Source: Eutreptiella sp. 'Long Island Sound 2002'
Lineage: Eukaryota; Protista; Euglenida
DNA length: 64,000 nt
Reading direction: 5' to 3'
NCBI GenBank assembly: GCA_964036045.1
Contig: OZ038378.1
Location: 12,772,001 to 12,836,000 of the forward strand
Position 1 is the stretch's first letter; the number at the start of each line of letters is the position of its first letter. Position numbers and translations under genes: made by a program. Under the pieces are notes generated by a model that was given only the letters and a program-made list of their open reading frames with translations, did no database searches and had not been told where the DNA came from. Positions 1-64,000 of the stretch are shown here, in pieces.

Positions 1-219
1 GCGCAATCAAGGAAGTACTCCAAAGCAGACCAAAACTGACGCCAAAGTGTGCCTGGGGATGCCCAAGCCACTCTGCGCTGAAAACCACACACACACACAC
101 ACACACCGTGCAGAGGGGTGCAGTGTGCAAAAAATAGCGTATAACAAGAAAGTGAACCGCCCATCCCATCTGTTGCCTGACTTATTCCGAAGGCACGCCG
201 CAAGCGACGCAAGGGTGTA

Positions 220-920
220 GCCCCAGGGGCCTTGGTACAATGCATCTCTGTGCCCATGGGCCCTGTTACAATGGACATCTACACCTGAGGGCACTGGTAC
301 AGTGCACGTCTCTGCGCCCATGGGCCCTGATAAAGATGATGTCTATGCCCCTTTGCACTGGCGCAGTGCATGTTGCTAACCAGAGGCACAGACATCCATT
401 GCATCAGGGCCTATGGACATGCACGGCACCAAGGCCAACGGGCACAAACATCTGCTGTATGAGGGCCACTAGGCACAGACATGCACTGTACCAGGGCCCA
501 GCTGTAGGCAGGCCCATGGCGATCCACTGTATCGGGGCCCATGGGCATAGATGCATGGCCACAGACCCGCATGATATCAAGCCACAGATACCCACTTCAC
601 CCAAGGCCCATTCGCATCGCCGCCCGCTGCATCAGCGCCCATCGGCACAGATGTACACGGCACCCGGGCCCATGCACACGGACCCCCACTGCATCATGGG
701 CGCAGATACCCCGTGCACCGGGGCCCAGGGGCACAGCCCTCCACTGTACCAGACTGAACCCCGACCTCAACCCGGACGTTCACTGTATCAGGGCCAGTGG
801 GCGTCCACTGTACCAGGGCCCACAGGCACAGACACCCACTGCAGCAGTGCGCATGGGCAGAGCCCTCCACCGGATCAGGGGCCATGCACAGGGCAATGGG
901 CGTACAGAGGGGCATTGCAC
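220..920. repeat. Degenerate 30-bp minisatellite with an orientation switch near 375
   Basis: Consensus about cagggcccatgggcacagacacccactgta. A 10-aa periodicity (HRHALYQGP) appears in the + ORF 240-1124 and in the - ORF 7-321. Confidence 0.7.
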
Positions 921-1746
921 CTGAATGCCCTTCCGGCGCACTGCCAACGCCGCCAGAAGCGAGGAATGCACATCCTTCTCCGCATGCCCCGAGGCCGGCG
1001 CCGGGCGGTCGGACTTGCTCACCCTACAGCAGACCACACGGTATGTCTGTCTTGGGAACCCTCTGCCATCCTCGACCACTTGCAGGCCCCCCATCTGGCG
1101 AGGCCAACACCAAGGGGGCCGTGAGTGTCTGTACGCACGCTGTACCACTTGGGATACCCAGTAACTCCCCCACAGTGACGGTGCAGTGCAGTGCCTCGGG
1201 GGGAGCTGACAAACCGCACCGGCCGAGGGACTGCCAAGGCATCACACACCAACTCTCCCCCCGCCCCACATGGCCCCCTGACGTTCGTTGTCCTCCGGCT
1301 CCGGCACAGGTGCCTCTTGTCCGCAGCCTCCGTGGTATCGGGCCGGCGTCACGCCGAAGCGGGGGGGGGGGTCTGGTGGGGCGAGCACTGCACACAGTTC
1401 AATATTTGAAGTCTGTCTTCCGGATCCGTTGAGCGCATTCAGAACTGCGGGTGCGCGCATCCCCCAGGACCATCGCCACTGCTCTGCGGTCACGGCATCC
1501 CATGTGACCCCAGGCCGTACGCCTCATGACATGTCTCCCGGGCCGGACCGCCCGTCCCGATGGTGTCCGCCCCCGGGCAGTCCCCCGCATCACGACCACC
1601 GGCACGCCGGTGGGGAACACGGGCAATGCGCGGAGCGCGCGGCGCCCAATGGCCACACAGTGCGCTGTGCCGTGTCCCGGGGGGCCTCCGCGCGCCCGTA
1701 GTGCATTGCGTCCCATGCCTCATGTCTGACCCACGAATCATCGGCG

Positions 1747-2002
1747 GCCACTTCTGATTTTGTCGCTCGCTGTAAAGCGCTGGGGACCCCCCAGGCAGCA
1801 GGGGTTATGTAGCCACCTGGCCCACTTGTGGGCCACTTCTGATTTGTCCCCTGCTCTGTTGCATTGGGGACCCCCCAGGCGGCAGGGGTTATGTAGCCAC
1901 CCGGCCCTCTTGTGGGCCTTTTCTGATTTTGTCCCCCACTGTGAAGCGTTGGGGTCCCCCCAGGAGGCAGGGGTTATGTAGCCAGCCGGCCCACTTGTGG
2001 GC
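1747..2002. repeat. Tandem repeat, 84-85-bp unit x3
   Basis: Units start at 1747, 1832 and 1916 with core ggggttatgtagcc. Inverted partial copies at about 31655-31750, 38925-38960 and 41525-41580. Confidence 0.85.
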
Positions 2003-2749
2003 CCCCCACATGTGCGACGCCACGAGTGACGAGGCAGTTCACTGGGCGAGGGTGGCGTCATCAGGTTCCAAATCCCGTGCCATCGAATGTGCACCGCTCA
2101 TACCCCTCCCCCGATCAGCTGTGGCTGCGGGTAAAACAACCGCATCGTGCCTGAGGCGGCGTAGCAAAGCCGATGGCGCGTCTTCCAAAACACAAAACAA
2201 AAAAAGGCCGTTAGAAATCCAAAAGCCCCAAACCTCCTGGGGTCTCTTCAGTTACTTCATGGGCAGCAGTGCTCTGCGTCCAGCCGCATGAAGCTTTAAC
2301 AAAACGACTGCGTCCGTTCCAAACCCCCCAAGTCCTAAACAGGCAGACACCTGCGTCCACGGCCACGCTGCTGCACACCCGCATGGCCTCATCAGGAGAC
2401 TTTTGGACCTCCGAAGGCCGATGCCCTTGTCAGCACAGCCTCCGTACCCTCCATCCGACACAACCACAAACACTGCAGTGCCATTAGGGGGGGGGGGGGG
2501 TTGGGTTGGGTCAAGGCCTTGCCTGGTCGCCAACCCACGGTCCGCATCGCCTTCCCTGCGGGACCCGACTGGGCGGCCGTATCCGGGTGTCCGGTCACAA
2601 GGCCTTCCGGACTGTTGACCGCCCCCAAACCCCACGGTGGCGCTCGCGGGCGGGAGATGCCGCCGTGCTTGTGTGTATGTGCCCTTGTGTGTCTGGGGGG
2701 GGGGGGGGGGCTGTGGCACACCTGCTTGCTCCATTGTTGTTCGGCGTTG

Positions 2750-3170
2750 GCGCACATGGCGCGGGGAAGTGTGTGCCTGGTGCTCCAGGCCCCGGCAGGG
2801 AGGCTGGAGAGCCTGACGCTGAGCCCGCTAGGGGAGATGTGGGCCTAGGCTCGCAACCTCCACGTCACAAGGACAAGCTACCCAACCGCTCCACGACTGC
2901 CTGTTGGCATGGGAAGGCGGTGGTACGTGGCACGACTAGGGTCAGACCCGCACTCCTTGACTGCCTTCGGCACAGGTGGTGCTGCCACACGGGCTGGGTC
3001 CGGCTCCCCACGGCCGAGGGCGTACCCCGGGCAAATGGAGGGGCACCAGGGCGCAGAGAGTGCTTCCCTGCCCAAGGTGCCACCGGTGCTAGCTGCACTG
3101 GCTGCGGCGCTACAGCCCGCGTAGACGAGGGGGCCCAGAGGGCACCACACCCGAATGGCCTCTCTGTTGA
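2750..3170 (+). repeat. GC-rich dispersed repeat, homologous to 57800-58200 (probable retroelement remnant)
   Basis: Shared gtg..cctggtgctccagg...gagcctgacgctgagccc...gcactccttgactgcct. Confidence 0.65.
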
Positions 3171-4759
3171 TTGGGGGGGGGGACAGTTCGCGGAGGCCAA
3201 ATTGTTAGGGGACATTTCGAAGGCAAGAAAAGCACCAGAATCCAGGGGCTTGGGGTTGAGCTCCCGGCGGGCTTTCCTCTGCGGTGGCCCCTCTCACAAA
3301 TACGCCCCAAAGGGGGGGGTGGACTCTCCCGACTCAGAGGCCCACAAAGGCTCAGGATCGGCACGTCCATTAAGGTCATCAGCGATGGCCCAGGAAGAGG
3401 GCAGGGCACACGCCTGCCGGGCCACCAGGGCGGACTCGCAAGTACTCGGATCTCCATGGTCTCCGCCGATGCCGGCTCCTGTGGTACCCCGCCGGTCTGC
3501 GGTCACGCCGTGCGGGGGGGGGGGGGGGGATTGGATCGGGGCTGGTCGGTCTGGAAGTGAGGGCTGAGTGGGTCCCATGGTCCTCAATGTTTGTGTGTCA
3601 GTGCGATGGTGTGTGACGCCGAGATGGAACTTCCCAATCCATTCGAGTTCGCTCTGCCCCACGGCACTCAGGTGTGCAGGCCGCTGACGAGGAAAGCCCG
3701 AGCGAAATGGGACTACTTGAAAGTCCCATTTGAAAGTCGTTGGGGGGGGGGGGTCGCGGCTGAAGCACCCACGGTCCTGAAACAGGCAGACCCCCTTCCT
3801 CCCCCTCGCATGGGGTGCCGTTGCACCAAGACAAGGCCTGTTCAGGTACGCTGGCGATCCTGAATGCAAAAAGGGGGTCCCTTTCAAATGGCGGTGGTGG
3901 GGGGTGGGGGTGTGGACTGGAATGCATGAGGACGGCCGAGACGCCCACTTGTAGAGGTTTGATGCCCATAGCGCTCCACACATCCATCGACATGGACCCA
4001 ACGCCCGCCCCGGGCGCAGATGTCCGGTGCTCAGGACCTCCTTATTGCACATTGGTGCCGTCCAACTCCACTCCTTTCCCTGATTCCCCTGATTGGCTGC
4101 ATCCCTCCTCGCCTTATGGGGCCGTTGCACAGCACCCCCCGCTGCTGCACGCCACCAACACTCCGCAGTCCCATGCGTTGGTGTTTGCTTTCGCATAGCG
4201 TTTGGTCAAGGTCAAGAGGAGGCCAGGCGTTTCCCGGCATCAACGCCAAAGAACTGATCCCATCAAACACTTGGTACGCCAAATGCCGTGGCACAACCGG
4301 GTCTCCCGGCCTTGCCTTAAGTGTTGTGTCTCATGGAATCCGCTGGTTGGGGCCGACACACGTCGCAGACCGGGCCCTGTGCGCAGTGATACCCGTCGAT
4401 ACTCTTCAGAACGCCCGTTTCTTTGAGGCCACTCACGCCTTTGTCTCTCAGAGAGTTGATGGCATTGAACAGGGCATCACGCCCGGAGTCTACACACGAC
4501 AAACAAAGAACCGGAAAGAGCGTCACCACGGATTCAAGACGCCGCCGCCACGGAACTGCCTGTAACGAAGCCCATGCGCTACGTGCACTCGCATGCAGGT
4601 TCTTGGCAGTGAACAGCCCCACTTGACCCGTCTCGCTGGACCATCTCCATCCCTCCCTCCCTCCCTGTTCCACACGTGCACCGGTGGCAAATCTTGTCGG
4701 CAGGCAATAGAATCATACAGAGGCCACAACGTGCGAAGGAGTATGCAAATAGATGATTG

Positions 4760-4760
<1 letters not shown>

Positions 4761-4790
<30 letters not shown>

Positions 4791-4797
4791 TGTGTGT
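4761..4797. repeat. Compound (CT)n(GT)n microsatellite
   Basis: ctctctctctctgtgtgtgtgtgtgtgtgtgtgtgtg. Confidence 0.95.
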
Positions 4798-5539
4798 GAC
4801 CACAAGACTAATTGGGGGGGAGCAGATGCCCTGGTGAACTCTTTGCGGTGTGAGTGCGTCAGAGAGTTGTGGAAGAAATGGCGAGAGGGGATGGATATGA
4901 AAATACGGGTTGCAGACGAGGTCAGACTCACAATGTATGGGAAGGGGGGGGGGGGGCAAAACGCTCCATCAGAAGGGGGATAAATACGGGGGGGGGGGGT
5001 TGCAGTAGACCGGGCAATGCTGGTCTTCTGTGCTGTTCAGAGATATTTCATCCCAGTCCAGCCTGTGTTGGCCTTACACCACCAGCCCGCAGCCACCACT
5101 TACCAAGCGAGGGGACAGCACGGAGCACAGAGAACAGCGGCCAGGGGCATGCGCCACCCGGCTGCAACACCATGGCGAACGAACCGTGCCGTACCATACC
5201 TGCCTCCCCTTCCCCCTGGCCTGCCCTTCCCATCCCCAGGTCCGAAACTTCGTCTGCTCATTGATCCATGAGCAAGGGCCCTGATCAGCCACCATTCCGT
5301 TTGTCAGATCGCCCCAGAGCTGTCAAAGATGTGATATACATACATATACATATGTGTGTATACATGGCCGTATACATACATACATACATATACCAAGGCT
5401 TCCATTCGAATCATGCTCAAACTGCGAGGTTCAACATTCCTACTCTCCTACATCGCTGCAATAACCATGAGTTCGTAGTTCATGTGTGGGCCTTGCAGTA
5501 GCCCCTAGCACACTGATTCATATATATATATGCATATAC

Positions 5540-5570
<31 letters not shown>

Positions 5571-5571
<1 letters not shown>

Positions 5572-5790
5572 AAAGTCTGTAGACACTGTGCATAGTTTGT
5601 AGACAATGTGCACAGACACGTTTACCCGAGTATAGTCTGTAGACACTGTGCACCACAAGTAGACGCGGCGTGCCAATTGTAGACACTGTGCACATGTTGT
5701 AGACGCAAAGAGACAATATTTGGGAAGAGGGCCGAAGGCCCCCTTCCCCCGAAAAAGGGTCCGCTAACGGCGTTTACCCGTGTACGGATT
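5571..5790 (+). repeat. GTAGACACTGTGCA-array element, copy 1 (preceded by (AT)n at about 5518-5568)
   Basis: Homologous to 32030-32310, including gagacaatatt...ggcgaaggcccccttccc...gcgtttacccgtg. Confidence 0.75.
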
Positions 5791-6026
5791 CTATTATGCG
5801 TCGGGGATTTTATTACGCGTCGGGGATTTTAATACACCGCCCCACGCGTAATGCATTTAGTACGCCTTCCCCGACGCCCCACGCGTAAGTCGGTGCTTGT
5901 TTGACAGCCCTCGATCGCCCCCATCCCGTCACCCGTGCCGCTCTTGTTCTCCTCCGAGTCCTCCCCGCTCTTTAAGTTCTGGGAGCTGCTCCTCCTCCCC
6001 TGGCCCTGACTGGACTCACGACAAAC

Positions 6027-7826
6027 CTGCACTGCGGGTCGCAGGGGCCGGAGCCCCACCAATGGCTGGGGGCGGCGGAGGCAGTCCCCGTGCTGGAGTC
6101 GGGGGCGGCGGTGGGGGAGGGGGCGGCGGAAGCCCTGACCCAGAGGGAGCAGCGGGAGGGGGAGGCGGAGGCGGGGGCGGCGGGGGGGGAGGCAGCGCGC
6201 TGCTTGGTACGCCTGGGATCGGAGGAGCCACGGGTGGGGGTGGCGGCGGTGGCAACGGTCCTGCAAAGGAAACATGAGGAGCGAGGCTGCGCAGCACAGC
6301 ACTCCCTTTGTGGGGCACTCCCTCAGAGGACAGGAACCCTACATCAGAGCCCCTGCTGATCCGACAGGGGCGATCCGTGCAGCACCAATACTCGCTGCTC
6401 GACTCGCAGAATCCCTGACACTCAAGGCACTGAGGGACAACTGCAGTGTCCGGTGCCCTGGCGTTGCTGAAGAAGAGCCTGTCCACAAGGGGGGTTTCAG
6501 CGAAAACTTCGGCTTGTCCTTCTTGTCCTCGGCATTCAGCTCCCAGGGGGCCCCATGCACTTCTCGCCCCCTCCAGAGGCAAGCCCCACGCCCTGCGGCT
6601 GCACCGCTGGCATGGGGGGGGGGGGGTTGGCACAAGGCCTCGGTGTTAGGTTGTTTGCCTTTGGCGGCGCCTATTGGCCTCTCGCCACTGCTCATTCTGA
6701 GGGAGGGGGGGGGGAGGGCCAAACTCCCCACCATTCTTGGCCAGATGCCCGTCGTGGCCAATACAAGTCAATCCCAATGTGCATGTCCCTCAACACGGAA
6801 GGAACAAATGATTGCAACCTCGCATCCATAAGCGCAGGAGCCCCTGAAAAAAAAATATACGGTAGACACAGAAGAAAGACTTTGTCAGTTGTCTGCTCTA
6901 AACTCCTCCGACGCGTGAGTGGCTTCGGGTGATCTGAGCAATGCGATGGAAATCCGTCGCCCGGACATTGTTACGGTTGCTGCGACTGCAATCGGGGGAT
7001 CAGGGCACACATGTGCAGACAAACCTGGTGGTGGGGGCTGACTCGGTGGCGGTGGCGGTGGCGGTGGTGGTAGCGCACCTCCGCCGCTGCTGAGGACAGG
7101 GGGAGGTGGAGGCGGAGCTGTAGGAGCTGTTGCTGGTGAACGCCCAGACCATGTCCCCCGCCGCAGTGCGCGAGTGGTGCTGCTTGCCACAGAGACTGTG
7201 TCATCGAAGATATCAGAGGTCTGCACTCCGCTGGGGGCGATGGGGGCCCTGAGAGGGGGAGGCACGTGGCGGAGCGGGGCCGAGGTGGGGGGGGGGGGGG
7301 GGTCAGAGGGCACAAGGGGCAGACACAGAGGACACGACTGGCAGTGCATTGGCGTGCCACTGGCATACAGATGACATACAAATGCATGGGGCGATGAAGG
7401 TCCGGGCTGCTGTATGCACCGGAGGTCAGCAAAACACGGGGGGGGGGGGGGGGTTAGCCCGCTGCCTGTACCCTGAGCCTCCCCCCTCCATGTACATGGG
7501 GCACAAGAAGCACCAACAGGGGCTAACGCTGCGCGTTGGAGGCCCTGCCATGCCGTGGCGTGGTGCGCACCGTCTGCGTTGTTGAATGCCGTACGGGGCC
7601 TGCCACCCACTGGCCTCCCCCCCTTGCCCTTACCCGCACCCCTTCCCCGGCCTGCAAGGCCTGGCTGGGGCCGGTCTCCGGGGCCTGCCCTTGCCCATGC
7701 CCTTGATTGCCTCTGCCTCTGGCCGCACCCGACAGCTCTGCTCCACCGCCGCCGCCATCGCCGCCGGTAAGGCTGCTGCCGCCCCCGTCAGTGGCCCTGC
7801 CGTCGCATCTGCCGCAGCCTGCCCCT
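6027..7826 (-). CDS. Multi-exon polyproline protein (formin FH1/WASP-like), partial model
   Basis: Phase-compatible GT-AG exons at 7826-7634 (donor GTAAGG), 7248-7025, about 6598-6390 and 6260-6027. They encode runs such as LPPPPPPPPPSQPPPP and LPPPPPPPPPPPPPAAP plus WELNAEDKKDKPKFSLKPPLW. The ends of the gene and the third exon's donor are unresolved. Confidence 0.55.
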
Positions 7827-8321
7827 CTGGCGACAGCACCGCAGGGGGGGGGTGGGGGGGGCATCAGGCGGGGGCTGGGCCTGAGCCACGCTTTGGCCCA
7901 ACCCCCCAGACCTCCGGGGGTACAAATGGGAAGGGGTCTGCCAACACCGGCGACGTCTGGTCAGGCTTCTCTCCGCTGCCCCCCCCCCCCCGGCGCTGTG
8001 CGTTTGGGTGTAAAAGGGCACCCCCCCCCCGCCTCCCCCACACGGTGCCCCCCCCCCTGTGCTCCGTTGGCCGCGCGCGCACCGGCTCCTGCGCTTCGCC
8101 CCGGTCCCCCCCCCCCCCCCCGCTGCTGCCCGGAGATCGCAGACACCGTCACTGGGACACCGGCGCCTCAGCAGAGGCTCCGATGCCGCCCGCTGTGCCT
8201 GCAAATGGCATCGCACAAAAGGTGATGTGCCCGTACGGGCCCCCTGTGCTGCACCGCTGGGACTTGGCTCCGGCCCCACCCCCCGCTCAGTGCCTGACCT
8301 CAGCAGCCCCCCCCCCTCCCT

Positions 8322-8372
8322 CCCCCTGTGTGACATTCCGTCTGGTTGTTGTTTCTTTACGGGCCCCCCCCG
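8322..8372 (+). repeat. Fragment of a high-copy repeat recalled from euglenid sequence sets
   Basis: ccccctgtgtgacattccgtctggttgttgtttctttacggg. The assignment is from memory only and has not been searched. Confidence 0.35.
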
Positions 8373-10088
8373 CTCCTCAGGAGCACCGGCAGTACGCACG
8401 GCGGTGGCCATGGCAGTGCCGGTAGGGGGCGGGGCAGGGGGCAGACCGGGCCATACAGGGCCAAGGCAGAGCAGGCAGGAGCTCCAGGGGAGCCCAGGGG
8501 ACGGGGGTCCACTGGACCGGCATCCCTTCAGAAGGCGCGCTGCAGAATTCAGCCAGGCCTCATGTAGTGCACACTGCGACACGTCCCCAAATACCGGCAC
8601 ACGTGGGTGTGGGTTTGTCTGGAGTCTTGGCACGTGCTGCCCTGCCCTTTGGGTGTATCGGTGGGTGGGTGTGCCCCGGCTTGCATGGCATTGTGTCTCC
8701 GCCTTCGGTACCCGACGTACCTGAGAGGGGTCCGGCCTGGGGCTGGCTGACTACTGCTGCGTGCCTTGTTCGTTTGGTTTATGACTGTTTTCTTTGACCA
8801 CGGCACACGTGATGTCACGGGTCGCATTACATGTTTCTCATTGGCGGCCGAGGTTGACGCTGCTGCAGGCCTTCGTTGTCCCGTAGCACCCGAGTACATC
8901 TGTGCATCGGCACATGCTGTACACACGGGGGCGGGGCGTATTCCTGAGGGACTGGCACGGGGGGCCCGACTCCTCAGGATTGACGCGAAGTACACCCGCA
9001 ACTGACTGTTGGCCAGAGGACCCCTTGGGGGGCCGGAATGGGGGGGGGGGGCGAATTTTTTTTTGGGGGGGGGGGTTGCCCAAGTTACATGGCCTACATA
9101 ATGTACCATGCTCCGCCCCTCCGCAAAGGGAAAGTGCCCCGGCGACCAGAGGCATGCGTTGGCTCATCACAGGCCCACGATCCCCGAACCGAATCAAGGA
9201 GCACGGGGTTCCCTATCCTCCCCTTGCCCCCTTTGGCTCTTAGTGGACAGCAATGATGTGGCTGTAGGCAGGCATGGACGATTGTGGACTACTCGGGCCG
9301 GGACCTTTGGCAACTATCGGGGGGGGGGGGGGTACTTCACGTCCCGGGACAGGTAGACCCCCCCTCCCCCAGGGGAGGGACTGGCAATCCCTTGGGCTGA
9401 TGGTTTCGTTACGGACTGGCAAGCCCCAGCGACAAGATGGGGCACGACGCCAATCATGGGTTTTGCCGAGACGACTGCTCCTGAGAGACTGGAGGAGCCA
9501 TGCCCATCCATTGGCACCCATTCCGTACGGCGCCACCCCAAATATCAATCATTGAGCGACACACACCAGGAATCAAAGTCGACGTCCCAAGGCAAATCCG
9601 CAACTGCATTGAGGCCAGGCAATGCTTCTGGCAACTCGAACTCAGGGACGTCCCCAAGTTGAGGTTTGAACGTGTACTCCAGCCCCTGTACCTGCAGGAC
9701 AGTGTGATGTTGCAGTTTGCCTCGTGCCTCCGGTGGGTCTGCCTGCTGCACTGGACCTTCCGCTACCGTCATGCCCCTCATTCGATTCGAGATTCAGCCG
9801 CCCGTCGGTTTCCCGGGGGAAATGGTGGCACACAGGGCCGTCTTCCAACTGCGCACCACGTGTTTGTGGTTTCAGGGGGGGCAGGTGCGTGTGGTGAACA
9901 CGGGTGTTTTCACGGAGAGGTTGGTCGCCAGGCCTGCCAATGGCGCACAGAGCAGGTGCACAGTGAGTTTGGATGGACCCCCAATGTAGCCACGAAGCTC
10001 AGCGACGTGCTGGCAGAGGGGCCGCCACCCTGCGGATGGGAAGGATAGCTCCAGAGACAAGACAGCAAGCTCCATCCCAAAAGACAAA

Positions 10089-10452
10089 GGGGAATGTTTG
10101 CCCGGCGCATGCCCGGTGCGCTACCTTTGTATTAAGTATCCTATCTCTAGCCCCAAGTTTAGCCCCACCTAGCGAAGTCCCCCAAGTAGACCGCACTAGA
10201 CCGCAAACCTTCCCTGCAAGGCACCTTGCATAGGCCGAAATATGAGAATTCAACAACACAAAATGTCACTCCCACCACTTCCAACCACCACCCTTGCCAT
10301 CGTCATAAACCGGGTGCAAAGGATGGGCCAGATTCTTAGACACGGCGAGAAGGTTCTGCAGATGGTTTGGTGAGGGGGGGGGAAGACACGCACGGGTGGG
10401 GAATGGTCAAAAAAAGATGCCCAGCACGCGCCCGGCGCACTAATACTTCCCC
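10089..10452 (+). mobile_element. Dispersed 364-bp non-autonomous element, copy 1
   Basis: Near-identical to 35191-35557. Imperfect TIRs GGGGAATGTTTG / CTAATACTTCCCC, flanked by A runs. Confidence 0.8.
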
Positions 10453-11879
10453 AAACAAGCCACCTACCTCCACACACACTCGTCCAGTGCATGGTGGCGA
10501 GATTGCTGGCGGAATCCCTGACCGGCTTCATGACGCTCTTAGAGACTTCTGGTTTGCCCGCATCACGCAGGGCTGCCGCAATCTACGACACCCGACATCC
10601 CACAACACACCACACGGACATGGGAACAGGCCCTCCCTGCACCACACCACACAAACCTGGGGTAGGACATCACCACTCATCACAGTCCTTGGGGCTGCCG
10701 CCAATTCCTTCTTGGGGGACTCCTCTCTGACCCTTCTTTTCGCATCAACGGGGTCGAGGGGGTCCAAGGTGCTGCATTGCTGCGGGAGATGGATGGATCC
10801 GATCAGGGCAAATGAGTGGCCAGAGGGCAAAATGCACAGCGTCATTCTATTGTGACAGTTGAAGCAGCGCGTCCCCTGTCACCCAACAGCATGGCATACT
10901 GCGATCCACGAAAGATGACGCACCACGAGCGCCTGCTCACGGAGAAGACTTGGCTTGGTGGCCACAACCTACAACGGCATCTCATACCACAAGCTGCAGA
11001 CCACCCCACCCACAAGCGGTATAACACTCTGTACTACAGACTTCACCCTGCACCACCTGTACAGCCCGTACCACGAGTTGCACGATACCTTGTACGGATT
11101 TTCCGATGTGTTGAACAGCAACAAGGATGACACCGAGGGCAGATGCTGCGGCAGGCGCCCCAACCCCTGCACCTTCGGCGGGACGTACTGCCGCGTCGGA
11201 ATGAGAAATTGGAAGTTGAAAGCATCGCATGGATCCTGAGCATGACATGACGTGGGCAGTGGCAGGGACGCCAGCTCCAACCCGATGCACCTGCCTGGGA
11301 GGTTTGGCGACACGATTTGGGGCGGTCCCCGTGTCATCCGGAGCTCGGGCCAGGGGACAGCGAGCCCTCAGGCACTCAAGGCTGTGCAGCAAGGGGGCCC
11401 AACATCAAGGCTAGCAAATGGGCGCTCGGGGTGACTTAGCATGCAGTAGCAGGCATGCGCAAAATGAGAAAAAATCAGAATTTTGTTGTGGTGGTTGGGG
11501 TTCTGCCGAAATTGGTGGATGATACCTAAGAATATGGAGGACAGTCACACGACGTTTGAGCCAAAAACTCAATCGTGGCGGCTGCAAGTGGTGGACCCAA
11601 GTATCAGAAAATGCAAAAAAAAATGCCATGTCTTAGCTGGTTTGAGAATCTAGGATGCTTATGGAGTGGGCCATTTTGCATTGGAACCAACATAGATGAC
11701 AGGCAAACACTAAGCAACACTGTGCAGTTGCTTTTGCACACTGCCATTGGCCTCAATGACCCGTGTGCAGGTCAATATTGGCCAAAAAAAAGTTCAGCGA
11801 TGAAAGTGACAAGCTTTACCTATCCACATTCCTTCGTTGTGTTTGACTGCCATGTATTGCATTGGGCAACATTGTGGTA

Positions 11880-14800
11880 ATAACTAATGACGAATGGGAA
11901 CACTTGCAGGCTATTTCCACACAGCCAACACCCACCCTTTAATGCACTGGGCATGTGCTGCGGTAGGGTTAGTGTGGGTCAAAAAGTGGTAAAAAGCTAT
12001 TTTTCCAAAATTGTTCCCACACCACTTGGGATGCTGATACAACTGGTTTTAGTCCGCGTTTTTTTTAGCTTGATATGACGTACTTTAACACCAAAATTAG
12101 ATCTACAACAGATTACAAATCTCTCGGGGACTACCGGAATTGCACCAACTCGGTGGGTTTTCGGGGTTTGGTGCCATTGTTCCCGAATTTCTGCCAACTA
12201 AGTGTTCCGGAGGTGGGGATATGTGGGGTATATTCGGAAAGCCCTTGAAAAGGGCTATTTGGAACACCTGGGTCTGCATGCTGTACTAACAACATGTTTG
12301 AGATTTTTGTCCGTTTTGGACGATGCCTGTGTTGTTTGCTGCCTCTTTTTGCCACCGGGCAGCTACCATGTCCGTATACAAATTCACCCTACAGGCTGTT
12401 GCTTCCCTTGATGCACCACAAAAGCCTTTGGGGGGCAAAGGGGCTCGCTCTGGGGTGCAGAGTGGGTGCCAATGACTCGGCATTCTGCCAAGCAAGCCAA
12501 GAAACCTCGTACAATCGGTTCACGGCAGGGAAGATTCATGCGATGTCGGGACAAGTTTGCGATTGTCTACTCCTTGACACCAAACGGTCAGCATCTCCAT
12601 CATATTGTGTCGTTGAGGCCTAACTCTTGCTTTTTTCAATTTAGCACATCAAAGTTCATCAATATAGCCTATTTGATTGTGTTGTAAGGTAGCGATATGT
12701 TAGAGCTTCCCCGGGTTCGCGGAAATCTGGGCTGCAGACCTGTGCAAGCTGCGCGGGCAGATCGCTGAAAATCCTAGCAGCGTCCAGCTTCGGCCTCCGA
12801 TTCTGCAAAAATATGGTTTTGGACCCCCCCCGTAACCCATCGAAATTGTGGCGCATTGGACCAAAAGTTTACAAAACCCAGGAAAAGTGCCAAAACCCAC
12901 TGTGTTGGCGCACTATGAATGTCTCCGAGAGAAATAGGTCCTTTTGGACCAAAACAGGGTCCAAAATGAGTCAACCATTTTTCCAAAAGTGATCGTATAT
13001 CCATTGGGATGCCCAAGTAAGAGTTCTTCGCCTATTTTGAGCCCGTGGCAACCTGTTTTGACCCAAAAAAAATCTAAAAAGGCTTTAAACATAGACTAAT
13101 TTGGGACCAAAATAGGGTACAAATGGGGTCCAAAACGCATGTTTGACATCCTTGACACTTTGGGATGTTCAATTAGATGTTTTTAGCCCATTTTGAGCCC
13201 ATGGTTACCCATAAAGGCTTGAAAACTTGCAACTTCATGTCCAACAGGGATTCAAGAATGCCCCAAAAAATGAACCCAGACCAATTGGGATGCTTATGCA
13301 AGTTTTTTTGGCCTATTTGAAGCCCGCATTCATCCTTTTCAACCTTTTGGTCCATGCATTGACGCATTCTAGGTGCACAAATACATTGTAGACGTCGCCA
13401 CATTGGGGATACAAACATAGGCACAGACAAGGATGGAGACCGGGGTGTGGACAAAGTGGTTTGTTGTTTGTGGAGTGCATGCTTCATGGTGTGCAAGGTT
13501 TGGGTCCTCACCGGGCCCCAATATTCAGTCTTGGTGAAGACCTATGGTGGTGCTACCCTTTCCAAGCAGCAACAGCAACAGGAAGCAAGCGTGAAATGGG
13601 AAAACATCATATTTCCATTTTGGTGCTTCAGATTCAACCGAAATTGTGGCGGGTGATACCTATGAGTATGAACACAATCCAAAGAGCTTTAAGCAAGAAA
13701 CTAAATAGTAGAGGGTGACATGAGTGTGGGTGACTAGTTCCAAAAGTCAAGAATGGCCATGCTATTATTTGGTAGTTGATGGTACATAGCATCTATCTGG
13801 TGGGGTCCATTTGCATGGAAACCAACCTGGATGATAGAGAAAAACTTTGGGGCAATTTTGATAGCTTTTGCACCCAACTAGCCTGAGCAACCCCCTTTGG
13901 GGGGGGAGGGGTTCAAAATTGGCCAAAATCAGCTGTAAAAAGTGGCCTTTTATATCTACTTTTTCATACCCCAACGTCCTTTGCTGTGTTTGGCCACCAT
14001 ATATTGCCTTGGGCACCATTGTGGTGATCAAAAACAATGAAATGGGGGCACTTCAGGCTATTTCCACACCGCCAACACCCACCCTTCAATGCCCCAATAT
14101 CACCAAGGAGTGGTGCTACGGTAGCTTTAGCGAGGTTCACCAATGGGTCAACAATGGGACAAAGGTGATTTCCTTTCCAAAATTGTTCTGACACCACTTG
14201 GAGCGCTCAAACAGGTGGTTTCAGCCTGCCCACGGTGGCGCAAAACAAAGTCAAAAAAGGGTCCAAAGCATATTTTGCCAAGCATGAACCAAAATTGGGA
14301 TGCACAAACAAGTATTTTTGACCCATTTTGTGCCCGTGGCGACCCATTTTGGCCTACAAAAAGGTGTAAAAAGGCTTCAAAACGGGCCAGTTGAGGCCCA
14401 ACACAGGGTCCAAACGGATCCACAAGGCAACTGTTCCAAAAATGACTCTAGACCACCTGGGATGTTCAAACAAGTGTTTTAAGCCCGCTTTGAGCACGTG
14501 ATTACCCACTTTTGCCCCTCAAATATCCCAAAGAGCCTTGAAAATGGGACATTTTTGGGATTGAACACGGGTCCAAAAGGGTTCAAACATGCATTTGTCG
14601 AAAAGTGAACCTCGACCACTTGGGATGTTTATGCGAGCATTTCTGGCCTATTTGGTGCCCACATTGATGGTTTTACAACCTTCTGATCCATGCATTGATA
14701 GATCCCGGGCCGCACCCGTGTATTGCAGGCATCTCCACGTTACATGTGGGGACACATACACAGACACGGACAAGGACAAAGGGCACAGACATGGTGAGCG

Positions 14801-14900
14801 GTTTGCTGTCTGTGGTGCATGCTTTACAGTGTGCACCTGTCCTCACCAGCTTGGTCCCAATGTTCAGCGTTGTGTTAGTTTGAGCCTAAGCCCTGTCTAT
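11880..14900. repeat. AT-richer degenerate repeat block with internal duplications
   Basis: Motif ccacttgggatgctcaaacaagtg recurs about 7 times. 11885-12060 resembles 14035-14220, and 13160-13560 resembles 14450-14880. Confidence 0.7.
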
Positions 14901-15461
14901 TTTCCCGTAGGTATGCCATCCCCACCTTTGGGTAACAACGCCTTCAGCAGACACACGCATGCGTGCATGGGGGGAGGAGGAGATGCGGTCCCCCGGTAGG
15001 GCGCACCCGCGGCACATCCCCATGGTGCCCGCCGGCCCTCATCGGTCTGGCCGGCGACCGAGAGGGGGGTTCTGTCCCAACCCGTCCGGCTAAGCATCAT
15101 GGCGGCGGCTCTCCTCTTCGTCTCCTCCCCTTGTCCCCTGGCCCGCACAACGTGCATGCTCTCCCGCCCTACACGTTGCTGGATCCCCCCAGGGGCACGG
15201 AATGGGGGGCGACGCGGAGCGCCGGCTCCACTTCTGGCACGGTCCACCCCCCCCCCAAGGGAAGGGGGACGCAGTCTCACGGGTGTGGGCCCTTAGCCCG
15301 CCAGGCACTACCGACTGGGCGGCGTTTGGCTGGCAGGTCTCGGGGGCTTGGTCCGTGGCCTAGTCCCCCCCCTCCCCAGGCACACGGCACTTCTGCCGAA
15401 GGTGTCCGTGCGCGGAGCCATCCTCTACATCCCTCCGGCCACGCCCACGTGTCCCCCCAAA

Positions 15462-15746
15462 ACCCCCACAGGGCGCCCCTATCCCTCCCCGGCCCAGGCA
15501 GGACCGGAGGGACTCGGGTGTATCCGCCGCTGTGTGGGGGTGGGTGGTGTGGTGTCCCCTCATAACCCCCACGGGGCGTCCCTATCCCTCCCCGGCCCAG
15601 GCAGGACCGGAGGGACTCGGGTGCATCCGCCGCTGTGTGGGGGTGGGTGGTGTGGTGTCCCCTCATAACCCCCACGGGGGGTCCCTATCCCTCCCCGGCC
15701 TAGGCAGGACCGGAGGGACTCGGGTGTATCCGCCGCTGTGTGGGGG
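15462..15746. repeat. Tandem repeat, 103-bp unit x about 2.7, within a GC-rich element
   Basis: atccctccccgg starts at 15481, 15584 and 15687. Confidence 0.9.
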
Positions 15747-18047
15747 CGTCCCTCCGCGGCACAGGCTCAGGGGGGCCTCCCCTTAGTTCACCCCACACGC
15801 TACCTACATCCGACCTGTAACCGGGGGGCCTCCCCTTATTTCAAGGCAATTCATGGGGAGTCCGACTGCCGGAGCTGCAGGCAGGTGCCATTTACCCGGC
15901 GCAGTGAGCACCGTAACGGCGGGCGCCGGCCCTTTCCTCCGCCCCGGCGCCGTCTCCCCTTCACTCCACCGTCTCCCAGCTCCCGTGGGCCCGACCGGGC
16001 AACGCGGAGGCTTCGGTAGCCCCCATGTCCAAAAGCTCGATCCCCCAACCCGTGATGCACCTGTGCAGAACACGCGGAGTGCATGGGCTGGTGCAAGGGG
16101 GGAAACTCAAGCCCTGGGGTGGGCTGGGCCACAGGGAGACCCGGAAACCCTCGCTAACCGCCACCCCCCGGTGGAGCCCGCCCTGTACCATCGTGGCTCC
16201 CCCACGGTGGTCGGCGGGGGATGGGGCGCGTGATCCCGCGACCCAGCCGCCGTGGCTGGACTGGGCCGCCCCCCAGATTGCGTGTTAGCCCAGGGGTGTC
16301 CCCCCCCTGGTTTCATCCCCACACCACGGTGAGGTCACGCGCCCCTGGGCGGCCGTGGGGGTACGTGCATGCACACACAGCCACTCACATCCAACAAATG
16401 TGCATGCATCCCCCTTCAACTTGCACAAACACACGCATGCTTGCTGAACCCCCACCCCCTCCAGCCACACACACACACACATGTGTGCAAGCACACATGT
16501 AGTGCAGCTCACGATCACGCACACGCCCGCCCACCTGCCCACACAAACCAAGAGCGGACAAACAAGGAAACACAGCGGTTGTCTGAGTGAATTTTGCCTC
16601 CCCAGGCCGCAAACAAAAAATATTGCGCCCCTGGGAATCAACCTGTCCTAGGCTTACCCTTCATCGGTCGGAGTGGGGATGAGGGGGGTGGGGGCAACGG
16701 GCCTTGCTCTTTGGGGACCAAGCTTCATCAACAACAGATTTTCTGATGGCACTGCAGAGGCAAAAGATGTGGATTCTAGTGTTGCACCCCAGAGAACAGA
16801 CATCAACACACATTTGAACGGCGACAGAAGCAAACGTGAATGTCATTCCACACAGAAGAAATTCCATGTACTTTTAGGCAAGGCAGCTTACTCGGAATCC
16901 AAATCAGCGGATGGGCGAACACAGAATCCCAAAGGTGATGATGAAGATGACGAAGAGGAATCTGACGCAGCACTATATTTTTTGCAGTTACAGGACTCAG
17001 ACACTGGGGACAGGGGAGGGAGAGGCTGTGGCCCCAGGGCGTGACCCTCCTCCTTCAACCTTTTCCAGTAAACGACAAGCCATCCCTTTCCCGCTTTTGG
17101 GTGGCCCCGTTACATGCCCAAAAAATTGAAACACCGACCTCCCCTTCAGCAGTACCATTGGGTTTGGAGCGACAACGCCAATGCATCAGCTCCAAGTCTA
17201 CATCAGTGGAAGGGCAGCACCGGCCGTAAGCCCAGCCACCAATGCCACCAGCATCAATATCGCCGCCCTGCACACTCATGATGCCAAGCTCGACATGCAA
17301 ACACCTACCGTTACATAGCCTTTTCTTTGGAATGCTGCACTGGTGCTGGGGCCCCGTTTGGTGACTCGGTGCTCGCAAACCTGAGAGGACGACGTAACAC
17401 TACGCTGATGCCAAATGGACACACATGCGTTTTCAAAGCACCACAATGGGTGAGAAAGCAGGCAAAGCAAGTGCAACAGGGCAGTGTCCCGCACTGCTAT
17501 GCTGTGCTGTGCTACAATCTTCTGCAGTGTGTTGTGTGCTAGGTGGATGCTGCTTGCTTTTGTTTGTGGGGCCTTTTGTTCCGATATGCTGTGGTGTGCC
17601 ATGCTGTACTGAATTGTCATGTGCGGGGTTTTCCCCCACTGTGTTGTGCCGTGGCACGATGTGTTCGGCTGGCCAGTGTCCTGTGCTGTTCCGTGCTGTG
17701 CTGTGCTATATCAATGGCAGACAGCGAAACCGTTAATGATAATACAGTCCGACAAAATTGCAGCAATGGGTGGTTTTGTGTTTGTGTTTGTGACACTTTT
17801 GGACAGACTTCAGCCTTTTGGTGTTGAGCATACACAACAAATGCACAACACATGCACAAATGCTCAACAAATTATGCCAAGGTGTATGTGCTTCACACTG
17901 CACTGTCTGCAATTTGAGGTGCAGGTGTGGCACGGCAAAAGGCCAAAGGCTGCAGCACACGGCCAAACGGCGTTTTGTCCTGTTTTTCGGTACATGGTTC
18001 ATGCGCAAATGTGTTTTTTGCGGTTTTGGATGACTACTACCGATTTC

Positions 18048-18335
18048 TGGAGGGTTGTTGATGACTGTTGTCAAAGATTGGAGGGTTCAAGAGAAGTGAT
18101 GCTTGTCCTTGTGGGGTTTCAACAATTACTCTTCACTCTTGGAGAGTTCAGGGTGATTGCTGTTTATCTATGGAGGGGTGTGGACAAAAGCTATTTGTTA
18201 TTGAAGAGTTCTTGATGACTAATCTTTGTTCTTGAAGGGGTTTGGACAATCGCTGTTTGTTCCTACAGGGTTGCGGTTGCGGGTGACTATTGTTCATTCT
18301 TGGAGGGTGGTGGATACTTGTTGTGAATTCTTGAG
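18048..18335. repeat. Highly diverged 31-bp minisatellite x about 9
   Basis: tggagggtt-like heads recur every 31 nt (one 30-nt and one 37-nt unit). Confidence 0.7.
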
Positions 18336-19395
18336 GCGTGCTACTAGTACCAACAAGCCACTAACAAGGCAGTTTTGTTGACAGGTAGGTGCAGCATGAA
18401 TGGCAGGTCATCTTCTCATGCTCGTGCTTCAGCCAACATCATGCAATGCACCACCTCTCAAAAAAATTTCGTTCATAGCATGGCGATTTTGTGGCACAAG
18501 CTGTTGGAGCTTGCAGGACAAAAAAGAACCCCCAGAAGCAAAACACCAATGCTACATTTGTAGTTAGTGTACAACTCTTCGATCCTTTAGAGCCATTGTA
18601 GGTATTGGAACCCCTAAAGTAGCTGCAAAAACATAGGACATGAAGGGTGGTTGCACAGGGTGCCGCGCAAAATGCACATTTTTTCAGGGTCCAAATTGGC
18701 GGGTGTCGCAAATAGGTGTCAAATAGGTGTCACAAATCCTGCACAACAGCTCGCTGTGGCGGTCGAAACATGGATGGAGTTCCTATCCTAAGGCTGCTTA
18801 CTTGGCTCACCAAGGACCAGGGAGGAATTGCTGGAACATTGGCCATTGAGTCTGTGTTTGTGAAGCAACAGCCATCCTTTGTGCCATTACAACCTGCCTT
18901 ATGGAGCATTTCCTCGTTCATACCCCCCCCCCCCCATGGGGAGCTTCTTGCCTTTTGGAGGGCAAGGGCATGGAAGGCCGCCCCCACAAAAAACTCTTCC
19001 CCGTACCAATATACCCGGCACTCCTGACGAAACCAATTTGACCTTGATTGCAAGACAGCTCCTTGAAATGACTGCCCTGACACGCTAATTTGTGTGGTAA
19101 CTTTTGTTTCTGCTGCTTATAACCGGTTTAAAGAGTTCGGAGCCTCTCAAATTTGACTTTTTGGCAGCTAGCATCCAACAATTCTAGGTAAGCTAGGGAT
19201 GCAATTTGAAGCTGCACCAGCGAAGGTCATATACCCAAAAAGACTATAGATAAGCCACAAGCCTCAATTCCAAAGAAATTATACTGCCGGATTAATTATT
19301 CAAGAGCACAGGCGACAACCAGGGCAAAAACAAGTTAAACTACTAATGCATGTAAGGAACTGGGGGGGCATCGCATAAGTCTTTTGCTCATTGCC

Positions 19396-19440
19396 AGGCT
19401 TTTCTTTTGATGGCGCAAGGCACCATCAAAAGAAAAGCCT
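19396..19440. repeat. Perfect 18-bp inverted repeat with a 9-nt loop
   Basis: AGGCTTTTCTTTTGATGG-cgcaaggca-CCATCAAAAGAAAAGCCT. Confidence 0.95.
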
Positions 19441-19874
19441 TGGTGCGTTACAAGAATTATGTTGCTACTTTATGCGCACCATCTACATGAAAAATGGAGG
19501 CTAGAGGTGACAAGTAAGGGAGAAAACAGTTCATTCTCAGTAAGATTAATGGGAAGAGTTGCCCCAATTGCTTGGGTATCATCCATAAGAGCTGGCAGAA
19601 GGCGCGTGTATTCCCCTAGATTGGCCAAACTGACCAAAATAGTCAAATTTGTTGGATTCATAATTTGGCCCTACCGTGTCGAATTTTGATGAACCATAAA
19701 GTATTTTGGATCATTTTCTAATGTATTTTCAAGCGAAAGCGTTGATTGCTCTGCACCGACAATTCCAAGATCGCTGCGAGACAAGTGCTGAAATGAATTT
19801 ATCGTAAAAAACCGATTCAGCAGCATTATAGATTTTAAAAATCAGGTCTCGGATCGAATTTTTGTGCCCTATGG

Positions 19875-20418
19875 CAGGGGGGGGGGGGAAATTGCGGTCT
19901 TGGGGGGTCAAATCCAATTGCGAAAAATTGCGGGAAAATTGCGGAAAATTGCGGAAAATTGCGGGAAAATTGCGGAAAAATTGCGGTGTCGTAAGCGGCC
20001 CTCCTGAACCCTCAAGGTGCTACAGCTCTGGACAGGTGGCTCAGAATTCTCAGAATTTCACTGAAACAAATAGTCCATGGACAGTACAATTACAGGAGGC
20101 GCCCCTCGATATCACCGTGGAATTGCAGCATGAACCGAAGGCGGCGGATGTTGTCATCCAATTTGTGCTGCCGCTTTGAAACTGTCCCACACTGTGAGAA
20201 AAAGCAAACATGCAAACATGAAGGCATAGTAAAAAAATGTTTTTCTCACTGTTCTGCACCAGCGTGGGGAGGCAGTCAGAAAATCGGGAAGTGAGAAAAA
20301 TTGCGGAAAAATTGCGGAAAATTGCGAAAAATTGCGAAAAATTGCGGAAAATTGCGAAAAATTGCGAAATTGCGGAAAATTGCGAAAAATTGCGGACCTC
20401 AATTTCCCCCCCCCCCTG
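19875..20418. mobile_element. 544-bp MITE, hAT-like CAGGG termini, 7-bp TSD CCTATGG
   Basis: TIRs CAG(G)11-12AAATTG(C/A)GGTC. Direct repeat cctatgg at 19868-19874 and 20419-20425. Tandem AAAATTGCG(G) arrays near both ends. Confidence 0.8.
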
Positions 20419-22644
20419 CCTATGGCTGTTTTTCAGATTTGGACGGGCGCTCTTTGGAGCTTTCGCTGACATATTGCAAATAGTCCTTCTCCAAACATGT
20501 TCATCGCACTTGCCCAGAATTTGGTGACCGCACCATACACATCACGCCACCGAATTCGTCCTCAAGCGTACTATCTGTCCCAAGCCTCAGTATGCCCCCA
20601 GTCCCTTCTCCACCCCCTTTGCCGGCTCTTGTGTAGCCCCCCTCCGCTTGTTCCACAGCGTGACTCTGCAGTCCTTCAGGTAGCAGACCACGGCAGAGAC
20701 ACTCGGGTGTCTGGGCCAAGTAGCACCCTGAACATGTTGCATCGACCACACAAGAAGCATGCAAAGAAGCAGCAAACTGCAAAAATAGTTGTAATGCTTT
20801 GCCCACTGCCCGACCATCGAAACAACACATCCCAAAAATAAAATGGCCATGGCCTAAAACTTCAGCATGTGCAAACTTGGGGTCTAAACAAATTCACATA
20901 CATATTACCAGGGTACACGCAAGATGCAGCCACAACCCCAAACCCCCCCTAAAAAAATAAAAACTAAAACCCTGGAACAACCAAAAAAAATGGACACGCG
21001 ACTTTTTGCTGCTTGTGAATGGTGAATAGAATGTCAAATGACACTCCCTTGGTCTCACGTTGAATGACCGGCCGTCATGCAAGCCATTGAGCTTTGCAAC
21101 GCTGGCCCGCGGCTGCTGCAAGTGTTGTAGCTTGGCACCCTGGGACTGAAGGCCTCAGAGAAACGACAAACACGCTTCCAGGGAGGGGACGCAGCACCTG
21201 AGCCTTACACACCAAACCCAGCACCGAGTCGATTCAGCTGATTGAAAATAAAGCAAGAAGGTATATCCACGTGGCCATACATCACCGACCTTCTAACTAA
21301 GCTTGTGGGTGCTGATTGGCGACTTCAACATGTTGAGGCGCTCAGACTACTCTTGTACTGAGGATAAAACTGTTCTTGGCCAGCATCAGTGAACATTGGT
21401 CTGCTCAAATCGTTCCTAAAGGTGATCTAGAGCTACCAGAGCGAGACTCAGGATATGAGGACCTGCGTGGAGGGCACTGTTCTGTGTTTTGCAGTGTTGT
21501 GTGGGACAGAAACACAGAGACTGGATTAATTAGTGCATGGCGTGAGTGCAAACGACAGGGTGGAATGGCGCATCCATTCGGGGCGTGTCAGGTGGATGAT
21601 GGCGAGTCAGACAGTGGTGCGCAACACTCCGCATCACACTGTAACACATGCCTCGCAACACAGCACAGCACAGCACAGCACAAGTCGATCTCATCGTTGC
21701 GTTGTCTCGCTTTGTACACACCCTTCTCCCGCTCCGGATTCCTCGCAGTAGAGGATGGTTGCCATGACAGCTGGGGCGCACCATGCGGGGTGTGGGTGCG
21801 GCGCACACCTTCTGCTTGGTGACAGCACTCTTCAACTCCTCTTGGTCGTATTGCAAGTGCTGCAGATTGGGTTCACCACACTCAGGGAACTTCGGTGCGG
21901 ATAGGACAGTAGTCGCACGCTGCCTCCCAGTGACCTACAGACCAAACCAAAGTGCACGAGGGAAGGGAAAAGCGCGGGGCGAAGCAACGTCACCTCAGCA
22001 CATGGGAAGGTGAAGGGTACCAACGCCTTTACGCCACTCCGCATGCCACTACGCATGTGCCGTCACTTCGGAGCACTGCTGCCGGTCAACGCCAGAAACT
22101 TGGGGGTTTTGCAGCGGTGAAACTGAAATTCATTCATTTGGTGCAGGATTCATTGACCAAAGTGCTCACCAAAGCTCTTGCAGACTGCCTCAACATGCCA
22201 TTCGTGGAAATCCAAATTGACAACATGCAAACCAGCGTGTCACCAAGGCCCGGACTGAACACAGTAGCACATAGTGTACACAGTGGACACCCTTCCCTTC
22301 CTGGAGGTTAAATCTATATGGACAATGTCATGGTGCTTGTTGCCATCGAGTGCAGTGATCCGGTGGGACGGTTGGTGACAATATTGGCGCTGTGTTCAGG
22401 CCTAGTGGCCCGGGCACTCCACAACATGAAGTCCCACCAGGAAGCCGAATGACAGGCAGTGCCCAGAGCGGTGCCCTGAGCCAACCTTGACTGATCGCTG
22501 TGGAGACCTGCGGTACACCGACAGGAGCCGGGGTGCGAGGGGCTGCGTGTGGTAGGCAGACAAACCCAGGGCTACGGCTCATGCCGTCCCTTCATATGGC
22601 TATGCCGTCCCGACCTAAGCCTCCTGGCACCAGCGCGTGCAGTG

Positions 22645-22675
<31 letters not shown>

Positions 22676-22684
22676 AGAGAGAGA

Positions 22685-22884
22685 NNNNNNNNNNNNNNNN
22701 NNNNNNNNNNNNNNNNNNNNNNNNNNNNNNNNNNNNNNNNNNNNNNNNNNNNNNNNNNNNNNNNNNNNNNNNNNNNNNNNNNNNNNNNNNNNNNNNNNNN
22801 NNNNNNNNNNNNNNNNNNNNNNNNNNNNNNNNNNNNNNNNNNNNNNNNNNNNNNNNNNNNNNNNNNNNNNNNNNNNNNNNNNNN
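22685..22884. other. Assembly gap (200 N) preceded by a (CA)n(GA)n microsatellite
   Basis: Exactly 200 Ns, a fixed-size scaffolding gap. Contiguity across it is not established. Confidence 0.98.
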
Positions 22885-24904
22885 ACCCTGCTGAGACAGC
22901 ACCAGCATACCTGTTCCACCATGCTCTTTGCAGCACCGATACGCTCCTGGATGTCGCTCAGCCTGTCATGTGTGAGGACATGGGGGCCCGCATACGAGCT
23001 GTGGGCATGCAGAGTGATGGTGCACCCGCCACTATCCAGCCAATCAGGTCTTCTTGACCTTCTTGTCATTCATGACATGGCAGAGCATCCCAGGGATGCA
23101 GACATCACGCAGCTTATCTAATAATGCACTCGCCCAAGGTACCGGCGGTACCGGAAGCAGGCAACAAGCCGTGCTGAAACCTCCTGTGCTCACCAATCAC
23201 AAGACGTGGCAAAGGGCAATGTCTTTTCCGAACAACAGCATCGGCGTAGGTATTCTGGGGTTTGGCATGGCTTGCCTATTGGAAATGGGATTTTGCTGTA
23301 CCGTTTGGACTGCGATGAAAGGGACTGGCGTTGATTTCACGTGCTTGGATCGTTCCAGGCCATGACCCGTCTGAATTGCCTGATGCCAATTTGTTAACTT
23401 GCAGTGCTTTATGACACCACATACCCAACAGGTCGGAGGTACCCGAAAACCCACCCACCTCCTAGGGCCCCTTTTTTCCGAGGACCCCCACAAAACTTGG
23501 CACTCCAAACATAGGCCCCCGTCCCCAACACAAATTTTACCAGATGCTTCCACGGGAGAAAGAGACGGAGAAGAGAGGAGAGAGAGAGAGAGAGAGCCCG
23601 TTTGGAAAATGGATGGGACTGTGGTGTTGAAAAAAAAAAAGTGGATCCCAGTCCGCATCGTTTTGCAGATGAAGGCTGAGACCTTGCTGACTCGACCATT
23701 GGTCCGCCGTGGGAAAAGAAAAATGAGGTTAAAAGAAGACCTCTTAATATTGAAACATCAAATCATAGAGAGGGAGACTTGTTAACCAGAAATATTAACC
23801 AGAAGTGGCCACAGACAGCGTGACACTGCTCACAGAATTCCATTTGTTTGGGCTGTGTTGTGGCCCATAACCAAAAGGCTCCCGAATGTCGGCTGTTGTG
23901 GAAGGCAACCACTGCCCGACAGCTGGTCTACCTTCATCGCACACTGACACGAATGTGGTGCATGAGGCGGAGGACTAGAGATGATGCGTACCTTTCTCTT
24001 TGAGATGACACCTGCTGCAGGATTTTATCGAATATTTGATTCGCCGTGGTATCCAGCCCCGACAAGCTCTCAATCATCTTGTCCATCCCCTGAGCAACAG
24101 AAGGGTAGTGGCCTCGGACGCCACGGGAACGGCGGTCATTGGGGGAAGAACAGATCGGTAAGATTCCTTCGTCCAAAATTTTCGAGCAGTCCTGTGGTTT
24201 GAAGTCCACGTCTGTGTCATTGATCTGCCAGCAACTTGCCCCACCCCCCACCCACCCTTTCGTTCAATGTGCGCCAAAGTCTCAACCTAATACGTTCCGT
24301 ACGCCTACCGAACCAAAGCCAAAGCCGCGTGAAGGAGAGCATACAAAACGTTGTTGTCGTTGTTTTCCATTTCACCCAAAGGCGTCTGCCCGTGAGGTCC
24401 CGCCAAAGTCTGAATGATGAGGACGAGCCAAGTATCCGACCGCCTCCCTAAAAGGAACAAACGGCACCTGTGCATCACTATTCGTCCAGACCATGGGGAT
24501 GGCATAGGGCTGCGTGGGCTTCAAATACGGAGCCATTATGTGGTGCTAGAAAAGACAAGGCAGCTGAGCGCCGCCTTAAGTCGAATCCGGTGTCTGCAAT
24601 AGGAGTTGGTGAGACGACGAGTTGGAGAACTGCCTGAGTAGCGCTGTCCCAAACAGCGTCGGAACAGCGCAGGAGCTACATGCGGAAAAGCGCGCATATG
24701 ACAGCTGACGGGCGCGCCTGCGCTGTGCGTGCACTAACGCACAGCACTGAAGCTATCGGGTGTGGCACCACAAACACATCACCAGAGGTGTGGGCGGTGG
24801 GGGACGCTCGACAATGCGGACCTGGGCACCTGGGCACCGAAGCAAGACGGCAACATAAACATGTGCGGCGATGCTTTCATTGGGCGCCTGCCCAGGCCTT
24901 TGCT

Positions 24905-25090
24905 TAATGACACGAGGGGGGGGGGGGGTAAAGCGGCCCCCCGGGACTTTGGCTGACCCACCTGCCCACCCAAATCAGAATATTTTTCCTCAGGGAAAAA
25001 ATGAAATTCATCAAAGGGGCCCACAGTTGGAGGTCGATTCTATGTACACAAACTTTTTTTGGGCCCCTGCCCCCCCTTCCCCCCCGGCAT
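24905..25090. mobile_element. G/C-run bounded MITE-like repeat
   Basis: G-run start, cccacctgcccaccc motif and C-run end, similar in style to the hAT subtermini. TSD not found. Confidence 0.35.
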
Positions 25091-25173
25091 AGTATCAACC
25101 AGCCACTAAGCAAAGGTGCAGTATCAACCAGCCACTAAGCAAAGGTGTAGTATCAACCAGCCACTAAGCAAAG
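25091..25173. repeat. Near-perfect 29-bp tandem triplication
   Basis: agtatcaaccagccactaagcaaaggtg(c/t) at 25091, 25120 and 25149. Confidence 0.95.
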
Positions 25174-26851
25174 ACCTGGTCTGGTAGCACTGGATAAGTG
25201 CTGCCAGACCACAAGCCGTCGACTTCGGATCGGAAATTCACTTCGACCTGAAGCACACCTGTTGGGCGCAGCAGCCCACTTGAATGAGTGAAAAGCCTGA
25301 ATCGGAGAAGATATACCAGACTGAAATGCACGCAGTTGAACATGAATGGACAAGGCTGTGGGGTGACTATTGGTGCAGTCATGCAATCCCAAGGAGGCAT
25401 ACGTTCCTCACCAGGGAATGTATTGCCGTCCTGCCTTTACTGTAAGGGGGAGGAGAGGGCTACATATCCCCCAGAGGTTTGTCTAGGGAATGTTGTCCCA
25501 CTTCGTGCGCATGGCCTGCACATGCTTTCAAGAACTAGATGGAGTAGGAAGAATAATGTGAACCCAGAAAATGTACAACTGTGACCATGATTCACGGGTA
25601 GATCCAATTGCACGAACCCAACTGAATGTTCCTCCAAGACCGGCTCATCAATTACATGTGGCAAACAGCACAAGCGAAGAGTGCAAAGAAGAAGGAGGCA
25701 ACCTCTGGCGCACTATGCTAAAGCTGTTTGCTTCTCCGCAACCTCTTCTTTCCCTCCCTTTGCAATATTTGCCACCTTTGCGACCACATTCTACACCTTT
25801 GCCACTTCCATGTATCCACCTTGGCTACCTCGAGTTGCTACCTGTCCACGGCCTTCAAACATTGTCCCTCATGACCTTTGCAGTGTTCGGTCTGTACTAC
25901 TACTTGTGCATAGGCCTGTTGTGTATGCATTGTCATCCACACTCACGGCTACTCTTGGAGGGTGTTTGTGCACAGCACACACAACGCAGGCACGGCGCGC
26001 GCACATTACAGGGATAAATTGGGGATTTTTTGCTACCATTGACAATATTCTTGCCTCTGTGGACCATACTATACCCCCACAATGTTGCACGACCTGCGGT
26101 TTGACGCCAACTCACAGTCGTGGGCGGAACCCATCCAAACGTCTCGAATGACCTTCCAATGCCATAGACGGGCAAATCAGTCGAACAGTAGTGTTGCGCT
26201 CCTTCTTGTTCTGACAGGAGTGTGCCGTAGTCTTCAGAGTGCGCCCTGTGTTGGGCCTCGGGTTTGATGTTGAGCGTGAAGGCGATCTGCCCCATTGGCG
26301 TGAATGTCCCAACCCCGATGCCGACCAGGAATGTGACATCCGCTGCGCCGGTAGAGATGGACTACTGGCGGTCGAAGGGGAGGGGGACCGCACCGGCCGG
26401 CTTGCCCCGCATGGTTGTGACACCGACGTAGACGGTGTATTCGGCCGCCGCGATGGCGGGGGATCGTGCCGCTTAGCCTCTAGCGATGCGAGGAGACTAC
26501 GGCCGTAATTACTGGGAGAGGGTGGCGGTGATGGTGACCGCACCCGGTACTCCCTGGGCTCATTGTTATTGATACTAGGCACACGGTTTTGCTTAACCAC
26601 AGGGGGGGGGGGTTAATTTAGGGACCCACCCACCCAGAATTTTGGCATACCCACAGACCGACAAATGTCCCAACCCCCCCCCCCCCCCCGGGGGGGGGGG
26701 TCTGACACCCACCCACCCATGTACCCAATTGAGACATGCAATACAGAAGACCAAGTTTCTCACAGAGGTGAACAACCATCATGTCAGTCTGATTGTCATC
26801 ATCACTGCTCGACGCAGAGGATGAAACCAGATCAGAGCTGGAGGACGAGGC

Positions 26852-28166
26852 TCAAGCGTCACTGTCTGAAACATCGATGTGAATGACATCGGAGTGCTTC
26901 CGCTTCTTCCCCCTTTGCTCTTTTTCTGTCTCTTTCTTTTTTTCAGAGCCGCGGTCGCTACGCGCCACACGGAAGCGCGAACGTCGTGCACTGGTACTTA
27001 CAATTTCCCAAACAGGTGCAAAATTGTACTCTGTCCAGGGTATACTGTCCAGGGCCATAATCAAATATTGCTCCACCAACCTGGGTTTGATGTGCAACCG
27101 TTGGGGAGCAAGCAGCCGTGTCAGTCGCGAAAATGCTTGCTCCACCACGCCATCACCTGGGGCCAATGCGAGTGCGCATCTAAGCAGCAGATGCATGCAG
27201 GGAAACAATGTCCTGCTGCAAATAATATGTTTTAAAAAGGCCCTGGAGTCCACAGCTTCAGGGCTGTTTTATATACAACCTTCATTTGATCAAACTCCTG
27301 CAAAATAGCCTCCCATGTCATGGAAGGAAATCTCTTTTTCCAATGTTCAAAAACTGCCTGCAAGTCCTGCACACCGTAGGACTGCAACGTGGCATCAACT
27401 GGCCACTTACTGACATCCAGCCAACCGAAATAGGCCGATTGGCAAAGCGTGTGCTCATTTCTTCTAAAAAACCGTCGCGGATACGTTTTAAAGCATTGGT
27501 CATAGAGCCTCCCATGGTCAGTTTGATGTCATGGAAGGTATGGACGCCTTTCGGCTTTTCCACAACCGCCCTGGTGAACGCAGAAAAATGGGGCTCATCA
27601 GAGACGTTGGCCCTGAGCGAAGTCTCCAGCTCCTGCATGATGCCGTCACGTTCAACGAACGTGACGTCATGTGCTTGGAGCTTTTTCTCCGCTTTTGTCA
27701 CAATGTGAGCAATGTCAATCAGGCCTGCCACCATTTGCAGGAACCTGACATCAGACCACTTTTTTTCAAGCAGGACCAACTCAGGGCCCTTCTTTTTAGC
27801 TTGGGCGGCATACTTAAGCATCTGCACAGTGACCATGTGCCAGACTTGCAAAAAATTTTTAAGAGACGTACGTAATCCCAACATCCAGCGACCCTTATGA
27901 ATGCGCCGCAGTGTGCGAAAATCGGGGTTTTCTGCAGCTGTCTCCATTTCCATGAGCTCCTTCTTCCGAAACACTTTCACGACAACCCCAATGATGGCCA
28001 GCACGTCTTTCACAAAAGGCTCCAAGCGGAAAGCATGTACCGCACAACGCTCTAGTTGATGGCAGTCATCCACCCTAGGCAGCAAGTCAGCCAGAAAAAC
28101 ATTCCTGACGTACCTATGCAGGGCGTGGTTGACACTGGCACCATCATATGCCATTTGCAGCAAAAA
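26852..28166 (-). pseudogene. hAT transposase, 5'-truncated and split into two frames
   Basis: YDGASVN...DDCHQLE matches the hAT DGA...HC-x-x-H region. The C-terminal APGDGVVEQAFSRL...QRLHI matches the hAT dimerisation domain (ERxFS). The N-terminus and first catalytic Asp are absent. Confidence 0.8.
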
Positions 28167-28285
28167 GCATCCTAGCCCCTTTATGGGCGTGGGGCAGACA
28201 CAGCAACTGTGGGGTTTTAGCGTTGCCCCCTTCGCATTTGACACAAATGACAATGCATCCTAGCCCCTTTATGGGCGTGGGGCAT
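28167..28285. repeat. 30/31-bp direct repeat at the hAT deletion breakpoint
   Basis: gcatcctagcccctttatgggcgtggggca at 28167-28196 and 28255-28285 (one extra T), with a 58-bp spacer. Confidence 0.9.
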
Positions 28286-30691
28286 GCACACGCGATATGC
28301 AATGCCATGTAAACACACCATAAATAAACATGTTACATGGAACCTGCAACAGATGAAAGAAGGAAGTGGCACTAGCTCGATAGACCCAAGGGCCCCCACA
28401 AAGTCCCACCCCACCCGGGGGGGGGGGGGGGTTGGACACCCACCCATCCTGAAATTCTGCCAGACCCCCCCCCTGGGTTAGGACGGACACTAAGCAAAAG
28501 CCTGACTAGGCAATACTATGCAGTCTGGGTATGGTACTGTACAAACTTTGTGCACAGGGCACACACAGCGTGGGCACAGCGCGCAATACGCCCCCTTGCA
28601 TATACCCTTGCACCTTTTGAGCTCAAGAACATTAGAATAAATTTTGGGAAAAGAGAAAAACAGGGGGGTTGGTTCACAAGGTGATTTGGAGAACCTGTAA
28701 AGTATGCCAAAAGCCTCCAAACTGGTGTTTCAATGCTGGCCATGGTACCAAAAGTCTGCATTGTGTGCACATCATATGTGCGTGAACAACATTCGCCTAA
28801 GGTATTGCCTTGCAGGGGCATTGTGGAGTTACTTGGAATACCCTTCCACAGCCTCCAAACCTTTGTCAATCAGTCAACACAATTCCTAAGACACCATGCA
28901 TATAGGTGTGGCTTGTGAAAAAAAAATGCTTGCATGTATGCACCACTTTTACCTACCTGTGTTTACTTGCCGAGTTAGTTACCCAAACTACGCGTAGCAG
29001 GGCGCACCACGGGTGCCGCAAGATAAGCACCCCCATTGTCCTGCTTTAGAAGGTGGTTGAGGAGGGTTTCCTATCTAGTGGGGTTGATCCAATATGTATG
29101 CAGTGCCCAACGAGTGCATCATTTCCAGGGGCCTTTTGCAGGCGCAAAAGGCCATCATCAGCACGAGAGACAAGGGGGCTTACTCCCACTGAGGCCTTGA
29201 AATATGCACATTGACTAATTGGCAATCACAGAGGACACTTCCCACAAGTCCCAGCAACTGTGTGACCAAACGGCCACTTCCCTGGAACGATCGTTTCAGA
29301 GCCCTGGCGAAATGTCTAAGGAATGAGCCCATGGAGAACACCCCGTAAGATTTGGGGCTACGGTGGTGCATGACAGAGATGTGCCACTCTGGATGCAGTT
29401 GGGAGGGCTCATACGCCCTTGGATGCCACGAGAGTCAGTTGCCCCCGAGAGGCGGCGTTGTGGACTGCCTTGCCACTCAGGTCTCTCTGTCATCGCACAC
29501 AGCGTTGATGACGGATTGCACCCCAAGCAACCACTGCCCTGGCCGAGCTGTTGAGGGACACCACGCGGATTGCACATCTTACCCCCGAGAATCGGCATAC
29601 TCCTCCGTGTTTCCCCTCCAACCCATTGCACACATGTACGTACACCCTACCAGAGTACCCCCCGGCCTGAATGGACACACAGGGGCAGTCATTCGCCACA
29701 TTTGCCTCTGCATGCGGCCCTGGTCTCTGCAGTGTCAGTGCTATTCAGTCTCTCATTAGTAGTGAGGGTGCCACCCCACCCTCGTGGGGAGGGGCGGGTT
29801 TCTACGGCCATAAGAAAAGTGCGTGTACTCCAAATCGGCCTCCAAGTCCGGGCCGTGTGGACTTTTCCCGGACGGACATTGTTGCTGGTGTGAGTGGGTG
29901 GAGGCTGGTGTCGTCCAGCGCACCTGACCCCCCGCCCTTCTCACCGTGGGGGTGTCAGTGTGGGCATTGCGCGTGGTGTTGCTGGCTGTTCAGGGCGGAT
30001 GGTACATGGGAAACACCTGCGGACATGCGTCCCCAGACTCGGAATCAAGGTCAGACAAGTCGCAGCCCTGTAGGCCCGTGGGGCGAGAGACCCAGTGCAG
30101 CTGCGCACCGCAGAGTAGGGGAGAGAGGAGAGCCCTGTAGACCCAACCTACGCCCCCTCTGCGTACGGCCCCCTCTTTGTTTGTCACTGCCCCTTGTCCG
30201 GCCCCTCGATAGAATGGTACCAAATGAGGGATGAGGTCCAACATTTGAAGGGTCATGCCACCCAAAAGTGGGAGTGTGGGCTGTACAAGGACAACTCATG
30301 GGCACGTTGGGGTCATGCACGGAAGGGGAGCGGCGGCTGGAGGTTAGCATTGTTTGGAGGCTGAGGCATGAGTGGGAGCCGCTGAGCCGTGCCGCGCTTG
30401 AGGACGAGGTGGGGCTGCAGGCACGAGGGCAAAAGCGGTTATTTGCCCGAGCTCGCCTTTCACTTGCGGGCAATGGAGGTATGCAACGGTCGGAGCTGGG
30501 GATTGACGGGGAAGGGGGGGCGAAAGCGGTGAAGTCCAAACATGAAACGTACGGGGCCGTACGGGGACACGAACATGCCAACCTCGTGCCGCATGGGTTT
30601 GCCTGCAGGTGCCTTCAGGGCGGGCGATCCTGCTGCTGCCCCTGCTCTGTCCCCTGGTACACTCGCAGTGACCCCAGGCACTTGTTGGGGG

Positions 30692-31223
30692 CTACCACTC
30701 CGTCGCAACCGCCCGCTCCGGATACACGGCCTGGCAGGCGGCCGGCACCCGCACAACCCCCGACGCCCGCGCCCCCTCCAGCATCGCTCGCCACTTCTTC
30801 CGCCGCCACAGCGGCTGGGGCCGGGGGTACCACGGCTTCAGCCCCGCGAAGTGCACCACCGGCAGCAGCGCGAGCCCCGCGGGGCTGCGCAGCGCCCCGT
30901 CCACCCGCAACGACCGGCGCACGTGGTGGTAGATGTACAGGAACAGGCCCTGGTCCACGTGGGCCTGCGAGAACTGCCACCGCGTCATCCGCCGGCGGTG
31001 CCGCCCGGGCCCACAGTCCGGGGCCAGCGCCGGGTCCAGGGGCCCCGTGCCGTTCCAGCCCCGGTGCACACCGAAGCGGCCGGCGCGGACGGTCCAGTAC
31101 ATCTGCCAGAACGCCGCGGCGCCGGGCACCAACCGGAACTGCCCCACGTTGATGGGCTCGCACACGCTGTGCAGCCCGGCGTACTCCTCCGCGATCGCCG
31201 CGGTGAACAGGTGCCGCAATGAC
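30692..31223 (-). CDS. GT8-like terminal exon
   Basis: SLRHLF...PINVGQFRLVP...HVDQGLFLYIY...VVHFAGLKPWY...stop at 30692. Confidence 0.8.
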
Positions 31224-33178
31224 CTGCGCAGGGGCGGTGGTGCAGACATGCGGTGCGGAGGGGGGGAAGGGCTTTGAACGCGGGGGCCGTGCCGCAGGCG
31301 GTCGTTTTGCGGCCGAAGGTCGAAGCGTGTCACTCCAGAAGCCGCATGACAGAGAGGCCCCTCAGGCCACAACGCCAAAGAGGGTGGCGGTTCAGTTCTG
31401 ATGCGCCTTCAGTCCGCACACCCCCGCCCCCGTGGACAGTCCCCCGAAACTTGCGACGGTCCCCCCAACGCCCAAAAGGGACGGTCACCAAATGGCAGGC
31501 CCCCCTTCGGGCGGACTGTGCAGGGGCGGGGGGGGGGGGGGGGGGGCAGCAAAGATGTTTGACAGGGACGGAAACCGAGAAACCCAGGCTCCGTAGGTCT
31601 AGGCCTGGCCGCACCGCACCATCTTGGGGCCCGCAGGGCCTTCCGGGGGACTACATTACCCCTGCCATCTCGGGGACCCCCAAAAGGGGAGAGGAAGCAA
31701 ACCGCTACATAACCCCTGCTGTCTCAGGGTCCCCATGTTGGGGTAGAGATGGCCCGAAAGTCTCCGCCAAGCGGCACTATAGCACTGTCATGGCCCCAGA
31801 TATGTACGTGTACGCATGTATATGCGGATATGTATACGCGACGCATACCCGGCGTATACGCGACGTATGCGTGCACACGTCCACGCGTGAACGTGCGTGT
31901 AGGTATACGTGTTTATGCGTATACGTATACGCGTATCCTGACACCATCTCTATGTAGGGAGTCTGCGTATCCTCGTATACGTACACGCGTATACATGCAT
32001 GCATGTAGGCACTGTGATCGAACTTGTAGACGCTGTGCACATGTACGTTTACCTGAGTATAGTCTGTAGAAGCTGTGCATACATGTAGACACTGTGCATA
32101 GTTTGTCGACACTCTGCACAGTCTGTAGACACTGTGCACATACACGTTTACCCGGGTATAATCTGTAGACACTGTACACAGGTGGCGTACAACGTAACGT
32201 GCACATATTGTGGACACTGTGCACATGTTGTAGATGCGAAGAGACAATATTCAAGAAGGGGGGCGAAGGCCCCCTTCCCAAAACACAGGGCAGCGTTTAC
32301 CCGTGCACAGGGGTCAGGTTGTATCGCCATGGCTTCAGTATACGCAGCGTATACGCGTATATGCAGACTCTCGCTATAGACATGGTGACGCGTACATGCG
32401 GAGACGTGCGAATACGTACAGCCCTCCATGGCCCGGACAGCCGAGAGGGGGGAGGGGGCTGGGTCCTTGGGTTGGCGATCGCCAGGATTCCTGGGCTGAG
32501 AAACGGTGCCGACCTGAAGTGGGAGGCTCCGTGGACCATCCTCGTTAGGACCCCTCAAATCAGTGCGTACACCCGGAGGTACCCACCGGCACTCAGTAAG
32601 GGACACACACAAGTTCGCGTGGGATAAACACTGCACACCCTACGTCATTCTTTGGCACAGAAAAGATGCCCACAACAAATTCATTGGAATGAGGACACTT
32701 CTGGAGGCCATAGGGTCGCGTGTATTTGGACCTCGACACCGCACAACATCGGCCCTAATGTCTCTTGTGTGGTCATGGTGGCCAGCCCGCGCTTGGCCGT
32801 GGTCTACGGTTCCATAGACTACAAAGAGGGCGGAATCAGTAAGGCTGATGCGTAGCACCAGAAACACTATTACTGGCCCCCTCCCCTTTGGTGGTCAGGA
32901 TTGCATGGGCCCCCACACCCCTCGCCATACCCGTCCGCAAAGGCATCGCCATCCAGGAACACCACCACGTCGTAGTCCAGGTTCAGCAACCACGTCTTGA
33001 GGATGACGACCTCGTCGGCAGGGGTGTACTGCAGCGCGGAGGGGATGCGGGGCACCAGCACGGGGACCGCCCCGGCCGCCCGGAGGGCATGCACGTGCTT
33101 GTCCCGCAGCGACGCGTCGTGCAGCACCACGTGCTCCGCGATGTCGGTGCTGTTGCCGGAGGCATGAACCGTCCAGAT
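30692..33178 (-). CDS. Glycosyltransferase family 8-like (GT-A fold) gene, two clear exons, 5' end unresolved
   Basis: Exons 33178-32931 and 31223-30692 are joined by a 1707-nt GT-AG phase-2 intron (GG|GTATGG ... CGCAG|G). Contains DxD motif VVFLDGDAF, INVG, DQGL and HFAGLKPW, typical of GT8. Confidence 0.8.
31795..32430 (+). repeat. GTAGACACTGTGCA-array element with alternating purine-pyrimidine flanks, in the GT8 intron
   Basis: Tandem gtagacactgtgca units, with tatacgcgtatac-type tracts at 31800-32000 and 32335-32420. Confidence 0.75.
32931..33178 (-). CDS. GT8-like exon carrying the DxD motif
   Basis: IWTVHASG...LRAAGAVPVLVPRI...ILKTWLLNLDYDVVVFLDGDAFADG. Acceptor CGCGCAG|ATC; an alternative acceptor near 33230 is possible. 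Confidence 0.8.
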
Positions 33179-33958
33179 CTGCGCGAGGCGAACAGGCACG
33201 CACCAATTTGTGGGGTGACGGCCTCTTCTGCAGGGGGAAAGGGGGCAGATACACAACCTTCAAAGAGCTGCCCGTTGACCGCCCGTTGACGATTTAGCGA
33301 CGGCATTCACGGTCCGGTGATGTCTCCGGGTGATCAACCGCCGGTCGCGTCACCGAATGGCATGGGACACAACGATGTCTGTGGGGCTCACTTCGAGAAA
33401 GTCGTGTGGCAAAGGTGTATTGTCTGCCCCCTTGCGCCAGCCGGCGCCCCCTCCACTCGCCCGGGCTGTCGAAAGACGTCCCCTTTCGGGGTTTCAGGAA
33501 TTCCTTCGGTATGCCGCTACAGCTGCCAGCGTGCACCATGCCCAAAGGTGCTGAAGGCGCCCACCACGCTGTCTACCACTCCCCCTTGTCATGCTTTGCC
33601 ATCATGTGTCGCTCCCCTCTGTACTAAACTCCAGCCCAATCCCATCGCCATTCGTTCCCCCGGTCTGCGGCGTTTCAGCAACCGGCATGCCTCTCTCTAT
33701 CCTGCACTGCTCCAGGATACCCTGCCCACGCGCCATCCAGGCGTGGCTGTGTGTCGTTGAACATCACACTGGGTGGCCCATTGCGCGCATAGCGCTGCCC
33801 ATAACATTGATCCCTGTGAACACTGGAGAGAAAGGGGGACTTCTTCCAACAGAAGATGCCCTGCTCCCCTCCTCCTCCTCAAGGCTTTTCTGAGCAACGG
33901 GGATAGGGGGGGGGGGGGGGCAGAATGAGAAAGGCGGGCATCCACAGCACTTGACCTA

Positions 33959-34196
33959 CCCCCACGGGGGCGGGGGGGGGGGGCTCAGCTCAAGAGGCAC
34001 CCACCCACTCACCGACTGACCAACACAAGGGAAAATATAAGGGGAAAAAATTCCGGGTGCCTTCGGCGCCGGCAATATAGACCTTCCCCTCAAAACCATC
34101 AACCCACTCTTGGCCCATCAGAAGGTCCCAGCAGAAGGAGGCACCCACCATTTTGAAAAAGGCAGGCGTGCCACCCCCCCCCCCCCCCGGGTAGGG
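33959..34196. mobile_element. Possible TA-flanked G/C-run MITE
   Basis: TA|CCCCCACGGGGG ... CCCCCCGGGTAGGG|TA with cccaccca motifs like those at the hAT ends. TIRs are imperfect. Confidence 0.4.
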
Positions 34197-35190
34197 TAGG
34201 CGAAGCACTAAGAAAAAGCATGCTCCGCACACGCAAACGTACGTGTATCAGAGTCAATATAGGGTACCTATACAGCGGCCTAGGGTGGTACTCAAGATGA
34301 ACAAAGGAGCGGTTTCTCCTTCATGCCCAAAGGGAGCGTGGCCACCATCTGGGCTCAGGATGACCTTGTTGGAACAGCACGATGGTGGAGGTCCATTTCA
34401 TGACTGAATTCTGGAGCGCTAGTGGGCCTCATGTCCTGCGGGACCTCTGCATGCGAAAATGTAGCCACTTAGTTCGCCTTGCTCAAGTGGCTATGAAGCA
34501 ATTCCAGACAGCCCCAGACCCTGCGGGGTCCATGATGATTTGTAGCGAAGCCGTGTTGGAGCTGTGGATTTCAGTGCATTATCCGGGGATGGATCTGTGA
34601 ATACCATCACTAGAGTATGCCGTGTTCACCTCCCCTCAACCCCGTGTTAGCGCAGCTGATCACGTCACTGTCTTTTCGTGATCTGTACAAAAGCCCCCGC
34701 TCCCTGTCCTGCACCCCCGCCTGACATCCAAAACCCAAAACCCCAAGTCATCGTTCAACTACCATTGCCCTCTGACCTGCACAAGAATGGCACAGAACAG
34801 CGCATCGTTGTTGGTCCAAACACGCGAGTCCGCCAAAGTGCTCGGGAAATCCTCTATGCCGAATCCGTGCAATATGGCGTCGGTCTCGTTGGGTTCCTTC
34901 AAGTGCAGGATGGTAACGACGGCGTTCCTGCAGATGGGGATGGGCAGGATCAGCTTAAAGTGCAACAACGGAACGCATTGCACCGAGGGGGCACTTGAAT
35001 CGGGCCAGTGTGCCCCCATGAAGCAACCACGTGGTTGTCCATCCTGACCAGGGCTTCCGGGACCACTGTGTGTGAAATCGCCCACAGGGGAAATCGTTCT
35101 GCTCGCTACGAAATCTGTGGGCCTGGTACTCTGGTGCCCGGTGCTCAGAAACGCCTGTGTCTGCGTAAGAGCGTCACGAACACATTGAAA

Positions 35191-35557
35191 GGGGGAATGT
35201 TTGCCCGGCCCATGCCCCGGTGCGCTACCTTTGTATTAAGTATCTCATCTCTAGCCCCAAGTTTAGCCCCACCTAGCGAAGTCCCCCAAGTAGACCGCAC
35301 TAGACCGCAAACCTTCCCTGCAAGGCACCTTGCATAGGCCGAAATATGAGAATTCAACAACACAAAATGTCACTCCCACCACTTCCAACCACCACCCTTG
35401 CCATCGTCAGAAACCGGGTGCAAAGGATGGGCCAGATTCTTAGACACGGCGAGAAGGTTCTCCAGATTGTTTGGTGAGGGGGGGGGGGGGGGGGGCAAAA
35501 ACAGGCACGGGTGGGGAATGGTCAAAAAAAAAATGCCCGGCGCACTAATACTCCCCC
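35191..35557 (+). mobile_element. Dispersed 367-bp non-autonomous element, copy 2
   Basis: Near-identical to 10089-10452, same orientation; both give the spurious ORF ...EVPQVDRTRPQTFPARHLA. Confidence 0.8.
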
Positions 35558-38063
35558 AACTATTGCTCAAATTGCGAGGTGCGAATCATGACAGTAAGCG
35601 AACTGTACTGTTCTTGGGTGGGTGCACTTCCACAACAGGCGCCTATCTCTTGAATGAGAGTGCGCCGCTTCTTGGGGTACAGAGGACAGAGGAACAGCCG
35701 CAGGGCCAGATAGCAAAAGGGGAAATTGTACAATGGTGGAGGACAGAGAGATGCGACCTGCGCGTGGGTGTGAACTCTTGCAAACCGGGAAACGGGATCC
35801 TCCAGCCGCTACGAGCAATACTTGGAAGAGGTAACAACAAAAAACAGAAAAGTAGCAGTGGTACGGAGGTCATGATGCGAGGCACATTTGAAGGGCTGAG
35901 GCCACGTTGAGCATCATCGGAGTAACATGCTGAGCATCATCCGGGTGCATACAAAACACAACATCTGTACACATGTGGTGGGCATGAGGGTGAGTAAGAA
36001 AAGGCACAACGTGACCTGCCTTGCCGAAGGAAGCCCAAACACTTGTCAAGCGCCTCCCCGCCCCACCAAACCTGCGGAGACGTCTTTGAAATTGCTCTGT
36101 GGCCCCACCTGCTCAGACGGCCGGAGGGAGGAAGGGGGGGGGTGTGACCTAATTAAAAAACAGACAAATGCAAACCAGAGGTAATGCACTCCACAGTCAG
36201 GCATAAGTGCATCTTTATTCTCTATGCCAAACCTGGTTGAACCTCAAGACACACAGGAAGGGGGGGGAGGGCGTGTTGATCAAGAATGACGACGATTGAG
36301 CCACTTCTTTGCAGCAGAGAATGTTTCAGCACATCTTCATTTCTCCCACAGTCGATGCACATTGATGGAGCAGATGCTGCATACCACTATGTCTGTGTTC
36401 TGTATTCATTTGGCAGTGAACACAGATGAACAGACGGCCCCAGAGGACGAGGACCCCTCGACACTTCCATGGCCAGGCAGCCAGGCAGGACACCTGCGGC
36501 ACACCAGGGAGATGCTAATGAGGGGCTTGGGGCAATGGTAGGACAGGCAGCTGCTGGCCACTGGCCGCTGGCGAATGGTGAGGTTTTCAGGAATTTCATA
36601 GAATTTACCGTGCAGACATAAAACGAAAGGTGCTGTTGCGACACGTGCTAAGCCCATGCAGCACTAGAGCGCCACCTGATCCAGGGGGGTGTGCATTCCA
36701 TGGAACCTCAGGCTGGGAGGTGCATCAGACCAGCCACCCGTGTGTCCTTGTTCGGGCTCTGCTGCCGAGCGCAGTCCGCCCGTTGCGCAAGGGGAAGGTG
36801 GGCGTTACGCAATGGGCGTGAGATACAACACATGTTCCGAACGTCCTGCTCCTCTGTCATCACCGAGAAGTAAGGCCTGAGATCCCAAGTATTCTCTCTC
36901 TCTCTCCCTCTGCTTAGCGCAAGCACGGCCGGCCTCGAGGGAAGTAAAGGTTAGACGGGGAAGCTGTGCTCATGCAAAGCGGCACTTACGCGTGGGAGTT
37001 GGGCCCCATTACAATAACATTTGCTGACAGACACATCCGCAGAAGTAGAAGTGTTTGCAGTCTCGACCAAATTTCGTGATGAGCAATTACTCAGAACTGT
37101 AGCCCAGCGGATCTTCCGCAACCACCGGCTCACAAAACATGTCATCTACCATTCTTGACCACAAAAACAACGCTCAGACAAGGCCCCCTTGTTTAAACAA
37201 GGCCATGCTAGTGCAAGGGGCGGGATGTACGATAGCTGCATGGGGCAGGAGCCTGGACCCGATTCCAAAATGGTTGGTTCCACAACACTACGCATCGCTT
37301 CATGGGCCCAACTTGACATGGATGCGTCACATGCGGCCCAGTGCCCAGCATTTAGTATTAGCCGCCACTTTATCGACCTGCAATGCGCACTGCTTGACCG
37401 TCTCCTGTTGCCTTGTGGCCTCAGATGCACATCATAGCTGTCAGCGTAGCGCACAGTGATCTCTGGGGTGAGGATAAAAGGATAAAGGAGACCAGATGGT
37501 CATTGAAACTGTCGAGATATCATGACCCCCTAAAACGTCTCCTGTTGACACGTTGGTTTGGCACCATACCTCCTACATTGTTTGGTCATATGCATCATCC
37601 CATGAGGTCTGCTTCACAGGTGTGTGTCACATATGGTCCGGTGCCCGGGATCTGGTGCGGTTCAACACCATGCTACGTCTGTGTTTTGGGGGTCAACTCA
37701 ACACCACAAGATGCTTAGGTGGTCGATTGCTGCAAAGCAGTCAATCAGACTGTGCACTCTGCCCTTGTACCACGCAGTTTTTTGCATCAAATGCGTGGCA
37801 AAGCAAGGCAGCAGGCTTCCTTCATCAGCTGTTGGGGCAATGCCATAAGAGCCACTGAAGAAATTGCTCAGTGCAATTAGGGGAGCAGGGGACTTCTATT
37901 GAACGTGAACACAGAAAAACCCCCGTAATTCATAATTTTCACAACACACGCAAGATTTCAAAGATGTTCATGTGCAATCTTCCGGTCCATACAGCAGTCC
38001 GCTTGCTCTCGCCTCCAAACAAGCAAATCAAGGAGAGTATGAGACTGCCGTTTTTGTGATGAG

Positions 38064-38435
38064 TTGAGCCTAAAAACTGGTCAGGACCACCCCACAACCT
38101 GTGTAACCAATGATTGGCCATTTCACCCAAATGATGGAGTCGGCTATGCGCACATAAGAAACTTAAAGGCCATGTACATGCTGGCTATGGCAACCAAAAC
38201 CACATACCACAACCTCACAACACAACGGCTCAAGGATGAGATGCGAAACCAGTTGTGTGACCGTATAGAATGGCACCAAGAGACAATACAAACGGACTAC
38301 ACGGCAGCCAAGCAAACAACTGCTGAGATACTAGCAATCCAGCCAGCAACACATAAAGCACATGAGGCACCTAACACAGGCACATCACAGTCATGTACTC
38401 CACATCCATTGGCAACAAAACGAACTAGTGTGTAG
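38064..38435 (+). mobile_element. Degenerate LINE ORF2-like fragment
   Basis: NDGVGYAHIRNLKAMYML resembles the post-RT GGLG segment. C/A-rich sense strand. Confidence 0.25.
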
Positions 38436-38949
38436 GGAGGCGACACATAGGCCAAGTTGTTGCACTGTGTGCGCACTGCGTGCGCACTGTGTGTGCACTG
38501 CGTGGGCACTGCGTGCATACTGCGCACGCAGAGGCCGGGATACTCACCCAAGAATACCTGTCACCTGACTGGTTGCACAGCGAAGCAGCAAAGCCCGCAT
38601 GAGAATGACGAAACTGCCTTCAACTTGGTACTCCACTGTCCCTATGAACAAACCACTCAGCCTTGTAAAGTCCGCTTGCTTCGAGTGTTTCGGTGCCCGT
38701 GGCTTCGCTCTTGGAGGCGGCGATGAGGTGTCCCTTGACTCGGAGCGCGGGGAATGCGTTGTCCGTGGTCTGTTGGGTGATGGGGACCGCGAATAGGGTG
38801 AAGGGGAGGGCGGTGGTGATTCTGAGCGTGGACGGGACACACTTGTTGATGGCGAGCGAGATCAGTGATGCGGTGGGGATGAAGGCCGTACCACAAACTC
38901 CTCAAGGTCCGCGGGCTATGTATGGCTACATCACCCCTGCCTTCTCGGG

Positions 38950-39195
38950 GTCCCCATAGTGGGGAGAGTGCAATATGAGGGATGGAAAATGGGTAAAAAT
39001 GGTTGACATTGGGCAACAAAGGGTGACAATTCAAATGTGCCACATCCCAAATGCATAGGAAGCTAAAAAAAAACCTAGTATGGAACCAAAAACTTGTCAA
39101 AAGGGGCCAAAAGTAGGGTCTGAGTATTGGCCGACATTCAAAACTTCGCACGGCGTGTGCACTGCGTGCGCACTGCGTGCATGGCATTCCCATAC
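38950..39195 (+). repeat. Dispersed repeat ending in (GCACTGCGTGC)3, homologous to 44960-45175
   Basis: Shared aaatgggt...caattcaaat...atgcat..gaagct.aaaaaa...tatggaac..aaa...ccgacat.caaaactt and 11-bp tandem tail (39148-39180; 45129-45161). Confidence 0.8.
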
Positions 39196-40180
39196 AACAA
39201 TCTGCCATCCAGGTACCAACGTGACACACAACACATGCGCCAAAACACTCTACCACATCCTAAAGCGACCTCGGGAAGTGTGGGGCCCGACTTTGTGGGA
39301 AATCTTCCTCCAAACACTCCCAAAACGCCACAGGGCACATTGGGACCCGAGTGAGTGGGAGATTCCATTAAACTAGACAACACCTACAGGGGAAAGCATG
39401 GGAGACCAATTATGAGCATGAGCTGGCACTCGTATGATTACCCCAGCTCTTCTTCCGAAACCTGTACTTAGCTTGTCATTTCACACCCCGATGGGCTCCC
39501 GACTCTGGCACTGTCACTGTGAGCCCTTATGAAGAAGGAAAAAAAAGGTACATCATCCATAATGTGCCAGAAAATGGCGTCCTGATTTTAATGCTAGGAG
39601 TGTTGCCCTGCCAAACCCATCACCACTTTGGGGAGGTCTGAGGAGCGGACGGGGACTTGGTGAAAGCCCTTCGATAGTCTGTTGTTAAAAAATGTTGCTT
39701 TTCGACTGGTTTTCCACACAATAAGGGGCAGGGGTGAGCATCATGCTTAGGGGTGTTTATGTACAGCGCGCGCACAGCGCCAAATAGTAATTCAACCTTC
39801 CCCTGACCACCGTGAAATCCAACCAACTCTGGTGAAGCACACATGCACATGGCAACAGCAAAACCTTCGTGGGACCACAGCCAACTGTCATGCACAACCC
39901 TCCAAGACCAAAGACGGGCACCCATGCTCAAGAATACCCATGAATATCATTACAGGGCTTTTGCCGGACAGTCAATGTCTTGCGGCCAATGAAAGGGATG
40001 TGGGAATGCAATCTTCCCTTGTATGCATCATCATGTATACCCAAGTAGCTAGCTAGTCTTCTGTTTTCATTTGTAACCTTGTAAGTGCCATTCATTTGCC
40101 CATCTTCGCCCGCGCAATTCATGCAATACACTTGGGGTGCACTATTCGCAAGGTTACCGGGAGTCCCCCCCAAAATGCAG

Positions 40181-42262
40181 GCGCCGTAAATCTCAAAAAA
40201 AACGTACGAAAACGCGAGCACATCGTTCAAACATGGGGGTTTGCAGCAGATTCCCTTGTTTGGGAAAACTTACGGCGCCGGCGCCGTAAAAAAATGCACC
40301 GCAAAAGAAACGTGCCCCAAGGTATGTCACAATGCAACAAAAAATACATACATGAAAAGGGGGCGAAAAAGACCCTTGCTAAGCATTGATGTGCAGAGCC
40401 CTGTGCTTACAGGGGTTTTGCAGTATCCAACTAGCACCACTTAGAGTGGTAGCGCTTGTCGTCCGTCGCTGTTTTACGGCGCCTCCGCCGTAAAATTTTA
40501 CGGCTGAAGCGCCGTAAATCTGGTCATAGCCCGGTGTTTTGTCTTTCAGCCCATCATCAGGCATTGACGTCCGTAGTGGCAACAATGCAAATGTGTGACA
40601 GACACCTGTAGAAGGGTATAATCGGTTAGACAGTCGAAAAACCCATTTTTCAGGTGGTATGCCATAAACCCATCTGGGGACATGAAATGTGTTTCATTCG
40701 CATTTACAACACACACTAACCTGGCAGTTACTAGCGGTTTGACACTGGCGCCAGATACCATCTTGGCTCACCAACATGGAACACAGACAATTGTGGCCTT
40801 GTTCGTGTCGCATTTCAGCTGTGTGCATTCTTGCCAATTTTTATTTGTCAGAGGTATGCACTATTTTGTAGGATAATACCACCGTTTGTAGTTGCACTGT
40901 GTTCCCACGACCTTGAAACAGGGGTTTGTTCACTGGCAGTATGCCACGCTGTGTAGATGCGAGTGTGGCCACGTGCTAGACAGGCTGCAAACCACCATGC
41001 ATGCCTGTTTCTTTCCCCGCATAGGGTGTGCACTGCAACATGCTAGAAGGGGTTACAGAGGTGCTGCAACTTGGTACACCCAGGGTGAAATTGCACCCTC
41101 CACCTTGTTGTAGACACAAAACTAGCACAAATTGGCACCACGTGGTGGCAAAGGGGGAGTCTTTGCACTGCGCGCGCACTGCGCGCTACTTTTAGACTAT
41201 GTTCCCCCCGAAGAGCCCCCAAGCACACCCCTTGGAAACGCCCTTAGAATTAGGTGACCCAAACTGCCCCAGCTCAAGAAAGTTGCAAACTACCTTCCCT
41301 TCACATAACACACATCATGCACAACTGGAAAAGCGTCCTTGTATCGGATAATCGGACTTGCTTCAATACTTCCACTTCCCAATGGAATCTTTGGCCGTCC
41401 CATGCGTGCTTGTCCCCCCGAGTGGAAATGGCTCTTCGCCACTCTGCAGAGATATAATGTAAAGCATAAACACAATCAAGGCAAGAGAGTCGCAAATGGC
41501 ATTGCGTGTAGTAAAGAGGGCGGAAATGCTACGTCAACCCTGCATTCTCGGGGATCCCCAAACAAAGGGGGACAAAATCAGAAGTCAAAAGCTCCGCTAG
41601 GGGTCACCATGATGCCCCTAGGGGCCCCTAGTATCTCAAAGTATGGGTCTCTAGTACGGCCAGACGCCCAAATAGTTGCACTGCGCGCGCACTGCGCGCG
41701 CACGTCGCGCGCACTGCGCTTGAGGCGCCCCCAAACGAGCCCCGCCGGCAGCAGCAGAAGAACAACCTCGGACCGAAGAAAACAATATTGCTGGTGACGG
41801 AAGGGCCTCAGACTTTGGTACAACACTGGACGCGGCGTCCCTTGACAGTCACACCGAGCAGGAGTCCCCTTCTGGCCCCCTGGTGACACACAGCATCCGG
41901 ACGCCGATCTAGAATCCAGTGGAGACGGGAAAACGACGATAAACACATTTTACGGCGCTTCAGCCGTAAAATATCTACGGCAGTAGCGCCGTAAAAATTT
42001 TACGCCGTAAACGACAACGATAGTAGCAGTAAACAACGGACATACTTGCACAGTCCTTTAGGACAATGCTCACGCCACGTATATAGCTGTAGGTCACCAT
42101 TCAACAGTGCCTCATGCCCAGCACCGACTTTTTACATTTCCTGTGCCATTAACCCACGCACACACACACAAGCATACGTGTTTCAAGTCTTGGAATTGCC
42201 TACCGCTGCCGCGTTGTTTGTGCCTGCATAGGTATAAACATTTTACGGCGCTTCAGCCGTAA
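40181..42262. repeat. Cluster of TTTTACGGC-N6-GCCGTAAAA hairpins
   Basis: Units at 40270-40289 (perfect 20-bp palindrome), 40472-40495, 40496-40518, 41947-41972, about 41973-41996 and 42240-42262. Confidence 0.9.
41590..41720 (+). repeat. Second repeat family with a GCACTGCGCGC tail, homologous to 53500-53595
   Basis: Shared ccatgatgcccctagg...caaagtatgggtctc.agtacggc.agacgcccaaatagttgcactgcgc. Confidence 0.75.
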
Positions 42263-44387
42263 CAATGTGTCATAGAACGGGGGCAGGCAACGAAACAGGG
42301 GTCACGGACCCTAATGCAAGAAAAAACATGAAAAAACGTTGCGCGCGCACACAGCACTCCCGGCAACCTTGCGAATAGTGCACCCCAAGATACATGCAAT
42401 TCATCAAGAACCAATCACTGCAGGGCATGTTTCATGTTCCGTGGTGTTGATTGTGGGAATTTCAAGCCACATTCATCGAGTGCAAGTTTTCCATACTATT
42501 GTAAACACGTATGTTTCAGCCATTGTACACCAAACTCTTAAATTTGCTCTTATCCATCTTATTTGTCGCAACTCACAAGTGATAAGTCACAAAGCGGCTT
42601 GCGCTGGAAAATGTTCGCGGGAAACTGTTATGGTAAGCATCACAGTGTCGTTCACTTTCTCCTCACTCATCTTTTGTAGCTTGTATTTAAGTCCTTCTTC
42701 CAGAACCTGTTGAAGCAAACGCAAGTGCACAGGCACAACCCTGGTAGCAACAAGGTGGCCTAGTACAGTAGCAGCCCGCTCCAAACCACCAATGTTGCCT
42801 CACGGTATTCCCACCAAATCCATTTAAGGCAAAGACAGGCCTGAGTGTGGGATGGTGGGGCTTTCTGTACTTGGAAACACATTCGTTCATGTGTAGTGTC
42901 TGTGCTTGGAAGAGTATACTGATGCTTCCGCAGCATTGAGCAATGACAACAGCAAACAAAGCAAAATGAAATGCCACAAGAGCACACTTTCTCGAAGAAA
43001 AACTTGCATGTAGCAAGCGGAGGGCATTTCATAGAGGTTGTGGCCCAGCCAATCAATGTCAATGCAGTCAAACCTCTTTTCTGGATTGTCCTGGGACCCG
43101 CCAGTCCAGGAGTCGTCGATGGCCTCGGAAGTATACCCACATGGCATGGCTGGCCAATATCCAGACTTGTCAAGGTCACATCATGCTCCCTCGGGCAGCC
43201 TGTGATCCTTTCGATCAGCCTCCAAATCCGATATCAAATACCTGCCCCTGTGGCCATGCCTGTCCCTGTCCCTGTGCCTGCCCCCATCTCAGGACGCTGC
43301 ACAAATCCATTTCCGGTCCACTTGGGACATGATTGCGCCATGTGTATGGCAGTGCCAAGGAGGTTGGCAACATAGTTCATCAGCTCCACCGGCAGCAGGG
43401 TCAATCTGAATCGACTATCTGTACTCTGCCCTGCCAACCACCACGTCTGTCAATGGAACGCCACAATGGCTTGCACAGCTTTACTTCAACTCCCATTCAT
43501 TTCCCATTGCCTTCCATTTCCCCTCCATGACATATAGACCACACGATAAGCATATAATGCACATCCAACAAGTCACCAACCACCTTGACAGCCTTGTGTG
43601 GGACCCTGCAAAGTTGGAAGTGGGCAGCGGTATTTTTCAACAAAGGATGTATCTGTGTGGGTGAACCCCAAGGAAGGGGAGGCGCCACCTCCACAGAACT
43701 ACCACAGAGGTGTGCCATCCGGTCCTTGAAACGCAGGGGTCCCTTGCTGCGAAAAGGCCTCTCAGCTTGAAACAGAAACTGCTTGACTCTGGCAAATTGG
43801 CGCAGTACATGAAGAAATGCTCACCGTATAATGGTGTGGCTAAGAAATGCCACTCTATCGGTGTGGCATAGAACTGCAAGTAACGCTGCAACATTGCTCT
43901 TGCAATATGTCTGAACAAAGGGTGGCTGAGCAAAAGATGGCGGGATTGGGACCTGCTCAGTGTTTTTGATTAAATACAGTACACAATCAGTCTTTTTAGA
44001 CACTTCAGGGTTTGTGTGCACACAAGGTGGGTGTGCGCAAAGTACCTGTTGCCGTTGGTGGTGTGGCCCGATTCAGGTGAGGGTAAGGTTCTTGGGCGAC
44101 AGCCATGGAATCATGCCCACAGACACTCCATTACTGGGAATGTTGGTGGCTCTGCAAACCAACCGCATCCCGTGGAAAGGCGTCTTCGGCCATCATGTGG
44201 CGGACTGAGGTTGCTTGCATCGGGGAAAGCATCCATAGGCAAAGTGTTTGCACTGCGTGCGCACTGCGTGCACATTGCAGTGAAACCCACCCCATGCCAC
44301 CTCTGTATAACACTGCAAAGCAACAAAGCCAACAGGACACACATTGAACCACCACCAACCCGGTACTTTGATGTACCTGTGAACATC

Positions 44388-44792
44388 TCATTTATTGTTG
44401 TAGAGTACCACTATGCAGTTGCAATCACTGTAACCCTTGTAAGCGCCATCGTGATTACCTACTTCATAATCGAAGAACTGTCCGTGCATTCGCGAAGGAC
44501 CACATTGATCCCAAATCGTAACATCCGCCGACGTTCCCGGCATAAGATCACATATCCATACTATATTCCCAAGGTTGTCCACGGCCACCGTTACCTTATA
44601 AACATGGCCTGTGTACTTGGGATTTAAGAGTACATCGCATATACACATCATCCGAACAATCTGAGCGAGACATATAGGCACAGTTGTCCCAACTTGGAAT
44701 TTGCCGAAGAAAACAGAGGTGTTGGAAGGTCCTCCTAGGACAACAAACCTTCCGCGCCATACTTCATGTAGAATTCCTCCGCTATAACACAA
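44388..44792 (-). pseudogene. PIF/Harbinger (IS5-like, DDE_Tnp_4) transposase remnant
   Basis: KYTGHVYKVTVAVDNLGNIVWICDLMPGTSADVTIWD...EVGNHDGAYKG matches the K-x3-H-x2-K / pGs-x2-D / DxxY pattern. Flanking frames are broken. Confidence 0.65.
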
Positions 44793-44959
44793 TCAACACC
44801 AATGAGGTTGACTTGTTTATGGAGTTGTGAATATACTTCCCAAGGCTCCTTGGAGCGCCTAGCGGAGCACCGATCAATCCACCAAGCCACATCTTTGGGG
44901 TCAAGGTTAGCGTGTGGACCCACCATCCAAGTACAACGAGGAACATGCACGAAAAAAAG

Positions 44960-45175
44960 GGGGGGTGAAAATGGGTACAAATGGGTGAAAATAGGTGATA
45001 ATGAATGACAATTCAAATTTGTCATATCCTGAATGCATAAGAAGCTTAAAAAACCCTACTATGGAACAACAAACCTCCGCAAAAGGGCCAAAACTAGGGT
45101 TCGGGTAGTTACCGACATACAAAACTTTGCACTGCGTGCGCACTGCGTGCGCACTGCGTGCATGGCATTCCCATA
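44960..45175 (+). repeat. Dispersed repeat ending in (GCACTGCGTGC)3, homologous to 38950-39195
   Basis: Same conserved blocks and tail as the 38950-39195 copy. Confidence 0.8.
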
Positions 45176-47586
45176 GTCAGCATTGTAGTGTATAGAGATC
45201 CCAGAGAGCCGTCTAAGTACCAGACCTCGGTATTTTGGCATTGGACTACTCAAGTGGCGGATCATATTGGACTTGTGCTTGGAAAAGATTTGAATCGTAT
45301 TCCGCCAGGTACACCAAGTGAAATGCAGGGCCATAAGATTGGTGCTCCTTGGGGTGCTTTCAGGTCAGCGTCTCTTGGGGGACGCCATGGGTGAAGAAGT
45401 TGTGGTTGGTGACGCTGCTGAGAATGTTGGGGCAGTGGTTTTGGTTGCCACAGCCGCGTCCCGTCCGCGTCCGTTGCCCTTCACCGATTTCCACCAATCA
45501 GCCCTCCTGGTGGACAGTCTATAACAGCAATAAAGCTATCATACAAGTGAAACTAAATAAGGTAAGGTTGTGTCTAGCCAGTTATGTACAAGGCCCAGCT
45601 GGTAGACATGATCCGGCCAGAGAATGGAGAAATGGAGGGCGCCGACGGTCCAGTTACCGCGTAGGGTTGCGCTGGAATTAGTGTGTGCCCTACCCGGGCT
45701 AAATCAACTCAGCCACACAAGCCCATCGACAGTACAGTGGGAACAGAGGGGGTCAGCGAAGGCATCGAGCGTGTGGGAGATGCAACCCGCAACTGGGCGT
45801 GGCGTATACATCCGGGGGGAGATCCGGGTCTCAGAAAGCACAAACCACAGGTCTATTGTGGCTTGGCGCCCCCTTCGTACCTGCGCCCAACGCAAAGGGC
45901 CACGTACCCTCCCCTGCAGGCAACGTCAGTATACGCCTTGTGCGGAGCTCCAACCGCGCCCTCTATCCGACCTCCTCGGCCGCACTTGCGAGAGAGCACA
46001 GTGTATTCGGATGAAGCGTGGGCTTCAATTGTGCGTGTGATCACCTGCGTGCGTGCGTGCGTGCGTGCGTTCGGGGGGGGGGGGGGGTACATGGCCCTAC
46101 ATCGTTTTACGGAGGGATTCCCTATGACAATATGTGTGTACATGTGCAGACGTGCAGCTCTTTGGATTGCAAAAGCCTCCGGCCCCTGGCGCTTACAATT
46201 CCGAGAAAGGGCTATACTGGATCGACGTGCCAGTCAGAGTGCTGCTGAACATGGGCGAACGTTGGCAGAAAGTGCTGAATATGGACAGGAATCAGAGCAC
46301 AAGCGCAGCAACGGCCTTTGGGCACAACACCCTTGAGGTAACTCCTGGGAGAAGCAGTACCGAGATGCTGACTGCCTCGCTCCCTCCCTCAAAGTCACAA
46401 ACGAATCACAGTCACAGTCAGGCCTTGTGGATATATATTGTGGCAGCGTCGCCATCAAAGCACATCAAAGTGATGCATAGAAGCGCCTGGGCAGGGAAAG
46501 CGGGGAACTCAGGTCCCAAACGCTTCGGCGTAGGCCACTGCTGCATCCGGAGTTACCCGTCCAAAGGAAGGCTGCTCCACGAAATGCACATGCGACGGTG
46601 TGCCCCCCCCTCCCCTGCCTCGACCCATGTGCACAGAAGAGGGCGAGCGCGGTGAGCAGGGCCAAGCGGGCGTCAACCATGCACAGAGGACCACATTGGG
46701 CCAGGAGCAGCCAGTCCCGCCGTGCCCTCCTGCACCCCACCCCACCCCACCCCACCCCACCCCACAGACCGACACACCCCCGAGCACGGTGGTACCCCCG
46801 CTCGCTCGGGCTGGGCGGGGTCTGGGGACTGTCAGCAGTCCGGCAGGTCTTGAGACGGGACATTCAGGTCAGTCAGGTCCAGTGGAGAGCCGCAGGCAAG
46901 GCCCCGCTACCGTGGCGACTGCACGGCCGGAACAGACAAGCCCCAACCCCCCCTCCCCTTGCCCCCCCTCCCCTCTGCTCTTCTCTCCCGCCCTCCCCGT
47001 GCCTCGTCCACACACATACCTCTACGGCCACCCACACACCAGGGGGCTTGCCCCGCCGGAGGGTATCCTCCCTCACTGAGGATGGGAGCATACCGGCCAC
47101 CTGACCAATGTGCAGGACCAGGGCCGCGGCCAACGCGCTGCACCCGACGTTGTAGCGCCCCCCACACCCGGCAACCCCAGCCGCCCTCACAATAGGCGGC
47201 CATCGAGACCCCAGCCATCATACCACCGGGTGGCTATCAGGTCCCCCACAACCGCCTGACGCCCCCAAGGGGCACTCCCCGTGTCGGGGCAGGGCCGTGC
47301 ACTCGCACCCGGCCCACCGCCGGCACTGCCGCCACACTTGTACCGGGCCCGGCCCGGGGCAGCGCCCCCCCCCCTGGCCACATGTGGCAGGGCGCCGGTC
47401 TGCTGATGCGCCCCCGGACTTTCCACGCACAGCCTGCGGCCCGCAGGACTGCACCACTCGACGCAGGTCATGCGTTCGCTCCCTCACACACAAGATCGGC
47501 GGGATGCCTCACAAGGCGTCCAAGGCGCGGCGGATGTGTGGTACGCTGTGTCTCGTGGGAGAAACACGTCCCGTGGGGCCTTCCAC

Positions 47587-48348
47587 TCACGGCACGGCTT
47601 CCGGATCCAGACCCCCCGGGGGCACGTAAATGTGGTCCATGTCACTTCTTGTTTGGGGGCAGAGGGTGAGTGACGCGCTGATGAGGGCCACACAGCAAAG
47701 GCACACGTTGACACTGGAGGCCGTGCCTTGTGGGGGATGATGGAGGTCCAAGGCCCTGGGGCAAACAATATTTACATTGGGCACCCACAGACGTGGGGCC
47801 TCATAGACGCGTGAAGCGATAGACAGGGCCAAGATGACGACGCTCTGGGTCTCCAGTCCCTCAGACCGGGCAACAGTTTCTGTCCAATACAAAATGTGCT
47901 GCCGGCCCAAGCCCATCTGCACGGCTGAATCGGCACGTGTACCGGGTCATTCCTTCACAAACACCCGTACAATGAAATCACAGTACAATTTGATACGCCA
48001 GCTGCCGACGGTTGACCATCAACGCCAAGGGACGCCGGCTGGCGGAGCGGTCATCCCGCCTGGCGCTGAACCGAACCCTCAATGGGGCACACCTCCTGCA
48101 CTGAGGCCGGGATGAAAGCCACAGGTCTCGAACACCGCCCGAAGGCCTACCAATGGGCGTTGGCTCGCACTCGAGGTCGCCATGGGGGTTGCTTCGGGCA
48201 ACAACGGCTCCGCCAGGCGTGCCACGGCGGTCCCGCTCAGCAGATCAGTGTCTGAAGTGACCATCCCCCACCGGCGGCTGCCGTGTAAAGTAAACAAATG
48301 CAATGCCCCAAACGGACGGTGAGAACACTTCAGAAAGAGGACAGGCAA
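47587..48348 (-). pseudogene. Possible SF1 (UvrD/Schlafen-like) helicase C-terminal pseudogene
   Basis: One frame interrupted by three TGA stops (48079, 48019, 47947). ETVARSEGLETQSVVIL...RVYEAPR resembles SF1 motifs V/VI (T-x3-KGLE...YVA-x-SRA). Confidence 0.35.
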
Positions 48349-48874
48349 AGCGAACGAGGGCTCCGTGTGTTACGGCGGCATTCTGTGCCTTGCCTTTGTT
48401 CTGCGGTAGACATGCGAGACCCAACTGTCAACCGGCAAACCGTCACTGATGAATTGCACGCCACAGGCCCCACAAAACGAAGGCGGGACTCCCCATCCGC
48501 GTGCATTGTACGCGCTGCCCTGTCTGTCGTATGACTCCCAGAGGGACTAACACGCGCATCCTCCCCTCCCCGAGCCCCTCCCCCTCCCCTCCCATTGCTC
48601 CTCTTACTCCCGTCATTTGCCCCGCTCCCGGGGGGTGAAGAGGGGAAACGGCATGAGACAACGCATACCAGTCAGAGCACGCACACTGCGTCCCAATGGT
48701 AGCCTCACTGGAAACAGAGCGAAGTCAGAGGAGGGGGATTGGGTGAGACAAATGGGAGTGACAAAGAGCCTTTTCACTCGCACTGTGAACGCCGGCCAAC
48801 CCCAAGTCTAAACCTTCGGTACAAAACCAAAAGCCCCATACCCCCAAGCGATGCCGCATATCTTCTGCACGGCA

Positions 48875-49069
48875 TTACACACGAACAAGGCGCTCTATGG
48901 GCTCACGGCACAAGGGGCAGTGCTGCAGGCTCTCAACGCAGGTGCTGCACACGTCTCCGTGGAGGCAGGGCGCCATCAGGAGCCCCACGGTGGCCATCGG
49001 CAGCCTCACAAGGCAGACTGGGCAGGTCGGGTTCTCCAGCGCTGTAATCTCGGGCTCGAAGCCCATGAC
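48875..49069 (-). CDS. Exon 5: RING-HC finger of IAP/MUL1 type (zf-C3HC4_3), ending at the stop codon
   Basis: Acceptor CCTCTGCAG|GTC. C-x2-C-x15-C-x-H-x3-C-x2-C-x6-C-x2-C followed by REPIERLVRV-stop. The spacing matches XIAP-type RINGs except for a longer first loop. Confidence 0.85.
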   Translation of the reverse strand, partial: VMGFEPEITALENPTCPVCLVRLPMATVGLLMAPCLHGDVCSTCVESLQHCPLCREPIERLVRV

Positions 49070-52000
49070 CTGCAGAGGAGGGGGTTGTGCGGTGGGGTAG
49101 GCGGGCGATGACGCCGAATAAGCCGATATTTCTGAGTTCATCCACCAGAACAGTGCCGTCCTGCAAAGCCCAACTCTGCATCTCCCCCTCCCAGCCCAGA
49201 GCTCCGAGGTCCTGTCTAAATAATGCGGCGCGTGACAATCAGCCCCAATTCACTTTAGGCTCTCCAGCTCAGGCGGGTCCATCACGCTTAGACAAAGCCG
49301 TGCTTGCATGAGGAACACAGGAGATACGAGCTTTTGATGCATCAAGGATTTGTTGGTGTTGGACGTGCTCTTGTGAACCGTCGTTTCGGTTGTGCTAATG
49401 CGCGTGCAAGACGAGTGCAAACCCCCCACGGCCTTACGTTCTTCTTGCTTCAGCAAGAAAAACAAGCGGGGGGGGGCGCAGCCGTGAAAAGTGTGGCAGA
49501 GAACAAACAGTAGCGTAACTCGGGGAGTGCCACAGGGGCATCATACTGCAGTCATGAGCAGCGGGACAAACATTCCACTCGCACCCACAAAACTGCACTC
49601 CCCATGTCAATCCCCCCAGCACACTCTGCCCCGTAGCCCCAATACTGGCGGTACCGACAAAAGCAGGTCACACACAAGACATGGCACTGGACACCCCGTG
49701 TCCCCCACAGGTCCCTGAGAACCTCCATTTTGTCCTCCCGTGTTTGAAGGGGCTCGAGGGCCCTACTCACATCCTTCCCACGCCCTGCACAGGGGGGGGT
49801 ATCTGGGCTCAGCGGGTTCCCAACAGACCTCCGTCATATAATTGGGCCACCGCCACATGGCCCCTGCATCACTGCTCATGTGTCTACGGATAGTCCCGAC
49901 CCCTGTGCCCTTGCTTGCAGCCATGGCCCTGCCCCAGGCCTCGGCCCTCCCCCCCTGGGCCTCGGCCCTCCCCCCCTGCAGCCGCCCGTCCCCCTGCCTC
50001 CCTATCTCTGCCCCTGCCAGCTCCGAATGCTTCGTCAGAGGAAAGCGCCACGGTCATCGTGCCGGCAGTGACGACGCCCTTTTGCACACACGAAACGGGC
50101 ACGGGCCACGAACCGGCACAGCCACTCCCTCTGACACTCCGTTCCCTTGCGCAGATTGTGGCGGGCCCCTTCGCCCTCGCCGTCCCCACCCGCCGAAGAG
50201 GCGACCCGGACCGCACCGATGTACCTGCCACGGATCAGTGGGGGCCTTGCGGTGGCACCGGGTGATGGCCACCTCATGTCGGCTGATGAAGGTCCCAGTC
50301 ACCGGCAGCCCATCCTCAAAACTGCCAATGAACGCCTCGTGCTGCGTGTCGCGCCAGAACAAGCGGCCCTCGCCATGCGGCACCCGGTCCCGGAACTGTC
50401 CCACATACAGAACTGCGCCTCCGTCGCCGGGCCACAGCAGATAGTCAGTGTACGGCGCCCCGCTGTTCACCGCAGAGGCTGCCGGCACCTTCAGCCGCGC
50501 CATCTGCGCACCAGCACCGGTCGCGCCGACAGCGCCAGCAAGCATCAGGACCTGGGGGGACGAGGGAACGGACAGGCGGTGATCTCAGGAACCGCCCCCC
50601 CTTGCGCAAGCACGGCCGAAGTCAGGGCAAACGATGGTCAGACCGCGTGCTAATTAGACAAGGCCGAGCTTACGCGCACACCACCAGCGGTTCTTGGGAG
50701 GTTTGGGGCTCACTACAACAACATTCACCGAAAATGACATTCAAACAAATGGAAGTGGGCTGCAGTCTTAAGCGCAATGTTGTTTGGAGCAGAAGTATGG
50801 CATTCAGGCACCGGCGGTGACTGCACGGCGAAGGGACTGCACAACGGCCTAACGTGGTGGCACTGCATCGAGGCGTTGGACACGCGTGAAATGCAAAACG
50901 ATGGGATTCGGGTGCAACATGAGCTGCACTGAGGGGGCGATCACAGGCAGACAGGCGGGGGCCGACAGGCAGACCCAGGGGCGGCATGAGAGTGGGCAAG
51001 ACAGACCGAAAGGCAGCGATTAAGGCAGACAGGCGTGACAGGCAGACAGGCCGACACGCACGCCACGGGCCCGCGGATGAACGAAGGCATAGGCACACCT
51101 CGCCCCCGACCACCGCCTTCTGCACTCGGAGCGTGGCAGGCAGCGACAGCGTGAAGGTGGATCCCGCGATGCCCCCCGCAACTGTCGCGGTGGTGGCATT
51201 GGCGGCGGCGGACGCGGTGGCGGCAGCAGCGGTGCATGAGGCCTTGGCGGCAGCGGCGTAGAACGGGGCTGCGCCCCAGGTCGTCCAGCACGCGGCCCCG
51301 GCGGCGTTCAGGGCTGAGGCCTGCGCGGACGCGGCGGCCGCCTGCGCTGCGGCCGCCATCGCCGCGGACTTGGCCAACACGAAGACCCAGCCCCCAAGTG
51401 ACAACGTCGCAACCCCAATGCCAAGCCCAACGCCTCCAATCACAAGCTCCGTGTTCCGCCGGCGGCGCGCCACGCGCGCGAGCAACGGGAAGTCCGAGCG
51501 CAGTTGCTGCAGCGCGGCATCAAAGGGCCGGCAGATCTCGGCTGCGAACAGCTCCTTCCGGTCCTGCATCCCACAACCAAACGTCACGCAGACCAGAGGA
51601 CGGGCACTGTCATGTCAACAGCCACACCCTTCCCACCTGCACCACCACCCGCCGGAGGGCGGGTTTGTGCGACCTGCCTGGCCCGTGTGGCAGTTGATGG
51701 TGATGTCATCGCGGGCAGCGTGCGATGCTGTAAGGGGGGGGGGGACATGGCTGCGCGCCGGACTCGGAGAGATGTTGGGCGAAGTGGGGTGGCGTGGTGT
51801 GCAGGGTGATGTTGTGCGGTGCAGTGCGGTGCGGTACTGCGTGTTGTCGTTGTGGCTGCTGCTGCTGGCGCCGCCGCCGCCGCCGCCGCTGCTGCTAGTG
51901 CTGCTGCTGTTGATATTCGTGTTGTGTTGACGTTGCTGTGGTGGTGGTGGTGTTATGGTTGTTGTTGTTGGGCCGGTTTTGGTCCATAGCTCCCCCATCC

Positions 52001-55000
52001 AACCCGAGTCGGTGCGGTGGGTCATGGTGCAGCTCGAGAGCAAGGCCTGGTCCTCCCGTCATCACGGGGAGCACCTCGTGTGCGAGGCCTGCGACAGGCC
52101 CTCCCGCGTTTTTCCCGGCAGGACTGCTGGGGCGATGCCTTCTGTAGGTGGTCCCTACATCAGATGGAGCTCATGGAGAGCGAGGCCTACACCAGAAACT
52201 CCCGACATTTACTCCCGACAGTTACACATCCTCCCACTCGTTCGGCTCCCAGGCTGCAGCAATATGCCCACAGATAGACCCATCCCTGGGGCTTCGACTC
52301 CAGGGCCCACGTAGGCGTAGTATTGTTATCTCGTCAAGCGGAGCCACAGCAGTACCGATAAAGGCACCGCAGGTGCCCACACGAATGGTTCGCTGTAGCA
52401 TGGGCAAAGGCAAGGGGGTACCTGTAACACGAAGCAGCTGTGCGCCTGCAGCGCTGATAGGGCCTCAAACAGGGCCCCGATGTCGTAGGCCATCGTCCGG
52501 CCCGCAAGCACACTGCTGCTGATGCCGGTCGCGAACACGGGGACGGAGTCCGCAAAGCCGGGGAACCGCACGAGCGACCGCCGGGACCGCAGCATCGCGC
52601 GGAAGTCTTGTTTCATGGATTCGATCTGCCGCTGCGGCTCCAGAGCCGCGCCGTCATCGCCGCCGTCCAGGCCCTGCGTCTCCCCGATCCGGTCCACTTG
52701 GGCGAGGACGAAGAGCACTTTGGGGAGGCCGCGGGTGTCGTGGGCGAGGGCGTCGCCCTGGAAGAGGTGCGGGGCCTCCACAGCCAGCGTGTCCACGAGG
52801 GCCGCGGTGCCCTCCGTGCACGCCGCAGCGAAGTGGATCACGACGATGACCGCGTGGCTCAGTGACAGTACGACGTCGCGAAACTGCAGTCAAGCGGACA
52901 GACATGAGGGGGCACTGGCCGACACAGGGGTGGGGGGGGGGGGCGGGAGGGTTGGGGGAACTCCTCTCGCGCGACTTTGGGCACCCGCCGTGTTATTGTG
53001 TCGTCCAACATGACGTATTTTGATATGTTTTGGTGTTCGGGTGTGGGAGACGGTCGGATGCGGCACGGGCGGTGGAGATGCCCAATGCCGGAGCCGCAAA
53101 GCCCCTCACAGTCCATCCGATTGCATTGCAGCGGCAACAGTCGCACAGACTCGGACTGAAAACTCTGGTCGCGCCCGCCCACCGAGGCCTCTATCGCTGT
53201 CATTTCATTTGGACCGGGCGGCATGTATCATGGGGCTTGGGCGGGAGGCGCAACCGTCACTCAAACTGCAACGGTTTGGTGGTTTTCGCCGGACCGCCCC
53301 CCTGCGACATGCAGTGACACAAGTCGGCAATGCTGGGAAAGCGTGGGAGTCCATCACCCCAACTTAAGGGCCCACACCAAAGTGTGGGAGTCCATGGATA
53401 AGATGAGCAAAAAAAATGTGAAAAGGGGTGGAAATGGGTGAGAGTGGGTGAAAATCCAAAAATGCCATATCCCCCATGTGGAAGAAGCATCAAAACCTAC
53501 GCTAGGGGCAACCATGATGCCCCTAGGCTCACAAAGTATGGGTCTCCAGTACGGCTAGACGCCCAAATAGTTGCACTGCGCCTGCACTGCGCTAAGGGCG
53601 CCCCCTGGGTGAGTCTGGGACACAAAGAGGGGGGTCACCCACTGGCACTGAAGTTCTGTTCGTTGGACTGAGCATGATTTGTGATGGTCCATGGGGATTG
53701 GTTTGCATGTGTACGGGAGGGAGGGGCAGACAGACAAGACCAGGCAGGCGGGTAATGCAGTCGTCCCCGTCAGTACGCACATGTCCTCCCACTTGTGCGA
53801 CCATCGATCACACATGGCGATTGACCAGGAATGCCCCCCTTACAATGCGGTGGTCATATGGCGTGCACACTTCCCTGTCTTCGAGGGGTCGGGAGGCTGC
53901 ATCATCCTTTTCGGGGAGCTGGCCCAGAGGAAACCCTTTCACAAACTCCAAACGTCTCCTCCCAAAAGCCCGCTCCAGTTCCCCCCAAGGCTCCCGGCGG
54001 AACAGGCACAGCACCGATGCTCCTGCTTTCCCACAGCCCAATACATCACTTACGACAGCCTCTTCCACGCAGATCTTGTGCTTTGAGCCCAATTCAGCCC
54101 CATTCCCAGATCATGACCACGACACAGAGCAGCTGCGCATCCCTCACACGCGTGCTGTCCACTACCGCGCCCCAGTGGCGCGCGGGGCGCCCCCACAAGG
54201 GCCCCCACCGATGCTGCGTACGGAGGCCCGAAGCTCGCCAGACGTCAGGCTTTTCGTCCAGTCGGACCAATGGCCTTGTCTCCGGCTGTGCTGCTGTGAA
54301 TACCTCCTGCACCCATCCGACCGCACCAGCACCACCACTGCGACACTGTCCCTTGTGCGGCCGGGCACCCTCACGAATTCCGGAACGGCGGCCCTCAGTC
54401 AACACCTCAGCCTCGGGCCCTATGTGACTGCGTGTTGCAGCCCCAAGAACGTAAGAATTGTTTGTGCCCACAGGACCACTCCGCTTCAGGATGCCCCCCA
54501 CTCCTGACCAAAGATCGAGTGAACTGGGGGTGGCGATGAGTCTACAATCAGATCAGAACCTGCAAGTCCAACGCTCCTCCCCCTCCGTCGAGTGAGGGCA
54601 CCCTGTAGCCCTGGTGGAACCGATTCCTGACGCTGTTGTGGACAGCTCTGCTCAACACAGCCGGCCCTCCTGAGGTGCCGTCCACACTGTTTGTCGGCCA
54701 GCGTGACGATGTCTGTGCCTACCGGATTCTTGTGGACTAGCCCCGGCTGCATCTTCAACGTCATCTGAAAGTCAAAGTGTGGTGCCCCCCAACAACGACA
54801 ACGTTCTCCGGTGCCTTTGGCAAGTCAGAAATAGCGGTCAGACGGGTGCTTAGGCCGGGTTTGCGCAAGGGCCATTAGCAGCTCAATCATGGCACATTTA
54901 CCACCAGCCGACCCTTCAACACGAGATCTCGGGGTTTGGCATATTTTCGGGGGCTTGCCACTTATAGTGTTGGGGAATGAAGCGCCGGATACTTACCCCC

Positions 55001-55850
55001 CCCCCCTTTGTAATAGCTACGCCAAAGTACGGAATTAATACGGTCCCTACGCCTACTGTAGCTATTACAAGGGCGTAGCTTGCGCACGACATGCCTTGCA
55101 TGTGGTCTCTTGTGGTGGTGCAAGAAAGGGGGATATGGTACACAAATATCCCCCAAATCAGAGCTATGTGGGTTCAAATGGGCAAACACTCACAATAAAT
55201 GTGTCCATGACCCTATGTAGCTGGCAAATTTGTCACCAAACCCATGTGTTATGCTGGTGCACTACATTTGTACTGAATTAAAATTAGGTACCAAATTAAT
55301 ACGGTCCCTACACCTACTGTAGCTATTACAAGGGCGTAGCTATTACAAGGGGGGGGGCGGGGTAGCTACCGTATACCCCCGCGTCGCAAGCATACGGTCA
55401 TCGCCAACCAGTTCAGAATCAATGGGGGGGGGGGGGGCAAGGCATCCCCTGGCAGACCTGCCGCACCGTGGCATTGTCCGCCTCGTTGTACCCCGGCGTG
55501 TCCACGAGCTTGAGCGTGTGGTCCTGCAGGCCCCACTGCGCGGAGGAGCGGCAGCGCAGCACTGCGTCCACGGTGCCGTGCCGGCCGCCGCGGGCGGTCT
55601 CATTTGCCTTCCGCAGGGCAGCGTTCACCTCCGAAGCCCCGAAGGCGGTGCCGTCCCACACGCGGAGCACTGGCGTTTCTGCGGCCACGTTGGGGAACTC
55701 GCCCTCCTGGGCCCCGCCGTCCAGGATGCAGTGGGTGACGAAGGAGGTGCAGGTGGCCTGTCCAGACGGCAGCAGCCGCTGGCCCAGCAGGGCATTGAGC
55801 AGCGTGGACTTGCCGGCGTTGATCTCGCCCACAACACTGACCGAGAGCAT
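48875..55850 (-). CDS. Five-exon gene, about 613 aa: dynamin-like GTPase + hydrophobic membrane region + MORN-like repeats + C-terminal RING (C3HC4) E3 ligase
   Basis: Manual splicing gives one open frame: exons 55850-55458, 52883-52422, 51563-51099, 50551-50225, 49069-48875. All junctions are GT-AG and phase 0 (131+154+155+109+64 codons plus stop). Motifs: GEINAGKS, DTPG, VLFVLAQVD, YVGQFRDRVPHGEG, CPVC...PCLHGDVCSTC...CPLCR. Confidence 0.75.
50225..50551 (-). CDS. Exon 4: short hydrophobic helix plus two MORN-like repeats
   Basis: Acceptor CCCCCAG|GTC, donor CAG|GTACAT (alternative phase-0 donor GAG|GTGGCC at 50272). YVGQFRDRVPHGEGRLFW and FIGSFEDGLPVTGTFI resemble the MORN consensus YxGxWxxGxxHGxG. 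Confidence 0.72.
51099..51563 (-). CDS. Exon 3: helical segment, basic patch and Gly/Ala-rich hydrophobic (membrane) region
   Basis: Acceptor TGCAG|GAC, donor GAG|GTGTGC, 465 nt. Reads RVARRRRNTELVIGGVGLGIGVATLSLGGWVFVLAK followed by a poly-Ala-rich stretch. Confidence 0.75.
52422..52883 (-). CDS. Exon 2: remainder of GTPase domain including G4 region
   Basis: Acceptor CTGCAG|TTT, donor CAG|GTACCC, 462 nt. Reads FRDVVLSLSHAVIVVIHF...KVLFVLAQVDRI...VPVFATGIS, the expected continuation after DTPG. GC3-rich codons. Confidence 0.8.
54996..55362. mobile_element. TA-flanked MITE in intron 1 of the GTPase-RING gene
   Basis: Left CCCCCCCCCCCTTTGTAATAGCTACGCC and right GGCGTAGCTATTACAAGGGGGGGGG are inverted. 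TA on both flanks. Internal direct repeat of about 45 bp (aattaatacggtccctac.cctactgtagctattacaagggcgtagct). Confidence 0.7.
55458..55850 (-). CDS. Exon 1: dynamin-like GTPase domain, G1-G3 (Dynamin_N / bacterial dynamin-like / mitofusin-like)
   Basis: MLSVSVVGEINAGKSTLLNALLGQRLLPSGQATCT...LKLVDTPGYNE. G1 GxxxxGKS, the LP-x(4)-T G2 context and G3 DTPG match dynamin-like GTPases. Donor CAG|GTCTGC at 55457. Confidence 0.85.
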
Positions 55851-55855
55851 CAATG

Positions 55856-55905
55856 CTGAGGTGCAGCGACAAAAACGGAAGATGACGGCGAAGACCCGTC
55901 CGTAC
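55856..55905 (-). promoter_or_regulatory. Polypyrimidine tract plus AG acceptor 5 nt upstream of the ATG (candidate trans-splice or cis 3' splice site)
   Basis: Minus strand reads gtcttcgccgtcatcttccgtttttgtcgctgcacctcAG|cattgATG. Confidence 0.45.
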
Positions 55906-57799
55906 CTCGAAAAAACACACGATCTGCCCGTGACATTTGGGACGTCAACAGCTATTGACCACTGACAAACGTCATTTGACTGCCAAACCGCTGGCGATCA
56001 ACCGCCAACCGCCAAAACCTCGTGTGTACACGCTAACAAACTGGTCTTGTACGCATCCTTACGCACCCGTACGTGGCCATCCATGAAGACACCAAAGCAC
56101 AAACTGTCAGGCTCAACGGAGTGCAGGACACCATTGAATGTCAGGTGTTGAATATCCGGCTGCTGAGTACATATTGCACACTACGCACTCTGCACACTGA
56201 GCACTGCACATGCACATCTACAATCTACAAACATTGTGCACACCGCACGCTACAGTGCGAACTCACCCTCATCTCTGCAGCGACGTCTACAACCACAATC
56301 ACATCCGAACCTACACCCACAGCAGTAGGTTGCCGCCCATTTTGGCAAGATCATCGGAAAAGGCGTTTCCCTGTATATCACCTATGTCACAATAGTCTCA
56401 GTAAGTTGTGGCCTAGTGCACTTCCTGGCGGCCTAGGGTCCCCGATGAACAGCATTTTCCTTCTGCCACTGGTTAAGTAAAGCAAGCTCATCATGGCAGC
56501 ATGTGGGTGGTGAAAGTTAGAAATACTTGTGTCTCAAGGAATATTTTGCATCTTTTGTAACCCTTTTTTCTTGTTTCCAAGTGCCTTCTTGGGGCAATCC
56601 CGGTTCAAAAGTCAGCTTAGTGAGTGCAACATGGTGCTCCTTGACTGCTACTGTGCTGTTGCATGGGGGAGCCCAAATTGCAATATCTTTGATGGCTCTT
56701 CTGGTGTCCATATAGGGGCAAGTGGATTGTGTTCTATGTGTGGCCCTTCACAATGCCAAATAAGTGCATCTGTAGAGGTGCACAGCACAAGAGGACAAAT
56801 CCAAATGACAACACAACACATTTCCCGTGGATGTTGCCAAATAGCTATGCCAGGCGCACCGCATCAGGTGCCCCCCCCCCCCCCCCCCCCCCTGTGGACA
56901 AACGTCACCAGGAAGAAAATTGTCTGATTGACGGTAACGCCCTTTCCTGCCCAAAGCAGCAAGGAGTGATGTGGCTTTATCACCCCTATTGTGTGAGGAC
57001 CAGCCCATTCCAATTTATGATAGAGATGGGAATTGGCCACAGTACCAGTGCTGTATTGGGGCCTATAAAAGACAAAACATAGGAATAGCATGGAAGTCGA
57101 GAGGACATGTCGCCCCAAAACCTTCCAAGGAGGGGGGGAAATTGCATGCACTCCGACATGCTCTGACAGCACCTCCTGGGACATCCCACCAGCCAAAAAT
57201 CTAGGTCAAGCAAATCATACAAATAAAAAGATGCACAGTGCACACAGTGCGCACACGTGTGTCCTGGTCGCCCCAATAGGGGGGGAGGGGGTTGCAATCC
57301 AAAGCTTCCCTACCCATGGCCATGAAAAAGTAGGGCTGTAGAGCTCAAGATACTGCAATGTCATGTGCACTTCTCACAAAGGCAAGAAAAAGCTAGCTAG
57401 AGGCAGGCTGCGCTTAAAGGAGGGCAAGGGGGCCATGAAGCAACGGATACAGAGCTCGCATATACCCCTGTGTCACAGGCATGTGGTCATCGCCACAACT
57501 CTCTCAGTGCCAAATATTGCCTTGAGTTCACCACACAAGGTGGCTATGGAATGTATGAGGGGGCAAGGTGGGTTGGGTTGGGTTGGGCTGGCGGCCTCAT
57601 GCGGGAGTAGGCCCTCGGGTGTGGGCTTCCTTCCCTGCCCCACCACGAGGCTGAACTACCTGACTGTCCGGTTCCAAGGCCGAGCGGACTATCGACAGCC
57701 ACTAGACCCCACTGAAGCGCAGGTGGGCGGAAGATACCGTCGTCCTGTGTGTAGGCGCGCGCGCGGGCAGGGGTGTGGGCGGGGGCTGGGCCTTGCGTG

Positions 57800-58200
57800 T
57801 GGGGGGCAAGTGTGGCCTGGTGCTCCAGGGCCGGTGGGGCAGGCCATGGGAGCCTGACGCTGAGCCCACCGGGGAGTAGTGGGCCAGGGCATCGCATCCT
57901 CCTGGTCACAGAGACACGCTGCCCGCCAGTCCCACGACTGCGTACGCACGAGGATGGGTGTGCGCCGGGCACGACTTGGGGGGACCCGCGCTCCTTGACT
58001 GCCTGTAGGCACAGGTGGCGCCGCCGTACTAGCTGGGTCCCGCACTCCCACGGCCTGGGGCGCTGGTGGCAGGTGGAGGGGTCCCTGGGCGCGCTGAGCG
58101 CTTCCCTGCCCTGGGACCTGCCCGGGAAGGTTCCCGGGTGCGGCGCTGCTGCCCCGTTAGTCCTGGGGGCCCGTAGGGCACACCACCGGACTGGCCCCTC
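57800..58200 (+). repeat. GC-rich dispersed repeat, homologous to 2750-3170
   Basis: Same conserved blocks in the same order. Confidence 0.65.
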
Positions 58201-59124
58201 CAAGGGAAGGGGGGGGGGCAGGGGTCGGCAGGTGGCTGTCTGGCCTCCAAGGGTTGCCCACAACCGCACTGGAGTGCACGGGGCTGTGCTGGCCCAGGCG
58301 TCTGTGATGAAGTTGGAGGGGCGCGTGCACACCTAAAGGTTCCCTGGGCAAGCCGCTCAAGGGATGCCCACAGCGGTCAAGCTGTGAGCCCTTCACAGCC
58401 TCCACTTTTCAGGCCTTGAGGGCGCCGACTCCATGCACCCCTCCTGTCGGGGGCGCAGGCGGGGGGGGGGGGGGGGTGAGTGGTGGTTGGGTCTACTTGT
58501 CCGTTCATTGGCTCATGGTGCCCATTTGTTTGGGAGAGGAGGACCACCTGCTGGGTTACCATGCAGGTCCCAGATCCCAACATACTCGTCGTTCGGCGTT
58601 CGCCCCCTTTCCACGAGGGGAGGGACCTCAATCACCATGTGCCGGCCTGCAGTGAGGGTGCGAGGGCATGCTGGGGGGGGGGGTGCCGGGTCTGCTTTTG
58701 GTCCCGCCCCATTTCTGTTGGGGGTAGGGGTAGGGGCAGCAAAAGGCCTGCTCCCTGTTTCCTGGTCCCCAAGGGGAACCAGCCCACGGCCTGCACCCTC
58801 GCTTTGTGGTGGCTGAAATTTGGGCCGACAAAGGGGGCAGGTGGGGAGGGGGGGTCTCGGGCCAGGGGGAAGGGGGGGGGGGCAGAGAACGGGGACCCTC
58901 CTCCTTGCGGTTTATGTAATGACAATCGGTGCGACCATTTGGTCCTCATCCGTTTTAGTCTGAATCAGTGCTGGAGTTGTAATCTGAACTAGAATCTGAA
59001 CCGTAAGAATCTGACGCACAACCTGAGTCTGGACTAGGCACAAAACCATTAGGCTTGTCCTTCACAAGGGACACCACTTCTTCAATGTTCATATCCATGC
59101 CCAGCTCCCCATCACACCCTTTCG

Positions 59125-59577
59125 TCATTTCCCCTTGTCTGCATGCTCTGATTGCAGATTTGAGTGCCTCCTTTTTTTTCTGTACTCCTCAACTACAGGT
59201 TGGTAGTTGTACTCATAAAAAAGTGCAGCATCACACGCCACAACCAATAACTTCTCCAACATATCCATTTCTAACCTCCTACGATCAGCAGAATTTATCC
59301 AGTTCAGTAGAGGGTCAAAAGACAAGCAGCAGCCTTTTGGCCACATTGTAAACAGTTGCCCTTTTCTTCCCGGTATAGTGGTCCTCATACCAGACAAAAA
59401 GGATGGCTGTTGTAAGTTCCTGTGTATCCACAGGGGGGGCAAATTGACTTTGGGTTTGAGGTCCAAAAACTTTTCCATGGGTGCCTGGAGAGAGCACGAC
59501 AGAGGGGCACAAGTGAGGAAATCCCAAAACCAGTCCTGCAACCCATACTTGCACAACACGAGGCCACTGCCCATCAA
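59125..59577 (-). pseudogene. Second hAT-like transposase C-terminal remnant
   Basis: LNWINSADRRRLEMDMLEKLLVVACDAALFYEYNYQPVVEEYRKKRR parallels the C-terminus at 26852-27253 (...VEQYLIMALDSIPWTEYNFAPVWE...ARRSR). Confidence 0.55.
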
Positions 59578-61691
59578 ACAACAAGAAATCCTACCGTGCC
59601 CAAAAGCCTACTTCGGACCCCCCGTAAAGAGGAGGGAGGGGGTCTGGGGGGGGAGGGTGACCCTCCTCCTTGCAGGAAAAAAATCTAAGCATAGGCCTGC
59701 CCTCATGTAGCACCTAAGACCAGCAGCATGTGAAATGCCAAGGGTCGTATTGGGCTTGCCTCCCTTGCCGGACACCTCTGCCATTGCCACAGCCCTTCTG
59801 GGCCCTGCTTGCTCCCTGGCCAAGCCTGTGCTGCCTACGCCCTTACCAGCTTTGCCCTGACCCATTTTCACCCGTGGGCACTGGACAGCCATGCTGTGCT
59901 CGTGTGGCACTGACTGCTGCTGCAGCGGTGGCAGCCACCACTGCCTCTCCACACTCCGCCTGCTCGACTACTGCCCGCATAGGGAAACAGAGGCTGCTCC
60001 AGCGTAGGCACCGGCAACTGAGCATGGGAGAGCGTCCAACATGAATACCCAGTCCGACTTGTTGGCCCTTCTGGTGCACCGCATACGCGAAGGGCCGAGA
60101 CTCAGGGCTAAGGTCTCGGGCGGAGCCTCCAGGTTTTGCCCGCTCCCCACATCTCGCCAACGCCTTGTGCACATGGCACAAAAGACCTTTATTACCCACG
60201 CCTTGCACAGCCATCACCAAAGGCACTGAAAATGATGGCTTCATTAGGTGGTGGTGACTGTGCAAGGCTGGTGACTACGCGCGGCACCGCTGGTCCAAAG
60301 CCATTACAAACTCGTGACGCGTCCTCCAAAATTCAGGGTGTGTCTGGGCACAAATGCAGGCACACATACAGCAGCACAGCATTGCAGAACTCTGGAATCT
60401 GTCAAATTGCGTTGCAGTCTCTCATTTCACTGGTTGATTTGGTGATAGGGCATTACTTCTGCATGGGCTCAGAATGAAACCCAGTGCCCCCGCTTGTAGC
60501 GCATGCGGAACAAGTGCACATGCTCAGCAGCACCTTCTTTGGCTGCAGGTTTGGCAGGTGCCCTGGCGCGCTTGGATGGCAGGCTTCAGGGCAGTTTTGG
60601 GTGCACCACTTCACCACTGCGCTCATATGTGATGTTGAGAAAACTGTCGCCAAGTGGCGAGGGGCCGATGAGGGCATCATTTGCCATGTCCCCAGCGAAC
60701 CACCTGTACTGTAGGGTACCCAAGTGGAAGAAAAGACAGGGACTGCAGGACACACAATGGGAATGGTTCTTCAGCAAAAAGGTACACTTTGCACAACGCC
60801 GCTGCAAACTGCAAACGCAATGGGAACCATCAAATTGACGGTTCCAAAAATAACAGTTTCACCGGGTAGTGGTGACTGCGCAAGGGCAGTGGTTGCAAGG
60901 GGGGGGCGGGGGTAGCACAAGACACATGTAAATCCACGCGTGTGTTTTCGGGGGGGGCATTCAGCCTCAAGTTGGGGTGAGTGGGTCAAGGTCAGGGGCT
61001 TAGAGGGCGGTGCCATTCATCAGCCACTATGAAATCGGCACCAAAGGCAAGCCCACCAGAAAAGGCCGCTGCCAAGCGTCGAAATTGACACCTGGCTCTG
61101 TCACCAAAGCTTCATCTCCGGGTTCCTTCTGCATACTGCGGCCCCACATGGGGGCGAAAGGGGGGGCGGGGGGCGATTGGCGATTGCGAAGCGGGAGGGA
61201 GGAGACCCTGCACAGCCACCAACACCCATGCAAAAACGAAGAGTGGGATTCGGGGGTTCCATGTGTTCTGGCTCTGGAGCCCTCCTTTAGAGTGGCACAA
61301 TCATCGTCAAAACTGCGTTGGTCACAAATTGATCCTGAGCTATGCACAGATGTTGCATTTGCATGTTGACGTGAATGAGGTCAGAGTCAAGGCCACTTCC
61401 CACCCATGGTACAGCCTGTGTGATGACAGGGTACCAAGGGCCTTTCCACTGCTGCGCGGTGACAGGCCAGTCCACTTGGAGATTGTGGCCTTAAGAGGCC
61501 AAGAACAGGCCAATAATGTCGTGAGGCCGGCTGAACGAAGGGACACTGTACACAATCCCTGACACGTACCATTGGCGTGGGACAGATGGCGGTTGATGAG
61601 TACCGCGCAACGGAGCCGGTTTGGCAATCCTTTTGCTTGCCTCCCCTGCAGCACGCTTGCAAGCCGACCTTTTCAGTTTTCCCGCAAAGTT

Positions 61692-61760
61692 TGGTGGGTG
61701 GGATTCGAACCCAGGACTGGATGCCGGGTGTCTGGGGGCATTGACCATTGGGCAACCGGT
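61692..61760 (-). mobile_element. tRNA-derived (SINE-head-like) sequence
   Basis: Minus strand has A-box-like TTGCCCAATGG and B-box GGGTTCGAATCCC. Acceptor and D stems do not pair, so this is not an intact tRNA. Confidence 0.45.
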
Positions 61761-62757
61761 TGTACCAGTTGTACGTTAGGAAATGACTAGTGGGGCTTGG
61801 GGCGGCTCCGACGCAACCTTTCTCAGGACTTTTTCCGTGAGTGGGGCAGGCCGGATTCGAGCCCAAGACGTTCAGCATGGAGTCAGGCCTACCCTTAAGT
61901 GACGGATGATGGCAATCGACTGAAGGTCCTGGGCGCTTGTTCGCCGGTTGGCAATTCATCAACGGCTTGTAGCCCCCAGTTATCGAGCACCAGAGGCCGC
62001 GCAACGACCGCAGAAAACAACTTTTCATGCTGCGGTGGGACTGGTATGCAAAGGGGCCGTAGTGCGGGCACCCCCCCTCCGCTGCCTACCCTTACACCTC
62101 GAGATACTAGTGTTCGCCGAGAGAGGGCTCAACCGTCGGATCTGATGGACTGAATGTCCCCACCATAGACAATTCCCTCCATTACTCCATAGAAGGATTA
62201 CGGTGCAGCACTTTGGTGGTGTGCAATCCTGAGGATGAAGCCGTGGGTGTGAGAAGGGAGGAAGCCAATGGCTGTCCTCCTTCACACCAAAACAAAGCTA
62301 AAGTGTTCAGTGGTCATCGAGCGACATGTTGTGAGAAGCCCTCGCCCTCGCCCAGGAAGGGGGGCTGGAAAAGGTCACACAACCCCCCCACCTCGGTGCA
62401 CCCTCCGTCTCATGCTCCCCGTGGGAGCTATGCAGCATCCCACGGGGACCCCAGGGGAGCCATCATTCATCTTTCGTTCAATTACCCAGAACAACATGTG
62501 TAGCAATGTTCCACCTGCACCCCAGGCCTGGTTTCAGCCATTCAAGCAAAATGCAAACTGCAAAGCGTGCAAGTGCAATGAACGGAAAGTGGTTGGTAAG
62601 GCCCCTGACCTGACCTGAGGCCACCCCTTCTGACGCTATGCTATACATCGAAGCAAGGCACTGGAGCATCTTCTGCAACGTAGAATGATTGTGTACTACA
62701 TGAAGACGCAGGGATTACAAAAGGGGTATCCATTGGGCTATGTGCCTGCAGTCAGTC

Positions 62758-63364
62758 CTAAACACTACACGGTGGGGTATTTGTAAAGGCACCCAAGATG
62801 GCTGTGCTGATCGCTGTGGATGCCAAAGGGCATGATGTGTCCCATCCTGGGTATGCTTGGAAATCACCTCCATATATAGTGAAAAATTCCGTGTCCAGAA
62901 GAAAGGGAACAGTCCATTCCAAGGTGACACGGAGTTCATGTTGTTCACGAGCTGACTTCACGTCGCCAATGGTCAGTGCCGCATGACCACTGTAAGGTGG
63001 TTGACTCCGTATCCTCCTCCATAGGTCCAGTGTCTCCATCGGATGCTGATTCACACGATCGAAGGCCACAGGCCTCGAGAGTCTGTCTGGCTGGCTCCAG
63101 AAGGGGTGGTCTTGGAGAAAATCAAAGGAAGCACCAAAAGCCCGAAGGGTCCTGCATGTGGCACAAACACCACCACGGGCCGTAGTCAATAAGATAATTG
63201 CAGACAGTACTGCGCAACGGGGCGGGGGCCGCCAAATATGCACTGGGGGGGACAGGCATAGTAGTTGTTCGTGCTGAGTGTGAACAAGTGAACCGCCAAT
63301 AGTACGGGTACTGAAACTCCAGGCAAGAAGAGGAGAGACAAAACGGCGAGGAGTTCTGCGGCAC
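62758..63364 (-). mobile_element. Degenerate LINE-like ORF fragments (AP-endonuclease-like)
   Basis: FFTIYGGDFQAYPGW resembles the APE GDFN motif. Frames are broken. Confidence 0.3.
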
Positions 63365-64000
63365 GATGGAAAAAGAGAGCCACGGCTTCTTGCCACGAGG
63401 AGTAAAATGTTGTACTCAGCTTCTGTTCGGTGGGTGAGAATTTGGTGGCCTCTGATCGACCCTGTTTTTGGCGACGACATCACCCTAAATGTTCCCGTAT
63501 CCATGAACATGCGAAGCAACTGCAAGCCAGCGGACTGTCCGTCGCGGCTTGCCCAGCTCCGCCAAGAGTTTTCCCCAGAGGGGGATAGTCGCGACAGGTC
63601 CGTTGCAGCTGACCCAGCCTCTAATCTTCCAGCGCCGGGCAGCTCCTATGGCCCCCGGATGGACAAACTGCGAATCGGTACACAAGATAATTCGACCGCA
63701 CCCGAACCTTGCCAGTGCCCATATCGCCTTTTACTGCAACTCCGGATCCAGCAGTGGCGCCAACCCGGAATACAGACCACTTTCCGAAACCTGCGACCAC
63801 AACGTTGGTCCATTCGGACAGCTCAGATGAGATGAGCCGCCGCGCCAGTCCAGACAGTCCAGACTCGAATCCCTCTTTCATTGCCGCTATCACTCCTCTC
63901 GGCCAGTGTATGCCTGGGTAGTACATGCGCTTCCACACTGGAGCGGTGAGCTGCAATACTGCCCGACCACCTTTTGGTGTAAGGGAGAGAGGGGGATCAA

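Follow-up and report, generated by a model that had tools for sequence, protein, structure and literature searches.

[quoted passage not shown]

The analysed window, a stretch of 64,000 nucleotides from contig OZ038378.1 of Eutreptiella sp. 'Long Island Sound 2002', in all probability contains an intact nuclear gene of five exons. It encodes a protein of 613 aa in which a dynamin-like GTPase (DLP) is followed by a presumed membrane anchor, a MORN-type domain and a RING, and this protein is a member of a small protist family. Its mechanism, like everything else that goes beyond description here, we infer from sequence and predicted structure. The relatives found in other organisms indicate that the architecture represents a conserved, though rare, protist family and not a one-off fusion.

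Gene model and exon-intron structure

A preliminary description of this DNA had proposed five exons joined by GT-AG splicing into a frame of about 613 aa, and such a frame was found there on the minus strand. It runs from 55850 to 48875 of the window, and all four introns start with GT, end with AG and are in phase 0. The five exons are open throughout, with intact catalytic and zinc-binding residues, and the window contains one copy of the gene. The features are, in the direction of transcription:

55458..55850, minus strand: exon 1, aa 1-131 (131 aa), ATG at 55850; N-terminal half of the G domain
55806-55829, minus strand: G1 motif GEINAGKS (aa 8-15) in exon 1
55491-55502, minus strand: G3 motif DTPG (aa 117-120) in exon 1
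52884..55457, minus strand: intron 1, 2574 nt, GT-AG, donor GT at 55457-55456
52422..52883, minus strand: exon 2, aa 132-285 (154 aa); C-terminal half of the G domain with the G4-like motif AQVD (aa 192-195), then start of the helical stalk
51564..52421, minus strand: intron 2, 858 nt, GT-AG
51099..51563, minus strand: exon 3, aa 286-440 (155 aa); stalk helix, presumed hydrophobic hairpin and Ala-rich linker, in this order
51333..51446, minus strand: hydrophobic Gly-rich putative membrane segment, aa 325-362, with a conserved central L-GG turn
51123..51332, minus strand: Ala/Thr/Ser-rich low-complexity linker, aa 363-432
50552..51098, minus strand: intron 3, 547 nt, GT-AG
50225..50551, minus strand: exon 4, aa 441-549 (109 aa); conserved GG...GAxGA element and MORN-type beta domain
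50252-50452, minus strand: MORN-type strands, aa 474-540, within exon 4
49070..50224, minus strand: intron 4, 1155 nt, GT-AG
48875..49069, minus strand: exon 5, aa 550-613 (64 aa, 49069-48878), stop at 48877-48875; linker with a GF[QE]P motif, then the RING
48890-49033, minus strand: C-terminal C3HC4 RING in exon 5

Searches by tblastn with independent homologues resulted in colinear matches that were confined to the five exons, and no match was obtained in the intron sequence. Residues 1-130 of the homologue P0003 matched 55850-55461 in exon 1, and its residues 133-277 matched 52880-52422 in exon 2 with an E value of 2e-22 (3e-25 for P0009 in this exon). Exon 3 was matched by residues 307-370 of P0009 at 51569-51384. 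All four predicted junctions are located in conserved alignment columns without gaps, and the protein starts at the same residue and ends at the same position as its homologues. Every element that had been listed previously, namely the G1 and G3 motifs, a hydrophobic region, a MORN-like part and a complete C3HC4 RING, is present in the sequence.

Several further sequence elements were observed inside the introns. Intron 1 harbours a very-high-copy repeat, with a depth of 1e4-1e5 in the DNA runs at 53327-53724, and a MITE-like element with terminal inverted repeats at 54996-55023 and 55333-55360. A simple-repeat tract at about 51806-51971 in intron 2 is skipped by reads. The DNA runs also pointed to a repeated segment near 50600-50660 in intron 3 and to a variant allele or replacement at 49599-49664 in intron 4.

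Domains of the protein and their conservation in other protists

The preliminary description was made to depend on profile matches of the GTPase and the RING, and both exceed the Pfam cut-off of 27 bits, with 58.1 bits for Dynamin_N in exon 1 alone and 35.1 bits for zf-C3HC4_3 in exon 5. Exon 2 alone had no Pfam match; its Atlas features lean to the Dynamin and DLP_helical families. A profile of the family identified BDLP (2j68) in the PDB with an E value of 8e-11 over profile positions 5-214, followed by Fzo1, a Campylobacter DLP and MFN1, and a sequence search of the PDB with exon 1 alone gave Fzo1 and BDLP as the nearest entries. When the AF2 model of P0003 was compared by Foldseek, BDLP, DLP1/2, Fzo1, IniA and MFN1/2 ranked ahead of DRP1, MxA and dynamin. 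On these comparisons of sequences and of a model, the GTPase is assigned to the BDLP/mitofusin/IniA branch and not to that of Mx or of classical dynamin. Hence, the previous classification as dynamin-like holds at the level of the superfamily, and it had to be refined with respect to the branch.

The Lys and Ser of G1, the switch-I Thr residues, the DxxG of G3 and the Asp of G4 are all conserved in the family, and the alignment columns of G1, the switch-I Thr and G3 are invariant. Switch I reads CTSFVTH in our protein and includes both conserved Thr. The canonical G4 motif conferring guanine specificity is [NT]KxD. It is AQVD in the Eutreptiella protein and [TS]QxD in the family, with an invariant Asp and a replacement of Lys by Gln in all members but P0023. 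In our protein, as in all close relatives, residue 8 is the first of the P-loop; the 7 residues in front of the P-loop constitute neither a targeting peptide nor an N-terminal extension.

The stalk has a length of about 75 residues and its helix in exon 3 carries conserved RK and YP motifs. It is followed by a moderately hydrophobic segment (Kyte-Doolittle mean of 1.93 over the 19 residues aa 330-348) with a counterpart in every family member. In the AF2 model of P0003 this segment consists of two helices broken at the GG, modelled with low confidence (pLDDT <50), and the model contains no HR2-like helix after the anchor. We presume from these features that the segment forms a helical-hairpin anchor. 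Since the stalk is this short and an HR2-like helix was not found, a mitofusin-like fusion mechanism cannot simply be assumed. The Ala-rich linker (40 Ala in 110 residues counted) varies in length. It is long here and in P0003, P0004 and P0152, compact members lack it, and its pLDDT in the homologue model is <50.

For exon 4, the Pfam MORN score of 16.6 bits is below the cut-off of 22.5. In the family, the MORN profile matched 13 out of 16 members at E <= 0.01, reaching 23.4 bits in P0015, and 93 of the 100 nearest Atlas clusters of exon 4 are MORN clusters. Its AF2 model (pLDDT 88.5) is predicted to form a MORN-type beta sheet of six strands, a single-layer array of beta-hairpins as in MORN repeat proteins. 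The top structural matches (Foldseek, VIA) were MORN proteins with middling Z values, namely 9ijj_3Q (7.1) and RSP1 (6.5), then SET7/9, junctophilin-2 and MORN1.

The RING has all 8 ligands in the arrangement C-x2-C...C-x-H-x3-C-x2-C...C-x2-C. Exon 5 was closest in the PDB to ML-IAP (2.5e-6), then to cIAP2, cIAP1, CGRRF1, MIB1 and XIAP, and across the searches the RING matches were IAPs, CGRRF1, MIB1 and MUL1. The IAP/MUL1 type assigned to it earlier is in agreement with the zf-C3HC4_3 score and with the IAP family as the source of the nearest solved RINGs. A tail of 10 residues with a hydrophobic end ([VFY] in the family) remains after the last Cys. This conserved tail is suggestive of RING dimerisation via the C-terminus.

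A search of 1.84 billion proteins revealed 13 full-length clusters with the C-terminal module of the family, which sit on intronless transcript contigs of roughly 2 kb. The same architecture was found on single contigs in P0003, P0016, P0020, P0023, P0075 and P0152 among others, which supports the earlier view that a single polypeptide comprises all four modules. P0152 is an MMETSP transcript of the dinoflagellate Gymnodinium catenatum, and further carriers are marine protists. Family HMMs built without the Eutreptiella gene scored 219.7 bits on its GTPase, 28.3 bits on the stalk, 103.3 bits on the MORN region and 55.4 bits on the RING. Conservation within the family is highest in the MORN region. 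The family has a patchy distribution, and its members differ in their linkers and in additions restricted to certain lineages, for example the WD40-like N-terminus of P0030. The C-terminal RING is present in 7 out of 13 clusters and missing in 6, and in the RING-less relatives GTPase and MORN domain are still parts of a single chain. Thus, GTPase, anchor and MORN seem to constitute the core, for which an E3 function would be dispensable. The order GTPase-membrane-MORN-RING was not known from any described protein according to the preliminary description, and our literature search likewise found no published description of it.

Proposed mode of action and alternatives

RING activity needs cytosolic E1, E2 and ubiquitin. 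Because a targeting peptide is also lacking, the hairpin is probably inserted in a cytosol-facing membrane such that both ends of the chain remain cytosolic, an arrangement known from atlastin, Fzo1 and the BDLP paddle. In the dynamin superfamily, G domains as a rule dimerise in a GTP-dependent manner, and RINGs of the IAP type act as dimers. In our protein, G-domain dimerisation with GTP would tether molecules in cis or in trans, and it may at the same time unite two C-terminal, dimer-active RINGs. The GTPase cycle could then gate ubiquitination of the own chain or of MORN-bound partners, a gating of the E3 that is not to be assumed. In our reading, the protein is a dynamin-like GTPase of the fusion type that is anchored in a membrane, faces the cytosol and contains its own predicted E3 ligase. 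The further proposal of a GTP-gated membrane E3, in which DLP dimerisation assembles the RING dimer and which would serve as a cytosol-side tethering or quality-control factor of mitofusin-less euglenids, dinoflagellates and other protists, independently of RNF112, is tentative and rather unlikely.

It is conceivable, if doubtful, that the protein is a fusion or tethering machine of an organelle membrane, for instance the outer membrane of mitochondria or plastids or that of the ER, and that its RING only auto-ubiquitinates for disposal after the cycle. A task that Mdm30, MUL1 or MARCH5 perform on mitofusins in trans would then be integrated into one chain. Fusion and tethering DLPs have the nearest G domains, the anchor follows the stalk as in atlastin or Fzo1, and the existence of RING-less members implies that the core can work without an E3. 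Control of mitofusins by ubiquitin is established according to two reports (PMC6533591, PMC4044952), and in the related trypanosomes, according to a preprint, a protein for mitochondrial fusion is still to be identified (10.1101/2023.06.28.546890). However, such a machine would have to function with a very short stalk and without HR2 or a second helical bundle, and it leaves the role of the MORN domain unexplained. Modelled on bacterial DynA or IniA, or on animal GBP/IRG/Mx, a stress or defence sensor-effector would assemble through its GTPase on damaged or pathogen-containing membranes, which the RING would mark with ubiquitin. IniA and BDLPs are among the closest folds, a role of DynA in membrane repair and phage defence is given in one report (PMC12998192), and the patchy distribution, variable linkers and add-ons of the family would fit. 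We nevertheless regard this as quite improbable, as neither a fast-evolving recognition surface nor a copy-number expansion is seen, with a single copy in the window and MORN as the most conserved part. The roles put forward in the preliminary description, organelle division, quality control and cell-autonomous immunity, are speculation.

There is very little to suggest that two genes, one for GTPase and anchor and one for MORN and RING, were wrongly joined, or that the locus is a pseudogene without expression. The matching read sets X1, X3 and X4 are all DNA runs, with even depth across the introns, the RNA-labelled run X5 contained no matching reads, and among about 15 billion proteins only single-exon ORFs of the gene and no full-length product were found. 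This is opposed by the same order on single transcripts elsewhere, by junctions in conserved gap-free columns, by five open exons with intact catalytic and zinc residues, and by the RING-less relatives that keep MORN and GTPase on one chain.

In yeast and animals, mitofusins and other GTPases that remodel membranes are controlled by ubiquitination through separate E3 enzymes. If the protein is a membrane-anchored GTPase with a built-in predicted E3 ligase, both activities would reside here in one chain, in addition to a partner-binding MORN module. As the protein is compact, experiments on one recombinant protein could address GTP control of the E3. In euglenids and dinoflagellates, the family is a candidate for a role in the dynamics of organelle membranes.

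Comparison with known systems

In both profile and fold comparisons, the G domain and the first helices were matched best by BDLP of Nostoc, DLP1/2 of Campylobacter, mycobacterial IniA and mitofusins/Fzo1. These proteins share a hydrophobic membrane element after the helical region, and their usual mechanism is nucleotide-dependent G-domain dimerisation, as in the superfamily generally. In contrast, the Eutreptiella protein has a stalk of about 75 residues, no trunk, no HR2 bundle after the anchor, no N-terminal extension, a G4 of the type [TS/A]QxD, and MORN and RING at its C-terminus. Identity with mitofusin/Fzo1 was rejected since the beta-rich MORN and the RING follow the anchor instead of HR2 helices; the G domain is still mitofusin-like. 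The RINGs of MUL1/MAPL/GIDE and of IAPs are of the same subtype (zf-C3HC4_3) and likewise form the very C-terminus, ending in a short hydrophobic tail, and MUL1 is membrane-anchored and ubiquitinates mitofusin. Here, BAM/GIDE and BIR domains are absent and the RING is joined to a GTPase. Identity with MUL1/MAPL was rejected because no exon had a BAM/GIDE match in Pfam.

Atlastin and Sey1 are membrane tethering and fusion proteins, with a GBP-type G domain in atlastin and an amphipathic-helix tail. Our protein resembles them in its succession of G domain, short helical bundle, presumed TM hairpin and cytosolic tail, but the tail consists of MORN and RING and the G domain is not GBP-type. ARC3, a plastid stromal protein without anchor or RING, combines an FtsZ-like domain with partner-binding MORN repeats at its C-terminus. 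Common to both is a nucleotide-binding division or remodelling domain joined to C-terminal MORN, whereas the fold is tubulin/FtsZ in ARC3 and of the dynamin type here, and only our protein has a RING and a presumed anchor.

TbMfnL represents a dynamin-superfamily family in Euglenozoa including Euglena longa, in a dinoflagellate and in other protists, in which the GTPase is followed by two C-proximal TM segments making a loop; it carries a mitochondrial targeting signal at its N-terminus and is oriented towards the matrix, and the text of the preprint mentions neither MORN nor RING (10.1101/2023.06.28.546890). Compared with this description, our protein differs in its 7 residues before the P-loop and its lack of a targeting signal. 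RNF112 (ZNF179, neurolastin), an animal, brain-specific and membrane-associated protein, is the one described member of the dynamin superfamily with a C3HC4 RING and an E3 role; its RING is N-terminal, its G domain has been compared with that of atlastin (ATL1), its middle domain consists of three helices, and MORN is absent (PMC12012479). An RNF112-type protein was rejected for our gene, in which the RING is C-terminal, Pfam GBP reached 13.2 bits (cut-off 21.1) and the best folds were BDLP/mitofusin. Because the two differ in RING position, G-domain type and MORN, the two fusions look independent. RNF112 is the only described parallel, with a different G-domain branch and the reverse domain order. 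If a RING has been joined to a dynamin-superfamily GTPase on two separate occasions, this would speak for a functional link between the two that holds generally.

Exon structure and coherence of the gene

Rebuilding the reading frame from the raw sequence joined five minus-strand exons into one predicted protein of 613 aa, in agreement with the GT-AG splicing and the ~613-aa frame proposed in the preliminary description. All four introns are of the GT-AG type and in phase 0.

Exons of the gene in window numbering (frame rebuilt from the raw sequence)
55850-55458, minus strand, exon 1, 131 aa
52883-52422, minus strand, exon 2, 154 aa
51563-51099, minus strand, exon 3, 155 aa
50551-50225, minus strand, exon 4, 109 aa
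49069-48878, minus strand, exon 5, 64 aa; stop codon at 48877-48875

The GTPase motifs noted previously were located at aa 8-15 (G1, GEINAGKS) and aa 117-120 (G3, DTPG), and the complete C3HC4 RING at the C-terminus ends 10 residues before the stop. Submitted to Pfam exon by exon, exon 1 matched Dynamin_N with 58.1 bits and exon 5 matched zf-C3HC4_3 with 35.1 bits (cut-off 27 for both), so both profiles that had been named as a check lie above cut-off. Exon 4 matched MORN at a sub-threshold 16.6 bits (cut-off 22.5), and exons 2 and 3, each alone, had no match.

When 1.84 billion representative proteins were searched by phmmer with exon 1 as query, the matches comprised the window's own ORF and a set of 500-800-aa proteins, the GTPase of which starts at residue 1-4 as in the window gene. 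An N-terminal Dynamin_N and an extreme C-terminal zf-C3HC4_3 were found by Pfam in the homologous protein clusters P0003, P0016, P0020 and P0023, and MORN was detectable in P0015 and P0020. The contigs encoding the homologues, from RNA assemblies and metatranscriptomes, are ~1.9-2.4 kb long and barely exceed their own ORFs, and therefore represent intronless transcript contigs. Neither a dinoflagellate nor a euglenid spliced leader was present at their 5'-ends. One of the homologues, P0152, comes from the dinoflagellate Gymnodinium catenatum (MMETSP transcript) and contains Dynamin_N as well as the RING. In the MAFFT alignment of the family, all four predicted junctions of the window gene fall into gap-free, conserved columns. 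Furthermore, module HMMs built from the family with the window gene left out recovered every module in the window gene.

Conserved residues at the predicted splice junctions (MAFFT alignment)
Junction 1: DN-x8-VxxSL across the junction
Junction 2: invariant RK after the junction
Junction 3: GGE before and V after the junction
Junction 4: GF[QE]P after the junction

Scores of the family HMMs on the window gene
G domain: 219.7 bits
Stalk: 28.3 bits
MORN region: 103.3 bits
RING: 55.4 bits
Whole C-terminal part: 242.2 bits

Tblastn matches of the homologues to the window were colinear and confined to the five exons, with no intron match and no second gene copy within the window. The conserved junctions, the family HMM scores and these exon-only matches provide strong sequence-based evidence that the five exons constitute one gene. 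A mis-joined or silent gene is considered unlikely. The nucleotide-binding catalytic residues and the zinc ligands are intact in the window protein.

Sequencing runs X1, X3 and X4 covered introns and exons of 48750-54700 at even depth and contained no spliced joints, which identifies them as DNA runs. The RNA-labelled run X5 contributed nothing to this region; the RNA-labelled runs (2013) are tiny, with a share of 0.00. At 49599-49664 in intron 4, X1 and X3 yielded contigs with 30 other letters in place of 64 nt, probably an allelic or strain indel-substitution.

Introns and surroundings

Several repeated or unusual segments were observed in the introns and upstream of the ATG.

Side features of the locus in window numbering
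53327-53724, intron 1, very high-copy repeat and break point of many contigs; summed contig depth 1e4-2e5 versus ~12-45 in the flanks (DNA runs)
54996-55360, intron 1, MITE-like element of ~365 nt
51806-51971, intron 2, simple-repeat tract with GCC/GCT/GTT triplet runs; left out of the read comparison as a repeat
50600-50660, intron 3, and 49546-49744, intron 4, moderately repeated; depth ~6-50x that of the flanks (DNA runs)
55904-55926, minus strand, GTGTGTTTTTTCGAG followed by GTACGG, 55-75 nt upstream of the ATG
55857-55856, AG acceptor downstream of the latter, 5 nt before the ATG

Neither Rfam on the high-copy repeat nor Pfam on the ORF overlapping it (53674-54507) gave a match. The MITE-like element is bounded by terminal inverted repeats of 28 nt (93% complementary), which open with a C/G run and then TTTGTAATAGCTACGCC, and it contains two 54-nt direct repeats (55027-55080 and 55288-55341). 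The upstream stretch, a T-run and CG followed by a donor-like GT, loosely resembles the 3'-end of the euglenid spliced leader. This likeness may be due to chance, because a leader pattern did not match the window within 3 mismatches. Ten adjacent or intronic ORFs had no Pfam match, and 48000-57000 had no Rfam match.

Domain structure and the protist family

With the family profile, Nostoc BDLP was the best match among PDB sequences (8e-11, whole G domain covered), followed by Fzo1, the Campylobacter DLP pair and MFN1; exon 1 of the window gene alone likewise placed Fzo1 and BDLP first. A full-length AlphaFold model was computed for the closest homologue, P0003 (mean pLDDT 73.8, pTM 0.67; 85-95 in the G domain and first helices), while exon 4 alone was folded from the window protein. 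Foldseek with the P0003 model ranked BDLP, DLP1/2, Fzo1, IniA and MFN1/2 before DRP1, MxA and dynamin. The family alignment revealed conservation of G1, both switch-I Thr residues, G3 and the G4 Asp, and replacement of the G4 Lys by Gln across nearly the whole family. The stalk is short, with ~75 helical residues between G domain and hydrophobic segment in the P0003 model.

The hydrophobic region mentioned in the preliminary description was identified at aa 325-362 (Kyte-Doolittle mean 1.93). Every family member has a counterpart, a Gly-rich segment with a central P/L-x-GG, which the P0003 model renders with low confidence as two helices broken at GG. The Ala-rich linker following this anchor is variable, and long in the subclade containing the window gene.

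The model of exon 4 (pLDDT 88.5, pTM 0.81) comprises six strands in hairpins. In structure it comes closest to MORN proteins, namely a central-apparatus MORN protein, RSP1, the N-domain of SET7/9, junctophilin-2 and MORN1, with middling scores (Z <= 7.1). Pfam MORN was matched by 13 of 16 family members, and 93 of the 100 Atlas protein clusters nearest to the MORN region are MORN. The exon 5 RING is nearest to those of ML-IAP, cIAP2, cIAP1, CGRRF1, MIB1 and XIAP, and the MUL1 RING is among the matches of the family profile, as expected for the IAP/MUL1 type suggested before. Altogether, the initial observation was confirmed and its structural reading upheld and refined.

The C-terminal module of the family was found in 13 full-length clusters among the matches listed. 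Seven contain the RING (P0003, P0009/P0152, P0016, P0020, P0023, P0075 and P0125) and six lack it (P0004, P0011, P0013, P0015, P0030 and P0082); P0030, P0011, P0015 and P0082 form one clade. The maximum-likelihood tree places the window gene together with P0003, P0004 and the protein of G. catenatum (support 100/99). P0030 (829 aa) carries a WD40-like N-terminal extension of ~300 residues before the GTPase. An Atlas search with P0075 revealed no family architecture among clusters of at least 50 members (best score 0.75). A word-indexed protein search with exon 2, the family alignment A1 and the P0003 C-terminal region, limited by its length window and P-loop words, returned nearly exclusively self matches. 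Scanning metagenome loci with the P-loop as pattern confirmed 5 loci. Overall, this is a genuine, rare family of modular proteins with a core of GTPase, anchor and MORN.

Possible function and comparison with known systems

The roles proposed in the preliminary description, in organelle division or quality control or in cell-autonomous immunity, are speculative, and the following reading is drawn from sequence and predicted structure. Most likely the anchor is a hairpin leaving both protein ends cytosolic, as in atlastin, Fzo1 or the BDLP paddle, because a RING is useful only alongside E1, E2 and ubiquitin. G domains of the dynamin superfamily dimerise across the nucleotide site, and an extreme C-terminal RING of the IAP type works as a dimer. 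On this basis, GTP-driven dimerisation could tether membranes and also switch on the E3, and the MORN domain would provide a partner or membrane contact. By analogy, RNF112 advises caution in assuming that the GTPase gates the E3. The main rivals to such a dual switch are a fusion or tethering protein, the RING of which merely controls its own turnover, and a damage or defence sensor.

Known systems were considered as identities and rejected: mitofusin, since HR2 is missing and the C-terminus is beta-rich; an RNF112-like protein, since the RING lies at the opposite end and the Pfam GBP score of 13.2 bits is below threshold; and MUL1, since there is no BAM/GIDE domain. TbMfnL belongs to a dynamin-superfamily family recently reported from Euglenozoa and other protists; it carries a signal for mitochondrial targeting and is exposed to the matrix, and RING and MORN are unmentioned in the text (10.1101/2023.06.28.546890). 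This description does not fit the window protein, which lacks an N-terminal presequence; the P-loop begins at residue 8 in the window gene and all close relatives.

The first description knew of no protein with this domain order, and in the full-text literature, as incompletely as it was covered, we likewise found no paper on a dynamin-like GTPase that combines MORN with a RING at its C-terminus. Judged from sequence and predicted structure, the window gene belongs to a dynamin-superfamily subfamily that has a MORN module, often also an integral RING E3, and for which we could not find a description. Its GTPase-RING fusion looks convergent with that of RNF112, and the combination of GTPase, MORN and predicted RING E3 in one chain represents an unusual, testable design.
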